This document shows positions 1 through 62,777 of a DNA stretch of 62,777 nucleotides, piece by piece; the stretch's first letter is position 1; each line of letters opens with the position of its first letter. The stretch spans positions 1 to 62,777 of the forward strand of contig CALXZI010000004.1 in NCBI GenBank assembly GCA_944393205.1. The letters are read 5' to 3'. The position numbers were made by a program, and so were the translations under genes. The stretch is from an uncultured Alphaproteobacteria bacterium (GTDB taxonomy: Bacteria > Pseudomonadota > Alphaproteobacteria > RF32 > CAG-239). The notes below the pieces were generated by a model. That model saw only the letters and a program-made list of their open reading frames with translations. It was not told the origin of the DNA and did no database searches.

Positions 1-573
1 TTTAAAATTAAAAAAGAAGATTTTTCCGAAATACTAAACAGTACTTTTCTTGATTTTCCGACACCATTGCAAGGACCTGATTTTGAAACATTTTATAAAT
101 ATTGTTACGGAACGGCGGAAATTCCGGCATATATTATGCTTTCCATTGTTGACGGTATGCCAGAAAATAAAAAACGGCAATTGGCTGAACATTTCGGGCG
201 TGCCATGCAAATCACCAATATGCTGAAAGACATCAAAGAAGATGCTATGTCCGGACATTTGTATATGCCTTTTGAATTGCTTAAAAAAGCCGGTATTAAA
301 ACCACTGATCCGCAAAGTGTCATTACCGATAAAAATTTGATTGCCGTGCGGGAACAACTGGCACGTTTGGCAGCCGCTGATTTTGAGGCGGCTTTTGTTC
401 TGCTTGATAAAATGGATGCGAAAAAAGCACATCCGTTTCGGGTGATTTTGCATATTTATCGGTGTTATTTTGATATTATGCAGAACCGCGGTTGGGAAAT
501 TATGTCACCTAAACCAAAAATCAAAACGGCCGATAAAATCAAAGTTCTTTTTCGTGCAATCTTTGGTAAATAA
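1..573 (+). CDS. Squalene/phytoene synthase family protein (CrtB/HpnC/HpnD-like), C-terminal part; 5' end lies outside the window
   Basis: Frame 1 is open from nt 1, so the ORF enters from upstream. 'YKYCYGTAEIPAYIM...FGRAMQITNMLKDIKEDAMSGHLYMPFELLKKAG' matches the second conserved region (LQxxNIxRDxxED..GRxYLP) of head-to-head isoprenyl diphosphate synthases. Confidence 0.75.
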   Translation, partial: FKIKKEDFSEILNSTFLDFPTPLQGPDFETFYKYCYGTAEIPAYIMLSIVDGMPENKKRQLAEHFGRAMQITNMLKDIKEDAMSGHLYMPFELLKKAGIKTTDPQSVITDKNLIAVREQLARLAAADFEAAFVLLDKMDAKKAHPFRVILHIYRCYFDIMQNRGWEIMSPKPKIKTADKIKVLFRAIFGK

Positions 574-660
574 AGTTGTTAGTAATTTGAAATTATATTT
601 GAAACGTTGAGCGAATGTGTCAACATTCCTTATTTTTCATAATATAAAGGAGTATTTATC

Positions 661-1554
661 ATGTATCGTTTCGGAATGTTTTTTTTGTTGGGCGTATTGT
701 TTTTAAGCCGACCGGCCGGGGCTGAAGAAAATACAACCGTTGACGAAGCGGCGGCCACAGAAACGGGGAGTTCTTTAAAGGCCACCCTCAAGCGTTTAGC
801 TTTGGAATATAATCAAAACAGCGTCTCCAATAAAGATGAGGACGATGATTATCCGGGGACGTTTAATTCTGACGAACAAGAAGTTTTTACCGGCGTGTTT
901 GACGGGCAGTTGGAATATGCCAATAAAAATCTGGTGTGGTTAAACAGTTTGTTTATGGAGTACGGCAAGACAAAAACCACTGAAGATGGCGAAACTACAG
1001 ATAGTGAAACTGCTGATAAAATTTTGTTAACCAGTGATTATATTCACAAACTTTGGAATCTGGAAGAAGGTATAGTCGGACCGTTTGCAAGTTTGGGTTA
1101 TCAGACCGAATTTACGACTTTTACCGGTGCCGACGGCAAGGAATATCGTACTAAAATTTTGCGCGGCAAAGCCGGTGTCAAGCTCTATGACGGCAAGCAT
1201 TTTAAAGATTTATATATTGCGGCGGTTGAAGAAGCGGATTTTACTTATGATGACGTCAATATGAAAACCGGTGCTGAAATCGGGTATGAATTTGAATATC
1301 AAGTGCGTGATGATATGACTTTTTATTCTAATGGTTATTATCGTCATTTCTTTGTTTACGACTCCTATGAGCGCACGGATTATCGTTATGAATATGAAAT
1401 CAATAATCGGTTGGCCGTTGATATTGTCGGCGGTCTTGCTTTTGCTCCGTTTGTTGATTTTCATTCGGCCAAAAGCCGCGGTGCCGACAAATCACGTTCG
1501 GACACAACGGTCGGCATTGCTCTGGAATATAAGGGCGATTATGTGTTTTGGTAA
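661..1554 (+). CDS. Putative outer-membrane beta-barrel protein (signal peptide, C-terminal aromatic residue)
   Basis: AAGGAG RBS 8 nt upstream. N-terminal 'FFLLGVLFLSRPAGA' signal peptide. Alternating Y/F/G-rich strands. The C-terminus 'GDYVFW' is typical of outer-membrane beta-barrels. Confidence 0.5.
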   Translation: MYRFGMFFLLGVLFLSRPAGAEENTTVDEAAATETGSSLKATLKRLALEYNQNSVSNKDEDDDYPGTFNSDEQEVFTGVFDGQLEYANKNLVWLNSLFMEYGKTKTTEDGETTDSETADKILLTSDYIHKLWNLEEGIVGPFASLGYQTEFTTFTGADGKEYRTKILRGKAGVKLYDGKHFKDLYIAAVEEADFTYDDVNMKTGAEIGYEFEYQVRDDMTFYSNGYYRHFFVYDSYERTDYRYEYEINNRLAVDIVGGLAFAPFVDFHSAKSRGADKSRSDTTVGIALEYKGDYVFW

Positions 1555-1631
1555 TGTCATAAGGTGAAATTTTTTCATTGAAGTTTTTAACACTCTCATT
1601 TATATTAAATTAAAACGATGAGGGGGTAAAC

Positions 1632-2390
1632 ATGAAAAAATATTATCTTGCCAGCACGGCATTGGTTTTAAGTCTGTTGTTTTCCGGCATTGCCGCAGCA
1701 CAAGGCGCCGAAGGCGTGGAATCTTTTAAACAAAACCGTGATGCATGGCGTCGGCAGCAACAAAATACGACAGAAGAAAAAAAAGAAATTACGCAAAAGA
1801 TGAAGGATAGTATTCCGGCTAACGCATTGCGTAATATTACCGAAGCTGAACAGGCTTTTTGCTATACGGTGCAAACACCGGAAGACGGCTATAAAGGATA
1901 TTTGTTGGACGGTATGGCCGTGACCGGTTTTTGCGGTATTTTAAGCAAGGCCGAAATAGAATTGTTTATGAATGAGTTTTTGCGTAAAGAAGAGAGTGTT
2001 TCCAATGTGGTGGCGCAATGTATTATTCAGCCGCGGCTTATCTTAAGATTTATGCGCGGCGTAGATTATAGCGACGTGTTGTTATCTTCGCCTTGCAATG
2101 CTTTTTCGGTGTTTTATGCCGGTAGCATCAACACTTTCAATATCTCGCCGGCATCCGCGGTGGAAAATGCCATTATTGAAGCTTATGAGAAGAAAAAAAT
2201 GGCGTTTGTTTCACCGGCTTTGTTAGAGCAGGTGTTGCCGATCGGCGTGCCGCAAAATGAAAAGCAGCGGGCTTTGGTTCGGGAAAAAGCACAGCAAGCG
2301 CCGGTGCGCAACTGGCAGAGTGAAGAAAAAACAACACCCAAGTCTGTTACACAGGAAAAGAAAGGTTGGAATCGTCTTAACGTTAATTAA
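1632..2390 (+). CDS. Secreted hypothetical protein
   Basis: GAGGGGG RBS. Signal peptide 'ALVLSLLFSGIAAAQG'. No family recognised. Confidence 0.5.
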   Translation: MKKYYLASTALVLSLLFSGIAAAQGAEGVESFKQNRDAWRRQQQNTTEEKKEITQKMKDSIPANALRNITEAEQAFCYTVQTPEDGYKGYLLDGMAVTGFCGILSKAEIELFMNEFLRKEESVSNVVAQCIIQPRLILRFMRGVDYSDVLLSSPCNAFSVFYAGSINTFNISPASAVENAIIEAYEKKKMAFVSPALLEQVLPIGVPQNEKQRALVREKAQQAPVRNWQSEEKTTPKSVTQEKKGWNRLNVN

Positions 2391-2547
2391 GAATTTTCTG
2401 CATAGTTATAGATATTCCCAGTAAACTGGGGGCTATTGAGGATACAAACTTTCGGTTTGACCACGCTCGTTGGCGTGGAATGGTGTTGTTCCGACATCTT
2501 GGTGTTCAGCCCCGAGTAAACTCGGGGCTTTCTGTAAGGATTGTAAT

Positions 2548-2577
2548 AAAAAAACCGCGTTTTACGCGGTTTTTTTT
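2548..2577. terminator. Bidirectional intrinsic terminator between convergent genes
   Basis: AAAAAAA-CCGCG-TTTTA-CGCGG-TTTTTTTT, a GC stem flanked by an A-run and a T-run. Confidence 0.7.
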
Positions 2578-2592
2578 ATTACGTCCGAAAAA

Positions 2593-3045
2593 CTATTTAT
2601 TCAACAATTCATGCTGTACGGTATCGCCGATTTTAATACCGTTTTTATCAACATCACCGGCATTGATTTCAATAACGGCGGACAAAGGTTCGTCGGTTTG
2701 CGGACGAATCAACTGCGTGGACAACGGTTCGGCATTTTTGTAAATCCAGATTATTTTGTTGTCCTGATTAACAAAAATCATATCAAGTGGAACGTATGTG
2801 TCTTCCATCCACATGGCAATTTCATTTTGCCCCTGCAAAACAAACAACATACCGGAATTTTCGGCAACGGTTTTACGGTTCATTAATCCGGTTGACATTT
2901 CTTCACGGGTGGTGGCTGTTTCAATTTGATACGTTACGGGGCCTTCCGAAGTGACAAATACAAGTTCGGAAAGATTGTCGTCTTTTTTGCTGCAAGCTGT
3001 GAAAAGCAAGGCAATAGCAAATAATTTAATGAATTTAGACATCAT
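2593..3045 (-). CDS. DUF192 domain protein (COG1430), probable lipoprotein
   Basis: 'GLMNRKTVAENSGMLFV...MWMEDTYVPLDMIFVNQDNKIIWI...AVIEINAG' is the DUF192 pattern. 'LLFTAC' is lipobox-like. The ATG at 3045 has better AAGGAG spacing than the ORF-track start at 3051. Confidence 0.7.
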   Translation of the reverse strand: MMSKFIKLFAIALLFTACSKKDDNLSELVFVTSEGPVTYQIETATTREEMSTGLMNRKTVAENSGMLFVLQGQNEIAMWMEDTYVPLDMIFVNQDNKIIWIYKNAEPLSTQLIRPQTDEPLSAVIEINAGDVDKNGIKIGDTVQHELLNK

Positions 3046-3228
3046 GATCATTCTCCTTGAGACATAAACATATTAGTTAATTTATTATGTTTTTATCAAA
3101 TTTGCAACTTAAAAATGTGTTTGTCAGCAAATAGTTTTTAAGCTTGTTTTCTCAAAGGATATGTTATAATTTGTTAAAAAAGCATTGGTATGTTGAAAAA
3201 TATGGCCGTAATTATATAGAGCTAAAAA

Positions 3229-4986
3229 ATGAATGAACAAAAAAAATCGTTAGGGGGAAATCTTTGGGCAAAAACCGTTGCCGATGAACGTCAGGTTGAG
3301 TTATTGTGTCAACGTTCCGGTCTGCCGTATCTTGTTTGTCGTGTTTTGGCAGCACGTGGTGTGACGGATGACGGAATTGATAGTTTTCTTCATCCGAAAC
3401 TGCAAAATTTGATGCCAAATCCGTCTTGCTTAAAGGATATGGACAAAGCAGCCAAACGTTTGGCCGAGGCCGTTATCGCCGGTGAAAAAATCGGCGTTAT
3501 CGGCGATTATGATGTAGACGGAGCCACCTCCAGTTCGGTTTTGCGACGCTTTTTGGAATTTTTCGGGTTAACAGTACGTGTGCATATTCCCGATCGTGAA
3601 GAAGGTTACGGACCAAGTTTCCAAGCATTTGAAGAATTTGCGGCACAAAATATTCATCTGGTCGTGACTACCGATTGCGGCACAACGGCGTTTGAAGTGT
3701 TGGACAGTGCGGCTGCAGATGGGTTTGATATTTTGGTGATTGATCATCATGAAGCCGAAACTCGTTTGCCCAAAGTTATGGCTGTGGTTAATCCCAAGCG
3801 TCTTGATGAAGAAAATGATTATCCGTATTTGAAATATTTGGCGGCTGTCGGTGTGGTTTATTTGTTGATTGTGGCGGTTAATCGGGAGTTACGATTGGCC
3901 GGCTACTATGAAAAACATCCAACGCCGGATTTATTAAAACTTTTAGATTTGGTTGCTTTGGGAACAGTGTGTGATGTGGTGCCATTGTTAGGACTCAATC
4001 GGGCTTATGTCAGACAAGGGTTGAAAGTTATGTCTTTGCAACAAAATGAAGGTATTAAAGCTTTGGCAAATGTTGCCGGATTAAATACTGCGCCGACGGC
4101 CTTTCATCTGGGTTATGTTTTGGGGCCGAGAATTAATGCCGGTGGCCGAGTGGGAGACGCATCGGTTGGTAATCGTTTGTTGTGTGCACGTGATGCAGAA
4201 ACCGCCAAAACTTTGGCCGAAGAGCTTAATAAATTTAATGATGAACGCAAAGATATTGAAGCTTATGTTCTTTTGCAGGCCATTGAACAACTGGAAGGCG
4301 CTCCGCAAAACTATCCGATGGCTTTTGTTTCCGGTACAGATTGGCACCAAGGTGTTATTGGCATTGTCGCCGGAAAGCTTAAAGAACGTTATAATTTGCC
4401 GGCTTTTGTCATGTCCATAGAACATGACGAAGTTAAAGGTTCGGCACGTTCAGTTCGTGGTGTTGATTTGGGCGCACTGATTATGGCTGCTAAAGAAAAG
4501 GGAATTTTGACCAAAGGCGGTGGACATATTATGGCGGCTGGTTTTTCTCTAAATGAAGAAAACATGGAGGCATTCAAGCGGTTTGCCGGCGAATATATTC
4601 GCGACGCGTTAGGAGAGGAGAAATTGGCGCCGATTATGGAGATTGATGGCGTGGTTAGTTTATCCGGCGCCAATCTGGATTTGGCTGAAAAATTTCAGAA
4701 TATAGAGCCGTTCGGCGCCGGTAATCCTGAACCGAGAATCGTCATTGAGAATGTGAAAATCGTGCGCCCATCGGTTATCGGCAGTGGGCACGTTCGTTGT
4801 TTTTTGGGCGGTGATGGCGGCGGTAGTTTGAAAGCGATTGCGTTTCGGGCCGCAGATAACGCTATCGGTACGACTTTGTTGCAGGCCAAAGGCGAACGTT
4901 TTAATGTTGCCGGACAATTGCGTAAAGATATCTGGCAGGAAAGAACATCCGTACAGTTTGTTATTGAAGATATGATGGCTGTATAA
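3229..4986 (+). CDS. recJ: Single-stranded-DNA-specific exonuclease RecJ
   Basis: DHH-family motifs 'GDYDVDGATSS', 'DCG' and 'LVIDHH', a DHHA1-type 'GGGHIMAAG', and 585 aa length. Confidence 0.95.
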   Translation: MNEQKKSLGGNLWAKTVADERQVELLCQRSGLPYLVCRVLAARGVTDDGIDSFLHPKLQNLMPNPSCLKDMDKAAKRLAEAVIAGEKIGVIGDYDVDGATSSSVLRRFLEFFGLTVRVHIPDREEGYGPSFQAFEEFAAQNIHLVVTTDCGTTAFEVLDSAAADGFDILVIDHHEAETRLPKVMAVVNPKRLDEENDYPYLKYLAAVGVVYLLIVAVNRELRLAGYYEKHPTPDLLKLLDLVALGTVCDVVPLLGLNRAYVRQGLKVMSLQQNEGIKALANVAGLNTAPTAFHLGYVLGPRINAGGRVGDASVGNRLLCARDAETAKTLAEELNKFNDERKDIEAYVLLQAIEQLEGAPQNYPMAFVSGTDWHQGVIGIVAGKLKERYNLPAFVMSIEHDEVKGSARSVRGVDLGALIMAAKEKGILTKGGGHIMAAGFSLNEENMEAFKRFAGEYIRDALGEEKLAPIMEIDGVVSLSGANLDLAEKFQNIEPFGAGNPEPRIVIENVKIVRPSVIGSGHVRCFLGGDGGGSLKAIAFRAADNAIGTTLLQAKGERFNVAGQLRKDIWQERTSVQFVIEDMMAV

Positions 4987-4988
4987 TT

Positions 4989-5636
4989 TTAAATGTAACC
5001 TCTGCGATCAAGATAACTTAAAATCACTGTTAGAACGTAAATTGCGATTAATACAGAAATAGCAATCCATAAAATTTGCCGTTCGGTCATGACATGGCTG
5101 ATGCCGGTAACCCCTAAAGCGCTGCCGGTTACGCGGAAAGAAGCTTCTGGTTTCTTGTGTAAAATCGTAACAGCAATTTGGTCGCCGGGATTTAGAAAAT
5201 CAAAGGTGATGATAATGCTGTTTTTGTATTCCTTCAATGATGCGGAAACCGCTGTTGAAGTTAGGGTTTTATCAAGCGTATAATGCACCATTTCAGCTTT
5301 AGGCGGAATAATGATACGAATCGGGTCATGTCCGATGCGAGAAACATCACTGCCGGCCAAAGGTTGTTGACCGTTGTTTTGCATAATAACAATGGTCTGA
5401 TATAAATTATCGTATTCTTTGTCTTCTACCACAACTTTGAATTTGTTGTCGTTTTGCGAAGAAATAAAGCTGTGTGATTGGGTGTCGTATTCTATTATCG
5501 GGCGGTTGATGTAAAATTGGTATATGCCGATTATCAGTGCGGAAAAACCGATAAAAAACGCTCCGACGTTGCTGATTAAAAATTTCCAAAGTTTATTAAA
5601 AAATTTTTTTAAAGGCGTGGTTCGGACAATTCTCAT
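4989..5636 (-). CDS. Hypothetical membrane protein (N- and C-terminal transmembrane helices)
   Basis: AAAGGAA RBS. Hydrophobic segments 'VGAFFIGFSALIIGIY' and 'ILWIAISVLIAIYVLTVIL'. Confidence 0.5.
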   Translation of the reverse strand: MRIVRTTPLKKFFNKLWKFLISNVGAFFIGFSALIIGIYQFYINRPIIEYDTQSHSFISSQNDNKFKVVVEDKEYDNLYQTIVIMQNNGQQPLAGSDVSRIGHDPIRIIIPPKAEMVHYTLDKTLTSTAVSASLKEYKNSIIITFDFLNPGDQIAVTILHKKPEASFRVTGSALGVTGISHVMTERQILWIAISVLIAIYVLTVILSYLDRRGYI

Positions 5637-5712
5637 AATCTGTTCCTTTCCGCCTTTATATAATGATTAAATGCGGATTTTAAATGGCAATTGTCTAAAC
5701 AATCGGTATGTT

Positions 5713-6720
5713 TTAGCGTGTCATATCCATGTTGCTTAAAGCTTGTGGGGAAATTTGTTCCATCTTTTGCATGGTTTTGGGGTTGATTTTTAAAACTTCG
5801 GCAATGAAATTTAAGTTTTTGCCTATTTTTTGCGCAGCTGTGCTGAAACCTATTTTCCATGGTGTTTCTTGTGCGAGTTCGGACATCAAATGCAACATGG
5901 CTTCATCATCGTGATTGAGGGCTTGAGAAGCCACGAACCACGCAGCCAACCATTCATGCGGATAACGGTAATCAGTTTGAGCGTTGCGCCCGTCTTCCAT
6001 GCGGATTGAGCCGCTGTGATTACCGTAACATTTTAATGCGGTAAACAATGGTACAATTTTAAACTCGGCAGCTTCGGAATGTTCCTGATGCTGTTTGATA
6101 TCCTGCGAGCGTTGCGCCAGAATTTGCAGAGTTTCGGCAGAGCATTTCAAAATGTGGCAATAAGGTGTGATGGCCCAAGCATTGCCTTTCCCGTCCCAAA
6201 TATTGATGGCGTAATTGTCGTCGCGGATGTCCGGCATATTGATTAATTTGATTTTGTTTGTCGGGAGTTTGAAATCGGTTATGCCCAAATTTTCCAATTC
6301 CTCACGGGTTTCACGCAAGACGTTGTTGATGCGGATAATGTTGATATCATCGGTTAGAGTCGGTGTGTCGTTTTGTAAAATGACATCATCGCGGCTACCG
6401 ATAAGCTGACGACGTTCGGTTTGGTTCAAACGGGAAAATTCTTCGGGATAGGTTCTTTCCGCCAAGCCGCCCATAGCGCCAATACCGTCAGGCATTCCGG
6501 TTTGAGCTTTTAATCTTGCAATCAGACCGAGATTAATGTTTTTAAGTTGTTCTTTAGGCGTTTTTCCGGAACTTATTTGCCCAGATACAAGCGTGACGTT
6601 GGCGCCGCTGTTTTTTATGAAATTGCGGTTGCGGGAGATGTTTAAAATTTCTTGACGTGCTTGCCCTTTGGGCGCATTGCGCAAGGCTTGCAGCACTTCT
6701 TGTCTGGAATTAAAAATCAT
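5713..6720 (-). CDS. Hypothetical protein, 335 aa, no family recognised
   Basis: Long ORF with an AAAGGA RBS and coding-like composition. No confident motif (see rejected Nudix idea). Confidence 0.55.
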   Translation of the reverse strand: MIFNSRQEVLQALRNAPKGQARQEILNISRNRNFIKNSGANVTLVSGQISSGKTPKEQLKNINLGLIARLKAQTGMPDGIGAMGGLAERTYPEEFSRLNQTERRQLIGSRDDVILQNDTPTLTDDINIIRINNVLRETREELENLGITDFKLPTNKIKLINMPDIRDDNYAINIWDGKGNAWAITPYCHILKCSAETLQILAQRSQDIKQHQEHSEAAEFKIVPLFTALKCYGNHSGSIRMEDGRNAQTDYRYPHEWLAAWFVASQALNHDDEAMLHLMSELAQETPWKIGFSTAAQKIGKNLNFIAEVLKINPKTMQKMEQISPQALSNMDMTR

Positions 6721-6774
6721 CTTGTTATCCTTTTTATTTTGTAAAGTATAAAATAAATCTTTTTTTATTCAAGG

Positions 6775-6803
6775 CAAAAAATAAGGCCCGTATAGCGGAC
6801 CTT
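6775..6803 (-). terminator. Intrinsic terminator downstream of the HdeD-like gene
   Basis: Minus strand reads AAGGTCCG-CTATA-CGGGCCTT followed by ATTTTTT. Confidence 0.55.
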
Positions 6804-6807
6804 TGTT

Positions 6808-7356
6808 TTATTCGGCATTGAGCCAACGTCGGAAGTATATATATTCGGTTATTTCCAAAACGCCGTATAAAATAATATATAGTCCGAGCAGGGTGCTGAT
6901 GGTAATTGCGCCAATACTGGGGTAATGCAAAATAAGGAATCCGAATATAATGCCCAACAGCCCAAGTGTTAAGCTCCAACCCCACGGTAATTCAATTTTG
7001 CGTAAACGATAAGCACTGACCAGTTGCGCTGCGCCAACAGCCAAACACCATAAAGCAAAAATTATCGGCAATGTTGCGGCGGTAACGCCGATGTTGGTTA
7101 CTAAAATAATGCCGATGATGATGTCTATGAGACCAACAAACATAAACCAACCGGAATCAAGATTTAGAGAAAATCCGATGTATCCGACACCGATAATGAT
7201 AAGGCCGACTCCCAAATACAAACTTAAAGCAATTAAACTGGCAACCGGATTGAGCCACACATAAGCGCCGATAAGCAGCATTAAAATGCCGGCTAACAAA
7301 TGCCATATGCCGACACAGCAGGCTGGCTTTTCAGTTTTTATATTAATATTTACCAT
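6808..7356 (-). CDS. HdeD/DUF308-family membrane protein
   Basis: 182 aa, six closely packed hydrophobic helices with repeated G/I/L-rich pairs typical of DUF308. GGAG RBS. Confidence 0.6.
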   Translation of the reverse strand: MVNINIKTEKPACCVGIWHLLAGILMLLIGAYVWLNPVASLIALSLYLGVGLIIIGVGYIGFSLNLDSGWFMFVGLIDIIIGIILVTNIGVTAATLPIIFALWCLAVGAAQLVSAYRLRKIELPWGWSLTLGLLGIIFGFLILHYPSIGAITISTLLGLYIILYGVLEITEYIYFRRWLNAE

Positions 7357-7508
7357 ATTTTTTCTCCTAATTATAATTGTTCTAGAGTAATATATAAGTT
7401 TTGTCGTCCGCTATTTCCAGAGAAGAAAAATCTATCCTAAAGTTGAGCGTGATAACAGCCGTTAAATTATTATTTATTAAATGTTCAATAAAATAAATTG
7501 AGGAGGTT

Positions 7509-7892
7509 ATGATGAACAAAACAATAACGGCGTTAGTTGCAGCATTGATGGTTTGCACTGCTGGTGCGGCTATGGCAAAATGCGATTGTGCAGATTGTTA
7601 TAAAAAACGAGGCGGTGGATTTGTGGAAGGCGAGCCGCAAATTTCAACCGTGAAACAAGCAATGAGTATGGCTGATGATTCCATCGTAACACTGCAAGGA
7701 AAAATTGAAAAAAGAATAAAAAAAGACAAATATGTGTTTCAAGATGCAACCGGTACTATGACGGTTGAAATTGATAAGGATATTTGGAACGGGCAGACCG
7801 TGACACCGCAAGATACGGTAACGATAGGCGGCGAGTTGGACAGAGACGGTCAACACACAAAACTTGATGTTGAATATCTGACCAAGAAATAA
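7509..7892 (+). CDS. YgiW/YdeI-family periplasmic OB-fold (BOF) stress protein
   Basis: Signal peptide, then 'TVKQAMSMADDSIVTLQGKIEKRIKKDKYVFQDATGTMTVEIDKDIW', which is the YgiW/BOF signature. GGAGG RBS. The ATG at 7512 is an equally good start. Confidence 0.8.
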   Translation: MMNKTITALVAALMVCTAGAAMAKCDCADCYKKRGGGFVEGEPQISTVKQAMSMADDSIVTLQGKIEKRIKKDKYVFQDATGTMTVEIDKDIWNGQTVTPQDTVTIGGELDRDGQHTKLDVEYLTKK

Positions 7893-7905
7893 TTAAACTT
7901 ATTTT

Positions 7906-7930
7906 ATACCGCCGCATGATGCGGCGGTAT
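7906..7930. terminator. Perfect 10-bp hairpin after the YgiW-like gene (no clear U-tract)
   Basis: ATACCGCCGC-ATGAT-GCGGCGGTAT. Confidence 0.4.
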
Positions 7931-8224
7931 AAATGAGAGGTTTGCAACCGAAAGTTTTATTTTTTTTATTTTGTGATTTTTTCTTTACTTTTTTATTTTT
8001 GCCAATATAATAGTTTATGCAAACGGGAATTCCGTTTGTGGGATTCAACGTCCTTTAAAATACTACGACTTTTGGCAAGTGATTCCAGTGCTTGCCGGTA
8101 TCCGGACGGATATCGGTGAATAAGGTTTCCAAATAAGCCGAACCGTTTCGTAGTATACGGTCGTTGATGTCCGCCCGCTTTTGTATTAAAGTTGGGCATT
8201 TTTTTTGTTTGGAAAGGAGGAAGT

Positions 8225-8695
8225 ATGACAGAGGTAAAAAAGTTACATGTACGCGGGCGGATAAGGGCAAAAGAGCCTAATCCGGTAGATGTATACGCCG
8301 GACAAAGGATGCGCCTGCGGCGGACGATGCTCAAGATGAGTCAGCAGGCACTGGCGCGTAAATTAGGAATAACTTTTCAGCAAGTGCAAAAATATGAGAA
8401 AGGCGGCAACCGTATCGGCTTTAGCAGAATGTGCGATATTGCCGATATTTTGGGGATATCGCTTGATTATTTTCGGGAAGGAATGGATACGAGTATTGCA
8501 AAAAACAGTCCGATGCGTTTGGTTAATCCCAATGAAAGAGAAATCAGACAAGAGTATGCCGATGATCCGTTAAAAAGTTCGGAAGCAATGGCATTGGTGA
8601 GCAATTATTATAAAATTCGTAATCGTAAAATTGCCAGATATATTTTTAATTTGGTGCGTGATATAAGCGTGAGCAATTCTGTCATGGCGAATTGA
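8225..8695 (+). CDS. XRE-family helix-turn-helix transcriptional regulator
   Basis: 'MSQQALARKLGITFQQVQKYEKGGNRIGFSRMCDIADILGISLDYF' is an HTH_XRE domain. The ATG at 8225 lies 4 nt after GGAGGAAG; the ORF-track start at 8192 lacks an RBS. Confidence 0.8.
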   Translation: MTEVKKLHVRGRIRAKEPNPVDVYAGQRMRLRRTMLKMSQQALARKLGITFQQVQKYEKGGNRIGFSRMCDIADILGISLDYFREGMDTSIAKNSPMRLVNPNEREIRQEYADDPLKSSEAMALVSNYYKIRNRKIARYIFNLVRDISVSNSVMAN

Positions 8696-8707
8696 TATAA
8701 AAAACAA

Positions 8708-8732
8708 AACCCTGAAAAAAAGAATCAGGGTT
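8708..8732. terminator. Hairpin between convergent genes
   Basis: AACCCTGA-(9 nt)-TCAGGGTT. Confidence 0.45.
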
Positions 8733-8751
8733 CTGTTGGAAATTTTTCAAA

Positions 8752-9018
8752 CTACATTTGCTGATTGTATTGAAAAGGATCTTCTTTTTCTTTGCCGTGA
8801 TAAACGTCTGCGGCTTCATTAAATCTTTCACTTAACCGGTCTTTTAATTTACCAGCGCTACTTTCGGTATCGGTAATCTGTTTGCTGATTTCGGTGCTGG
8901 TGTTGGTGGTGTAGCCTTTAATCCAATTCCATTGATTTTCAGGTGTGATGCCAAAACCAAACCAAACAATCAAAACTACGACGGCAATTAAACCGATAAG
9001 ATAAATTAAAGCTTTCAT
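8752..9018 (-). CDS. Small membrane-anchored hypothetical protein
   Basis: AAGGAGC RBS before the ATG at 9018. N-terminal transmembrane helix 'ALIYLIGLIAVVVLIVWFGF'. Confidence 0.5.
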   Translation of the reverse strand: MKALIYLIGLIAVVVLIVWFGFGITPENQWNWIKGYTTNTSTEISKQITDTESSAGKLKDRLSERFNEAADVYHGKEKEDPFQYNQQM

Positions 9019-9209
9019 CGTAAGCTCCTTATACAAAAATATAACCAATAAAATTAATTTAACGATAATGTTTTAAAAAGTGTTTAATTCAGGTATGTTT
9101 AAGTCAAATTTATGAAATTAATGATTGCTTTATTTATAAAAAGGTACTAATGTAGAGACATATTGCAAATAAGCAATATGCGAACGTAACTTTTAAAAGG
9201 ACTTCAGCG

Positions 9210-9734
9210 ATGAAAAAAACGTTATTGTTGGCCGGTGTTGCAAGTTTATTTGCTTACAATGCCAATGCTATGGAATTTACACCTTATGCCGGTGTTGATT
9301 ATAACTATTCTTTTGTTGAGCATGATTCTTCAATGGATGGTGTGATGGCAGGGCAGGCTCATTCCGGTTCTGTTGTTTTGGGTACCAAAGTTTCTCCCTA
9401 TGCCGGTGTTGAAGCTTTTTATCAACTTTCTAAAAAGGAACACAAAGCAAATTATCGTTCCCAAATTCAGGCTTATGGTTTAGATGTTCAGGGATATCTA
9501 CCGCTTGGCTGCTATGGCGAATATGAACTTATTGGTTCATTAGGTGCCGGTTGGTATGATGCTAAATATGACAAAGACAATGACGGCGGTTGGGGATATC
9601 GCTTGGGAGCCGGTTTGCAATATAATATTACCGATAATTGGGCTGTTCGCGCCATGTATCGTCATGTTTGGGTAGACAAAACGGTTTTGGACGCTTTGGA
9701 TGAAATTTCGCTTGGTGTGAGATATCATTTCTAA
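9210..9734 (+). CDS. Small outer-membrane beta-barrel protein (OmpA-like beta-barrel/OMP_b-brl family)
   Basis: Signal peptide ending 'NANA'. Alternating aromatic/Gly strands. C-terminal 'LGVRYHF'. Size typical of 8-stranded barrels. Confidence 0.7.
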   Translation: MKKTLLLAGVASLFAYNANAMEFTPYAGVDYNYSFVEHDSSMDGVMAGQAHSGSVVLGTKVSPYAGVEAFYQLSKKEHKANYRSQIQAYGLDVQGYLPLGCYGEYELIGSLGAGWYDAKYDKDNDGGWGYRLGAGLQYNITDNWAVRAMYRHVWVDKTVLDALDEISLGVRYHF

Positions 9735-9758
9735 TTTCGGAAATCTTGTTTTGTTTAC

Positions 9759-9791
9759 AAAAAATCCGCCTGCTTCGGGCGGATTTTTTTG
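9759..9791 (+). terminator. Intrinsic terminator
   Basis: AAAAAATCCGCC-loop-GGCGGATTTTTTT. Confidence 0.75.
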
Positions 9792-9870
9792 GTGTAAATG
9801 TTTTAAGACTTGTCAACCGATAAATTATAACTTATTTTAAATTGTATTTTGATTTTTTAAGGAGAAAAAA

Positions 9871-11352
9871 ATGCAACGGTATCGGGTTTTGTTTTGGGGT
9901 ATTGCGTTTTTTCCGGTTATGGCGCAAGCTGCGGAAATAACGGTTGATGAAACTAAAAATAATAATTTAGAAATCAGTGTTTATAATGACAATTTAGCGA
10001 TGGTTAAAGATACGCGCAGTGTTATGCTTAATCAAGGCGAAAACATCGTAGCTTTTGAAAATGTAGCCACGCAAATCAAACCGGAAAGTGCTTTGATTAT
10101 CGGTAAGGGAATTCGTGTTCGGGAACAAAATTATGATTATGATTTGTTGACGACGGAAAATATTATTAATGAGCTTGTCGGTCAACAGGTGAAGACAGTT
10201 GTGGAGAATCCGACAACCGGAGAAAATATTTTTGATCAGGCTAAAATTATTAGCGCGAATTACGGCACGCCGGTGTTGGAATTTTCTTACGGCATTGAAA
10301 CACGTTTTCCGGGGAGAATCGTGTTTGAAAAACTGCCGGAAAATTTACGCGGCAAACCGACGTTAAGCGCAAAAATTGTAAGTACGACCGATGGCTTGAA
10401 AAATTTGTCTTTGGCTTATTTGACGAGCGGTATTTCATGGAAGACAAATTATGTTGCCAAGGTCTCTGATGAAAATAAACTTGATTTGACCGGATGGGTA
10501 ACAATCAACAATCAGTCAGGTGTTGATTATCGTCAGGCCAAGGTTCAGCTGATTGCCGGCAATGTTAATCAGGTGGCTGATTACGGCATCGCACGTCCAA
10601 CCGCCAATCGTGTCATGCTGGCTAAAAGTATGGGCGTTGATATGGGCGTTGCCGAATCCGGTACTGCCTTGCCGCAACAGATAAGCGGGTATCATTTATA
10701 CACTCTGCCGCATAAAACGGACATCAAAGACAATCAAACCAAACAAATTAGCCTGATTGAACAAAACAATGTTCAATATAATAAAGAGGGGCGTTTGATA
10801 TCACCGCTTTATTTGGGCGGAAAAAATGCGGCAAGTTTTGAGAAAAAACATCCGGATTTGTATTATGTGATGTTAAATAACGAATCAGCCAATCTTGGTC
10901 TGCCGCTACCGGCGGGCGTGATGCGTTTTTATGAAAATGATAAAAGCGGCAGTATGCAGTTTATCGGCGAAAATAGTATAAATCATGCGACAAAAGGCGA
11001 AAAAATTGAGTTAAATCTCGGTGAGCTTTTTGATGTTTTTGTTGATGGTAAAATTGCAGCGGTTCATGATGTGTCGGATAAAGAAATTCGGAAAATGAAC
11101 AATGGATGCAGCCGGCACGAGATTGTCCGCGCATATGATGTCGCAGTTGTATTTAACAATGGTGGCAATGTGTCACAGAATATCATTTTTACCCAAAATC
11201 TCAATCCGGAGGCAAAAATCATATCCGAAAGCATTGTCGGTGAGGCTAAAAATGCCAATACGCGGCAATGGAAGGTTACGGTTGCCGCCGGCGGCAAAAT
11301 GCTTTTGACTTATACGGCAGAAATTCCTACGCAGGAACAGATATGTGATTAG
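9871..11352 (+). CDS. DUF4139 (plus DUF4140-like N-terminus) domain protein, secreted
   Basis: Signal peptide. 'EISVYNDNLAMVKDTRSVMLNQGENIVAFENV' and 'LTGWVTINNQSGVDYRQAKVQLIAGNVN' resemble DUF4140/DUF4139 (MuiA-like) signatures. Confidence 0.6.
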   Translation: MQRYRVLFWGIAFFPVMAQAAEITVDETKNNNLEISVYNDNLAMVKDTRSVMLNQGENIVAFENVATQIKPESALIIGKGIRVREQNYDYDLLTTENIINELVGQQVKTVVENPTTGENIFDQAKIISANYGTPVLEFSYGIETRFPGRIVFEKLPENLRGKPTLSAKIVSTTDGLKNLSLAYLTSGISWKTNYVAKVSDENKLDLTGWVTINNQSGVDYRQAKVQLIAGNVNQVADYGIARPTANRVMLAKSMGVDMGVAESGTALPQQISGYHLYTLPHKTDIKDNQTKQISLIEQNNVQYNKEGRLISPLYLGGKNAASFEKKHPDLYYVMLNNESANLGLPLPAGVMRFYENDKSGSMQFIGENSINHATKGEKIELNLGELFDVFVDGKIAAVHDVSDKEIRKMNNGCSRHEIVRAYDVAVVFNNGGNVSQNIIFTQNLNPEAKIISESIVGEAKNANTRQWKVTVAAGGKMLLTYTAEIPTQEQICD

Positions 11353-11366
11353 ATTTCTTTGAGTTT

Positions 11367-11393
11367 AAGGGCGTCTTGAGCGACGCCCTTTTT
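11367..11393 (+). terminator. Intrinsic terminator
   Basis: AAGGGCGTC-TTGAGC-GACGCCCTT followed by TTT. Confidence 0.75.
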
Positions 11394-11451
11394 GATTGCA
11401 ATTATCTGCAATTTGTGCTACCATAAATCTACATATCAAGGGAGAAAAAAC

Positions 11452-12216
11452 ATGGCTGAAGATAAAGAACAACAAAATAAAAATGATGATTTGGAAAAAT
11501 ATTACAGCTTTACTTATTCAGAAAGTGAACATCGGAAGATAGATGGTCTGCCATATTTTGAGAGTGTACGAGCCGTTCTTAAACAAGTCAAAAAAGTTCA
11601 GGAAAAAGTGCGCGATATGCGTCGTGATTTGCGAAAAAAGTTACGCACGCTTCGGCAACAAAAGAATCAAGTTGCAAAAACATCGCGGCGAAAAGACGGT
11701 AAAGCTGATGAAAATTTGATTGAGGCAGATATTCATTTTTGCGAAGGAGCTATAAAAGACGGTCGGTACATTGAAGAAAAATCAACAAATGATCAACGTC
11801 ATCTAGAATATATTTTAGATGACAAAAAAGAACATTCTTATTCAGTGATTACCGATGTGGCCTTGAAGCCTCTGCCCAGTACACGTGCCAATAATATGGG
11901 TAAAAAACCCAAACAGAATCAGCCGCAAGATGAACCGAACACAAAACCGTCCGGCGATGAAATCGGCGATCAAAAAGCTTCGGGTGCAGAAGATAAAAGC
12001 GCGTTGGTGTCAGAACGTTTGGAAGCAGCTCGGCAAGCGATACAAAACAAAAAAACAAAAACTCCGGAAAAACATGGGGCAGACATCGGGCAAAAAGATA
12101 TTCAAAATCTGCGGCGCGGCAAAGCATTAAACACACCTGATGCGTCAAAAAAAATCAGAGCCGATACAGGTAATTCAATGCCGCATTTGCAGGATTATGC
12201 CAGAGGCGACAGATAA
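11452..12216 (+). CDS. Highly charged (K/E/Q/D-rich) hypothetical protein
   Basis: AAGGGAG RBS before the ATG at 11452. The upstream part of the track ORF overlaps the terminator. Confidence 0.5.
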   Translation: MAEDKEQQNKNDDLEKYYSFTYSESEHRKIDGLPYFESVRAVLKQVKKVQEKVRDMRRDLRKKLRTLRQQKNQVAKTSRRKDGKADENLIEADIHFCEGAIKDGRYIEEKSTNDQRHLEYILDDKKEHSYSVITDVALKPLPSTRANNMGKKPKQNQPQDEPNTKPSGDEIGDQKASGAEDKSALVSERLEAARQAIQNKKTKTPEKHGADIGQKDIQNLRRGKALNTPDASKKIRADTGNSMPHLQDYARGDR

Positions 12217-12236
12217 ATATATTTTGGATTTTTAGA

Positions 12237-12272
12237 TAAAAAAACACTCCTGTTTTTTGCAGGAGTGTTTTT
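12237..12272. terminator. Bidirectional intrinsic terminator
   Basis: A-run, CACTCCTG-loop-CAGGAGTG, T-run. Confidence 0.7.
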
Positions 12273-12290
12273 CATATAAGATAATTTATC

Positions 12291-12515
12291 TTATTTTTTG
12301 CTGCTTGTTTTTGATGTGCTTTTAGAAGCTGTCTTTTTTGAAGAAGAGCTTGAAGAAGAACAAGATTTTTTGCAAGCAGATTTTTTAGAATTTGATTTAG
12401 AACAAGAAGAAAGTTGTTCTACAGCCATAGACCAGAATTTTTCATCTTGTCCGGACGGGCAGCCGGCGTTTTGCCATAAATAGTAAGCTGCTTCCTTGAT
12501 ATATTTTTCGTTCAT
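12291..12515 (-). CDS. DUF2934 domain protein with Ser/Lys-rich C-terminal tail
   Basis: 'IKEAAYYLWQNAGCPSGQDEKFWSMAVEQL' fits the DUF2934 consensus (AYxxWxxxGxPxGxxxxxWxxAE). GGAG RBS before the ATG at 12515. Confidence 0.6.
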   Translation of the reverse strand: MNEKYIKEAAYYLWQNAGCPSGQDEKFWSMAVEQLSSCSKSNSKKSACKKSCSSSSSSSKKTASKSTSKTSSKK

Positions 12516-12697
12516 ATTGATACTCCAATAATAGGTTCTAAACATTGCTTAATATATATGCAAAAATTTTATCAGTCAATATTAAATACATATAAAATGT
12601 ATAGTTATTTTCTTGCATTTAAAATGAGTTGCCTTTATAGATATAAATTGTGTATTCAATCTGATATTATTTTGACTATATCACATCAGGAGGTCTA

Positions 12698-14896
12698 ATG
12701 GAAAATTTATTATCCAAAGAAGAAATGAACGCCATCATTGACGGCGACCACGGTAATGTTTTTGCAGTGCTGGGAATCCATCGCGATAAGGGCAGCAAAA
12801 ATGTCTTTATCCGTACTTATCAACCGCATACAAAAGCTGTGGAACTTTTAGATGAAAACGATAACTTTTTAGGAAAAATGACCTGTCTTGACGAACGGGG
12901 ATTTTATCAAATCAATCTTGGTATACGTGCAAATTTTAAATACCGTTTTCGCATTACAAATGATTTGGACGATGTTTACATCAGAGAGGATACGTATCGT
13001 TTTCAACCGACATTGGGTGATATAGATATTTATCTTTTTGCGGAAGGAAACCATCACGATATATATAAAAAACTCGGCGCGCATCTTATGGAAATGGACG
13101 GCGTTAAAGGTGTTGGTTTTGCCGTGTGGGCGCCAAACGCCAAACGAGTTTCGGTTGTCGGAAATTTTAATGCTTGGGATGGTCGTGTTGATGTGATGCG
13201 CAAACATCCGACCTGCGGTATTTGGGATATTTTTATTCCGGGAATTGGTGAGGGCGAAGTTTATAAATATGAAATTAAGACACAACAAAATTATATTTTG
13301 TGCAAGTCTGATCCGGTCGGATTTTATGCCGAGAAGCGTCCAAAGACGGCTTCCATTGTGTATGATTTGAATCATTATAATTGGAATGATCGTGAATGGA
13401 TGACGTATCGGGAATCGTACAACAGCTTTGATAAGCCGCTGTCTATTTATGAAGTTCATTTGGGCTCATGGCGGCGTAAAGGTGAGCATGGTGAAGAGTA
13501 TCTGACATATCGTGAATTTGCTGACTATCTGGTGCCGTATGTGGTGAATATGGGTTTTACGCATGTTGAATTTTTGCCGTTGTGCGAACATCCACTGGAC
13601 GCTTCATGGGGTTACCAAGTGACCGGTCTGTTTGCTCCCACGTCGCGTTTCGGCACGCCGGATGATTTCAGATATATGATTGATAAATTTCATCAAGCTA
13701 ATATTGGGGTGATTATGGATTGGGTACCAGCACACTTCCCGAAAGACGGACACGGATTGGTGGAGTTTGACGGAACACATTTGTATGAACATGCCGATCC
13801 ACGCAAAGGAGAACACAAGGATTGGGGAACCAAAATCTATAATTATGGTCGCACTGAAGTGTGCAATATTTTATGCGCCAGCGCTTTATATTGGATGAAG
13901 GAATATCATATTGACGGATTGCGGGTTGATGCCGTGGCTTCCATGTTGTATCTTGATTATTCACGCAAACCGGGCGAATGGATACCGAATCAATACGGTG
14001 GAAACGAAAATTTGGAAGCAATTTCATTTTTGCGTAAAATGAATGAACTTGTTTATGGCGAAAATCACGGTGTGTTGACTTGCGCCGAAGAATCCACCGC
14101 ATGGCCGATGGTATCGCGTCCGACATCCATGGGTGGTTTAGGGTTCGGTTATAAGTGGAATATGGGGTGGATGAACGATACATTGCGTTATATCAGTCAC
14201 GAACCGGTTCATCGTAAATATCACCATGGTCTTCTGACTTTCGGTTTGTTGTATGCGTTTAATGAGAATTTTATTCTGCCGATTTCACATGACGAAGTGG
14301 TTCATGGCAAAGGTTCCATGCTCGGAAAAATGCCGGGGGATGAGTGGCAAAAGTTTGCCAACCTACGTGCTTATTACGGTTTTATGTGGACACATCCGGG
14401 AAAGAAACTTTTATTTATGGGCTGTGAGTTTGGGCAGGATTGGGAATGGAATGCCGAAGAAAGTTTGCGTTGGCATTTGCTAGACTATCCGATGTATAGG
14501 GGGATGCAAAATTGCGTGCGCGATTTAAACTTGATGTATAAAGGCAATGCTCCGTTGTATGAGGTTGATTTTGATTATCACGGGTTTGAGTGGATTGACC
14601 ATTCGGATTGTGATGACAGTGTCATCTCGTACATCCGCCGCGGTCATAATCCGGATGATTATTTGATTGTTATATGCAATTTTACGCCGGTCGTGCGTCA
14701 TAATTTCAGAATTGGGGTTAACGAAGCCTGCCGCTATCAGGAAATTTTTAACAGTGATGATAAAAACTACTGGGGAAGCGGTGTTAAAAACGAAGGCTTG
14801 TTGGAAGCACAAGGACAGGGGTGGAATATGAAACCGTTTTCCATTGAAGTGGTTTTGCCGCCGCTTTCTACCATCGTAATTAAACCGATCAGATGA
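12698..14896 (+). CDS. glgB: 1,4-alpha-glucan branching enzyme
   Basis: 732 aa. GH13 motifs 'DWVPAHF', '[12 protein letters not shown]', 'AEESTAWP' and 'SHDEVVHGK'. GGAGG RBS. Confidence 0.95.
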
Positions 14897-14968
14897 TTCA
14901 TAGGTAATTTGTTAATCTTTTTATGCTATTAAATTCTTTGATGGATTGTCTAGCTAAAAGGAGAACAT

Positions 14969-17041
14969 ATGCTGTCCGTTAAAATTCGCTCCGGAAAAGC
15001 TTATCCGCTGGGGGCAACTTATGATGGAAAAGGTGTGAATTTCGCTCTGTTCTCGGCGCATGCCGAAAAGGTGGAGTTGTGCTTGTTTGACAGAAGCGGC
15101 ACGGAAGAACAACTACGGGTTGCCATTACTGAAAACGACCATAATATTTGGCACGCATATGTTCAGGGACTTGAACCCGGACAGGTATACGGATATCGGG
15201 TGTATGGACCGTATGATCCGTTAAACGGCAAACGTTTTAATCCTAATAAATTGTTGTTAGACCCTTATGCCCGAAAAGTTACGGGAAAACTTATTTGGCA
15301 TAAGGCTATTTTTGGTTATGATCTTGACAGTCCGGATAAAGATCTTTCTTTTTCGGAACTTGACAGCGCGCCGTATGTGCCAAAATCTATCGTTACCGCC
15401 AATGATTTTAATTGGGATGATGATGAACACCCGAGCTGCCCTTTTAGCGAGAGCGTTATTTATGAGCTGCATCCGAAAGGGTTTACGCTTTTGCATCCCA
15501 GAGTAGAAGACATGAGCCGCGGAAAATTTTCCGGACTGGCGTCAAAGAGTATTCTCAATTATCTCAAATGGCTCGGCGTTACAGCAGTTGAGCTTTTGCC
15601 GTCACAGGCTTTTTTCAGAGATAAAGTTGGACGCGATAATGTCAATTATTGGGGGTATGAAACATTGGCGTTTTTTGCACCGGAACCGTCTTATTTGACA
15701 AACGGTAAGATTGATGAATTTAAGTCCATGGTCAAAACCTTACATAAACACGGTTTGGAAGTTATTATGGATGTGGTGTATAATCATACCGGTGAGGGAA
15801 ATCAACTCGGGCCGACTTTATGTTATCGCGGCATTGATAATGAAAGTTATTATACGTTGGATAAAGATAACAGACGTTTTTACTATGACAGCACCGGTTG
15901 CGGGGCTTCATTCAACGTTCAGAATCCTTATGTTCTTACTTTGGTTATGGACTCGTTGCGATATTGGGTTGAAGAAATGCACGTTGATGGTTTCAGGCTT
16001 GATTTGGCGCCGAGTTTAAGCCGCGTTGGGACAAACTTTACGCAAAACAGCGGGTTTTTATTGGCAGCCCGACAAGATGAGGTCTTGAGAAAGATTAAAA
16101 TGATTGCCGAGCCATGGGATATCGGTATGGGCGGGTATCAAATCGGTGCTTATCCTCCGGGCTGGGCAGAATGGAATGATAAATTTCGGGATGTCGTACG
16201 GCGTTTTTGGCGCGGCGATGAGCATCAGATTGGGGAAATGGCTAGCCGTATTTCCGGATCAAGCGATGTTTTTGGCTATAACAATCGCAATTTATGGAGC
16301 AGTATCAATTTTATTACAGCGCATGACGGATTTAATCTGCATGATTTGGTCAGTTATGACCATAAACATAATGAAGCCAATGGCGAGAGTAATTGCGACG
16401 GAAGCAATGCCAACTGGAGTTGGAACTCCGGTTTGGAAGGGATGACGGAAGATACTAAAGTCAATGAAAATCGTTTGATGAGAGCCCGCGCCATGATGGC
16501 AACTTTGATGCTTTCGTTCGGAACGCCGATGATGTTCGCCGGCGATGAGTTTGCCAATACACAATTCGGCAATAACAATCCTTATTGTCAGGATAATATA
16601 ATTACGTGGATTGTATGGGAAGCCATTACAATGCAAGATCGTCATTTTGCTCGCTATGTTCGTAGCTTGATAAAATTACGGCACCGTTTGAACGTCTTTA
16701 AAAATGAACATTTTTTTGACGGTCTTCCCGTTAATAAAAAAGGTTTTAAGGATTTGGCTTGGTATACGGAAAACGGTACGGAATTTTCCGGCGGAGATTG
16801 GAATATTTCCGATCGGCGATCCTTGGCTTATTTGACCTATGTTCCCGGACGCTTGTTCTTTGTAATTTTTAATGCTGATAGTAAAGAAATTGCATGGAAA
16901 CTTCCGTTATTAAAACGCACCAAAAAATGGAAAACGATTTTGGATAGTTCCGGAAAATTTAATTTGCGTATAAAACCTGAAGCCGGAAAAATAATCAAGG
17001 TACCGGCGTGGTCGGTGTTGGCGATGGAAATTACCGTTTGA
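14969..17041 (+). CDS. glgX: Glycogen debranching enzyme (isoamylase-type)
   Basis: 690 aa. 'YPLGATYDGKGVNFALFS' N-terminus, 'DVVYNHT', 'GFRLDLA', 'EPWD' and 'FITAHDGF' are GH13 GlgX motifs. Confidence 0.93.
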   Translation: MLSVKIRSGKAYPLGATYDGKGVNFALFSAHAEKVELCLFDRSGTEEQLRVAITENDHNIWHAYVQGLEPGQVYGYRVYGPYDPLNGKRFNPNKLLLDPYARKVTGKLIWHKAIFGYDLDSPDKDLSFSELDSAPYVPKSIVTANDFNWDDDEHPSCPFSESVIYELHPKGFTLLHPRVEDMSRGKFSGLASKSILNYLKWLGVTAVELLPSQAFFRDKVGRDNVNYWGYETLAFFAPEPSYLTNGKIDEFKSMVKTLHKHGLEVIMDVVYNHTGEGNQLGPTLCYRGIDNESYYTLDKDNRRFYYDSTGCGASFNVQNPYVLTLVMDSLRYWVEEMHVDGFRLDLAPSLSRVGTNFTQNSGFLLAARQDEVLRKIKMIAEPWDIGMGGYQIGAYPPGWAEWNDKFRDVVRRFWRGDEHQIGEMASRISGSSDVFGYNNRNLWSSINFITAHDGFNLHDLVSYDHKHNEANGESNCDGSNANWSWNSGLEGMTEDTKVNENRLMRARAMMATLMLSFGTPMMFAGDEFANTQFGNNNPYCQDNIITWIVWEAITMQDRHFARYVRSLIKLRHRLNVFKNEHFFDGLPVNKKGFKDLAWYTENGTEFSGGDWNISDRRSLAYLTYVPGRLFFVIFNADSKEIAWKLPLLKRTKKWKTILDSSGKFNLRIKPEAGKIIKVPAWSVLAMEITV

Positions 17042-17089
17042 GTTTTGTGTTGCAGATTAAATGTTGATATCGGGATAAGGAGAGAGCTC

Positions 17090-19249
17090 ATGGATGAAAA
17101 TTTGTGTTTGTTGGCAAACAAACTTGGTATTGCACGATATTTCTCCGATAACGGTCTTTGCAAGCACACTTATGAAGTGCGTGAAGATGTTATTAAATTT
17201 TTCTGTACGCAATATGGGTTTAATGTCAGAACGAAAGAAGATGTATTAGTTTCTTTGCAACGGGCAGAGTCGGCGGTGTGGAAAAAAACATTTGAGAGTA
17301 TTGTTGTTGTCCGCGCCGATGATTTGACTTTTACAGCCGTACTGGATAAAAAACTCATTTATGAACCGATAACTCTTCGGGTTTTTCCTCGTTATGTTCA
17401 AAATAAAAACGAACCGGCGCGTGAACCAGCTTTTAAAATGAAAATTGAAGGGGAAAAAAAACTCGCCGGCGGTAAAGAAAAAGCGATGGTTCGTTTTATT
17501 TTGCAAGATAAACTTGCGTATGGCTATTATGATATGGTTTTGGAATGCGGAGAAGAAAAACATTTAACCATTTTGGCCGTGGCTCCGGAAAAATGTTATA
17601 CAACACAAGATGTGGAAAACGCTAAACTTTGGGGTTACAGTTTACAACTATATTCCTTAAAAAGTCGTCGCAACTGGGGCGTTGGCGATTTTACAGATTT
17701 GGCGGATTTTGCTGCTTTGTGCGCAAAATCCGGTGCGGACGTCATCGGTCTTAATCCGCTCAATGTTTTAAATCATGATTCACCTGAAGACGCCAGCCCT
17801 TATTCTTCTGTCAGCCGTTTATTTTTAAATCCAATTTATATTGACGTGGAAAATGTTCCGGGTTTTGACGCTGTTAAGAATAATGCCTTACGCCAAGAAA
17901 TCAATGAGGTAAAACAAGGGGCATTGATAGATTATACCAAAGTTTATTGCCTGAAAATAAAAATGTTGCAAAAGTTGTTTGCTCGGATGCAAAAATACGG
18001 GACTTATTATGAAGATTTTCAACGTTTTAAACAGGGCAAAGGTCGTGATTTGGAATTGTTGGCAACATATCAAGCCATACGCCATATTCAGGCTACGGAG
18101 TATGGCATACGGGAAGGGTGGCATGCTTGGGAGAAAAATTTGCAAACGCCGGAAACCTTGAAAGTGGCAATATTTCGGGAACAACATCAGGATTTGATAG
18201 AATTTTTCAAGTTTTTACAGTTTGAAGCAGACAGGCAGTTAAAAAATGTCCATGATAAAATCAAATCCCTTGGGTTAAAAATAGGTCTGTATCGTGATTT
18301 GCCGGTTGGCGTGAGTAAAGACAGCGCCGAATTGTGGGCGGACAGGTATGTTTTTATGAAAAATTCAGGAGCCGGAGCTCCGCCGGATGCATTTTTTACA
18401 CAGGGGCAAAAATGGTGTTTGGGCGCATTTGATCCGTATGAACTTAAAAATAGGGCTTATGAACCGTATTTAAAAATTTTGCGGGCAAATATGGCCTATG
18501 CCGGAGCATTACGCATGGATCACGTGATGAGTTTGATGCGTTTGTTTATGATTCCAGATGATCAACAAGAGGGAACATATATTTCTTATAATTTTGACGA
18601 TATGCTCAATTTGTTGGCTTTGGAAAGCCATCTCAATAAATGTATCATTGTGGGGGAAAGTATCGGTATTGTGCCGGAGGGGTTTTTGGATAAAATCAGT
18701 GTAAGAAATATTTATTCCATCAGTGTTTTGTGGACGGAACGTTGGAACGGCGGTTGCGGTGATTTCAAAATGCCGAAAGATTATCCCGATAAGGCTTTCA
18801 TCTCAGTCGGCACACATGATATGGCGCCTCTGAAAATGTGGTGGTTTGGCTATGATATTGAATTAAAATATTCCTTAAAAATGATGACAGATGAGGAAAA
18901 ATCAGCTGCATACAAGGTTCGTGAAAAGGATAGATATATGTTGTTGGCCGCTCTTGATTATAATCAGGTATGGCCGCTTGACAGGCCGCGTCAGGGGAAT
19001 TATTTATACGGAGAAGGCTATCCGGAAGGGATTGAAGAAGCTGTTCATAAACTGATGGCTAAAGCACCCAGCAAAGTGGTTATGCTTCAGCTTGAAGATG
19101 TTTTTCATGTAGATGAAATGCAAAATCTTCCGGGAACGGATCGTGATGTGTATCCGAATTGGCGTCACCGTCTGCCGATTGATCTGGAAGATTACAGCGA
19201 ATCGGAGGCGTTTTTGCGTAATATGCACGCGGTTAAAAGCGAGAGATGA
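17090..19249 (+). CDS. malQ: 4-alpha-glucanotransferase (amylomaltase, long form)
   Basis: GH77 motifs 'WGVGDFTDL', 'LNPL', 'SPYSS', 'LRMDHVMSL', 'GESIG' and 'GTHDM'. The ATG at 17090 follows AAGGAGAG; the track start at 17045 is TTG without an RBS. Confidence 0.9.
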   Translation: MDENLCLLANKLGIARYFSDNGLCKHTYEVREDVIKFFCTQYGFNVRTKEDVLVSLQRAESAVWKKTFESIVVVRADDLTFTAVLDKKLIYEPITLRVFPRYVQNKNEPAREPAFKMKIEGEKKLAGGKEKAMVRFILQDKLAYGYYDMVLECGEEKHLTILAVAPEKCYTTQDVENAKLWGYSLQLYSLKSRRNWGVGDFTDLADFAALCAKSGADVIGLNPLNVLNHDSPEDASPYSSVSRLFLNPIYIDVENVPGFDAVKNNALRQEINEVKQGALIDYTKVYCLKIKMLQKLFARMQKYGTYYEDFQRFKQGKGRDLELLATYQAIRHIQATEYGIREGWHAWEKNLQTPETLKVAIFREQHQDLIEFFKFLQFEADRQLKNVHDKIKSLGLKIGLYRDLPVGVSKDSAELWADRYVFMKNSGAGAPPDAFFTQGQKWCLGAFDPYELKNRAYEPYLKILRANMAYAGALRMDHVMSLMRLFMIPDDQQEGTYISYNFDDMLNLLALESHLNKCIIVGESIGIVPEGFLDKISVRNIYSISVLWTERWNGGCGDFKMPKDYPDKAFISVGTHDMAPLKMWWFGYDIELKYSLKMMTDEEKSAAYKVREKDRYMLLAALDYNQVWPLDRPRQGNYLYGEGYPEGIEEAVHKLMAKAPSKVVMLQLEDVFHVDEMQNLPGTDRDVYPNWRHRLPIDLEDYSESEAFLRNMHAVKSER

Positions 19250-19266
19250 TTTGAACGGATAATGGT

Positions 19267-19662
19267 ATGAAACTTTTAAATACGAAAAAAAAGAAAATTT
19301 TGGCTGCATCGTTTGTTGTTGCCGTTATATGGGCGGGTGTTGAGTTTTGGGCAAAACAGCAAATAGAGCAATGTCTGGAAAATGCATTGATTTGGGATTA
19401 TGATGAAAATCGTTGTCGGGATGATTGCCTGAAATGGGGCGAAGGATTTGGCTGCATTAAATTGACAGCGGAAGAAACAGCAACCATCAAGGAATGTCGT
19501 TTTAAAACGGATTGCATCACTAATGATATGATACGTACAATCTGCTTGCGCAATGGCAAGGCTTATAATGAAGGCAACCGTAATTGTCGTTATGATTTTA
19601 AACCGGAATTGTGCTACAAGCTTTCCGGAACATGGACCTATCCCGAACTTTGTGATGAATAA
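19267..19662 (+). CDS. Cys-rich membrane-anchored/secreted hypothetical protein
   Basis: N-terminal hydrophobic segment and multiple Cys in the remainder. No family recognised. Confidence 0.45.
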   Translation: MKLLNTKKKKILAASFVVAVIWAGVEFWAKQQIEQCLENALIWDYDENRCRDDCLKWGEGFGCIKLTAEETATIKECRFKTDCITNDMIRTICLRNGKAYNEGNRNCRYDFKPELCYKLSGTWTYPELCDE

Positions 19663-19668
19663 ATGAAC

Positions 19669-20403
19669 TTATTTTCGGCGAAAATGGTTGATAATGCCAT
19701 AAAACGTATTTAATTCTTGTTCCGTTAAGCGGCTACGCGTGAAAATATTGTGAAGATTACGCATGAGCGTCGGTCGCTTTTCATCGTCTTGAAGATTTTT
19801 GTAATCAGCAAGCGAATCTTCTAAAAAGTCAAGAAATTTAAACAAATGTTCTTTATCGGCCGGCGTGGTGGCGTTGGTGATAAATTGTTCGGCCGGCGTG
19901 TTGATTTGTGTTTTGTACCATTCATAACCGACCAGAAGCACAGCTTGAGATAAATTTAATGAGCAATGTTCGGGATTGAGCGGGATTTCAATAATGGCAT
20001 CGGCTAAAGATATGTCATTGTTTTCTAATCCGGTCCGTTCAGGACCAAATAAGACTCCGCATTTCCCGTCGGCTTTTAGGGAATTATTAATCATTTCAGC
20101 TGCTTTTTCGGCGGTAAATACGCTTTTGATTTGATTGCGATGACGTGCCGTTGTCGCATATACTTCACTTAAATCAGCAACAGCTTCATGGATGGTGTTA
20201 AAAACGACGGCATTTTGTAATATTTTGTCGGCACCGGAAGATGCTGCCAATGCTTTGGGCGAAAGATGACTTTCGCGCGGGCAAACCAACCGCAATTCAT
20301 ATAAAGCGCAGTTCATCATAGCGCGTGCGGCCATACCAATATTTTCAGCCATTTGCGGATGAACCAAAATGATGATTGGCTGTGGTAAATGTTGTAAAGC
20401 CAT
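19669..20403 (-). CDS. trmJ: SpoU/TrmH-family RNA 2'-O-methyltransferase, TrmJ-like
   Basis: 'IILVHPQMAENIGMAARAMMNCALYELRLVCP' and 'VLFGPERTGL' are SPOUT class motifs. About 245 aa, like TrmJ. Confidence 0.72.
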   Translation of the reverse strand: MALQHLPQPIIILVHPQMAENIGMAARAMMNCALYELRLVCPRESHLSPKALAASSGADKILQNAVVFNTIHEAVADLSEVYATTARHRNQIKSVFTAEKAAEMINNSLKADGKCGVLFGPERTGLENNDISLADAIIEIPLNPEHCSLNLSQAVLLVGYEWYKTQINTPAEQFITNATTPADKEHLFKFLDFLEDSLADYKNLQDDEKRPTLMRNLHNIFTRSRLTEQELNTFYGIINHFRRK

Positions 20404-20405
20404 AA

Positions 20406-21023
20406 TTAGTCAGTTCCGAGAATATCCATGGTGTTAAACAGCAGATTGTTGAAATCTAATCCGGTGTAATCTTCCATGATATTATAAACGCTGGAAAACA
20501 TCAGGCTTAACGGATCATCACCGGCGTTTGAGGTAACGTCTTGAAGGCTTTCTTGCAGCGTTTCTTTATAATCGGCGGGCATTTCTTTTATTTTTTGGTC
20601 GTAGGAATCCGGAATGTTGTATCCCATGTTGCGCAGATGTTCAAGCATGACAATCATGTTGTGACGGTTAACTTCCGGTGCAATCATTTCTTGTCCCATC
20701 GCGGTGGTATAAGTTGTGGCTTCACCAATGTAGTTTAGTTTTCCGTGCTGGCCGCTGCCGCGCCATGTGCGGACGCCGCTGCGGTCCCGTGCACGCGCCC
20801 ATGGGTCAACCGGCAAAATATCGCCGTTGGTAGGGCCTTGATTGTAAATCGGAGAATCTACAATATCACCGCCGGTTCCGTTGCCGATATCTTCACCGAA
20901 ATAACCGTCATTGGGCGCCGGTGGCTGTGGAATCCAAGGATTGGCCGGCAATTGAGCGTACGCAGTTGCTACGCATAGATTGAATGCAAAAGCGGCTGAT
21001 AGTATTGATGAAATCTTAATCAT
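20406..21023 (-). CDS. Secreted hypothetical protein, co-oriented and abutting trmJ
   Basis: GGAGA RBS 6 nt before the ATG at 21023. Signal peptide 'ILSAAFAFNLCVATAYA'. The stop lies 2 nt before the trmJ start. Confidence 0.5.
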   Translation of the reverse strand: MIKISSILSAAFAFNLCVATAYAQLPANPWIPQPPAPNDGYFGEDIGNGTGGDIVDSPIYNQGPTNGDILPVDPWARARDRSGVRTWRGSGQHGKLNYIGEATTYTTAMGQEMIAPEVNRHNMIVMLEHLRNMGYNIPDSYDQKIKEMPADYKETLQESLQDVTSNAGDDPLSLMFSSVYNIMEDYTGLDFNNLLFNTMDILGTD

Positions 21024-21111
21024 GGCAATCTCCATTTAGGCAGCGCATTTTATCATATAACCTTATTATATCACAAAAATAATAAAAGAACAGTTACAAT
21101 ATTGTTGCATT

Positions 21112-21792
21112 TTAATTTTTATTTTTTAACCGGTTTATTTCCTGCTGCAGATGTTTTATCTGAAGTTGCAACTTTTTTATTTCCTCATCTACAGGGTCGG
21201 TTTGGTTTTTATCAACTGCATAAGCGTAAAAGCCTTTAGACGAATCGGATTTTTTTTCGGTTTTATGTGCCGGTACGCCGACCACGGTTTCATTTTTGGC
21301 GACGTTTTTAACCACAACGGCATTGGAACCGATTTTAACATTGTCACTGATTTTAATCGGTCCCAGAATTTGGGCGCCGGAACCTATAATCACATTGTTG
21401 CCGATGGTCGGATGGCGTTTGGTCATAACTTTTCCATTTTTATCAAAAACCGTAGTTCCGCCTAGTGTAACATCATGGTACATTGTAACGTTGTCGCCAA
21501 TTTCGGCGGTTTCACCAATGACCACGCCCATACCGTGATCTATAAAGAAGCCTTTACCGATGCTTGCTCCGGGGTGGATTTCAATACCGGTTAAAAAGCG
21601 TGTGACCTGCGAGAAAAAGCGTGCCGTTAATTTCCAGCCTTTTTGCCAAAGCCAATGGTTGAGGCGGTATAAAGCTATAGCATGGAAACCGGAGGAAAAC
21701 AACGCGGCCTGAAAACGCGAACCAGTGGCTGGATCACGGGCGATGACTGAATCCAAATCTTCTAAAATCAGGGACTTGTTTTTTCTTTTCAT
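21112..21792 (-). CDS. cysE: Serine O-acetyltransferase
   Basis: 'DPATGS...[21 protein letters not shown]', '[34 protein letters not shown]' and hexapeptide repeats. Confidence 0.9.
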
Positions 21793-21887
21793 TTTATGTA
21801 TATTCCTCCGCAGGTTAACAATTTATTATGAATATGTATGATATTTTAATCAAAAAAAGTAAATTAATGATAAAAAGAGAATAATAC

Positions 21888-22658
21888 ATGGTTGAAGTTT
21901 TGTTTAACGGCCATGCCGGCCGATTGGAAGGGCGTTATCACAAAAGTGATTGTCCGAATGCGCCCATTGCTTTGATTTTGCACCCACATCCGCAATACGG
22001 CGGAACAATGAACAACAAGGTTGTATATAGTTTGTTTAGTTGCTTTAAGGATTTGGGTTTTTCTGTTTTACGCTTTAATTTTAGGAGTGTGGGGCGTTCT
22101 CAAGGACAGTTTGAAGACGGCCCCGGTGAACTTTCCGATGCAACGATAGCTTTGGATTGGCTGCAACATAATAATCCTGATGCACGTCAATGCTGGATTG
22201 CGGGTTATTCCTTCGGCGCATGGATTGCTTTGCAACTCTTGATGCGGCGTCCGGATATCAATAATTTTATTGCCGTTTCACCGCCGGCAAATGAAAAAGA
22301 TTTTTCTTTTCTTGCACCTTGTCCAACTTCCGGTTTGATTGTTCAGGGCGGCATTGATGAAATCGTTAACCCTCAACAAGTGACGACTTTAGCAAAGCGG
22401 TTAAATATGCAACGTAATGTTGCCGTTGATTTTGCCATGATTGAAGAGGGCGACCATATGTATAACAATCATTTGGTGGATTTATACAAGGTGGCAGGCA
22501 ATTATATTTTAGATGTTTTGAGTCGTAAAGCACCGTCAAAAAAACGCCGTGGGCGACGTAAAAAATCCGAAACAGGTGAAAATACCATGCTTTTGGAGGC
22601 CGAAGATGCCGCAATGGCAAGTGAGGCGGATGATAATGATGAGGATATGTTTTTATGA
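21888..22658 (+). CDS. Alpha/beta hydrolase (COG2945-like) with charged C-terminal tail
   Basis: 'LHPHPQYGGTMNNKVV' and nucleophile elbow 'GYSFGAW'. The acidic/basic tail is not part of the fold. Confidence 0.75.
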   Translation: MVEVLFNGHAGRLEGRYHKSDCPNAPIALILHPHPQYGGTMNNKVVYSLFSCFKDLGFSVLRFNFRSVGRSQGQFEDGPGELSDATIALDWLQHNNPDARQCWIAGYSFGAWIALQLLMRRPDINNFIAVSPPANEKDFSFLAPCPTSGLIVQGGIDEIVNPQQVTTLAKRLNMQRNVAVDFAMIEEGDHMYNNHLVDLYKVAGNYILDVLSRKAPSKKRRGRRKKSETGENTMLLEAEDAAMASEADDNDEDMFL

Positions 22659-23551
22659 TATTGCAAAATGCCGCTGATGCCTTGGTTGTGCTTGACAATT
22701 ATCTGGCACAGGTTTTGCAGAGTTTTGATAAAAACGAACATAAGAGCGAATCGACCGCCGAAAGGGCGTGGTTGATAAAAAAAGGGCATACTCATCCGTG
22801 CGAAGTGCATCAACAAATGTTAAATCTGATGCAACAGTCGGAAATTGCTACGGATATCAAAAAGTACGGCGCGGACGAAACAAAATTGGAAATAATTGCT
22901 CTTTTGCATGATTTGGGGCGATTGCATGAAATCAATCCACAAAGCGGAAAGTTCCAAAGGATACAAGATGTTCAGCCGTGCAGTCATGGCGATTTGAGCG
23001 CTCAAATGTTGCGAGAAGCCGGTGAAGATGATTGGGAAATTCTGTTGCCGGTTAAATATCATGATAGATATGATTGCAAAAAGAATCTTTTTGCAGATGC
23101 AGACTACCAAAAACTTCCGAATGTTGAACGCGAACGTATTTACTTTATGTGGCGTTTGTTAACGGATGCCGATCGGTTGGGAAATTTTGCGGTGATTGCA
23201 AAAATCGGGTTGCAAGGTATGTCCGAATTATTTGATAACAGGCTACATTCTTATGCTAAAATAAGCTCTGAAATACAAAACGCTATTATGGCAGGGAATT
23301 TTTTCTCCGAGGGAAGTTTTGATTGGCGGCAAACGTATGCTGATGTATGGGTGGTTATTATGGATATGATTACCTTATTGCATTTTGATTATAGTCGGCA
23401 GGTTTTTATCAAAAATTATCTTCCGCAGATGAAAAATTTTTTGTTTCAAGAAATAAAACAAGCGCCGGCAACGGAAGGAGAACGAGCCGATGCTTTTGCT
23501 TTTTTGCAGCGTTTTTATGAGAAACTAAATAAAGAATACATCAGATTTTGA
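22655..23551 (+). CDS. HD-domain protein (metal-dependent phosphohydrolase superfamily)
   Basis: 'IIALLHDLGR', 'KYHDRYD' and 'LTDADRLGN'. The start ATG overlaps the upstream stop (ATGA). Confidence 0.7.
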   Translation: MILQNAADALVVLDNYLAQVLQSFDKNEHKSESTAERAWLIKKGHTHPCEVHQQMLNLMQQSEIATDIKKYGADETKLEIIALLHDLGRLHEINPQSGKFQRIQDVQPCSHGDLSAQMLREAGEDDWEILLPVKYHDRYDCKKNLFADADYQKLPNVERERIYFMWRLLTDADRLGNFAVIAKIGLQGMSELFDNRLHSYAKISSEIQNAIMAGNFFSEGSFDWRQTYADVWVVIMDMITLLHFDYSRQVFIKNYLPQMKNFLFQEIKQAPATEGERADAFAFLQRFYEKLNKEYIRF

Positions 23552-23568
23552 TTTTATCTTTAAAGTGT

Positions 23569-23597
23569 AAAAAAAGCGCCGAAATGGCGCTTTTTTA
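23569..23597. terminator. Bidirectional intrinsic terminator
   Basis: AAAAAAAGCGCC-GAAAT-GGCGCTTTTTT. Confidence 0.75.
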
Positions 23598-23603
23598 AGT
23601 TTG

Positions 23604-25352
23604 TTATCTTCTGCGCAGAAAAGATGGAATATCCAGATTTTCCATATCTTCATCATTAGAAGAAACCAAATCTTCCGGTTCTTCGGCATTAAAACGCGGT
23701 GAAATCGGTTCAGAATATTGTTCCCGACGATTTTTACGCGCACGGGATATGCCCAAAATTTTATCAATAAAATTAGGCTTATCTGCCGGCGGTTCATTGA
23801 TAATTTCTTTTTCTTCGGATTTGCTGGAGAAAATATTTTCCTGTTCAGGGAACAAAATCGGTTCTTCCTCAATGGTACTGACAGAAGTTTTGCTTACAAA
23901 AACATCCTTGTCATCAGGAATGAAATTTTCAAAGCGTTCGTTTTCTGTATTGTTATATTCGGATTGAGGGGTTTTATTGATGATGGCACTGAATAAGGCC
24001 GAAGCTTGAGGTGTTTCCGGCATTACTTTAGATTTTTCCAACATATCAAAATCTTCAAATTTGGAAAAATCGGCCGATGCATCAAGATTTTCTTCAGTGT
24101 TTTCTTCGGCAGGAGATTCTTGTGGAAGATTTTGATCGTCAGGTGCGCTGATATCTTGTGACGATGGTATAGATTCATTGAATTGCGGTTCAGACTGCGT
24201 GTTTTCGGATGAAACGATCTCATCGGCAATCGTGTGGCTGTTGGCGGCAAAGCGCTCCAAATTAGCCTCCATATCCGAACTATTGGTCGGTGCGGCAATA
24301 TCTTGTTCGGTCGCCGGCATATAGCTGGCATCAATGTAGGCTGCCGAGTTATTCAACTTTTCTTTCATACGGGAACCGGGGCGGCCGTCTATACCGGTTA
24401 CCACGATTGAAACCCGAATTTTTCCGGCAAGCGAATCATCGTAACTGGAACCGAAAATAATGTTGGCATCATCATCAACTTCTTGTTTAATAATGTTGGC
24501 GGCTTCATCAATTTCCATCAAGGTAATATCGTTGCCGCCGGTGATGTTGATAAGAACACCTTTGGCGCCTTTCATGGAACAGTCATCCAACAACGGATTG
24601 GAAAGGGCTTGTTCGGCAGCTACCCGAGCGCGGTTTTCACCTTCGGCTTCGCCTGTTCCCATGATGGCCTTTCCTTTATCTTCCATAATGCTTTTGATGT
24701 CGGCAAAATCAAGATTAATCAAACCCGGCATCATCATCAAATCCGTGATGGAACGTACACCGGAATACAAAACATTATCGGCCATCAAAAAAGCATCGGC
24801 GAGTGTTGTATTTTTATCGGCAATTCGGAACAAATTTTGGTTAGGGATAATAATGATGCTATCTACTTCTTCAGTAAATTTGGCCACAGCGTCTTCTGCG
24901 GTTTCCATTCTTTTTTTGCCTTCAAAATCAAATGGTTTTGTGACAACGCCAACTGTTAAGATGCCTTTATCTTTCGCAATTTTTGCCACAACAGGAGCTG
25001 CTCCGGAACCCGTACCGCCGCCCATTCCTGCGGTTATGAAAACCATATTGGAACCTTCAAGTTCTTTTTCAATTTCTTCTTTAGCTTCTTCAGCGGCCAT
25101 TTTTCCGATTTCCGGACGTGCGCCGGCGCCTAGTCCCTGTGTGATTTCCAAACCGAGCTGAATTTTTCGTCCGGCTGATGAATGTGCCAGAGCTTGAGCA
25201 TCGGTATTTGCCACGATAAAATCTACGCCTTCCAAATTTTTGGCAATCATGTTATTGACGGCGTTACCACCGCCGCCACCAATTCCGATAACGGCGATTC
25301 GGGGTTTTAAATGGGTAATGTTGGTATCTGCTACTGACAAGTTAATGGACAT
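23604..25352 (-). CDS. ftsZ: Cell division GTPase FtsZ with long disordered C-terminal linker
   Basis: '[21 protein letters not shown]', '[12 protein letters not shown]' and the C-terminal peptide '[10 protein letters not shown]'. The ATG at 25352 has GGGGAG upstream; the track start at 25370 is TTG. Confidence 0.95.
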
Positions 25353-25459
25353 AAGTGTGTTACTCCCCAAAAAATTCTTTTCATTATGTGCAGAATATAA
25401 AAAATAAATTAAGTTTTGGTTACCAAAGCTTAATATCCGCGCTTAAAACATGTTTTGAA

Positions 25460-26713
25460 TCAGAAATTTTGTTTAAACCAACTTAAAATCTTGTTAAATC
25501 CGCCAATTTCCACGGATTGGCGAGTGGATAATTTTACCGGTTTTCGTTCATTGTAATTCAGTGCAAATAACAACATTCCTAGCGCAACGGAAAAAATCGG
25601 ATCATATAAGGTTTTGGGAATACTCGGAATATTGCGCGGAATGCCCAATCGCACTTGTTTGTCAAGCACCAACGCTGCAACATCACGGATGCCCGGAAGC
25701 TGGCTGGTGCCGCCGGTTAAAACAACACGATGGCTTGATAAGTCTTTTAATCCATGCTCGTTTAATTTGTGTCCGACCATTTCAAATATTTCTTCTACAC
25801 GCGGGGCGATGATGTTAATCAAATCAGATTTGTGAATTTGGCGGATGGAGTTGTCGTCTTCTTCGCCGACGGGATACACATTGATGCTTTCAGTTTCATC
25901 CTGACTTATCAAAAATGCACATCCATGACGGTTTTTCAAGTCTTCGGCGTGAGCGAAAGAGGTTGTCAACCCCCAAGCAATATCATTGGTGATGTTGTTG
26001 CCTCCGACGGGAATCGTGGAAAAATGAATCGGAAATCCGTTTTTAAAGGTGGCGATACTTGTTGTTCCACCGCCGATATCTACAATCGTCGCGCCGATTT
26101 CTTTTTCATCGTCAACCAGACAGGCTAGACCAGATGCGTATGCGGAAAAAGCACGTTCGGCAATTTCCAAATGTGCGTTTTCAATAACTGCTGATAAATT
26201 TTTATACAGCATGGAAGGGTAAAAACCCAACATCACGTCCAAACTCAAATTATCACCGAAGATGTCGCGCGGATCTTTAACGGGTTCGCCTTTATCAATC
26301 CGATAATTGGTAGGTAAGCAATGAATCAGCTCATTATCGGCAAGATTGATTCGCGCTGTACATTTGGCAATCAGTTTTTCTATGTCTGTTTCTGATACGG
26401 GGCGGTTCTTGTGAAGGGAGACCGATGCATCGCGTATCAAGCTGCGCGTTTTTTCACCCGAAACGTTAATGATGACACGGCTTATTCTTTCATTGGCCAT
26501 TTGTTCGGCAGTTTCAACGGCATTGCATACGGACAGAGTCGCTTGATTGATATCGGTAATGATGCCGTTTTTGATGCCATGAGAGGCGTTATAGCCATGG
26601 CCGACGATTTCAATTCTTTTATCCCGACCAATATGGGCAATCAAACAGCATACTTTAGATGATCCGATATCCAAAGTTGCCAAAGTTGAAGGCCGGTTAA
26701 AAGAATGATTCAC
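25460..26713 (-). CDS. ftsA: Cell division protein FtsA
   Basis: Actin-like ATPase motifs 'LDIGSSKVCCLIA', 'DIGGGTTS' and 'VVLTGGTSQLPGI'. GTG start 5-6 nt after GGAGG. Confidence 0.93.
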   Translation of the reverse strand: MNHSFNRPSTLATLDIGSSKVCCLIAHIGRDKRIEIVGHGYNASHGIKNGIITDINQATLSVCNAVETAEQMANERISRVIINVSGEKTRSLIRDASVSLHKNRPVSETDIEKLIAKCTARINLADNELIHCLPTNYRIDKGEPVKDPRDIFGDNLSLDVMLGFYPSMLYKNLSAVIENAHLEIAERAFSAYASGLACLVDDEKEIGATIVDIGGGTTSIATFKNGFPIHFSTIPVGGNNITNDIAWGLTTSFAHAEDLKNRHGCAFLISQDETESINVYPVGEEDDNSIRQIHKSDLINIIAPRVEEIFEMVGHKLNEHGLKDLSSHRVVLTGGTSQLPGIRDVAALVLDKQVRLGIPRNIPSIPKTLYDPIFSVALGMLLFALNYNERKPVKLSTRQSVEIGGFNKILSWFKQNF

Positions 26714-26735
26714 TTGTTCCTCCTAAAGTTTTTGC

Positions 26736-27587
26736 TTAACCAGAAGTATTGGTATCATCTATGGTGACACTTATCTTATTTTGATAGCGTAAATCAATGA
26801 TGGTTAATTTACGTTTAAGAAGGCCGTGTTTTAAATTGATGTCGTTAAATTTTTCCCATGCTTGCTTGAGATTTTCTTCAGGAAGTTTGATGGTTATTCC
26901 GTCTTTGATGTCATCAACAATAACATCCCAACGTCGGTTGGCATGTAAAACGGCGGCTTTGATGCGTTGATTTAACTCGGGCGTGGTTGAGGTTATTTTC
27001 AACAAATCGTTTATTTTTTCCGGCGCCTTGCGGCCGACAATAATTAAAATCGGTTGGTGCGGCGTATAGGCGGCATCTATCAATTTGCCGGTTGTATCTA
27101 CGGGGTAAAATCGGTTGCCGTATTGCCATAGGGCGATTACTTCTTTTTCTTCAAGTTTTATTTGCAAAACATTTGGGAAAAAACGACGTTTGACACTGGC
27201 ATTTTTTACCCACGGCAATTCTTCAAGCTTGATTTTGAGCTCTTGCAAATCAGTTTCCAAGATATTGTTATTGCGGGTTAAACCAATTTGATTGCGCAAA
27301 TCCTGAAGATTTGTTTTTTGCCGTCCTTGAATGAGAATATCGTCTATCGCCCAGCCGTGTTTTAAGGTGATTTCATAAAAGCGGTACATCAGATTGTCAA
27401 ATTTTTTATTAATTAAATCATCTCGGAAGGTGACTAATATCAAAGCGCAAGCCGCAATCAAAGATAACATCAACACATTTCCCAAAAAGCGTTGCGGTGC
27501 TTGCGCCTGAAGCATAAGCCGTTTTTTGCTTTGAAGCGGTTTTTCCCGCTTGTTTTGCGTAATTTTTTTGAAGATGCCGCCAATCAT
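26736..27587 (-). CDS. ftsQ: Cell division protein FtsQ
   Basis: Single N-terminal transmembrane helix, then a POTRA-like region 'ILIQGRQKTNLQDL' and 'LPWVKNASVKRRFPNVLQIKLEEK'. Position between murB and ftsA. Confidence 0.8.
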   Translation of the reverse strand: MIGGIFKKITQNKREKPLQSKKRLMLQAQAPQRFLGNVLMLSLIAACALILVTFRDDLINKKFDNLMYRFYEITLKHGWAIDDILIQGRQKTNLQDLRNQIGLTRNNNILETDLQELKIKLEELPWVKNASVKRRFFPNVLQIKLEEKEVIALWQYGNRFYPVDTTGKLIDAAYTPHQPILIIVGRKAPEKINDLLKITSTTPELNQRIKAAVLHANRRWDVIVDDIKDGITIKLPEENLKQAWEKFNDINLKHGLLKRKLTIIDLRYQNKISVTIDDTNTSG

Positions 27588-27590
27588 GAT

Positions 27591-28511
27591 TTATTTGCCG
27601 ATTCCTATTTTTTTAATTTCCCATTCCAAAGTTATGGAAGTTTTTTCTTTGACTTTGGATATAATTGTGTCGCCCAATGTTTCTATATCAGCGGCAGTAG
27701 CTTTGCCGGTATTGATTAAAAAATTGCAATGTTTTTCCGAAACTTTGGCACCGCCGATTTGTAAATCGGCACAGCCGGATTTTTTGATGAGTTCCCAAGC
27801 TTTTAACCCTTCCGGATTCTTAAATGTTGAGCCGGCGGTTTTTTCATTATACGGCTGGTTTTTTATACGATATTGTCGGTGTTCTTCCAAAATTTTGGCA
27901 ATGGTTTCGGGGGTGCTTTTTTCGGTTTTTAATGTTACGGAGATGATAATCCAATCATCGGGGAAAAAGCTATTGCGATAAGATAGCTGAAAATCAGCCG
28001 GCGGGATGTCTTTTACTTCCCCGTTGTCGTTGATTATGGTGGCACCGATTAATACATCTTTGATACATTTGCCAAAACATCCGGCGTTGGTCTTAATAGA
28101 CCCGCCGATGCATCCGGGGATGGAACATAAAAATTCCAATCCGCCAAGCTTGTTGGTAAGCAAAACTTTTTTCAGGTCAATATTTTTGACTCCGGCAAAA
28201 CAGGTAATAGAGTCGTTGTTTATATTAATTCGGCGAAACCATGGCGCGTCAAGTTTGATGACCACGCCGGGAATACCGCCGTCGCGTACCAAAAGATTAG
28301 AACCGCCGCCGATTAGACTTAACGGAATGTTATACGGACGCCGCATCAAAAAATGACGCAAATCTTCCAAGTCTTCGGGAAAAAACATCACTTCCGCCGG
28401 TCCTCCGACACCAAACCATGTATATTTGCTTAAAGGCACGTTTTTTAAATATTTGCCGCGTACTTCCGGCAGCATATTCGTCCATGATTTCTTAAATAAA
28501 TTATCAAACAT
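27591..28511 (-). CDS. murB: UDP-N-acetylenolpyruvoylglucosamine reductase
   Basis: 'TWFGVGGPAEVMFFP', 'IGGGSNLLVRDGGIPGVVI' and 'GSTFKNP'. The ATG at 28511 follows GAGG; the track start at 28607 would overlap ftsW. Confidence 0.9.
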   Translation of the reverse strand: MFDNLFKKSWTNMLPEVRGKYLKNVPLSKYTWFGVGGPAEVMFFPEDLEDLRHFLMRRPYNIPLSLIGGGSNLLVRDGGIPGVVIKLDAPWFRRININNDSITCFAGVKNIDLKKVLLTNKLGGLEFLCSIPGCIGGSIKTNAGCFGKCIKDVLIGATIINDNGEVKDIPPADFQLSYRNSFFPDDWIIISVTLKTEKSTPETIAKILEEHRQYRIKNQPYNEKTAGSTFKNPEGLKAWELIKKSGCADLQIGGAKVSEKHCNFLINTGKATAADIETLGDTIISKVKEKTSITLEWEIKKIGIGK

Positions 28512-28524
28512 TGTTTTGTTCCTC

Positions 28525-29658
28525 TTAAAACGATCCGTCTTTATCTTCGGCAGACGAGTTTTTCCGTGTGATTGCCAGTAGCATACCAATGGTGATGGCT
28601 GATGCAAACAGCGATGAACCGCCGTAAGATATGAAAGGTAGCGTCATGCCTTTTGTCGGCATTAAATGCAACGATGAGGCCATGTTAATTATACTTTGCA
28701 GACCGAGCGAAGCGGCCAGACCGGCCGAGGCGTATATTATAAATAAGTTGTTGTCTTTTAATGACAGCAAAAGCGAACGTATGACAATAATGCCAAAAAG
28801 GGTGATAATGATAAGACATAACCAGATGCCGAATTCTTCACCGGCAACCGAGAAAATGAAATCTGTGTGCGCATCGGGCAGATTTAATTTGACGACGCCT
28901 TCACCGGGGCCGCGGCCCAAAAGGTTGCCACTTTCAAACGATTCTAAAGATTTACGCACTTGATAACCCAGATTATCGCCGGAAGCCAAAAACTGCTGTA
29001 CACGATCATGTACGTGATCAAAAGTAAAATAAGCTCCGACGGCTCCGGCAACAGCAATCAAAATCAATACGGCAACCAATATTATTGGTAAACCGGCTAA
29101 AAACAACTGAAAACCCCAAATGCATGAAACGACAATCGTCATACCGACATCAGGCTGCATTAAGAGTATTCCGGCTGTTAAAGCGAACAGTCCGGCAGAC
29201 AGAACACCGCCGGGAAAATCTTCAAATTTTTTACTACCATCCAACAGCCACGCCGATACGACGACAAAAGTCGGTTTGATAAATTCGGAGGGTTGCAATG
29301 AAAAACCAAAAATGCGTATCCAACGTGATGCACCTTTGGTTTCATAGCCGGCAAACAGTGTGATAAGCATTAAGAGAAGTGTTAAAACGTAGCCGATAAT
29401 GGCAATGCGACGAATGGTTTTTAGTCGTTGAAAAGATAGGGCTAAAATAATTAATGACGAGACGCCGATAAAGACGATTTGCCGTTTGATGAAATGATAA
29501 TCGTCAAACCCGATGCGGCGGGCAACGGAAGGACTGGCTGAAAAAACCAAAAATGCGCCGATAAATATCAAGACCAGCGTCAAACTCAATGTGACCTTAT
29601 CAACGGTCCACCACCAGTTTGCCAATCGGCTACGGCTTAATCTTGAAAATGCAAACAC
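28525..29658 (-). CDS. ftsW: SEDS-family peptidoglycan polymerase FtsW
   Basis: 10-TM protein with 'QPSEFIKP', 'PDAHTDFIF' and 'LPFISYGGSS'. GTG start after GGGAGG. dcw context. Confidence 0.88.
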   Translation of the reverse strand: MFAFSRLSRSRLANWWWTVDKVTLSLTLVLIFIGAFLVFSASPSVARRIGFDDYHFIKRQIVFIGVSSLIILALSFQRLKTIRRIAIIGYVLTLLLMLITLFAGYETKGASRWIRIFGFSLQPSEFIKPTFVVVSAWLLDGSKKFEDFPGGVLSAGLFALTAGILLMQPDVGMTIVVSCIWGFQLFLAGLPIILVAVLILIAVAGAVGAYFTFDHVHDRVQQFLASGDNLGYQVRKSLESFESGNLLGRGPGEGVVKLNLPDAHTDFIFSVAGEEFGIWLCLIIITLFGIIVIRSLLLSLKDNNLFIIYASAGLAASLGLQSIINMASSLHLMPTKGMTLPFISYGGSSLFASAITIGMLLAITRKNSSAEDKDGSF

Positions 29659-29679
29659 TTTTACCTCCCAGATCTATAA

Positions 29680-30726
29680 TTAAATAAGCGCAGCCAATCC
29701 GAGCAGGGCAAATACAAATCCAGCCAACCAAAAACGAAGAACAATCGTCGTTTCTTTCCAACCAAGCTGCTCAAAATGATGATGTATCGGCGCCATTTTG
29801 AAGAAACGTTTGCCGGTTTTTTTGTACCAGAAAACCTGAATCATCACCGAAAGTGTTTCAATAACAAACATACCACCGGCAACGGCGAGTAAAATTTCTT
29901 GTTTAACGATGACGGCTACTGTTCCGAGCAGAGCGCCCAACGCAAGCGATCCCGTATCGCCCATAAAAACCTTTGCTTTTGGTGCGTTAAAGCGTAAAAA
30001 GCCCAAACAAGAGCCTATCACTGCGGCGCAGACAACGCAAATTTCGGCACTACGGGGAATGTAAACAAAAGAAAAATCTTCAGCAAGAGGTGAGCCGGTG
30101 ATATAAGCGATAATGACAAAAAATGAAAATGCAAGAATTAATAAACCGGAAGCCAGACCATCCAAACCATCGCTTAAGTTCACACCGTTGGAAGCGCCGG
30201 AAATGACAATGACGGCGAAAGGAATGTAAAGCCAAGAAAGATTAATTACGGTTTTAAAATAAGGTATGGAAAGAACGGTGTCTGCCGCGTTGGGGGTGGC
30301 GGCGGTAATGATGGTGACGGCGGCAACGGCGGTCATAAATTGAATAAACAATTTGGCTTTTGCAGTTAAAGCGTTTGGTGTCTCTTTGGTGACTTTAATA
30401 TAATCGTCAATAAAGCCGGCCGCGCCGTAAATTAACATTACAAGTAAACTAACCCATACAAAATGATAAGTGATATTGGCAAACAAAACAATGGACATTG
30501 CTGCCGTGCCTAAAATCAGCAGGCCGCCCATGGTCGGGGTGCCTTGTTTGGTGGCCAAATGGCTCTGCGGTCCTTCGGCACGTATCGGTTGGCCATGATG
30601 TTGGTGACGGTGTAATAATGATATAACACGGCCGCCCAAGAGCAAAGATAGTAAAAGTGCGGTCAGAAAAGCTGCGGAGGCACGGATTAAAACCGGTATT
30701 TCAATTTGTTGCCATAATAAAAGCAT
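29680..30726 (-). CDS. mraY: Phospho-N-acetylmuramoyl-pentapeptide transferase
   Basis: 'TPTMGGLLIL', 'GFIDDYIKV', 'NGVNLSDGLDGLA', 'MGDTGSLALG' and 'APIHHHFE'. Confidence 0.95.
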   Translation of the reverse strand: MLLLWQQIEIPVLIRASAAFLTALLLSLLLGGRVISLLHRHQHHGQPIRAEGPQSHLATKQGTPTMGGLLILGTAAMSIVLFANITYHFVWVSLLVMLIYGAAGFIDDYIKVTKETPNALTAKAKLFIQFMTAVAAVTIITAATPNAADTVLSIPYFKTVINLSWLYIPFAVIVISGASNGVNLSDGLDGLASGLLILAFSFFVIIAYITGSPLAEDFSFVYIPRSAEICVVCAAVIGSCLGFLRFNAPKAKVFMGDTGSLALGALLGTVAVIVKQEILLAVAGGMFVIETLSVMIQVFWYKKTGKRFFKMAPIHHHFEQLGWKETTIVLRFWLAGFVFALLGLAALI

Positions 30727-30903
30727 TGTTGTTGTTCCTTTATGAATTGATTATCAAAAACAGGATAAACGCAAATATTAAAATAAGTCTTAATGTTAGA
30801 TGGTTTTTCAGTTTGTCTTCCGGCTTGTATATAACTTTAAAAGCATTTGAAATTTTGTATGCGGCTGTTATGCTTTAATTCAGATAAAAAAGGAGAAAAA
30901 ACA

Positions 30904-31482
30904 ATGACAGTTGTTGCCGTGTGGTGCCGTCATAAAGATGATAATGTTATCGGAATCGGTGCAAATATTCCGTGGCGGGTGTCTTCTGATTTCAGGCGTT
31001 TTCGCCGTTTGACCGAAGGGCAGAATCTGATTGCAGGGGAAAAAACTTATGAAAGTTTTCCTAACAGAACGTTGCCAAACCGAAAGATATACATCTTGAG
31101 CTTTAATCCGGATTATGAGGTGAGCGATACACAAAATCATTTTGTTGTCAATGATGTCAAAGAATTTCAAGATATTGACGGCGTGTTTTATTTGGCGGGC
31201 GGTGCCGGTGTGTATAAAACTTTTATGACTGCAAATGCAAAACTTTTGCCGGATATTGTGGTGGATAGTATTTATCAGGGCGAGCTTAATTCGGAACTTA
31301 AAGGCGAAAAAATTGATATCACGCCTTGTGTGGAGACAATGCATAAGAAATATCAGAAAATTTCAAAAGATTATGAAGAAGACGGCGTAATTACGTCGGT
31401 TTGGCTTAAAAAAGGCGATTTTGTGGATTGCTCGGTAATTAAACATATCTTTAATGCAATTGAAAACAAAGGGGAAAAATAA
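30904..31482 (+). CDS. folA: Dihydrofolate reductase (somewhat long, 192 aa)
   Basis: '[23 protein letters not shown]', 'GEKTYESF' and 'YLAGGAGVY'. AAAGGAG RBS before the ATG at 30904. The stop overlaps the thyA start (TAATG). Confidence 0.8.
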
Positions 31483-32267
31483 TGCAACAATATCTTGATT
31501 TGCTACGTGATGTGATGGAAAACGGCGTGGATAAAATGGATCGTACCGGTGTGGGAACACGTTCGGTTTTCGGCCGGCAGATGCGCTTTGATTTGAACGC
31601 CGGTTTTCCGCTTTTGACCACGAAAAAGGTTCACTTAAAAAGCATTATTTACGAACTTTTGTGGTTCATCAAAGGCGATACCAACGTTAAATATCTGCAA
31701 GACAACGGTGTGCGTATTTGGAATGAATGGGCTGACGAAAACGGAAATTTGGGGCCGGTTTACGGCTCACAATGGCGCAATTGGAACGGCGAGGGGATTG
31801 ACCAACTTGCCAATGTGATTGAAACTTTGAAGAAGAATCCCAATGACCGACGAATGATTGTTTCGGCATGGAATGTCGGTAAAATCAAAGATATGAAACT
31901 GCCGCCTTGCCACATGATGTTTCAATTTTATGTGGCAAATGAAAAACTTTCATGCATGCTTTACCAACGCTCGTGCGATATGTTTTTGGGCGTGCCGTTT
32001 AATATTGCCTCGTATGCGTTGTTGACGATGATGATTGCCCAAGTTTGCGGTTTAAAACTCGGCGAGTTTGTGCATACGTTGGGCGATACGCATATTTATC
32101 ACAATCATTTTGAACAGGTAAAGGAACAGTTGAGCCGGACGCCTTTGAAGCTCCCGACCATGAAACTTAATTCGGATATTAAAGATATTAACGATTTTAA
32201 ATATGAGGATTTTGAATTGGAGGGTTATGAAAGTTACGGCGTATTGAAAGGTAAAGTTGCGGTATAA
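31482..32267 (+). CDS. thyA: Thymidylate synthase (ThyA type)
   Basis: 'DRTGVGT', '[11 protein letters not shown]', '[12 protein letters not shown]', '[21 protein letters not shown]' and C-terminal 'KVAV'. Confidence 0.96.
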
Positions 32268-32304
32268 TTTGTTTCATATCAACCGATAAATACGGATTTG
32301 TTAT

Positions 32305-32347
32305 CAAAAAACAACCGCAGACTTTAATGCCGGCGGTTGTTTTTTTG
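32305..32347. terminator. Bidirectional intrinsic terminator
   Basis: AAAAAACAACCGC-loop-GCGGTTGTTTTTTT. Confidence 0.7.
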
Positions 32348-32355
32348 CGCGTGAA

Positions 32356-32931
32356 TCATAAAAATTTGTTTTTTATCAGACGGAGTTTGTGCGTCGTTTT
32401 ATACCAATACATAATGTTGTATAACTGCAGGACAATCTTTTTGGCGGAAATGTCAGTTAACGATTTATTATTTAATGTTTTTACGATTTTTTTGCCGTCT
32501 TGATAGGTGTAACGGTCAAGATGACACAGAATAAAACGAGCGACACTTTCATTGTCAGGGTAGAACAATGTTAAATCATAACATTGTTTCGGATTGTTTT
32601 TCTCAACAATTTCCAACAAACGGTATTCGGCATCGGCAAACGGGATATCCAGTCTCAAAATTGTCGTTGTAAAAGTTACAATCTCTTTGGTTATCGGCGT
32701 GAAAACCTCATCGTGTGATCCCTGATAGTCAAGCAGATAACCGGCAAAACCGTTTAAACGCTCTTGAAAATCCGTTATCAGATAATTTAATTCCCGCCCA
32801 GAAAAAGGCCATGTTTCATATGGTGCAACATCTTGCAAAAGGCGGCGAATATCGGCGCGAAGTTCGCCTTGTTCTTCTAATGACAGATAAGGGTTGTTTT
32901 TCCTTATCACGGCATATTCTTGTAAGTTCAT
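32356..32931 (-). CDS. Hypothetical protein, 191 aa
   Basis: Clean ORF. No family recognised. Confidence 0.5.
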   Translation of the reverse strand: MNLQEYAVIRKNNPYLSLEEQGELRADIRRLLQDVAPYETWPFSGRELNYLITDFQERLNGFAGYLLDYQGSHDEVFTPITKEIVTFTTTILRLDIPFADAEYRLLEIVEKNNPKQCYDLTLFYPDNESVARFILCHLDRYTYQDGKKIVKTLNNKSLTDISAKKIVLQLYNIMYWYKTTHKLRLIKNKFL

Positions 32932-33190
32932 AATATAAGAATTATTGGTTATTGTTTCGCATTATAATTTTTTGGTTGTTTTTGTCAATGAAAAATATTT
33001 TCAGACCTTTGAGGAGCGATGGTGAAAAATCGTTGAAAAGGCTTAAAAAATGCTTGCAATTTTTGCATAATATGCTATCAAACAGGCAGAATTTATTTCT
33101 AACTTCAAAAGGCCGGAAGATCAGGCGTTAAACCGTCTTGAACGATGGCTTTTTTTATTTGTGTAACTTAAAACTTTTAAGGATGCTTAA

Positions 33191-36100
33191 ATGTCAGATG
33201 TAAAAATGAAAATGATGGACGGCAACGAAGCGGCCGCTTCGGTTGCCCACCGCATGAACGAAGTCTGCGTCATCTATCCGATTACCCCGTCTTCACCGAT
33301 GGGCGAATGGGCTGACGCGTGGTCGGCTGCCAAGCAGAAAAACCTGTGGGGCGTTGTGCCGGAAGTTCAGGAAATGCAGTCCGAAGCCGGTGCGGCAGGC
33401 GCATGCCACGGTTCTATTCAGGCCGGTGCTTTGACCACCACCTTTACGGCTTCGCAAGGCTTGCTCTTGATGATTCCGAATATGTATAAAATCGCCGGCG
33501 AATTGTCGCCGTTTGTGATGCATGTCGCCGCGCGTTCGTTGGCTTATCACGCTTTATCAATTTTCGGCGATCATTCCGACGTGATGGGCTGCCGCCAGAC
33601 CGGTTTTGCCATGCTTTGCTCCAACTCGGTTCAGGAAGCGCATGACATGGCCGCGATTGCCCAAACCTCAACGTTACGTTCACGGGTGCCGTTCATGCAT
33701 TTCTTTGACGGTTTCAGAACGTCGCATGAAATCAAAAAAATCAAACTGCTCTCCGATGATGATTTGCGGGCAATGCTGGAAGGCGTTGATTATTCTTTCA
33801 ATGCAAAGCATGCTCTGCGTCCGGAAAAACCGGTCATTCGCGGTACGGCGCAAAACCCTGATGTCTTTTTCCAAGGTCGTGAAGCGGCTAATCCGTATTA
33901 CAAAAAAGTTGAAGGCATTGTGCAAGAGGAAATGGACAAGTTTGCCAAGATTTCCGGTCGTCAGTACCATGTGGTGGACTATGTCGGCGCAGCTGATGCC
34001 GAAGAAGTTATCGTCATCATGGGTTCCGGCGGCGAAACGGTTGAAGAAACCATCGCTTATTTGAACGCCAACGGCGGCAAATTCGGTGTGATGAAAGTGC
34101 ATCTGTATCGTCCGTTCCCCGAGGAATCTTTCTTAAAAGTTCTGCCCAAGTCGGTTAAGATGGTTTCGGTTTTGGATCGTACCAAAGAATCCGGCTCTAC
34201 CGGCGAACCGCTCTATCTGGATGTGGTGGCGACGTTGAGTCAGGCTTATGCCAACGGCAAAATCGCCTCTATGCCGAAAATTGTCGGCGGCCGTTATGGT
34301 TTATCTTCAAAAGAATTTACGCCGGGCATGGTCAAGGCGGTGTTTGACAACGGTTTGTCCGCCAACCCGATTAACGGCTTTTCAGTCGGTATTACCGATG
34401 ATGTCAGCAAAACCTCTTTGCCTTATGATGATTCAATAGATACCGAGCCTAAAGATGTGGTACGCGCCGTGTTTTATGGTTTGGGTGCAGACGGCACGGT
34501 CGGTGCTAACAAAAACTCAATTAAGATTATTGCCGAAGATGCCGGTAAATACGGGCAGGGCTATTTTGTGTATGACTCACGCAAATCCGGTTCCATGACC
34601 ACATCGCACCTGCGTTTTTCGGATAATCCGATTAAGTCGGCTTATCTTATCAGCAAGGCTGATTTTGTGGCTTGCCACCAGTTTCCGTTTATGAACAAAG
34701 TGGATATTTTGAGCATTGCCAAGCCGGGGGCAACTTTCTTGTTGAATGCGCCTTATGAGGCTGACGAGGTTTGGAATCATTTGCCGATTGAAGTTCAGGA
34801 AGAAATCATTGCCAAGAAACTGCAATTTTATACAATCAACGCGGTTGAAGTGGCACGCGCCACCGGTATGGGGCAACGCATCAACACCGTGATGCAAACA
34901 TGTTTCTTTGCGATTTCCAACATCCTGCCCAAAGACGAGGCAATAGACCAGATTAAGGCAGCGATTAAGAAAACTTACAGCAAGAAGGGTGATGCCATCG
35001 TGCAGAAAAACTTTGAAGCGGTGGATGCTTCTTTGGAACATCTGCATAAAGTGGAATATCCGTCAAGCGTAACCTCAAGCTTCCACCGTCAGGCGCCGGT
35101 TCCGGCCGATGCTCCGGAATTTGTCAAGAAGTTGACTGGCGAAATGATTGCCGATCGCGGCAACCAACTTCCGGTTTCGGCTTTTGCCGAAGTGGTGGAC
35201 GGCACATGGCCGACAGGCACCACGCAATATGAAAAACGTTGCATTGCTACCGAAGTTCCGGTTTGGGATCCGGATACATGTATTCAGTGCGGCAAATGCT
35301 CTTTGGTTTGCCCGCATGGCGTTATTCGTATGAAAGTGGCAACCGAAGCTGAATTGCAGGGTGCTCCGGCAAGCTTTAAATCCGCCGATTATAAAGGTAA
35401 GGAATTTGCTGGCAAGAAGTTTATTTTGCAGATTTCTCCGGAAGATTGTACCGGTTGCGGATTGTGCGTTTCGGCTTGTCCGGCACGCAACAAAGCAGAT
35501 GCTTCAAAACGCGCCATCAATATGGATCATATTGAAAATCATTTGGAAGCGCAGAAAGCTAACTGGAAATTCTTTGAAAAACTGCCGTATGTCAAGAGAA
35601 CGGAAGTTGTTAAGAATCTGCCGAAGACAACCCAGCTTATTCAACCGTTGTTTGAATATTCCGGTGCTTGCGCCGGCTGCGGCGAGACGCCTTATGTCAA
35701 ACTTTTGACTCAGTTGTTCGGTGACCGTATGGTTATCGCCAACGCAACAGGCTGCTCTTCCATTTATTCGGGCAACCTGCCGACCACGCCTTATACCAAA
35801 GATGAAAAAGGTCATGGTCCGGCATGGGCAAACTCTTTGTTTGAAGACAATGCCGAGTTTGGTTTGGGCATGCGTTTCTCTATTGATCAGGAAACCAGCG
35901 TTGCCAAATCTTTGCTGGAAGGTCTGAAAGACAAAGTCGGTTCGGAATTGGCTGATAAAATTTTGAACAATCCGCAAACAACCGATGCTGAAATTGACGC
36001 TCAACGCGACAATGTCAAAGCCTTGCGTGCCAAACTTTCCGGTATGGACGGCGAAGATGCCAAGCATTTGGATGTTTTGGCTGATTATCTGATTAAGAAA

Positions 36101-36751
36101 TCGGTCTGGATTTTGGGCGGCGACGGCTGGGCTTATGATATTGGTTTCGGTGGCTTGGATCATGCCATTGCCTCGGGAAAGAATATCAACATTCTGGTGA
36201 TGGATACCGGTGTGTATTCCAACACAGGCGGTCAACAATCTAAAGCCACGCCGATGGGCGCTTCAGCCAAGTTTGCAACTGCCGGCAAAGCTTTGCCGAA
36301 GAAAGATTTGGGCATGATTGCCATGTCTTACGGCAATGTTTATGTGGCGCAAGTTTCTTTCGGTGCTAACGATATGCAGTTGATTAAAGCCTTAAACGAG
36401 GCGGAAGCTTATGACGGTCCGTCCATTGTGATTGCTTACTCACACTGCATTGCCCAAGGCTTTAATCTGGCCGAAGGTATTGAGCATCAGAAGAACGCCG
36501 TTGAAAGCGGTTCTTGGCCGTTGTATCGCTACAATCCGGAAAATATCAAAGAAGGCAAAGCGCCGTTGATGTTGGATTCTAAAGCGCCGACCAAACCGCT
36601 GGCCGACTATATGGCTAATGAAACGCGTTTCCAGATTGTCAATAAAGCCAATCCGGAACGTTATGAAATGCTTTTGAACAAAGCACAAGAAAACGTTAAA
36701 GAAAAACGTCAATTGTTAGAACATATGGCCGAACTTAAAGTTGCCGAATAA
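33191..36751 (+). CDS. nifJ: Pyruvate:ferredoxin (flavodoxin) oxidoreductase, single-polypeptide form
   Basis: 1186 aa. 'MDGNEAAASVAHRMNEVCVIYPITPSS', two 4Fe-4S motifs 'CIQCGKCSLVCP' and 'CTGCGLCVSACP', and the TPP region 'GGDGWAYDIGFGGLDH'. Confidence 0.96.
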   Translation: MSDVKMKMMDGNEAAASVAHRMNEVCVIYPITPSSPMGEWADAWSAAKQKNLWGVVPEVQEMQSEAGAAGACHGSIQAGALTTTFTASQGLLLMIPNMYKIAGELSPFVMHVAARSLAYHALSIFGDHSDVMGCRQTGFAMLCSNSVQEAHDMAAIAQTSTLRSRVPFMHFFDGFRTSHEIKKIKLLSDDDLRAMLEGVDYSFNAKHALRPEKPVIRGTAQNPDVFFQGREAANPYYKKVEGIVQEEMDKFAKISGRQYHVVDYVGAADAEEVIVIMGSGGETVEETIAYLNANGGKFGVMKVHLYRPFPEESFLKVLPKSVKMVSVLDRTKESGSTGEPLYLDVVATLSQAYANGKIASMPKIVGGRYGLSSKEFTPGMVKAVFDNGLSANPINGFSVGITDDVSKTSLPYDDSIDTEPKDVVRAVFYGLGADGTVGANKNSIKIIAEDAGKYGQGYFVYDSRKSGSMTTSHLRFSDNPIKSAYLISKADFVACHQFPFMNKVDILSIAKPGATFLLNAPYEADEVWNHLPIEVQEEIIAKKLQFYTINAVEVARATGMGQRINTVMQTCFFAISNILPKDEAIDQIKAAIKKTYSKKGDAIVQKNFEAVDASLEHLHKVEYPSSVTSSFHRQAPVPADAPEFVKKLTGEMIADRGNQLPVSAFAEVVDGTWPTGTTQYEKRCIATEVPVWDPDTCIQCGKCSLVCPHGVIRMKVATEAELQGAPASFKSADYKGKEFAGKKFILQISPEDCTGCGLCVSACPARNKADASKRAINMDHIENHLEAQKANWKFFEKLPYVKRTEVVKNLPKTTQLIQPLFEYSGACAGCGETPYVKLLTQLFGDRMVIANATGCSSIYSGNLPTTPYTKDEKGHGPAWANSLFEDNAEFGLGMRFSIDQETSVAKSLLEGLKDKVGSELADKILNNPQTTDAEIDAQRDNVKALRAKLSGMDGEDAKHLDVLADYLIKKSVWILGGDGWAYDIGFGGLDHAIASGKNINILVMDTGVYSNTGGQQSKATPMGASAKFATAGKALPKKDLGMIAMSYGNVYVAQVSFGANDMQLIKALNEAEAYDGPSIVIAYSHCIAQGFNLAEGIEHQKNAVESGSWPLYRYNPENIKEGKAPLMLDSKAPTKPLADYMANETRFQIVNKANPERYEMLLNKAQENVKEKRQLLEHMAELKVAE

Positions 36752-36764
36752 GGCGGTTTAATGT

Positions 36765-36799
36765 AAAAAAAAAGCTCTCTGTACGGAGAGCTTTTTTTT
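36765..36799 (+). terminator. Intrinsic terminator after nifJ
   Basis: AAAAAAAAAGCTCTC-TGTACG-GAGAGCTTTTTTTT. Confidence 0.8.
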
Positions 36800-36849
36800 A
36801 ATTGTTTTGGTATTTTGTTTCAGATGATTGTTAAATTGAGGGTGATATG

Positions 36850-36877
36850 TTGACATGAAAAAAGAAGTCTTTATGAT
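36850..36877 (+). promoter_or_regulatory. Sigma70-like promoter candidate
   Basis: TTGACA (36850-36855), 16-nt spacer, TATGAT (36872-36877), about 40 nt upstream of the 36916 start. Confidence 0.4.
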
Positions 36878-36915
36878 GGCATATGTAACGAAATTATTTA
36901 TTAAAAATTATTTGT

Positions 36916-37380
36916 ATGAAAAAAATTAAACGGCACATTCCAAAATCTAAAAAAGTTGTTACACCCTTGCCGATAGTTTATAAAGTCGGTAAGAAACACT
37001 ATGAAGTTGCTCCGTATCTTGATTTGAAGCGCAAAGAACAAGTATGGGGCATTGAAGTGGTTGGGATTTGGTGGAAAAAAATCCATGAAGGCCATGGAAG
37101 TTGGTATTTGGCTCAAGAGTGCGGAAGTGAAGAACTGAAACTTCCCGATGTTCGGAAGCTTGTTTTGTTGCGTAATTATATTGCTGATTTTAATTCAACC
37201 GTGCATCTATTGCAAGTTTACGGTCTTAAGGCCGAAGGTCTTGAAATTTCCAACTATCAGGGGTTTTATTGGGCAGATGATATTTCCCAAAGCTGCGGTG
37301 TTTATATCGGTACGGATTACAGCGTCGTGCGAGATAAAAATGATTTCGGTCACATTCGTCTGGTCCGAAACCCTTATTAA
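36916..37380 (+). CDS. Hypothetical protein, possibly DUF1566 (Lcl C-terminal domain)-like
   Basis: 'LKLPDVRKLVLL', 'GFYWADD' and C-terminal 'GHIRLVRN' loosely fit the DUF1566 pattern (W/LxLPxxxEL ... YWSS ... vRcVR). The family call is weak. Confidence 0.4.
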   Translation: MKKIKRHIPKSKKVVTPLPIVYKVGKKHYEVAPYLDLKRKEQVWGIEVVGIWWKKIHEGHGSWYLAQECGSEELKLPDVRKLVLLRNYIADFNSTVHLLQVYGLKAEGLEISNYQGFYWADDISQSCGVYIGTDYSVVRDKNDFGHIRLVRNPY

Positions 37381-37446
37381 ATGTTATGTGATGTTAAAAA
37401 ATCTCCGTATTACCGGAGATTTTTTAATTTTTGGAATATTGTATAA

Positions 37447-38847
37447 TTATAATTCTCGTCCACGTTTTGGCGATAATGCCGGCGTTTGCATTATCGGCTC
37501 AAGTTTCTTTTTGGCTAAAATTTTACGCCGAATAATACTGCTGTAACGGTGAGCAATTTCATTGATGCCATTAAAGCGTTCTTTTTCTGCCAGAGTTAGG
37601 CGGGAGAACTTATAATTAATCACTTTAGAAGCGTTTTCATCCGTCTCATTAAAATCGGTTTCAAGTTTGCCTAATAAACGCAAAAAACTTAATTTATTGA
37701 TTTCATTATCGGCAGAAAAAGCTGTTTCAGGGTTAAAGGTATCATAAGATTCAACCAAGTATTCTTTCTGAATAAATTGTCGGCATTGATCATATGTCCC
37801 GTCTTTATTATCCGGTTCAATCCTCAAAGGGCGGTATCCATCATCTTCAATACGACGTGCTTTGTCTAAAACCATCATATTATACTGGTGAATGCTATTT
37901 TCATTGATTTGACGAATGCGATTGTTCAGAATTTTTATTCTTGCTGTTTTTTGCCGCATATCTAAAGTATCTTCGGTTGTTGGCTTATTAGGCAAAGAGG
38001 CTTCTATTGTACGAACTTCTTCATAAATTTTGTGCGTGCGGAGATCAGCTTCGTACAATGCCTGAATTTTTAGTTGTAATTCCATGTCTAAAAGTTTATC
38101 GTCTTTTTTCTGATGTACAATCATCTTTATATCATAATATCTTTTGGCATTTTTGCTTAAGGGCAGGGTAAACCGATTGCGGATTTCATCTTTATTAATA
38201 TAAAATTTTGCTTTCGGCGAATCATGATTGTGTGCAAGAACCTGTGTTATGCGTTCTACGCCTGATAGATATTTGCTGGTAATGGTTAGGCGGATAATAT
38301 CATGCAAACGTTCATTGCTTTGCGGAATTGATTGTAATTTTTCGGCAAAAGCTTCGCGGTCTTCTTTCTCAAAAGCAAGGCGCGCAGCATTATAAAGCGC
38401 TGTTTGATATTCTTTTCCGTATTTTTTTTCAAGTTTTTCAATGGCACGGTCGGCACTTTTCATGCGAGGGAAGATGATGTAAATGGGGTTGTTGAATTTA
38501 TCAACATATTCTAAACGCGTGCATGTGAAAGGGGTGACGGCTTTTAATCCGTAATCTATCGGATTTCCAGAATTGTCACAGTCAACTTTTCCACTTTCCA
38601 AATTAACGGAGCAAGTTCTTTCCGGCCGTCTGAACGTTTCATACAAAGTGCGGTAAACGTCACGGTAAACACTCATACCATCAGCATAGAAATTCAACAA
38701 ATAATCGCGCTCTAGAGGCGAGATGCGATATTCATTGCAGGCTTTTTCAATTGTTTCAAGGTTTTCCGCATCAATTTGTTTTTGAATACGGTCAATTTCT
38801 TCCGTGGGAAGATTAACGACTTTTTTTACATCATATTCTTTTTGCAT
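37447..38847 (-). CDS. RelA/SpoT (RSH synthetase-fold) nucleotidyltransferase domain protein with N- and C-terminal extensions
   Basis: The three RSH-synthetase motifs occur in order. 'FPRMKSADRAIEKLEKK' compares with GRVKxxxSxxEKxxRK. 'HDIIRLTI' compares with DIAGLRI. 'YYDIKMIV...LDMELQLKIQALYEADLRTHKIYE' compares with YRSYHLVV...EIQIRTxAMxxWAxxEHxxxYK. The start is the ATG at 38847, or alternatively 38940. Confidence 0.6.
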   Translation of the reverse strand: MQKEYDVKKVVNLPTEEIDRIQKQIDAENLETIEKACNEYRISPLERDYLLNFYADGMSVYRDVYRTLYETFRRPERTCSVNLESGKVDCDNSGNPIDYGLKAVTPFTCTRLEYVDKFNNPIYIIFPRMKSADRAIEKLEKKYGKEYQTALYNAARLAFEKEDREAFAEKLQSIPQSNERLHDIIRLTITSKYLSGVERITQVLAHNHDSPKAKFYINKDEIRNRFTLPLSKNAKRYYDIKMIVHQKKDDKLLDMELQLKIQALYEADLRTHKIYEEVRTIEASLPNKPTTEDTLDMRQKTARIKILNNRIRQINENSIHQYNMMVLDKARRIEDDGYRPLRIEPDNKDGTYDQCRQFIQKEYLVESYDTFNPETAFSADNEINKLSFLRLLGKLETDFNETDENASKVINYKFSRLTLAEKERFNGINEIAHRYSSIIRRKILAKKKLEPIMQTPALSPKRGREL

Positions 38848-38985
38848 ATCACTCTCAAATCTATTTTGTCTATTTTTTTGAATATGGCACAAAAAAAGTA
38901 TTTTGGCAAGATGTTTTTTTACCGTTTTGCTTATTTGCATTGCATGTTTTAATATTTCGGTTTAAATTCAGTATCAGGAGGCATT

Positions 38986-39456
38986 ATGGAACATAAGACA
39001 AACGTTCAAAGGATGTTGGATAAAAGCGGTGCATTGTATAAGTGTTATCATTATGATGCTGCTGCTGGTTTGAATGGGGAAGAAATTGCGACCGTATTGG
39101 GACAAAACCCGTTGCAGGTGTTCAAAACTTTGGTGACAGTGGCGAAATCAAGGCGATATTATGTTTTTATGATACCGGTGGCCAAAGAATTGGATTTGAA
39201 AAAGGCTGCCATATCCGTCAATGAAAAAAATTTGGAAATGATTAAGCAAAAAGAACTTTTGCCGTTAACCGGCTACGTTCATGGCGGATGTTCTCCGATT
39301 GGTATGAAAAAAGTTTTTCCAACCGTGATTGATTCTAGTGTTTGTGGTTTTGAAACGATAATTTTCAGCGCCGGCCGCATAGGTTTGCAGGTTGAAACAA
39401 CTTTTTCTTGTTTGCAAAAACTTATATCCGTTAAAACAGCGGATATCTGTAGATGA
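38986..39456 (+). CDS. ybaK: Cys-tRNA(Pro)/Cys-tRNA(Cys) deacylase YbaK
   Basis: 'VFKTLV', 'LDLKKAA', 'TGYVHGGCSPIGMKK' and 156 aa. GGAGG RBS. Confidence 0.88.
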   Translation: MEHKTNVQRMLDKSGALYKCYHYDAAAGLNGEEIATVLGQNPLQVFKTLVTVAKSRRYYVFMIPVAKELDLKKAAISVNEKNLEMIKQKELLPLTGYVHGGCSPIGMKKVFPTVIDSSVCGFETIIFSAGRIGLQVETTFSCLQKLISVKTADICR

Positions 39457-39644
39457 TATTTTTTTGCCTGTAACGTGACGGAGATATCATTATGTTCGGT
39501 ACAAGAAAGAAAATTTGAACATCTTTGAGCAAAATTGTGCAATTTGATTATTGTTGCGCAAAATATTACATCTTGGTGCAAGACAATTTGCATCTTTAAC
39601 CTTATTCTGAATATGGTTTTAATATTTAGAAAAGGAATGTAAAT

Positions 39645-41066
39645 ATGTTAGGAAGCGCAAACATCATTGTACAGTCCGGAAACAGCGGCGGGGAAGGCGC
39701 CACTGTAACCGCGGTTAACAAGACCGGCTCGGCGATTACATCGGGTGATAAGGTTTGGCTTAATACTTATAATCGTGTAAGTGACCCTGACCCAAAATTA
39801 GAGAATTATGATGTAGATAATTTTTATGGTGATAAAAATTACGTACCTGATATTTCTGGAAATATTTACTATGTAGATACTAATAGACAGGGAAATACTA
39901 GCTTTTATGCTCTCAATCCTGATGGTGAAACCTATGGTAATGCACAATCTTTACCTTATAATTCCGACTCACCAAATCATATACTTTTTAGAGAATCCGA
40001 TGGACAATTAATATGGTTTGCAAGTGATCCAGCCTTGGGAGCTGCCCCAAAGGTATTAACAGAAACAGCTCTCATTAAAACATCAAGTAATAGTACTTGT
40101 TATCTAAATGAATTGTATGGGTATACTCATAGCTACCCTAAAATGAAATCGTTTGGTAAATGGATTTCCCAGGATAACTTTGAGCTTGACCCCTATACGA
40201 TTATTCCAGATGGTATATCGGCAGATAATATTTATGAGCCTATAAGTGAAGTTTGGAAAGATTTGTCATCAACAAATACCTATTATTATCTTTATAGCTC
40301 AAATAATTCTTGTGATATTTATAAATTAATCATTAATGATGACGATAAGACTGTAACTATTTCTAAAACTTCCCAAGATTCTACGTTATATAATATAACA
40401 TGGGCTTGGGTAACCTCTGATAATAATTATTTAATTTTAGGTTATAATAAGGCGGGTAATTTTACAATTACAACTCCGGTACCAGAATATCAGATAGCTT
40501 TGGCAAAAATTGAGAATGATGGAAGTTTGTCTATTGTTGATTCCTCTACTCTTGGAGAATTTGGCTCTATTCTATCTGGTTATAATGTAGTGTATAATAG
40601 ATTTTGTAATATATTAATAGCCACCAAATATGGTGAAAATCCCGAAGTCTTAATGTTTAATTATAATACTGAATCAAAAGCCTTTGAGAAGCAAATTCTA
40701 AATATTAATTTACCTGAAAATATAACCACACAATCTGCTAATGGTATTTCAGGTTATGTCGGAAGTGATGGAAAAACCCTAATAGTACGATATGGGGTTT
40801 ACCAGGATTCAAGCTGGCTTAGTAGTACTACGGTATACCGTCTAACTACTAGTGGAGAATCAACAGAAGCATTCTTATTCAAATCCTCTTTGGTTAACAA
40901 TGATACCATAACAGGCTATGCCGCCGAAGATGCAGGAGTTGATGCAAGTTTTACGGCGAATGTGGCTTCAAAAAGCGGCGGCGGGGGAGACGACGAACCA
41001 GATTATCCTTATGTGGAACAGACTTGCCGACCTCTTGGCTCAAGCCAGCCGAGGGAAGTTTTATGA
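39645..41066 (+). CDS. Hypothetical protein, 473 aa, compositionally mosaic (AT-rich core)
   Basis: AAAGGAA RBS. Gly/Ser-rich N-terminus 'IIVQSGNSGGEGATVTAVNKTGSAITSGDKVWL', an N/Y/S/T-rich core, and a 'SGGGGDDEPDYPY' tail. No family recognised. Confidence 0.55.
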   Translation: MLGSANIIVQSGNSGGEGATVTAVNKTGSAITSGDKVWLNTYNRVSDPDPKLENYDVDNFYGDKNYVPDISGNIYYVDTNRQGNTSFYALNPDGETYGNAQSLPYNSDSPNHILFRESDGQLIWFASDPALGAAPKVLTETALIKTSSNSTCYLNELYGYTHSYPKMKSFGKWISQDNFELDPYTIIPDGISADNIYEPISEVWKDLSSTNTYYYLYSSNNSCDIYKLIINDDDKTVTISKTSQDSTLYNITWAWVTSDNNYLILGYNKAGNFTITTPVPEYQIALAKIENDGSLSIVDSSTLGEFGSILSGYNVVYNRFCNILIATKYGENPEVLMFNYNTESKAFEKQILNINLPENITTQSANGISGYVGSDGKTLIVRYGVYQDSSWLSSTTVYRLTTSGESTEAFLFKSSLVNNDTITGYAAEDAGVDASFTANVASKSGGGGDDEPDYPYVEQTCRPLGSSQPREVL

Positions 41067-41181
41067 AAAGAAAGAATCTTTATAATGTTATACATGATTT
41101 GTACAAGAAAAGCGAAAACGACTCGCATTTTTATGTACAACAATGAACAGAATTGAACAATATGTTTTATCTGACGAAAAT

Positions 41182-41210
41182 AAAAAAAACTAGGCTTTCC
41201 TAGGTTTTTT
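41182..41210. terminator. Weak hairpin with flanking A-run and T-run
   Basis: AAAAAAAA-CTAGG-CTTT-CCTAG-G-TTTTTT. Confidence 0.4.
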
Positions 41211-41218
41211 ATTGGTGA
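41202..41218 (+). repeat. 17-nt direct repeat, copy 1 (AGGTTTTTTATTGGTGA)
   Basis: Identical 17-mer recurs at 41396-41412. Confidence 0.8.
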
Positions 41219-41231
41219 GCCCGACGGGATT
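41213..41231 (-). repeat. 19-nt exact duplicate of the 3' end (with CCA) of tRNA-Lys; att-like
   Basis: TGGTGAGCCCGACGGGATT is identical to 42095-42113, in the same orientation as the tRNA gene. Confidence 0.75.
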
Positions 41232-41373
41232 GGGTACTCCCGCTGTGCGGGTCCTCCTCGCGTCGTAAGGTTCAAACATCGCATTTTGCCAAGCGATTTG
41301 CTAGGCTCGATGCTCGTTTTCACCAACTTCCCGCTCCGAACCTATGGCTTCTTTCCGAGCCAGACTTACCAAC

Positions 41374-41404
41374 AAAAAACCCCTCCGCAAGGGAGAGGTT
41401 TTTT
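41374..41404. terminator. Imperfect GC-rich hairpin with flanking A-run and T-run
   Basis: AAAAAA-CCCCTCC-GCAA-GGGAGAGG-TTTTTT, with one mismatch in the stem. Confidence 0.45.
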
Positions 41405-41412
41405 ATTGGTGA
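41396..41412 (+). repeat. 17-nt direct repeat, copy 2 (AGGTTTTTTATTGGTGA)
   Basis: Identical to 41202-41218. Confidence 0.8.
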
Positions 41413-41494
41413 TGCTTTCCACACCGTTTACGAACGGAATTTACTTGACTTTATTCCTAACAAAGCTAAACTATGCTGAATAAAATTAATAATT

Positions 41495-41920
41495 ATGCAT
41501 ATGAAAATATTATTAGGTCTCATGTTGTGTTTTTTGAGTATACAAATATATCGAAAAACAGTAGAACAAAAAAAATTATTAAAAAAATTTCTAAACGGTT
41601 CTCAGTCCGTAATGATAAAAGTATTAAACAAATCTCTCAGCTTTCGGAAGCGTTACAGTTTTTTTCAACTTGATGACAGTGTTGCCGAATTGTGTTTTTT
41701 AGGAGAAGTATTGATAAATGGCGTATCCTATAAAGCCACCATTATTGCGCCACCACAAACAAACGTGGGAGAAACATATATAATGAACGGATATTATTAT
41801 CCGAGTTCCCGGCTTTTTATACCCAGCAATGATAATATCTACACTTATAAAGTTAGAAAATACTTCATTCCTTACTTATTTCCCAAAGCAATCATGTATC
41901 GTAAATCCTCTAATTTTTAA
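41495..41920 (+). CDS. Hypothetical small secreted/membrane protein in AT-rich DNA
   Basis: N-terminal hydrophobic 'ILLGLMLCFLSIQIY'. No RBS and very AT-rich, so it may not be a real gene. Confidence 0.35.
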   Translation: MHMKILLGLMLCFLSIQIYRKTVEQKKLLKKFLNGSQSVMIKVLNKSLSFRKRYSFFQLDDSVAELCFLGEVLINGVSYKATIIAPPQTNVGETYIMNGYYYPSSRLFIPSNDNIYTYKVRKYFIPYLFPKAIMYRKSSNF

Positions 41921-42094
41921 AATTAGGGGATTTCAATTTTAAATCAGAACAACTCTTTGGAAAATAAAAAATTTCAGACTAACACGTTCGTAAAATCTTC
42001 CCAAAATGACATTTTCAAATTTACAACATTCGAACTAGGTTAAGTGCTTGAATTATAAAAGAAAAACGGCGGTTTTTATACCTGCCGTTTGAAA

Positions 42095-42170
42095 TGGTGA
42101 GCCCGACGGGATTCGAACCCATGACCCTTTGATTAAAAGTCAAATGCTCTACCGACTGAGCTACGAGCCC
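42095..42170 (-). tRNA. tRNA-Lys (anticodon UUU), CCA encoded
   Basis: The reverse complement reads GGGCTCG-TA-GCTCAGTCGGTAGAGC-A-TTTGA-CTTTTAA-TCAAA-GGGTC-ATGGG-TTCGAAT-CCCGT-CGGGCTC-A-CCA. This is a full cloverleaf with a canonical T-loop. Confidence 0.93.
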
Positions 42171-42324
42171 TCAAATTGATGTGCTGATATATAGATGATA
42201 AAAATATAGGTGTCAATAAAAAAATAAAAAAAGTTAAAAAAAGTGAAATTGCTGTTTATTTATTAATAATTATATGTTATGTTCTTGTAAGATTATGGTG
42301 AAATTAATGTCTACAGAGGTTAAA

Positions 42325-42645
42325 ATGGCTGAAAATAACGTACAAGAGACCACAAAAAGCAGATATGATATTTTGCAAAATGATAAAGGTGAAATCTTGC
42401 TGATTATTCAACAACGCAACGGCGGGCCTGAAAATCCGTTGTTTGTGTATGACGGATCACAATATGCACTTTTATACCGCGGTCAAGAAAGTACGGTTTA
42501 TTTTGATGATATCGCCGAAGGTGCCCGTTCCCCTCTGAAATCCGTGACCTCTATGCAAATCGTGGAAATTAATAATGATGAGGCGGTCAGAGAGTATACA
42601 GTTCCGGTTAGAATCGTTAAGGATGTGAAATCACTGATGGATTAA
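42325..42645 (+). CDS. Small soluble hypothetical protein (106 aa)
   Basis: AGAGG RBS 7 nt before the ATG at 42325. No family recognised. Confidence 0.5.
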   Translation: MAENNVQETTKSRYDILQNDKGEILLIIQQRNGGPENPLFVYDGSQYALLYRGQESTVYFDDIAEGARSPLKSVTSMQIVEINNDEAVREYTVPVRIVKDVKSLMD

Positions 42646-42664
42646 CGCTTAAATCCTCTTTTTT

Positions 42665-42686
42665 AAGGGGCTTGACGCCCCTTTTT
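42665..42686 (+). terminator. Intrinsic terminator 14 nt upstream of the NuoL-like start
   Basis: AGGGGC-TTGAC-GCCCCT followed by TTTT. Confidence 0.7.
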
Positions 42687-42699
42687 AGTAGGTTTTCAA

Positions 42700-44379
42700 A
42701 TGATTGCAAATATTGTTATATGCTTGTTGGCGTTGGGAGTTTTATCTTTGGTAAAAACACGCCGGCGTTATGCTTATGTCATTATCGCCGGTTCTTTTCT
42801 AGCGTTGGTTTTGTTGGCAATGTATTTTTTACGTTCTTGGACAGCCGGCATAGAAACCGAATTCTTGGTATTATGGGACAGCTCGGCTAGCGGTGATATC
42901 AAACTTGTTATCAATTCAATATCACGCAATTATGGTATGATCTTTCCTTTTTTTGTTATTGTATTGGCGGCACTGTTTAATAATCTTTTTTTCCGCTATG
43001 AAAAGAGAAAAAAAGCTTTTTCATCTTTGATGATTTTTATGCTCTGCGCCTTTATTATGCTCATATCCGGAGAAAATTTCGTTCAGATTATTACGTTTGT
43101 GTTTGTTATTGATATTTTAAGCCAAATTCTTATTCAAGATGTTCAAGCAAGTCGCCGTTACGGGATTTATAATTTGGTGGCCGATATGGGGCTGTTTTTG
43201 GTGTTCGCCTTGATGCGCGGCGAACTGGATAATTTGGATATGCCTTCGTTGATTGAATATTATAATGACGGACAATATCAAAATCTGATTATCATCGTGA
43301 TGATGATTAGTTTGTTTATCAAGTTTGGTTTCTTTATTTTCCATAGTTATCTACTTGATTTGCAAAGTGCCAGATTTCATCGTCTGATTTTGATACCCTA
43401 TCTGTCAACGCCTATGGTGGCATTGGTACTGTTTGTTAAGCTTAAACCTTTTCTTATTGAATCGGCACTTTTTTGTTTTGCGTTAGATATCGTTTTGGCC
43501 TTGACAATCTTGTGGGGAGCCGCCGGCGCCGTTATCATGAACAATTTGAAAGAAAAGACAATTTATTTTAGCATGATGGTTACTGCTTTGTTGGTAAAAG
43601 TGGCGGCAAATAAAACGTTTGAATGGAATATTGCATATTCATGGCTACTGATTTGCGGTTTTTTGTTTAACCTTTGTGTTTACTATCTGCATTATTATAC
43701 GAATCGTGATAATACGTTGGCTTTTTTCCGCAAAACACAAGGAGTTGACACTTTGCCGTTGTATATTGTGTCTGGTGCGACAATGATTGTGATTGCGGCA
43801 TTTTGTGCTTGTTTGGTAAGTTTCTACGTGCCGCAAAACAGGAGCTGGATATTGGGGTTTGGCTGTTTGTTTTTACCGGTTGCCGCTAATATGTTTAGCC
43901 GGTTGATAGGTACGGAAACCGATAAACCGGAATCGTTTGCTTTTCAAGCTACCGATTATCGTCCCGTTCCGGTATTGTTAATGATTTTTACCGTTTCGGC
44001 TTTATCGGCGGTTGTCGCACATGCTGCATGGAAAACGGCCGCGGCGGTCATGGGAATTTTTATCTTACTGGTGTATTTGCGTCCTTTGCAACGTTGGTTT
44101 AAAAATGATGATTTTGTCAATCTGCAGCGCGCTGATTTCTTTTCAAACCTCTATACTTTTCTAATCGCGCGCCCGATTCGTTTTACGGGACGTATCTTGA
44201 CTTTGTTGGTTGATTTTGTGTTTTTTGAAAGAATGTTGGTGGCCGCTTTTATGTTGGGCGCCGGCGTTATGGTCCGAAGTTTCCGTCAGATTAATCGGGA
44301 AGGGGGGCTGCGTTATGTTTTATTTGTGATGACGGCGTTTGCAGTGTTGGCTGTGTTTTTGTTGAGAGGTAAAATTTGA
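42700..44379 (+). CDS. nuoL: Highly diverged NuoL-like (complex I/Mrp antiporter-like, PF00361-type) membrane subunit
   Basis: 559 aa, polytopic. 'LFIKFGFFIFHSYLLDL' compares with canonical GKSAQxPxHxWLPDAM. The C-terminal 'ADFFSNLYTFLIARP...RSFRQINREGGLRYV' compares with the NuoL tail FDxLYxxxxxxP...LRxLQTGxxxxY. It is first of three coupled genes upstream of birA-rnj. Confidence 0.6.
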   Translation: MIANIVICLLALGVLSLVKTRRRYAYVIIAGSFLALVLLAMYFLRSWTAGIETEFLVLWDSSASGDIKLVINSISRNYGMIFPFFVIVLAALFNNLFFRYEKRKKAFSSLMIFMLCAFIMLISGENFVQIITFVFVIDILSQILIQDVQASRRYGIYNLVADMGLFLVFALMRGELDNLDMPSLIEYYNDGQYQNLIIIVMMISLFIKFGFFIFHSYLLDLQSARFHRLILIPYLSTPMVALVLFVKLKPFLIESALFCFALDIVLALTILWGAAGAVIMNNLKEKTIYFSMMVTALLVKVAANKTFEWNIAYSWLLICGFLFNLCVYYLHYYTNRDNTLAFFRKTQGVDTLPLYIVSGATMIVIAAFCACLVSFYVPQNRSWILGFGCLFLPVAANMFSRLIGTETDKPESFAFQATDYRPVPVLLMIFTVSALSAVVAHAAWKTAAAVMGIFILLVYLRPLQRWFKNDDFVNLQRADFFSNLYTFLIARPIRFTGRILTLLVDFVFFERMLVAAFMLGAGVMVRSFRQINREGGLRYVLFVMTAFAVLAVFLLRGKI

Positions 44380-45803
44380 TGTTTTTAAACCTAATACCGA
44401 TTATCATTTTTTTACCATTGTTGGGAAGTTTGTTTGTGGCTGGTTCGCGCAATGATGCCGGCGGTTATTCTTATAACGCCGTCAATGTTGCTGTTTGGGT
44501 TGTTTGCTGTAATGTTTTATTAATTTTAAAACTGTTTGCTTCTATAGAAGTTAATTTGGATCAGATACAAGCAATTGTGCAAATTCCTTGGCCGATTGCT
44601 CCGAGCGGTGCTTTGTTTTTTGGAGCCGATATGCTGGGATTGATGATTGTTTTGGGTATACATGGGGCTTTGCTTTTAGGTATTTTGGGTTTGAAAGATT
44701 TTTTATATGGGCAGCGCGGCGTGTTGTTTTTTGCCATGTTCTTTTTGAGCGCGGCAACGGGCTTTTTTATGGCGGCAGATTTGTTTTCATTTTATATGTT
44801 TTTTGTGCTTATGATTTGTCCGTTGTTTGCACAAATCGGTTTAATAAGCAAAGGCAACGCTCAAAAAACGCCATCCAGATTCTTTTTATATAATTTCGTT
44901 GGTGCAATTTTATTGTTGGTGCCGGTGGCGGTAATATATACGATGGAAAATAAGACCGTGTTGATTGCTGATATTGCCATGTTGCAAATGCCGGATGGTT
45001 CAGGTATCCTGATCTGGAGCAGTATATTTTTGGCGTTTATCTTACGGTTGCCGGTATGGCCTTTTCATTATTGGATTAGTTCGGTTAATACGGTTTTGAA
45101 AAATCCATTGGTCTTTACCTGCGTTAACTTATTGCCAATCTCGGGATTGTACGGATTTATTCGTTTTTGGCCGGCAGCGTTACCCGTGGAAATATCATCG
45201 TTGGTTCCTTTTTTTGAAACTTTGTGTGTTATTACAATGTTGTATCTGGCTTTCAGCGGTTACAGTTCTACAAGTTTACGCGATAAAATGTTTTCTTATA
45301 TCTTTATATATTATCTGCTTTATCTTTTAGGTGTTTTTTCACCAACGGACGTCTTAAAACAAAATATCGCTTATTCTTTGTTTGCTTTTATGTTGGTGGC
45401 GGCAGGCATGATCATGATTGTTTTTCATATTGATAATGAGAGCAGTAAACTGCAAAATTCATCCGGCGGCATTTTATGTTTGCAGCCAAAAGCTGCATTT
45501 TCATATGCACTTTTATTATTAGCCGGCATTGGTTTTCCGGTATCGGCGCTGTTTTGGAACAATTTTGTGATTATGTCTGAAATTTTGAATGCAAATGTGT
45601 GGGTAGGGACGGTGGCGGTTTTTACTATATTGCTGACAGCTATTTTTCAGTTGCAAAATTTGTATGATTTACGTGATAAATCGTGTTTGTTGACGGGACA
45701 GGAAAAAGTTTATGATATTGATAATCTGCGTTTTGCCGCCGGTACCATTGTTATGATTGTTTTGTTTTTATCATTTATTAAACCGTTATGGTTTGTGTAT
45801 TGA
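44379..45803 (+). CDS. nuoM: Highly diverged NuoM-like membrane subunit
   Basis: 'AADLFSFYMFFVLMICPLF...SRFFLYNFVGAILLL' compares with ALDLFLFYVFWELMLIPMY...AAIKFFLYTLxGSLLML. 'FLAFILRLPVWPFHYW...LLPISGLYGFIRF' compares with FIAFAVKxPxxPxHTWLPDAH...LLKxGxYGxxRF. The ATG at 44379 overlaps the upstream stop (TGATG). Confidence 0.65.
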   Translation: MFLNLIPIIIFLPLLGSLFVAGSRNDAGGYSYNAVNVAVWVVCCNVLLILKLFASIEVNLDQIQAIVQIPWPIAPSGALFFGADMLGLMIVLGIHGALLLGILGLKDFLYGQRGVLFFAMFFLSAATGFFMAADLFSFYMFFVLMICPLFAQIGLISKGNAQKTPSRFFLYNFVGAILLLVPVAVIYTMENKTVLIADIAMLQMPDGSGILIWSSIFLAFILRLPVWPFHYWISSVNTVLKNPLVFTCVNLLPISGLYGFIRFWPAALPVEISSLVPFFETLCVITMLYLAFSGYSSTSLRDKMFSYIFIYYLLYLLGVFSPTDVLKQNIAYSLFAFMLVAAGMIMIVFHIDNESSKLQNSSGGILCLQPKAAFSYALLLLAGIGFPVSALFWNNFVIMSEILNANVWVGTVAVFTILLTAIFQLQNLYDLRDKSCLLTGQEKVYDIDNLRFAAGTIVMIVLFLSFIKPLWFVY

Positions 45804-47221
45804 CCGAAAGCGAAAAGATGAATGAAATGTTAGGTATATTAAATATTGTTTCCCTCGTTGCCGGTATTTTGTGGCTTATATTGCGTCGCATATGGGGCGA
45901 GGCCTCCGTTAAAGATTATTTTACGGCAACGCAGACGGCGGTGTTGGCCAGTATTGTTTTTTCGCTTTTGTTTGATGAGTATACGCCCTTTGCGCCCTAT
46001 GTCTCGGCCGATGCTTCGGCAACATTGGTTTATATTTTAACGGCCGGTGTTGTATATATATGGCTTTCTTTATCACAAAAATGGTTTTCGGCAGAAAATC
46101 TGCAAGCTAACCTGTTTTGTGTTTTGGCATTGTCGGCGTTGGCGGCGTGCCAGATAGTGAATATTGCCGGAAATTTAGCTGTTATGTTTGTCGGTATAGG
46201 ACTTTTATTGACGGTTAATTATCTGTTTTTGTATTTGAGCCAACAAACGGAAGAACTGCATAACATCTGCAGCCGCTATGGTTTAAGCGCTTTGTTTTTT
46301 GCCGTTTTGGCCTGCGTGTCTTTATATTTGCTTACGCCGTCCGGTTGGGGATTGAAACAACTTGCAGATACGGTATCGTCTTTGAATGTTTCGGAACTTT
46401 ATATGACGGTTGCCGGTATTTTGTTTATCTTTTTGTTTATGTTGGCGATTGCACCGTTGCATTTTTGGTTTGCCGATACAATAGCACCAGCCGTGTTGCC
46501 GGTGGCGGCGTATTTCAGTCTGGTGCCGCAGATTAGTTTATGGACGGCTTTTTTGAAGATTAATTATTCGTTTTTGTATCCGGTGATGGATAATATAGAC
46601 GGCGTTTATATCATATTTGGTATTTTGTCGGTTTTTGCCGGTGCAATCGGCGCTAATACCAGTCGCCATCTACGGAAGATATTTGCTTGCGGCGGTATTT
46701 ATCATCTGGGAGTTATGCTGCTTGTTATTGCTTCGTTTACAGATCAAGCCGTTTTAATCGGTCTGAATTATATGCAAATGTATATTTTGGCCATGACCGG
46801 TATTTATGTCGTTTTTTATGCCTTCAAGAGCAGGGGGGATTATTTGTATAATTTGAATATGGTCGGCGGTTTTGCCAAAGTTCATCCTTTTGTAGCCGGT
46901 GCTTTGTTATTTTTTACGGCATCGCTTATCGGTATGGCGCCGTTACCGGGGTTTGGTGCAATGTGGGCCGTATTAAAAGAATTTACCTCGGCACATCATT
47001 TTGCTCTGATTGCCGTGATGTTAGGCGGGTTGTTGCTGTTGTTGCCGGCGTATTTGCAAGTGGCCAGATCAGTTTGTTTTGCCCAAAAGCAGGAAAATTT
47101 TGACCGAATGGAAAATAATATTTATTTTTACTTGTTTTTATTGGCAGCTTTAATGTTGTTTTTAACAATATATCCGCAATTTTGGGATAACCGTATGCCT
47201 TGGATTATTTTGGCAGGGTAA
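45788..47221 (+). CDS. nuoN: Highly diverged NuoN-like membrane subunit
   Basis: Polytopic. 'LFMLAIAPLHFWFADTIAPAVLPVAAYFSLVPQISLW' compares with GLAFKLGAVPFHMWxPDVYEGAPTPVTAFLSxxPK. It sits directly before birA. The start could be 45788 (overlapping the upstream gene) or the ATG at 45818. Confidence 0.6.
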   Translation: MVCVLTESEKMNEMLGILNIVSLVAGILWLILRRIWGEASVKDYFTATQTAVLASIVFSLLFDEYTPFAPYVSADASATLVYILTAGVVYIWLSLSQKWFSAENLQANLFCVLALSALAACQIVNIAGNLAVMFVGIGLLLTVNYLFLYLSQQTEELHNICSRYGLSALFFAVLACVSLYLLTPSGWGLKQLADTVSSLNVSELYMTVAGILFIFLFMLAIAPLHFWFADTIAPAVLPVAAYFSLVPQISLWTAFLKINYSFLYPVMDNIDGVYIIFGILSVFAGAIGANTSRHLRKIFACGGIYHLGVMLLVIASFTDQAVLIGLNYMQMYILAMTGIYVVFYAFKSRGDYLYNLNMVGGFAKVHPFVAGALLFFTASLIGMAPLPGFGAMWAVLKEFTSAHHFALIAVMLGGLLLLLPAYLQVARSVCFAQKQENFDRMENNIYFYLFLLAALMLFLTIYPQFWDNRMPWIILAG

Positions 47222-47222
47222 G

Positions 47223-47945
47223 ATGGATAATATCGGTTCTTGGTTATGGCTTGATCTGGAAGAAACGCAAAGCACCAATGATGCGGTTGATAGGTGGTGC
47301 CAAGAATGCGGACAACCCTGTGTGGTGACGGCAAAGCGGCAAACGGCGGGCAGAGGGCGGCGCGGTCGCTCATGGATCAGCCAAGAAGGTAATTTGTTTA
47401 TGTCGTTTGCTTTTCCGGCGCCGGTTGAAAATATCGGAGAAATGGCAGTTTTAAGCGGATTGGCCGTTTTAAAAACAGTACGTTGTTTTTGCCCGAATGC
47501 AAACTTGAAAGTTAAATGGCCGAATGACGTTTTAGCTGATGGCGGAAAAATTTCCGGAATTTTGTTTGAACGTGCGACAAACGGCTTTTGGATTATGGGT
47601 ATCGGCATTAATGTGAGGTCAAATCCTTTAAAATCGGTTGCCGGTTATCGGACAATGAGCCTTAATGCTTTGGGTGCTAAAGCGGAACGGATTGAGGTTT
47701 TGCATCAATTTGTCATGCAATGGGACGAACTTATGCTTTTATATCAGCACACTGGTTTTGAGGTTTTGCGTCGGCAATGGCTTGACAATGCGTATAATCT
47801 TGGTAAAACAATAGTTGTTAGACAAGGAACTGCGGAAATATGCGGCATTTTTGCAGGTTTGGATGATGATGGCGCTTTGTTGCTTGATACCGATGGCAAA
47901 ATTAAGAAAATTTTGGCCGGAGATGTGATGTTGAATAACAATTAA
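47223..47945 (+). CDS. birA: Biotin-[acetyl-CoA-carboxylase] ligase (group I, no N-terminal HTH)
   Basis: 'QTAGRGRRGRSWIS', 'KWPNDVL' and 'GKISGIL'. 240 aa. Confidence 0.9.
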   Translation: MDNIGSWLWLDLEETQSTNDAVDRWCQECGQPCVVTAKRQTAGRGRRGRSWISQEGNLFMSFAFPAPVENIGEMAVLSGLAVLKTVRCFCPNANLKVKWPNDVLADGGKISGILFERATNGFWIMGIGINVRSNPLKSVAGYRTMSLNALGAKAERIEVLHQFVMQWDELMLLYQHTGFEVLRRQWLDNAYNLGKTIVVRQGTAEICGIFAGLDDDGALLLDTDGKIKKILAGDVMLNNN

Positions 47946-47953
47946 GGAAACAA

Positions 47954-49612
47954 ATGGAATATAAAAACAAAAGAGGAATTTATTTTTTGCCGCTGGGCGG
48001 CGCCGATGAAATCGGGATGAATATGTATGCATACGGCGTTAACGGCAAATGGATTGTGGTGGATGCCGGATACGGTTTTTTAAATGATGATTACCCAGGA
48101 ATGGATATGTGTTATGCTTCACCGGAGTTTTTGGCGGATTTTAAAGATGATGTGTTGGGCTTGTTTATTACTCACGGACATGAAGACCATATGGGCGCGG
48201 TTGCCCATGTTTGGCCGGCGTTGCAATGTCCGGTTTATGCCACGCCGTTTGCAAGCGGATTGATTAAGGAACGTTTGCGCGAATATCAGATGGATAAAAT
48301 CGTGCCGCTTGAAATTGTGCAAGGCGGCGATGAAATCAGCAAAGGCAATTTTAAGATAAAATATGTGCCGTTGGTGCATTCGGTGCCGGAAACTTGCGGT
48401 TTGTTTATCAGCACGCCTTTCGGTAATATTTTTCATGCGACCGACTGGCGTTTTGACGACGGGCGTTTGGATATGCTGCCGACCGGCATGAAAGAGCTTG
48501 AAGCTGCCGGCGGGCAGGGGATTGATATGTTTGTGTGCGATTCAACCAATGTGATGCTGGAAAAACAACAACCGAGCGAATTTGAAGTGCGGCAAAATCT
48601 GATGACGCTTATCCCGCAAATTGAGGGCGGGCTGATTGTGACGTGCTTTGCTTCCAACCTGATGCGGTTGGAAACTTTGGTGTTGGCCGCCAAAGAGGCA
48701 AATCGGACACCGGTTTTATTGGGGCGGAGTTTGCTGACAAATATGAAAGTTGCCAAAGAATGCGGCTATTTTAAGGATTTACCCAAAGTTTACAAACCGG
48801 AGCAAGTGCAGGGGATTACCGCCGATAAGGCGCTTTATATCTGCACCGGCTCGCAGGCTAACTATCGCAGCGCTTTGAGCATGATTGTCAAAGGCGAAAG
48901 CAAGTATGTCAAACTTTGCGACAGTGATACGATTATATTTTCTTCTAAAATTATCCCCGGCAATGAAGAAAAAATTGAGCATATGCAAGAGCAGATGATT
49001 GATCAAGGCGTTACGGTGATTACCGAAGAGACTGATTTGGTGCATACTTCCGGCCATCCGTCTAAAAACGAATTGCAGGCAATGTATAATATTTTGAAAC
49101 CGAAAATTGTGTTTCCGGTGCATGGTGACAAGCGTTTTATCCGTGAGCATAAGCGCTTTGCCTTAAATTGCGGCATTCAAGACGTGTGTTCGGGGCAAAA
49201 CGGTGATGTGTTCTTTTTGCAAGACGGAAAAATCAGCAAAGAAGAGGAAGTCGCAGCCGATGTTATCGGCGTTGACCGCGGACGTCCGGTGTCCTTAAAC
49301 TCGGATTTGGTGCATAACCGGCGGCGGATTGCCTATAACTGCAGCCTGTTTATCAGCGCGGTTATCGGAGCGGATAACAAAGTTGCGGATTTGGAGATTT
49401 CTTCCATTGATATTCTGGAAGAAAAAGAATGGACTGCGCTGGCGGAAGAAATTAAAGCAAAGGTTGTTCCGCTGATTGAAGAAAAAATCAGCTCATGCGG
49501 CGGGTTGAATGCTGCTGCCAAAGATTTTATCCGAAGCCGCATCCGCAAGATGGTATATCAGGCAACTGACATTAAACCGGTGACGTTTTGCCACATTTAC
49601 CAAGAACAGTAA
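47954..49612 (+). CDS. rnj: Ribonuclease J (metallo-beta-lactamase/beta-CASP)
   Basis: 'LGGADEIGMNMY', 'ITHGHEDHMGA', 'HATDWRFD' and 'VHTSGHPSKNEL'. 552 aa. AAGGAA RBS. Confidence 0.92.
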   Translation: MEYKNKRGIYFLPLGGADEIGMNMYAYGVNGKWIVVDAGYGFLNDDYPGMDMCYASPEFLADFKDDVLGLFITHGHEDHMGAVAHVWPALQCPVYATPFASGLIKERLREYQMDKIVPLEIVQGGDEISKGNFKIKYVPLVHSVPETCGLFISTPFGNIFHATDWRFDDGRLDMLPTGMKELEAAGGQGIDMFVCDSTNVMLEKQQPSEFEVRQNLMTLIPQIEGGLIVTCFASNLMRLETLVLAAKEANRTPVLLGRSLLTNMKVAKECGYFKDLPKVYKPEQVQGITADKALYICTGSQANYRSALSMIVKGESKYVKLCDSDTIIFSSKIIPGNEEKIEHMQEQMIDQGVTVITEETDLVHTSGHPSKNELQAMYNILKPKIVFPVHGDKRFIREHKRFALNCGIQDVCSGQNGDVFFLQDGKISKEEEVAADVIGVDRGRPVSLNSDLVHNRRRIAYNCSLFISAVIGADNKVADLEISSIDILEEKEWTALAEEIKAKVVPLIEEKISSCGGLNAAAKDFIRSRIRKMVYQATDIKPVTFCHIYQEQ

Positions 49613-49636
49613 TTTTTAATATTTGAGGAGGAAACA

Positions 49637-50614
49637 ATGTCTATCATACCCGAAAGATTGAAAAAAGGCGATAAAATCATGGTGATTGCGCCTTCGCGCG
49701 GTTTAAAACTCATTGGTGCCGATTGTCGGCAGATTGCCGAAGAACGCTTGGGAAGTTTGGGTTTGACGGTTGAATTTGCTCCGAACACCACCGATGATAA
49801 TTTTGATATAACGATGTCAGCTTCGGTAGAAAAACGGGCGGCGGATATTATGACGGCTTTTGCCGACAAATCGGTTAAGGCGGTTTTGACGGTTATCGGC
49901 GGTTTTAACTCCAACCAACTGATACGGCATTTGGATTATGAGATTATCCGCAAAAATCCGAAAATCTTTATGGGTTTTTCCGATATTACCGCTTTGCATA
50001 CGGCGATTTATGCCCAGACAGGTTTGGTGACTTATTACGGTCCGCATTACAGCTCGCTGGGCATGAAGAAAGGTTGCGAATATACTTTAGAAAACATGGT
50101 TAACACTTTGTTTGAAGGTGGAAAGCGCGAAATTTTGCCTTCGGCGGAATGGAGCGATGACGCTTGGTTTTTGGATCAGGATAAGAGAGAATTTATCAAA
50201 AACGAAGGTTGGTGGCAAATCCAAGGCGGAACAGCTAAAGGAACAATTATCGGCGGCAATTTATGCACGTTTATTTTACATCTCGGTACGCCGTATCGGC
50301 CGAAGTTTGAAAAAGACACGATTTTGTTTTTGGAAGACGACGAAGAGTCGCACTTGTTGAATTTTGAGCGTAATTTACAGGCGTTGATTAATCAAGAAGA
50401 TTTTAAAAATGTCAAAGGTTTGGTTATCGGGCGTTTTCAAAAGGCTTCCAAAGTTACGCGCGAAAAGCTGGATTTTATCTTAAAAAACAAGCCGGAACTT
50501 AAAAATATGCCGATTATTGCCAATATTGACATGGGACACACGACGCCGATTAATACCATTGCTCTCGGCGGTTATGCAGAAATCAGAGATGGACGCATTT
50601 TTGTAGAAGGTTAA
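49637..50614 (+). CDS. LD-carboxypeptidase (peptidase S66, MccF/LdcA-like)
   Basis: 'GDKIMVIAPS', 'GGFNSNQL' and the nucleophile motif 'GFSDITALH', plus a C-terminal 'MGHT' His. GAGGAGG RBS. Confidence 0.85.
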   Translation: MSIIPERLKKGDKIMVIAPSRGLKLIGADCRQIAEERLGSLGLTVEFAPNTTDDNFDITMSASVEKRAADIMTAFADKSVKAVLTVIGGFNSNQLIRHLDYEIIRKNPKIFMGFSDITALHTAIYAQTGLVTYYGPHYSSLGMKKGCEYTLENMVNTLFEGGKREILPSAEWSDDAWFLDQDKREFIKNEGWWQIQGGTAKGTIIGGNLCTFILHLGTPYRPKFEKDTILFLEDDEESHLLNFERNLQALINQEDFKNVKGLVIGRFQKASKVTREKLDFILKNKPELKNMPIIANIDMGHTTPINTIALGGYAEIRDGRIFVEG

Positions 50615-50722
50615 AGTTTTTCTACAATTGTTTTTTTGAATTATGCTTATAATAAATAACAGTTGCATATTCGGTAATTTTGTTTCATATTAACCTTGAT
50701 AACATATTAAAAATAAATAATT

Positions 50723-51085
50723 ATGGAAACATTTGAGAGAGAAAGAATTCCAACCGAATTACAACAAAAGGAATTGCAAAAACGTCAGAATATTATGCGT
50801 CATTTGCAAAAGGTTCGCGATGAAATAGATTGGTTGAGCGAATCTTCAATGTATAATGAACCACATATGTCGCGTTTGTTACTTATAGAAGACAAGCTTG
50901 AAAAGCTTTTGCAGAAATCTTTTGAATCAGCAAACAGCGAGGAGCGGAATCTTAAAGAACTGGCCGATGATAGAGCATCGGGTGATAAGTTTGATGCTAC
51001 AGCAGCATTGATAGATGAACTAATTGAGCCACGCCCGTATCGTCCCCGTGATTTTGTTAAGGAATCTTTTATTCCTTTAAATTAA
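50723..51085 (+). CDS. Small charged, probably helical hypothetical protein
   Basis: ORF followed by a strong hairpin. No RBS and no family. Confidence 0.45.
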   Translation: METFERERIPTELQQKELQKRQNIMRHLQKVRDEIDWLSESSMYNEPHMSRLLLIEDKLEKLLQKSFESANSEERNLKELADDRASGDKFDATAALIDELIEPRPYRPRDFVKESFIPLN

Positions 51086-51087
51086 AA

Positions 51088-51114
51088 AGAAAGCTCCCGA
51101 CAAGGGAGCTTTCT
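51088..51114 (+). terminator. 11-bp perfect hairpin terminator
   Basis: AGAAAGCTCCC-GACAA-GGGAGCTTTCT. Confidence 0.6.
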
Positions 51115-51205
51115 TGCGGTTTATGCCTTTATTGCAATAGGATTTGACAGAATTTTAAATTTTAGATATAATAAATTTAAGTTGTTTATATTCAGGTATA
51201 AGAAG

Positions 51206-52678
51206 ATGAAAAGTAATCCGGCCGCATTTTTAAAATCAGAATATGAAGCTGCCAATGTAGATCCTGTTTTTATGCGTCTGCATGGTAAAAAATATCTTGT
51301 TCCTTACCCATATGTCCGCGATTATAAAGATTACCAAAAAGCATTTTTGAATGATTTTTTTGATATCATGCGCCGCGATTATTTGGCATATCAAAAACAT
51401 AATGTTCCGGTGCAATATATCAGTTGGCACGATAATGACAAACACCGCAAGCTGGTTGTTCCTTATGATTTACGCAATAAGGAAGTTTCACCGCAAGAAG
51501 TTGCCAATCGGATTTTTAAACGTGCTGAAAAAAAATATATTAAAGCCGTTCGTTTGGCCGTGGAGTTAGCAGAAGCATATCCGGAGCGTCCTTATCAAAC
51601 GTTAATTAGTATTGCCCATGTGCGGGACATGCAAAAAGCTCGTTATGAACACCAGTTAAAGCAGGCGCGCGATAAAGCCATATACATTACAAAAAAGGTC
51701 GGGCATTTTTTGGCGCAAAATGCGGTTAAAGCGACCAACAATATCAAAAATATGGATGTGGAAAAACTCAAAATCAAGGCACGGCGGTGGGCCGTGGGTG
51801 TGATGTTGACCACAACCATTACCGGTGCTGTTTATACGGCATTTCAGATTAATGAAAAGCAAGCTGAAAAGAAGGAGATTCAAGCTAAAGATCCACTGGG
51901 GCATATGCAAATGTTTGAGCGATGCCACGATGCAATTAAAGCTAGTCTGGCTTTTGCTGAAAATTTTGCCGGTAGTACATTTAAAGATGGAGAAGGCGTG
52001 CCAACCATTGGTTACGGCTGTACTTATTATTTAGATGCCGAAGGCAAAGGCAGCCGTGAGGTTTCGCCGGTTAAAATGGGCGATAAAATTACAATGGAAG
52101 AGGCCAACACGCAAAAAGAACGTTATTTGCAATTTGAAATTTTGAAACAAGTTCAAGAATATGTCAAAGTTCCGATGGATGAAGAAACCACAATTGCAAC
52201 TTATAATTTTGCATACGTTTTGGGTTCAACCAATTTCAGAAAATCGGAATACCTCAAAGCCTTAAATGAAGGGAAAAAAGGTGAGGAGTTGGTGCGCTAT
52301 CTGACAGGTTTCAGGGTGCAAAAGGGCTTGTTGCCGAGATTTTATTTTATGGGAGCTTTACTTAACGGTAAGATGAAAGTTTCCGATTTTATGGATTTGA
52401 CGGCTGAAGGGTGTTATAACTTAAAAACACGCGATGTTTGTTTGTATGAAAAAGGAAAATTAAAACTTGATAAAGACGGCTTTGCGTATTTTTGTTATGA
52501 TGAGTTGAAAAAAAATATTGAAAAGGCCAAGAAATCACGCCGAAGCAAGGCTTGTGGCGGTGAAAAATGTCCTAAAGTCAGAGAAATTCTGCCACAAACG
52601 GTTCTAGACGGCGTATATGAGATGGAAAACTCAAAAGCACGTATATATTATGCCGATAATATGAGTTTAAGCCGTTAA
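51206..52678 (+). CDS. Bitopic membrane protein with a C-terminal T4-lysozyme-like (GH24) domain and an uncharacterised N-terminal domain
   Basis: Central transmembrane helix 'WAVGVMLTTTITGAVYTAF'. Downstream 'AENFAGSTFKDGEGVPTIGYG' has E-x8-D-x5-T spacing followed by IGYG, as in T4 lysozyme E11/D20/T26. The track start at 51182 is TTG; the ATG is at 51206. Confidence 0.6.
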   Translation: MKSNPAAFLKSEYEAANVDPVFMRLHGKKYLVPYPYVRDYKDYQKAFLNDFFDIMRRDYLAYQKHNVPVQYISWHDNDKHRKLVVPYDLRNKEVSPQEVANRIFKRAEKKYIKAVRLAVELAEAYPERPYQTLISIAHVRDMQKARYEHQLKQARDKAIYITKKVGHFLAQNAVKATNNIKNMDVEKLKIKARRWAVGVMLTTTITGAVYTAFQINEKQAEKKEIQAKDPLGHMQMFERCHDAIKASLAFAENFAGSTFKDGEGVPTIGYGCTYYLDAEGKGSREVSPVKMGDKITMEEANTQKERYLQFEILKQVQEYVKVPMDEETTIATYNFAYVLGSTNFRKSEYLKALNEGKKGEELVRYLTGFRVQKGLLPRFYFMGALLNGKMKVSDFMDLTAEGCYNLKTRDVCLYEKGKLKLDKDGFAYFCYDELKKNIEKAKKSRRSKACGGEKCPKVREILPQTVLDGVYEMENSKARIYYADNMSLSR

Positions 52679-52692
52679 AATCTTTGATTGCC

Positions 52693-53733
52693 CTAAAATA
52701 AAATGTCTTTTGGGTTGGTGACGGGTTTGTTGATTTTCCGGTAAATATAAACAGCAATCGGAACCCCGAGCAACATACCCCAAAGGCCAATCATGGCGTG
52801 GGCAATATATAAAATGATAAGCGTCATGACCGGATTGATATGCATAAACGATGATACAATTCGTGGGTTTAAGACATAAGCTTCCAACAGATGAATAGCA
52901 ATAATCATTAATAAAGCCCATAGGCCGAGTGCCATACCACCGTTGTTGATGGCCATTAAAATAATCGGAACCGAAGAAATCCACATTCCCAATACCGGAA
53001 TGAGGCCGCACATAAAAACAATTGTGCATAACAAGGCGATGGCATTAATATCTAAAAAATACAAACCGATGGCGGTTAATACGGTGTTGATGGCGGAAAT
53101 TAGCAACTGGGCACGGAAATTTTCGCCGACAACTTTGGCAAACAAGATGATACTGTCAGCCGTTTCCCGATAATATTCGGCCAATCGGGTAAAACGCAAA
53201 CGGCGCATTCCGCGCGAAAGTTCCGGCAAATCAAACATAATGAGGAAACTAAACAGCATGGCCAGAAAAAACCATCCGAAATAATGCAAACCTTTTTCAA
53301 GCAATCCGCGAACAATGTTCCAAGCACTAACGACAACAGTTTCCGGCGACAGAGCTTCTTTGATTTGCGGCAGAAGCGGGGCCACTATTTCATTCTGGCT
53401 TAAATTGTCGTCAAACCATATACGAACCGAAGATATGCTTTTCGGCAGTTGCTCGGTGAAATTGATGGCTTCAGATAAAAGCCGTGGCGGAATAAACACT
53501 AAAAACGCACAAACACCCATTAAAAATAAAATATAGATACTGATAACAATGGTGCGGCGGTTAAAATGATACTTGCGACGGATCTTATGGGTGATGCTTG
53601 AAGCAATAAAGCACATGATGAATGTGATAAAAACAAGACCAAACATATTGCGGAACATATACAGCAGGCCTAAAAAAACACCCCAAATAAAATAAACTCG
53701 GTTGGTGCGAATAAACTCTGATATATTCAACAT
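52693..53733 (-). CDS. AI-2E family transporter (PerM/YhhT-like)
   Basis: About 8 transmembrane helices. 'GLIPVLGMWISSVPIILMA' and 'LLEAYVLNPRIVS' fit the AI-2E signature. AAAGGA RBS before the ATG at 53733. Confidence 0.85.
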   Translation of the reverse strand: MLNISEFIRTNRVYFIWGVFLGLLYMFRNMFGLVFITFIMCFIASSITHKIRRKYHFNRRTIVISIYILFLMGVCAFLVFIPPRLLSEAINFTEQLPKSISSVRIWFDDNLSQNEIVAPLLPQIKEALSPETVVVSAWNIVRGLLEKGLHYFGWFFLAMLFSFLIMFDLPELSRGMRRLRFTRLAEYYRETADSIILFAKVVGENFRAQLLISAINTVLTAIGLYFLDINAIALLCTIVFMCGLIPVLGMWISSVPIILMAINNGGMALGLWALLMIIAIHLLEAYVLNPRIVSSFMHINPVMTLIILYIAHAMIGLWGMLLGVPIAVYIYRKINKPVTNPKDILF

Positions 53734-53803
53734 CGCGTTTAATCCTTTCGGCTTGAAAATATTTATATTTATACCGATACCCCCAAGATGGTTTTTATGC
53801 AAG

Positions 53804-53835
53804 TAAAAAAGGATGTTTTTACAAAAAACATCCTC
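53804..53835 (-). terminator. Intrinsic terminator after ackA
   Basis: Minus strand reads GGATGTTTTT-GT-AAAAACATCC followed by TTTTTT. Confidence 0.6.
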
Positions 53836-53862
53836 AAATTGACAGTTTACAAAGTGTTGTTA

Positions 53863-55050
53863 TTAATTTTGACCGAAGACGAGTTTCATGGTGTCTTTGG
53901 CAATCATTAATTCTTCATCGGTTGGAATAACGAACACATGAACTTTGGAATCGGGTGTGGATATTTCCAAAGTTTGGCCACGTTTTTGATTATTTTCTTC
54001 ATTTAATGCAATACCAAGATATGCCAAACGTTCTACCACCAGTTTACGTACGATGGAACCGTTTTCCCCCACACCGGCCGTAAAGACAATAGCGTCCACG
54101 CCGCCCAAAATGGCGATGTAAGCGCCGATAAAACGTAAAATCGTATGAACATACACGTTCATAGCATCAATGGCATCCTGTTCACCATTGAGATAACGGG
54201 TTTCAACATCACGATTGTCGGAAAAACCGCAAATGCCCAACATGCCGCTTTGCTTGTTCATTAAAGTGTTAACTTCATCAATGGTCTTATTTTGAGTCTT
54301 CATGATGTACAGTGGAATGTAGGGATCAATATCGCCGCAGCGTGTGCCCATCACAATGCCGGCTAAAGGCGTAAAGCCCATGGATGTGTCAATGCATTTG
54401 CCGTTTTCAACCGCGGTAATTGAAGCGCCGTTGCCCAAATGGCAGGTAATGATTTTACCTTTTTTGCCAATCAAATCAGCCGCTTTTTGTGCCACATAGG
54501 CATGGGAAGTACCGTGAAATCCGTAGCGACGAATTTTGTATTCGGTATATTGTTCTTTAGGTAAGGCGTACAGATAAGCCTCTTTAGGCATTGTTTGATG
54601 AAAAGCCGTATCAAAGACCACGACTTGCGGAATGTCGGGCAAGAACTTTTTTACGGCTCTGATGCCAGCAACACTGGCCGGATTATGCAATGGTGCCAAT
54701 TCGGAAAGCTGTTCAATTTCTTCAATTACTTTTTCATTCACCAAAGCAGAGGTCTTAAAAATTTCACCGCCATGGACAATTCTATGACCGACGGCGCTTA
54801 ATTCGTCCATACTTTTCAACGGCCCGCCTAATAAAATTTGCAGAACTTCGCTGATGGCTTCCGTGTGCGTGGGAAGTTCTACATCTTTGGTTTGTTTGTT
54901 CTCGCCGATTTTTAATGTGACAAATGAACCGTGAATACCGATTCTATCAGCCACACCCTTGGCCAAAACCTCATAATTACCATTGTTGACGTCAAACAAT
55001 TGATATTTCAACGATGATGAACCTGAATTTAATACTAAAATTTTTTCCAT
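53863..55050 (-). CDS. ackA: Acetate kinase
   Basis: 'KILVLNSGSSSLKYQLF', 'VGHRIVHGG', 'FDTAFHQTMP', 'RRYGFHGTSH' and 'CHLGNGASI'. The ATG at 55050, not the track start at 55140. Confidence 0.95.
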   Translation of the reverse strand: MEKILVLNSGSSSLKYQLFDVNNGNYEVLAKGVADRIGIHGSFVTLKIGENKQTKDVELPTHTEAISEVLQILLGGPLKSMDELSAVGHRIVHGGEIFKTSALVNEKVIEEIEQLSELAPLHNPASVAGIRAVKKFLPDIPQVVVFDTAFHQTMPKEAYLYALPKEQYTEYKIRRYGFHGTSHAYVAQKAADLIGKKGKIITCHLGNGASITAVENGKCIDTSMGFTPLAGIVMGTRCGDIDPYIPLYIMKTQNKTIDEVNTLMNKQSGMLGICGFSDNRDVETRYLNGEQDAIDAMNVYVHTILRFIGAYIAILGGVDAIVFTAGVGENGSIVRKLVVERLAYLGIALNEENNQKRGQTLEISTPDSKVHVFVIPTDEELMIAKDTMKLVFGQN

Positions 55051-55069
55051 GTTTTTTTCCTTAAAAATT

Positions 55070-56080
55070 TTATTTTTGTTGATGTGTGGCCTGTAAACAG
55101 GTAATAGCGATGACACCGGCGATATCTTCGGCGAATGCACCGCGTGATAAATCGTTTATCGGAGCGTTTAAGCCTTGCAGCATCGGACCGTACGCCTCGC
55201 ATCCGCCCAAACGCTGTAAAAGTTTATAACCGATGTTTCCGGCTTCAATATTTGGAAAAATCAGAACTCTGGCAGAACCGGCAACTTGGCTATCCGGCGC
55301 TTTTTTCTTGGCGACGACTTTGTCTAAAGCGGCATCGGCCTGCATCTCGCCGTCAATTTCAATGCCCAACCCCTGATATTCCGGTGCTTTTAGTGCTTGT
55401 TGCGCCAAAGCGGTTGCGTTACGGACTTTGTCTACGGTTTCACCTTTACCGGAACCACGTGTGGAAAATGATAACATGGCGATTTTGGGAGCAATGTCAA
55501 ACTGAAGAGCGGTTTCGGCGGCAGTTAAGGCAATGTCGGCCAACTCCTTTTCATTGGGGTTTATAATTACGCCGCAATCGGAAAACAGATAAGGGGTGTC
55601 ATTAGCAATCATAATTAAAAAAGAGGAAACGCCACGGTCTTTACGTGCTGATTTGATGATTTGTAACGCCGGACGAACGGTATCGGCCGTGGAATGGTTG
55701 GCCCCCGAAACCATGCCGTCAGCGTGGCCGGCCTTGACCATTAATGTGCCAAAGTATGTGTAATCGCGTGCGGTTTGTTCGGCTTGTTCGTAAGTCATGC
55801 CTTTTTCTTTACGCAGATTAAAAAGCAAATCAGTATATTCTTTTAAATGCGGCGAATTTTCAGGTTGTATAACCTCAATGTTATCCATACTCCAACCGTT
55901 TTCGGAAAAATAAGTTGCAATATGGTCTTTTGGGCCGAAAATAACTAATTTTGCCGCATTGGCTCCGGCGATGATGTGTGCTGCTTTTAAAACGCGTTCA
56001 TCCTCTCCTTCGGGAAGGACTATCTTTTTGATATTTTGTGATGCTTTGTTGATTAAACTGTTCAAATATTTTGTTAACAT
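55070..56080 (-). CDS. pta: Phosphate acetyltransferase (short, PTA_PTB-only form)
   Basis: 'IVLPEGEDERVLKAA', 'HADGMVSGANHSTADTVRPALQII' and 'GPMLQGLNAPINDLSRG'. GAGGG RBS before the ATG at 56080. 19 nt upstream of ackA. Confidence 0.93.
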   Translation of the reverse strand: MLTKYLNSLINKASQNIKKIVLPEGEDERVLKAAHIIAGANAAKLVIFGPKDHIATYFSENGWSMDNIEVIQPENSPHLKEYTDLLFNLRKEKGMTYEQAEQTARDYTYFGTLMVKAGHADGMVSGANHSTADTVRPALQIIKSARKDRGVSSFLIMIANDTPYLFSDCGVIINPNEKELADIALTAAETALQFDIAPKIAMLSFSTRGSGKGETVDKVRNATALAQQALKAPEYQGLGIEIDGEMQADAALDKVVAKKKAPDSQVAGSARVLIFPNIEAGNIGYKLLQRLGGCEAYGPMLQGLNAPINDLSRGAFAEDIAGVIAITCLQATHQQK

Positions 56081-56232
56081 ATTAAACCCTCGGATTATAG
56101 ATTGAAAAACATAAATATATTGCAATTAATCACTATCTTCGGAAAATGTCCATAAAAAAGTTTTGATTTTTACAGGAATCTATAATAACATTTAGCATCA
56201 TCGGTTTTTTTATAAAAAAGGCATATCGGAAG

Positions 56233-57264
56233 ATGAAAGTATTGAGCATATTGTTTTTTCTTGTTCTTATGGCCGTGTCGTTGCCGGTCGTAGCAGATGT
56301 CAGTTTTGAAGCCGGTGTTAATGTGGCAACAGAAGCTGAAAATGCTTCATTGGCCAAAGACGAGGCTATGAAAAAAGCTAACAGAGAAGCTTTTTTAAAT
56401 GTCGCTTCCCGTTTGACTACCGAGGACAATGTTCAAAAACTTAATGAACTGACCGATGAACAGCTTCTGCATTTTATTCGTGAAGTTTATGTTGTTTCGG
56501 AGCATAGCGGAACCACTACTTATCGTGCGGATCTCAATATTAAGATTAATGAAAAATTATTAAAACAATATATGCAAGAAAACAATATGCTGGAAGTGGT
56601 GGCCGCACCGGCAAAAATTTTGATTATTCCGGTTTACAGCGATACCGCATATCCCGATAAAGTGGTTTGGGAAGATGGTAATCTTTGGCGGAAAGCATGG
56701 TTGGATAAAGGTCTGATTAAATCTGGCGCGTATGATTTTCTTGTTATTGCCGACACGCAAGGTAACCGATCGGCGTTTCCGGCCGGTCGTTTAGATAAAA
56801 CGGCTTATGATAAACTCTTATTTATTAATCATGTTAAAGATATATTTACGGTCAATGCCGTTCGTGCCGGCCGCAACACTCTGGTCGTCGTTGTCCGGAC
56901 CTATCCGGAAACAAATGAAAAGCGCCTGCTTATTACCGATGAAAACGGCGATACTTTTGATAAAGCCATTGCAGCAACGGTTGGATATATTACCGCGGAA
57001 ATGGAAGGGAAAAATTTGCAAGAAAACAGTCGGCAGGGAAGCTTGGATATCGTTTATCGGTTTGATAAGCTTCCGGATTGGTTTGCCGCAGAAAAGCGTC
57101 TTAATAAAATACCGCAGATAAAATCTGTGCAGACAACAGCCATCGGCAATCACCAAGTGAAAATAAGGGTTGAATTTTCCGGTTCGGAAAGTCGTTTACG
57201 CTCGTCTCTGGAAAATTCCGGATTATATTTACAAAGTAATAACGGGCAATATTTTTTAAGATAA
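56233..57264 (+). CDS. Secreted hypothetical protein, 343 aa
   Basis: Signal peptide 'ILFFLVLMAVSLPVVA'. No family recognised. 9 nt upstream of the next gene. Confidence 0.5.
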   Translation: MKVLSILFFLVLMAVSLPVVADVSFEAGVNVATEAENASLAKDEAMKKANREAFLNVASRLTTEDNVQKLNELTDEQLLHFIREVYVVSEHSGTTTYRADLNIKINEKLLKQYMQENNMLEVVAAPAKILIIPVYSDTAYPDKVVWEDGNLWRKAWLDKGLIKSGAYDFLVIADTQGNRSAFPAGRLDKTAYDKLLFINHVKDIFTVNAVRAGRNTLVVVVRTYPETNEKRLLITDENGDTFDKAIAATVGYITAEMEGKNLQENSRQGSLDIVYRFDKLPDWFAAEKRLNKIPQIKSVQTTAIGNHQVKIRVEFSGSESRLRSSLENSGLYLQSNNGQYFLR

Positions 57265-57273
57265 GGAAATAAT

Positions 57274-58494
57274 ATGGATAAGAGAAATACGCCGACAGCG
57301 GCTATGGAAACGCAATTGTTGAAAAATGTCGCAAAATATCGTCAGAATGCTGATAAAAAAACGAAGGCGGAGAGTGAAGTTGTTAAAACAAAAACACATA
57401 CATCTATGCCAATACGACAACGGATGACTAACATAAAAGTTCCGAGCGGACACAATTGGCAGATTTGGCTGGCTTTATTTTTACTGTTTTGTGTGGCTAT
57501 TTATGTGCTGCGTTCCGTTTTGATGCCTTTTGCTGCCGGTATCGTACTGGGCTATTTGTTTGACCCGTTGGCGACACGGTTTGAGAAATGGGGAATGTCA
57601 CGGGTGTGGGCAACGGTTTTAGTGTTTATTGTGGTGATTTTGATTGCCGTGCCGGCAATTATATTGATATTTGGCATGGTTAATGAACAGTTGAGCTTGT
57701 TTGTGGAGGCGGCTCCGGGGTATATATCCTCTTTTATTAAACGTGCTGAACCGATTTTAGCCGGCCTTCAAGAACGTTTTCCGAGTTTGGAAATTGCCAA
57801 CATTAAAACCATGATAAAAGAAAACATGACCAGCGGTTTACAATTTGGAGGCAAGCTTTTGAAAGGGCTGATCAATAATGGTTTTGCTCTTATAAATTTG
57901 ATTTCTTTGTTGTTGGTGACGCCGGTGGTTGCTTTTTATATGTTGCGTGATTGGGACAAGTTTGTCGCCAAAGTGGACAACTTGTTGCCGCGCAAATCAA
58001 AAAAGGTAATTCGCGAACAATTTCGGCAGATTGATAGGGCTTTGTCCGGATTTATTCGTGGACAATTGAGCGTTTGTGTAATCTTGGGCACTTACTATTC
58101 GGTTGGATTAAAGATTGTCGGCTTGGAATTAGGGGTTTTGGTCGGTTTCTTGGCCGGTTTAATCTCTTTTATTCCTTACGTCGGCAGTATTTCCGGTTTT
58201 GTCATCAGTATTATTTTGGCTTTGGCGCAATTTAATGATTATACCAAGGTGTTGGAAGTCGTGATTGTGTTTGCCAGCGGACAATTTATTGAAGGCAATT
58301 TCCTCACGCCGAAATTGGTTGGTGATAATGTCGGTCTGCATCCGGTATGGGTGATGTTTGCATTGCTCGCCGGCGGTGTGTTGTTGGGCTTTTTGGGATT
58401 GCTGATTGCCGTGCCGGTGGCGGCGATAATCGGCGTTTTGACTCGTTATGCCATTAATAATTATAAGCAAAGCAATCTGTATTTGGAAGAATAA
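57274..58494 (+). CDS. AI-2E family transporter (second paralogue)
   Basis: 'SFIPYVGSISGFVISIILA' and 'GQFIEGNFLTPKLVGDNVGLHPV'. About 8 transmembrane helices. AAGGAA RBS. Confidence 0.88.
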   Translation: MDKRNTPTAAMETQLLKNVAKYRQNADKKTKAESEVVKTKTHTSMPIRQRMTNIKVPSGHNWQIWLALFLLFCVAIYVLRSVLMPFAAGIVLGYLFDPLATRFEKWGMSRVWATVLVFIVVILIAVPAIILIFGMVNEQLSLFVEAAPGYISSFIKRAEPILAGLQERFPSLEIANIKTMIKENMTSGLQFGGKLLKGLINNGFALINLISLLLVTPVVAFYMLRDWDKFVAKVDNLLPRKSKKVIREQFRQIDRALSGFIRGQLSVCVILGTYYSVGLKIVGLELGVLVGFLAGLISFIPYVGSISGFVISIILALAQFNDYTKVLEVVIVFASGQFIEGNFLTPKLVGDNVGLHPVWVMFALLAGGVLLGFLGLLIAVPVAAIIGVLTRYAINNYKQSNLYLEE

Positions 58495-58512
58495 ATATTT
58501 TATCGCCTATAC

Positions 58513-58543
58513 AAAAAAGCGGCTTTTATTAAAGCCGCTTTTT
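58513..58543. terminator. Bidirectional intrinsic terminator
   Basis: AAAGCGGCTTT-TATT-AAAGCCGCTTT with flanking A and T runs. Confidence 0.75.
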
Positions 58544-58558
58544 ACTGATTTGTCTTTA

Positions 58559-59542
58559 TTAACGGGATTTTCCGTTTCCGTAACCTTTTATGCGGGCAGC
58601 TTCTCGGCAAATATTTCTGGCATTAATAAATTTATCATGTTCTTTTGCGGCGTGCTCGGCTTCTTTGAACATGCCTTCTGCCCGATATAAAGGAATAAGT
58701 TTATTCAAGATACTTTTCTTTTCGTTAAATTTGCGTTGGCGCCCCCAATCTTGGTGGTTGACAAGATTTAACAGTTCCTCATAAAGCGCAATGATGCTCT
58801 TGTTATCATCAGCCATCGGAAGTTCGTCGTCACGTATTTGTTCATAACGATATTGAGCCGCCATCTTTTTTTCGTATTTTGCATTTTCTTTTTCTTGCAT
58901 ATAAGCTTCAGACAATTGTTTTTTTAGACGGGTATAATCATACTGCTGATGATTGACGGTTTTTCTCTCAATTTCCAATAACAAAGCGTAACGTTCTTTG
59001 GCCGGAATCGGACTCATAAAATATTCCATGCGGCGGGCGGAAATATTAAGCGGGTTATGGTCAAAAGAACCATCGTTTTGTTTGATTTCTTTGACCTTTT
59101 GTTTTAATACGGCGAAACGAATTTGTTTGTTTTCCGGTGCGTACTGTTCATATATGCTGTATATATGGTTTAAAATTTCTTGTCGGGCAACGGTGTTTTT
59201 TCCGCCGTCATTGGGAATGTTTTTCAATATTTTTTTGAAATTATATACAGTTTGCAACATCAGTTGATCGTCATGACAGTCCGCATCAATTGCATATCTG
59301 TCGGCCATGGTTTTTTCTATCAGAATGACCTCATCGCGGTATTTTTCCGGTAGATGTTCATACAAATGTTGCCATTGTTCTTTACTACCAGAAAATGTTT
59401 CATTTTTCGGTGTTAAGCCGGCTAATGTACACAGAGTAGGCCAATATTTCGGTTTACCGTCTATCGCCAATTCACCACATATGGACGCACAGCGGTATTC
59501 ATTAAAAATTTCAGATTGCGGTGCATGGTCGGTTAGGGGCAT
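58559..59542 (-). CDS. Hypothetical protein, 327 aa, downstream of the GNAT gene
   Basis: GGAGGAG RBS. 15 nt after the GNAT stop. No family recognised. Confidence 0.5.
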   Translation of the reverse strand: MPLTDHAPQSEIFNEYRCASICGELAIDGKPKYWPTLCTLAGLTPKNETFSGSKEQWQHLYEHLPEKYRDEVILIEKTMADRYAIDADCHDDQLMLQTVYNFKKILKNIPNDGGKNTVARQEILNHIYSIYEQYAPENKQIRFAVLKQKVKEIKQNDGSFDHNPLNISARRMEYFMSPIPAKERYALLLEIERKTVNHQQYDYTRLKKQLSEAYMQEKENAKYEKKMAAQYRYEQIRDDELPMADDNKSIIALYEELLNLVNHQDWGRQRKFNEKKSILNKLIPLYRAEGMFKEAEHAAKEHDKFINARNICREAARIKGYGNGKSR

Positions 59543-59557
59543 TTTAAACTCCTCCGG

Positions 59558-59995
59558 TTATAGTTTTTTGACCATCTTGGCAAAGGTCAATCCTTGTTCG
59601 GCAAATAAATCACCTTCTTGTTTGTAGCCGAGTTTTTCATAGAAATGTACAACGGAGAGCATGGCATGCATCACGATTTTGGAATAACCAGCTTCTTTGG
59701 CTCGTTTTTCGGCATATGCTACCAACTGGCGACCGATGCCTTCGCCTTGATAAACAGGTTCAACAGCGACTTGCATCATGCGAATTTCTTTATCATTAAC
59801 CGGTGCCAATATTAATCCGCCGACAAGTTTGCCGTCAAGGCTTTCTATGCAACCAATGTGAAGATATGCCGCTTCTTTATCGCGAAAAGAATCCAAAAAT
59901 TTGAGACCCAGCGGTTCAAGCAGAACTTTGTAACGCAATTCCACCAGTTCATCATAACGTGAGGAGCCAAAATCAACATCAATCATTTTTTTCAT
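59558..59995 (-). CDS. GNAT-family N-acetyltransferase (ElaA/YjcF-like)
   Basis: 'MMQVAVEPVYQGEGIGRQLVAYAEKRAKEAGYSKIVMHA...FYEKLGY' is the acetyl-CoA-binding Q/RxxGxG motif A/B. AAGGAGG RBS. Confidence 0.85.
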   Translation of the reverse strand: MKKMIDVDFGSSRYDELVELRYKVLLEPLGLKFLDSFRDKEAAYLHIGCIESLDGKLVGGLILAPVNDKEIRMMQVAVEPVYQGEGIGRQLVAYAEKRAKEAGYSKIVMHAMLSVVHFYEKLGYKQEGDLFAEQGLTFAKMVKKL

Positions 59996-60116
59996 GTGAG
60001 CCTCCTTTTGAATTATATCCTATTAAAACATATTTTACGGATTATTTCAATAATATATTGCCTAAAGCAAAAATTTAATTTATTTATGTGGTAAATAAAA
60101 ATGTAAGGAAAGATAA

Positions 60117-61919
60117 ATGACTGAATTGAACCTGATCAGAAATTTTGCCATTATTGCTCATATTGACCACGGAAAATCCACGCTTGCCGATAGGATGATT
60201 GAATACTGCGGCGGGTTGACGCATCGGGAAATGACCGATCAGGTTTTGGATTCAATGGATATTGAAAAAGAACGCGGCATCACGATTAAAGCGCAAACCG
60301 TGCGGCTTAATTATCAAGCCCAAGACGGCAAAACCTATCAGCTTAATTTGATGGATACGCCCGGACATGTGGATTTTTCTTATGAGGTTTCGCGCTCGCT
60401 TGCTTCTTGCGAAGGGTCTGTTTTAGTGGTGGACGCCACGCAAGGAGTTGAGGCACAAACTTTGGCGAACGTTTATTTGGCGATTGAAAACAATCATGAA
60501 ATCGTGCCGGTTTTAAACAAAATTGATTTGCCGTCGGCTGATCCGGAGAAAGTCAAAAGGCAGATTGAAGACGTTATCGGTCTGGATGCATCGGATGCGG
60601 TGGAAACATCGGGCAAAACCGGTTTGGGCGTACCGGCGTTGTTGGAAGCCATTGTGCAGCGGCTGCCGGCACCGATTGGCGATGCCGACGCGCCGTTGAA
60701 AGCACTGTTGATTGACAGTTGGTATGATTCGTATCTGGGCGTGATTATTTTGGTGCGTATCAAAGATGGTGTGTTAAGGAAAAAAACGCCTATCCGCATG
60801 ATGTCAAACGGCGCGGCTTACAGCGTTGACAAAGTAGGGATTTTTACACCCAAAATGCAGGATATAGATGCTTTATATCCGGGTGAGGTCGGGTTTATTA
60901 CCGCCAGCATTAAGAGCGTTTCGGATTGTCGGGTGGGCGATACCATTACCAATGATAAAACACCGTGTGCGGAAGCTTTGCCCGGGTTTAAGCCTTCCGT
61001 TCCGGTGGTTTTTTGCTCTATTTTTCCGGTGGATTCCAGCCAGTATGAAGCTTTGAAAGACGCCTTGGCCAAACTCAAATTAAACGATGCCAGCATCAAT
61101 TATCAAAATGAAAATTCGGCAGCGTTGGGGCTCGGTTTTCGTTGCGGCTTTTTAGGGCTGTTGCACATGGAGATTATTCAGGAGCGAATTGGCCGTGAGT
61201 TTGATTTGGATATCATCACAACGGCGCCGTCAGTAGCCTATAAAATCCACATGAGCGACGGTTCGGAAATCATGCTGCACAATCCGGCGGATATGCCTGA
61301 TTTGAGTACGGTGCGCTCTATTGAAGAACCGATGGTCAAAGCCACGATTTTGGTGCCGGACACTTATCTCGGTGCGGTTTTAAAACTCTGCACCGAACGC
61401 CGCGGTGAACAGGTGGAGCTGACTTATGTCGGCAGCCGCGCTATGGTGGTTTATAACATTCCGTTAAATGAAATTGTGTTTGATTTTTATGACCGCTTAA
61501 AGTCCATCACCAGCGGTTATGCCAGCTTTGATTATGAGTTGACCGGTTATCAGGAGTCAGATTTGGTTAAAGTGCAAATTTTGATTAATGAAGAACCGGT
61601 TGATGCCTTGGCGTTTTTGTGCCATCGCAGCGAAGCGGAAGCCAGAGGCCGTCAAATTTGCGAACGATTGAAAGATTTAATCCCGAGACATTTGTTTAAA
61701 ATCCCAATACAGGCGGCAATCGGCGGTCGGGTGGTGGCTCGTGAGACGATTTCAGCTCTGCGCAAAGATGTGACCGCCAAATGTTACGGCGGCGATGTGA
61801 CCCGCAAACGCAAGCTTTTAGACAAGCAAAAGAAAGGCAAGCAGCGGATGCGTCAATTCGGCAAAGTAGATGTGCCGCAATCAGCGTTTATTGAAGCTTT
61901 GCGAATCGGTGATGATTAA
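60117..61919 (+). CDS. lepA: Translation elongation factor 4 (LepA)
   Basis: '[20 protein letters not shown]', 'DTPGHVDF', 'NKIDL' and the LepA-specific C-terminus '[21 protein letters not shown]'. Confidence 0.97.
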
Positions 61920-61928
61920 TATAGCGCA

Positions 61929-62726
61929 TCATTTCCATACAATGCGTATCAAGCAATAATTTCCTACAAAGCAATTTTCGCAAAGGTCGTGAATTTTGGC
62001 GACGCTTAAATCACGCAAGCAGTTGGTTCCTTTGCTGCAATATGCATCGCCATAGGTGCGTCCAAGGTAAGTATCCGCATCTTCATTGTCTGTGGTAATG
62101 TAATGCGTTTGCCATAAAATGTTATGCAATTCTTTGCTGAAGTTCCAGACATTTTGACAACTTTCTTTTTCATTGACATAAACGCCAATTTTGAAAAATC
62201 CTTCGGTGTTGCTTGTTTCATAAGCAACACTTATGCGGTTGCCCATAGAATCAAAAATATATCTATCCTGTTTCTTCATTTCTTGCGGGATGAGATTGAG
62301 TTTGGCCATGATATCAGTCAGAAAAATATTTCCGTAAGAAGCCGCTTGAGTGCGAAACTCTCCTAAATTAAAAACCTGATAAGCACCGTTAAGTATCGCT
62401 GTCAGTTGCTCGGTTTGTTTGTTGAGTTTGTATTTAAGCATAGCTTTTGAGTAACCCGAGATAGCGCCAACACTCAACACTCCAATAATTGCTAAAACCC
62501 CTAACATTTCCACCATACTTCTTCCGGAAGAAATTGCGTATAACGGCGCATCTAAAGCGCTTTTATGCGAAGTCGGAAAATTCACGTACGTTTTATGTAC
62601 GCTAGAATTTTCCTCCCCGCTAGAAAGCACTTTATCTGCACCATTCTCCGCAATTTCATTATGTGCATGAAAGGAAAAGCTAAAAAAATCAAACAAATTT
62701 ATCAAAAGAACTCCTAAAAACTGCAA
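61929..62726 (-). CDS. Prepilin-type N-terminal motif protein (type IV pilin/pseudopilin-like); start codon uncertain
   Basis: 'G-RSMVEMLGVLAIIGVLSVGAISGY' has Gly at -1, Glu at +5 and a hydrophobic helix, as in class III signal peptides. There is no in-frame ATG upstream of the motif; the track start is TTG. Confidence 0.55.
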   Translation of the reverse strand: MQFLGVLLINLFDFFSFSFHAHNEIAENGADKVLSSGEENSSVHKTYVNFPTSHKSALDAPLYAISSGRSMVEMLGVLAIIGVLSVGAISGYSKAMLKYKLNKQTEQLTAILNGAYQVFNLGEFRTQAASYGNIFLTDIMAKLNLIPQEMKKQDRYIFDSMGNRISVAYETSNTEGFFKIGVYVNEKESCQNVWNFSKELHNILWQTHYITTDNEDADTYLGRTYGDAYCSKGTNCLRDLSVAKIHDLCENCFVGNYCLIRIVWK

Positions 62727-62777
62727 AAAATACTTATTTGCTCGTCATTCTAAACCGTTTTTTTTTTTTGCAATTTT

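Follow-up and report, generated by a model that had tools for sequence, protein, structure and literature searches.

An orphan, strongly diverged nuoL-M-N trio kept by gut and rumen Alphaproteobacteria: a probable non-pumping remnant of complex I

The stretch of alphaproteobacterial DNA analysed here (62,777 nucleotides, hereafter the window) carries an orphan, strongly diverged nuoL-M-N set, conserved across a lineage of gut and rumen Alphaproteobacteria at the position it would occupy in an ancestral nuo operon, with intact reading frames under strong purifying selection and with nearly all of the charged residues of the proton relay replaced. Taken together, these features make it probable that the trio is a conserved, pump-dead L-M-N remnant with a role independent of redox chemistry.

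Three tightly packed polytopic proteins are encoded on the forward strand between 42700 and 47221, followed by birA and the gene for RNase J. The NuoL-like protein (L-like; 42700–44379, 559 amino acids) shares a TGATG stop/start overlap at 44377–44381 with the NuoM-like protein (M-like; 44379–45803, ATG at 44379, 474 amino acids). For the NuoN-like protein (N-like; 45818–47221) there are candidate starts at 45788, 45800 and 45818, of which the ATG at 45818 fits the family N-terminus best and gives 467 amino acids; the two earlier starts are those called in other assemblies. One nucleotide after the N-like stop at 47221 begins birA (biotin-protein ligase; 47223–47945, forward strand; TIGR00121 162 bits, PF03099, PF02237), and rnj (RNase J; 47954–49612, forward strand; TIGR00649 324 bits, PF22505, PF07521) comes next. 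An LD-carboxypeptidase gene of peptidase family S66 (49637–50614, forward strand; PF02016, PF17676) follows rnj in most loci and is the final member of the syntenic block in closer relatives. Upstream, a small soluble protein of 106 amino acids (p106) is encoded on the forward strand at 42325–42645, and a tRNA-Lys(UUU) at 42095–42170 on the reverse strand (ARAGORN; Rfam 73 bits) bounds the conserved block on its upstream side and is an integration hotspot: its 3' end recurs at 41207–41231, and integrase-bearing elements lie upstream of the block in relatives. PFOR, pta and ackA are also encoded in the window. The original prediction had described the same arrangement, from the tRNA-Lys and the 106-residue frame through the three overlapping or abutting reading frames to birA and RNase J directly downstream, along with PFOR and pta-ackA, and was borne out on each of these points.

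All three proteins keep the full antiporter-like architecture. Alignments of the M-like protein with NuoM and of the N-like protein with NuoN run over the whole length; both proteins have weak but significant matches to PF00361 (67 and 71 bits respectively), and their family profiles find Paracoccus NuoM (E 2.7e-46) and NuoN (E 3.7e-44) as best matches over the full length. Their scores against the subunit families fall far under the cut-offs, at 133 bits for NuoM (TIGR01972, cut-off 264) and 121 bits for NuoN (TIGR01770, cut-off 333). For the L-like protein there is no match to PF00361, to any other Pfam family or to NCBIfam, so that the PF00361 homology expected of the trio holds for two of its members and fails for the third. 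Its family profile matches only the C-terminus of Paracoccus NuoL (residues 587–700, E 4.5e-5), the segment preceding and including the lateral helix and anchor. The AF2 model (pLDDT 80, pTM 0.81) nevertheless has a NuoL-type fold; among its best 50 Foldseek matches in the PDB, 49 are NuoL/ND5/NdhF chains and one is an MrpA model (best E 3e-13, TM 0.5–0.7), and it retains the beta-hairpin and broken TM7 and, like NuoL/ND5-type chains, has a long lateral helix and an anchor helix at its C-terminus. Among 1.84 billion representative proteins, the family of the L-like protein numbers only 207 and is closed, with no canonical NuoL in it; for the N-like protein, scores fall from 191 bits inside the family to 66 bits for the nearest canonical NuoN.

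Alignment to NuoL, NuoM and NuoN of E. coli and Roseomonas, in which the relay residues are identical, reveals that nearly all of these residues have been replaced in all three family proteins. The changes affect the TM5 Glu, the TM7 Lys (in M and N), the TM8 Lys/His and the TM12 Lys/Glu, and bring in non-titratable or hydrophobic residues in all species sampled: Lys gives way to R, I, L or M, Glu to N or V, and His to Y or F. In the M-like protein they are E144 to V, K234 to R, K265 to I (I, L or V across the family), H322 to Y, H348 to F and E407 to N; in the N-like protein, E133 to G, K217 to M, K247 to Q and K395 to M. The loss of charged residues from these two proteins, earlier proposed by eye, is thus confirmed, with one correction: the supposed LLK to LLP change in the M-like protein does remove K265, which aligns to I254 beside an invariant P253 and not to the proline itself. 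The L-like protein retains K229 and D178 (as K208 and D162) and has lost E144, H254, H334, H338, K342 and K399, the alignment being weak where its C-terminal half (TM11–TM12) is mapped (hhalign against E. coli NuoL, E 0.085). In the Lys/His/Asp pattern originally read in this protein, the His is not conserved in the family and is mostly Gln. In a deep, Scatocola-type clade, E144 of M and K395 of N are still present, suggesting that the relay eroded stepwise. What remains is a conserved polar core, comprising D138, D162 and K208 in the L-like protein (the invariant D138 is a single turn away from where the TM5 Glu was lost) and D134, R167, R223, H230, N394 and N395 in the M-like protein, whose most conserved parts are TM7, TM8 and TM12. 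The invariant D134, R223, H230, N394 and N395 of the M-like core could represent a changed transport chemistry rather than a dead one.

Gene order identifies where the trio came from. In Roseomonas, a canonical alphaproteobacterium, the order is nuoE-F-G-H-I-J-K-L-M-N-birA-coaX-rnj, verifying the nuoN-birA-rnj order noted earlier for Alphaproteobacteria; L-M-N-birA-rnj is found in the window and in each related locus that extends far enough, within a comparison set of 48 related loci from 40 species-level metagenome-assembled genomes of gut and rumen Alphaproteobacteria. This correspondence places the trio at the 3' end of the ancestral nuo operon. The rest of that operon is missing from these loci, as predicted: with NuoA-K of E. 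coli and NuoF-K of Roseomonas as queries, tblastn against the window and the 48 loci (~730 kb) found no homologue, the sole matches being those of NuoI to ferredoxin-type domains such as the one in PFOR. In the deep clade, the upstream genes (MerR, DUF4186, GGGtGRT) are unrelated to nuo.

The region before the trio has conserved features of its own. The protein p106 is 51–83% identical to the window protein across relatives, making it better conserved than any member of the trio, and is restricted to the trio-bearing lineage; its gene lies directly upstream of that for the L-like protein in most species, whereas in six deep-clade species it is on the other strand at a distance of ~6 kb. It has no Pfam or NCBIfam match, and its AF2 model (pLDDT 84) has no fold match in the PDB. 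Between the two genes, a hairpin resembling an intrinsic terminator (42666–42687, forward strand; GGGGC-TTGAC-GCCCC followed by T5) was read from the sequence and by RNAfold, which gives −15.4 kcal/mol for the 54-nt spacer. A consensus terminator scan did not list it; in RNAfold, nearly all relatives have a hairpin followed by a U-run at this position, their stem and loop sequences differing. The terminator noted earlier is thus present, 12 nt and not 14 nt before the L-like ATG, and belongs to the conserved p106 gene.

Several other explanations must be weighed against a pump-dead remnant. That the trio is part of an ordinary complex I whose genes are divided between loci, assembling with nuoA-K subunits encoded elsewhere, is very improbable. 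The alphaproteobacterial NuoL/M/N (such as those of Paracoccus denitrificans, PDB 8qby) share with the trio the L-M-N-birA-rnj order, full-length homology in M and N, the NuoL fold in L, lateral helix and anchor included, and the Pro/Gly/Trp/His structural positions around the broken helices. Against a split complex stand the loss from all three proteins of relay residues invariant from E. coli to Roseomonas, the scores far below family thresholds and the clean absence of nuoA-K at the ancestral operon position in 40 species. The host, moreover, is a fermentative anaerobe, and near-complete gut alphaproteobacterial genomes assumed to be related to its lineage lack NuoA-D, NuoH-K, quinone synthesis and oxidases (PMC6431628): for Azospirillum sp. 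CAG:239, the complex I entries are limited to NuoE-like, NuoF-like and a single NuoN-like protein, and bc1, complex II, quinone biosynthesis and oxidases have none, whilst complex I entries are nil for Acetobacter sp. 46_36 (PMC6431628 Suppl. Table S2). These organisms use an [FeFe]-hydrogenase with HymAB (NuoEF-like) and PFO (PMC4967309). No link was found between the published 'NuoN-like' CDB52610 and the N-like family, and a genome-wide absence of nuoA-K, mrpB-G or another partner is argued from the survey of a gut alphaproteobacterium assumed to be of the same lineage, together with the residue losses. Scarcely credible is a relic of non-functional genes, surviving because transcription must traverse them to reach birA and rnj. 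The trio is packed into the same unit as these essential genes, with a single nucleotide separating it from birA, and is strongly diverged from canonical subunits; yet its reading frames are intact and of conserved length in 40 species-level genomes at 26–74% amino acid identity to the window proteins, persisting down to 26–33%, and many residues are invariant, whereas a transcriptional spacer would not keep amino acid sequence. Estimates of dN/dS from pairs with unsaturated dS are 0.07–0.17 for L-like, 0.02–0.08 for M-like and 0.06–0.28 for N-like, comparable to birA (0.08–0.21), and more diverged comparisons agree. The decaying relic of the original prediction is contradicted by these values (0.02–0.28) and the intact frames. 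Purifying selection this strong indicates that the trio is probably translated and needed.

The alternative put forward with the relic, a repurposed stand-alone cation/proton module, fares better in part: the trio is evidently functional and alone at its locus, but cation/proton activity is not suggested by the sequence because the relay residues on which known Nuo and Mrp subunits depend for ion translocation are missing from all three proteins, L-like included, in all species. An active transporter of this kind, like MrpA/MrpD or the NuoL-like MpsA of S. aureus, is unlikely. Driven by membrane potential or an ion gradient, it would operate without a redox module. Strong selection on membrane-core residues of the M-like protein (TM7, TM8, TM12) and retention of D162 (TM6), K208 (TM7) and D138 in the L-like protein speak for it, as does the reported ability of isolated NuoL and MpsA to move cations; the Arg and Asn replacements, however, are unable to shuttle protons. 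Like Mrp (Mnh/Pha; MrpA and MrpD with MrpB, C, E, F and G), the trio comprises several PF00361-type subunits without a redox module, and MrpD and MrpA chains are among its weaker PDB matches; unlike Mrp, its best matches are Nuo, it lacks the Lys/Glu conserved in both Mrp and Nuo, and its conserved block holds no MrpB, C, E, F or G, nor any DabA/MpsB-like gene. In DabB/DabA, S. aureus MpsA/MpsB and cyanobacterial NdhD3/F3-CupA, a NuoL-like translocator works with a soluble partner. The trio resembles these systems in placing antiporter-like proteins outside complex I beside a small soluble protein, and differs in having three subunits in ancestral L-M-N order, a terminator separating p106 from L-like, and a p106 with no similarity to DabA/MpsB (PF10070) or CupA. 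It is likewise improbable that the trio provides the membrane portion of a novel complex with non-Nuo subunits, whether p106 or a hydrogenase- or Rnf-type module elsewhere. The lineage restriction, strong conservation and usual position of p106, and its predicted fold without known relative, favour such a partnership, whereas the conserved terminator, the displaced and inverted p106 gene of six deep-clade species and the purely housekeeping character of the other conserved neighbours argue against it; p106 is a possible companion of the trio.

The pump-dead remnant thus remains the probable reading. L, M and N would be the distal membrane arm of the ancestral alphaproteobacterial complex I, still at its original chromosomal position before birA and rnj after a deletion of nuoA-K that presumably took place in the ancestor of these strictly fermentative bacteria of the gut and rumen. 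Because their structural elements are retained, we infer that the three proteins still assemble in the inner membrane, with the L-like helix clamping the complex. With replacement of the Lys/Glu/His chain that conducts protons in every characterised Nuo and Mrp subunit, proton pumping by the canonical mechanism would not be possible, and no redox module would drive the complex. We propose a redox-independent 'pseudo-antiporter' membrane complex, which could serve a structural role or act through the conserved polar residues that remain in its core. Strictly anaerobic gut bacteria would then have lost most of complex I and long kept its three outermost membrane proteins, which, if the pump-dead reading is true, must do something besides canonical proton pumping, because strong selection persists although the pumping residues are gone.

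The three genes lie in a row on the plus strand of the window and encode, by ORF call, an L-like protein of 559 aa (42700-44379), an M-like protein of 474 aa (44379-45803) and an N-like protein of about 467 aa (45818-47221). A TGATG at 44377-44381 overlaps the L-like stop with the M-like start, and the ATG at 45818 is the most plausible N-like start, although other assemblies of this sequence place it at 45788 or 45800. Homology to PF00361 (Proton_antipo_M), expected from the original prediction, was recovered for the M-like (67 bits) and N-like (71 bits) proteins against a gathering cut-off of 21.5, but not for the L-like protein, which had no match at E <= 0.1; a few members of its family do carry a precomputed PF00361 match. 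Scores against the subunit-specific models fell below their cut-offs for the M-like protein (NuoM TIGR01972, 133.5 bits against 263.8) and the N-like protein (NuoN TIGR01770, 121.2 bits against 332.6), and the L-like protein matched no Pfam or NCBIfam model, NuoL included. Profiles built from relatives found their best matches, over full length, in Paracoccus denitrificans NuoM (E 2.7e-46) and NuoN (E 3.7e-44), followed by plant mitochondrial, cyanobacterial and chloroplast NDH and E. coli subunits, with Mrp subunits ranking later. The L-like family profile matched PDB sequences weakly, and only in the C-terminal segment of Paracoccus NuoL (587-700, E 4.5e-5); an hhalign comparison with E. coli NuoL reached E 0.085, and a search of 1.84 billion representative proteins returned 207 matches, all from one family of ~550 aa, with no bridge to canonical NuoL.

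As sequence profiles were weak for the L-like protein, it was identified from its predicted structure and the PDB folds that this resembles. The AlphaFold2 model (pLDDT 80, pTM 0.81) fits the architecture specific to NuoL, in which a 14-TM core is extended by a long lateral helix and a C-terminal anchor: a beta-hairpin follows TM2, TM7 is broken, and the lateral segment at 480-532 (helices 480-505 and 510-532) leads to a terminal TM helix at 535-558. Among its best 50 PDB fold matches by Foldseek, 49 were NuoL/ND5/NdhF chains and one was an MrpA model, each aligned over ~550-690 columns. Taken with the profiles of the M-like and N-like relatives, these fold matches identify the three proteins as NuoL, NuoM and NuoN types, in that order.

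Gene order places the trio within the history of complex I. The block conserved between the window and the related loci comprises the gene for the 106-aa soluble protein p106, the L-, M- and N-like genes, birA (from 47223), rnj (from 47954) and an S66-family LD-carboxypeptidase gene (from 49637), and nothing else; L-M-N-birA-rnj was seen in the window and in every related locus long enough to show that stretch. Roseomonas haemaphysalidis, source of the closest canonical NuoN found, carries nuoE-F-G-H-I-J-K-L-M-N-birA-coaX-rnj, which verifies the nuoN-birA-rnj order that the original prediction had given for Alphaproteobacteria. Judged by this order, the trio is the 3' end of an ancestral nuo operon, still in its original place. 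When NuoA-K of E. coli and NuoF-K of Roseomonas were used as tblastn queries, no homologue of nuoA-K was found in the ~730 kb of the window and 48 related loci; the sole matches came from NuoI and fell on ferredoxin-type domains, such as that in PFOR. The genes 5' of the block differ between species and bear no relation to complex I. In one scan of species-representative genomes the L-like gene was present in 40 species, all gut, faecal or rumen MAGs and nearly all labelled Alphaproteobacteria, two being Candidatus Scatocola. The remainder of the window is ordinary chromosome, with a dcw-type cell-division and cell-wall cluster, glycogen genes, folA, thyA and lepA, together with the PFOR and pta-ackA genes already noted in the original prediction. 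Two AI-2E family transporter paralogues (52693-53802, minus strand; 57274-58494, plus strand) flank pta-ackA, and a 498-aa protein with a phage-lysozyme domain (PF00959; 51182-52678) is kept 3' of the block in L002, a contig of the same species.

Compared with NuoL, NuoM and NuoN, the trio is built on the same scaffold and occupies the same alphaproteobacterial operon position, but it lacks cut-off scores, the association with nuoA-K at the locus and the charged relay. Other systems built on related subunits fit less well, since their partner genes are absent from the locus. A Mrp cation/proton antiporter was rejected because the conserved block holds no MrpB, C, E, F or G genes, and Mrp models score the trio lower than Nuo models do; a DAB/MpsAB-type system was rejected because no DabA/MpsB gene (DUF2309, PF10070) was called in any locus; and a group 4 [NiFe]-hydrogenase or Hyf-Ech-Mbh module was rejected because neither hydrogenase large and small subunits nor a NuoH-like gene occur at the locus, Hyf models giving only marginal scores on the trio.

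Relay residues were mapped by alignment to E. coli and Roseomonas references (E. coli numbering), in which they are identical although the subunits are only 35-41% identical overall. The canonical set (TM5 Glu, TM7 Lys, TM8 Lys/His, TM11 His/Lys and TM12 Lys/Glu) is not preserved in the trio, and alignment to both references confirmed the replacements of catalytic Lys and Glu residues first proposed by eye. In the M-like protein E144 has become V143 (Glu is kept, in 14 of 35 sequences, only in the deep Scatocola-type clade), K234 has become R223 (Arg in 35/35), K265 has become I254 (hydrophobic throughout the family, the Pro just before it invariant), H322 and H348 have become Y312 and F337 (mostly Tyr and mostly Phe in the family), and E407 has become N395 (Asn in 35/35). 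The N-like protein has G128 for E133 and Q238 for K247, both variable positions in the family, M208 for K217 (Met, Leu or Phe in 33/34) and M382 for K395 (Lys kept in 13/34). Only the equivalents of D178 and K229 are retained in the L-like protein (D162 and K208, each in 42/42); E144 is replaced by F135 (Phe or Cys in the family, with an invariant Asp138 one turn later), H254 by P233 (mostly Pro), and H334, H338 and K342 of TM11 and K399 and D400 of TM12 are lost, in a part where the alignment is weaker. Around the broken helices the structural Pro, Gly, Trp and His positions persist, and several sites carry conservative, 'frozen' swaps (K to R, E to N). On these alignments, the overall pattern is one of a retained fold from which the titratable chain has been removed, and loss of canonical proton transfer would be expected. 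As the losses are common to the whole family they are old, and the retention of two more canonical residues in the deep clade suggests stepwise erosion.

Erosion of the relay has been accompanied by strong constraint on the proteins themselves. All three ORFs are intact, and their length is conserved in relatives whose proteins are 26-74% identical to those of the window. Pairs of genomes in which dS is not saturated gave dN/dS values of 0.07-0.17 for the L-like, 0.02-0.08 for the M-like and 0.06-0.28 for the N-like gene, beside 0.08-0.21 for birA and 0.02-0.07 for rnj; values for more diverged relatives against the window agree. Pseudogene decay was rejected on purifying selection and ORF integrity. 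Against the related locus L010, the window's L-like protein is 60% identical whereas rnj is 99% identical, a contrast for which fast amino-acid evolution was ruled out by a mosaic of dS values: 0.12 for rnj, 0.16 for the S66 gene and 0.37 for birA, against 0.9-1.4 for p106, L, M and N. This mosaic indicates that species-level genomes, distinct in other respects, have undergone homologous recombination with a breakpoint around birA.

Immediately upstream, p106 (42325-42645) is confined to the lineage, with 86 database clusters at 59-83% identity, and exceeds L, M and N in conservation. In most species its gene immediately precedes the L-like gene; in six deep-clade species it is found ~6 kb off on the opposite strand. 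The predicted model is confident (pLDDT 84) and beta-rich; p106 has no Pfam or NCBIfam match, no convincing PDB sequence match (best E 0.018, a ligase fragment) and no relative of its model among PDB folds. The protein may act together with the trio. A GC hairpin with U-run (42666-42687) stands between p106 and the L-like gene; a counterpart follows p106 in nearly every species, its stem and loop differing in sequence. Transcripts of L-M-N in the window would therefore have to arise by read-through or start at a promoter that overlaps the end of the p106 gene.

Further upstream, the minus-strand tRNA-Lys(UUU) gene (42095-42170) looks like a hotspot for integration. A repeat of its 3' end (tggtgagcccgacgggatt) occurs at 41207-41231 and a weaker one near 41403-41412, and in relatives integrase, primase, Fic and autotransporter elements lie directly 5' of p106 (L051 4148-9685; L052 1-9540). 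The adjoining stretch at 37447-41920 is probably variable or mobile DNA: it holds three ORFs without a Pfam match, of 497 aa (minus strand) and then 473 and 141 aa (plus strand), whereas L001, from a different assembly of this species, carries an 897-aa gene at that place. A non-coding stretch of ~330 nt (41082-41412) is 87% identical to the related locus L033 (9062-9397), above the neighbouring coding DNA; within it lie the repeat of the tRNA end and, on both strands, hairpins resembling terminators. Rfam recovered only the tRNA in the window, matches in the AT-rich spacer falling far below gathering scores and those in 41082-41412 being sub-threshold.

A survey of near-complete gut alphaproteobacterial genomes, whose kinship with the window lineage is assumed, lists under NuoA-N only 'NuoE-like, NuoF-like, NuoN-like' for Azospirillum sp. 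CAG:239, records for it neither bc1 nor complex II, no oxidase of any kind and no synthesis of menaquinone or ubiquinone, and leaves the complex I row of Acetobacter sp. 46_36 empty (PMC6431628, Suppl. Table S2). The NuoE/F-like proteins are parts of a HymABC-type [FeFe]-hydrogenase in organisms that also have PFO (PMC4967309). Insofar as these genomes are related, they point to genome-wide absence of nuoA-K. The published NuoN-like entry may belong to the N-like family; a cluster-member look-up found no connection between the trio's family and CAG:239 accessions. That passing entry was the sole possible trace of the trio in a search of the literature on RF32, CAG-239 and remnant antiporter-like subunits, where no description was found.

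The most probable explanation, in our judgement, is that the trio is the distal arm of complex I, left after deletion of nuoA-K and preserved as an L-M-N complex that no longer pumps and has a role independent of redox chemistry. The deletion would date to the ancestor of a lineage of fermentative gut bacteria, leaving behind the distal membrane arm, which purifying selection would since have maintained; the retained lateral helix and anchor suggest that L, M and N still assemble. A normal complex I whose genes are split across loci is made very unlikely by the relay losses and the published survey. The decaying relic that the original prediction had entertained is more improbable still: the ORFs are intact and their dN/dS reflects purifying selection.

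An active stand-alone cation transporter would explain the constraint on the trio, and is weakened by the missing relay to the point of being unlikely. We give a similarly low chance to a new complex formed with p106 or with an unlinked partner, which would be compatible with the retained distal arm preferred here. More tentatively, and at rather less than even chance, the trio may be a heterotrimeric L-M-N 'pseudo-antiporter', possibly acting alongside p106, with a selectable function that needs no redox module, quinone or canonical relay.

Antiporter-like subunits of complex I and Mrp have been studied as energy-converting pumps, and all those characterised depend, to our knowledge, on a chain of protonatable Lys, Glu and His residues. 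In these gut and rumen anaerobes, a whole lineage, complex I appears to have shed its redox part, and the relay has been erased in all three distal subunits, yet the trio remains under selection as strong as that on an essential enzyme. Hydrogenosomes retain NuoE and NuoF; here, by contrast, the remnant is the membrane arm, and the case documents how bacteria related to the mitochondrial lineage took complex I apart as they adapted to anaerobic life. According to the literature, quinones and oxidases have also been lost from gut alphaproteobacteria presumed to be kin, and what would surprise a complex I specialist is a strongly conserved trio with an erased relay in an organism probably without quinones. 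The family offers naturally 'locked' K-to-R and E-to-N variants for studies of the coupling mechanism of complex I. If the three proteins still form a complex, an ancient membrane module would have an unrecognised role, whether structural or in a different transport chemistry; and a pseudo-antiporter, if real, would be a natural experiment in which strict anaerobes retained the distal arm of complex I and rewired it to serve a new function.
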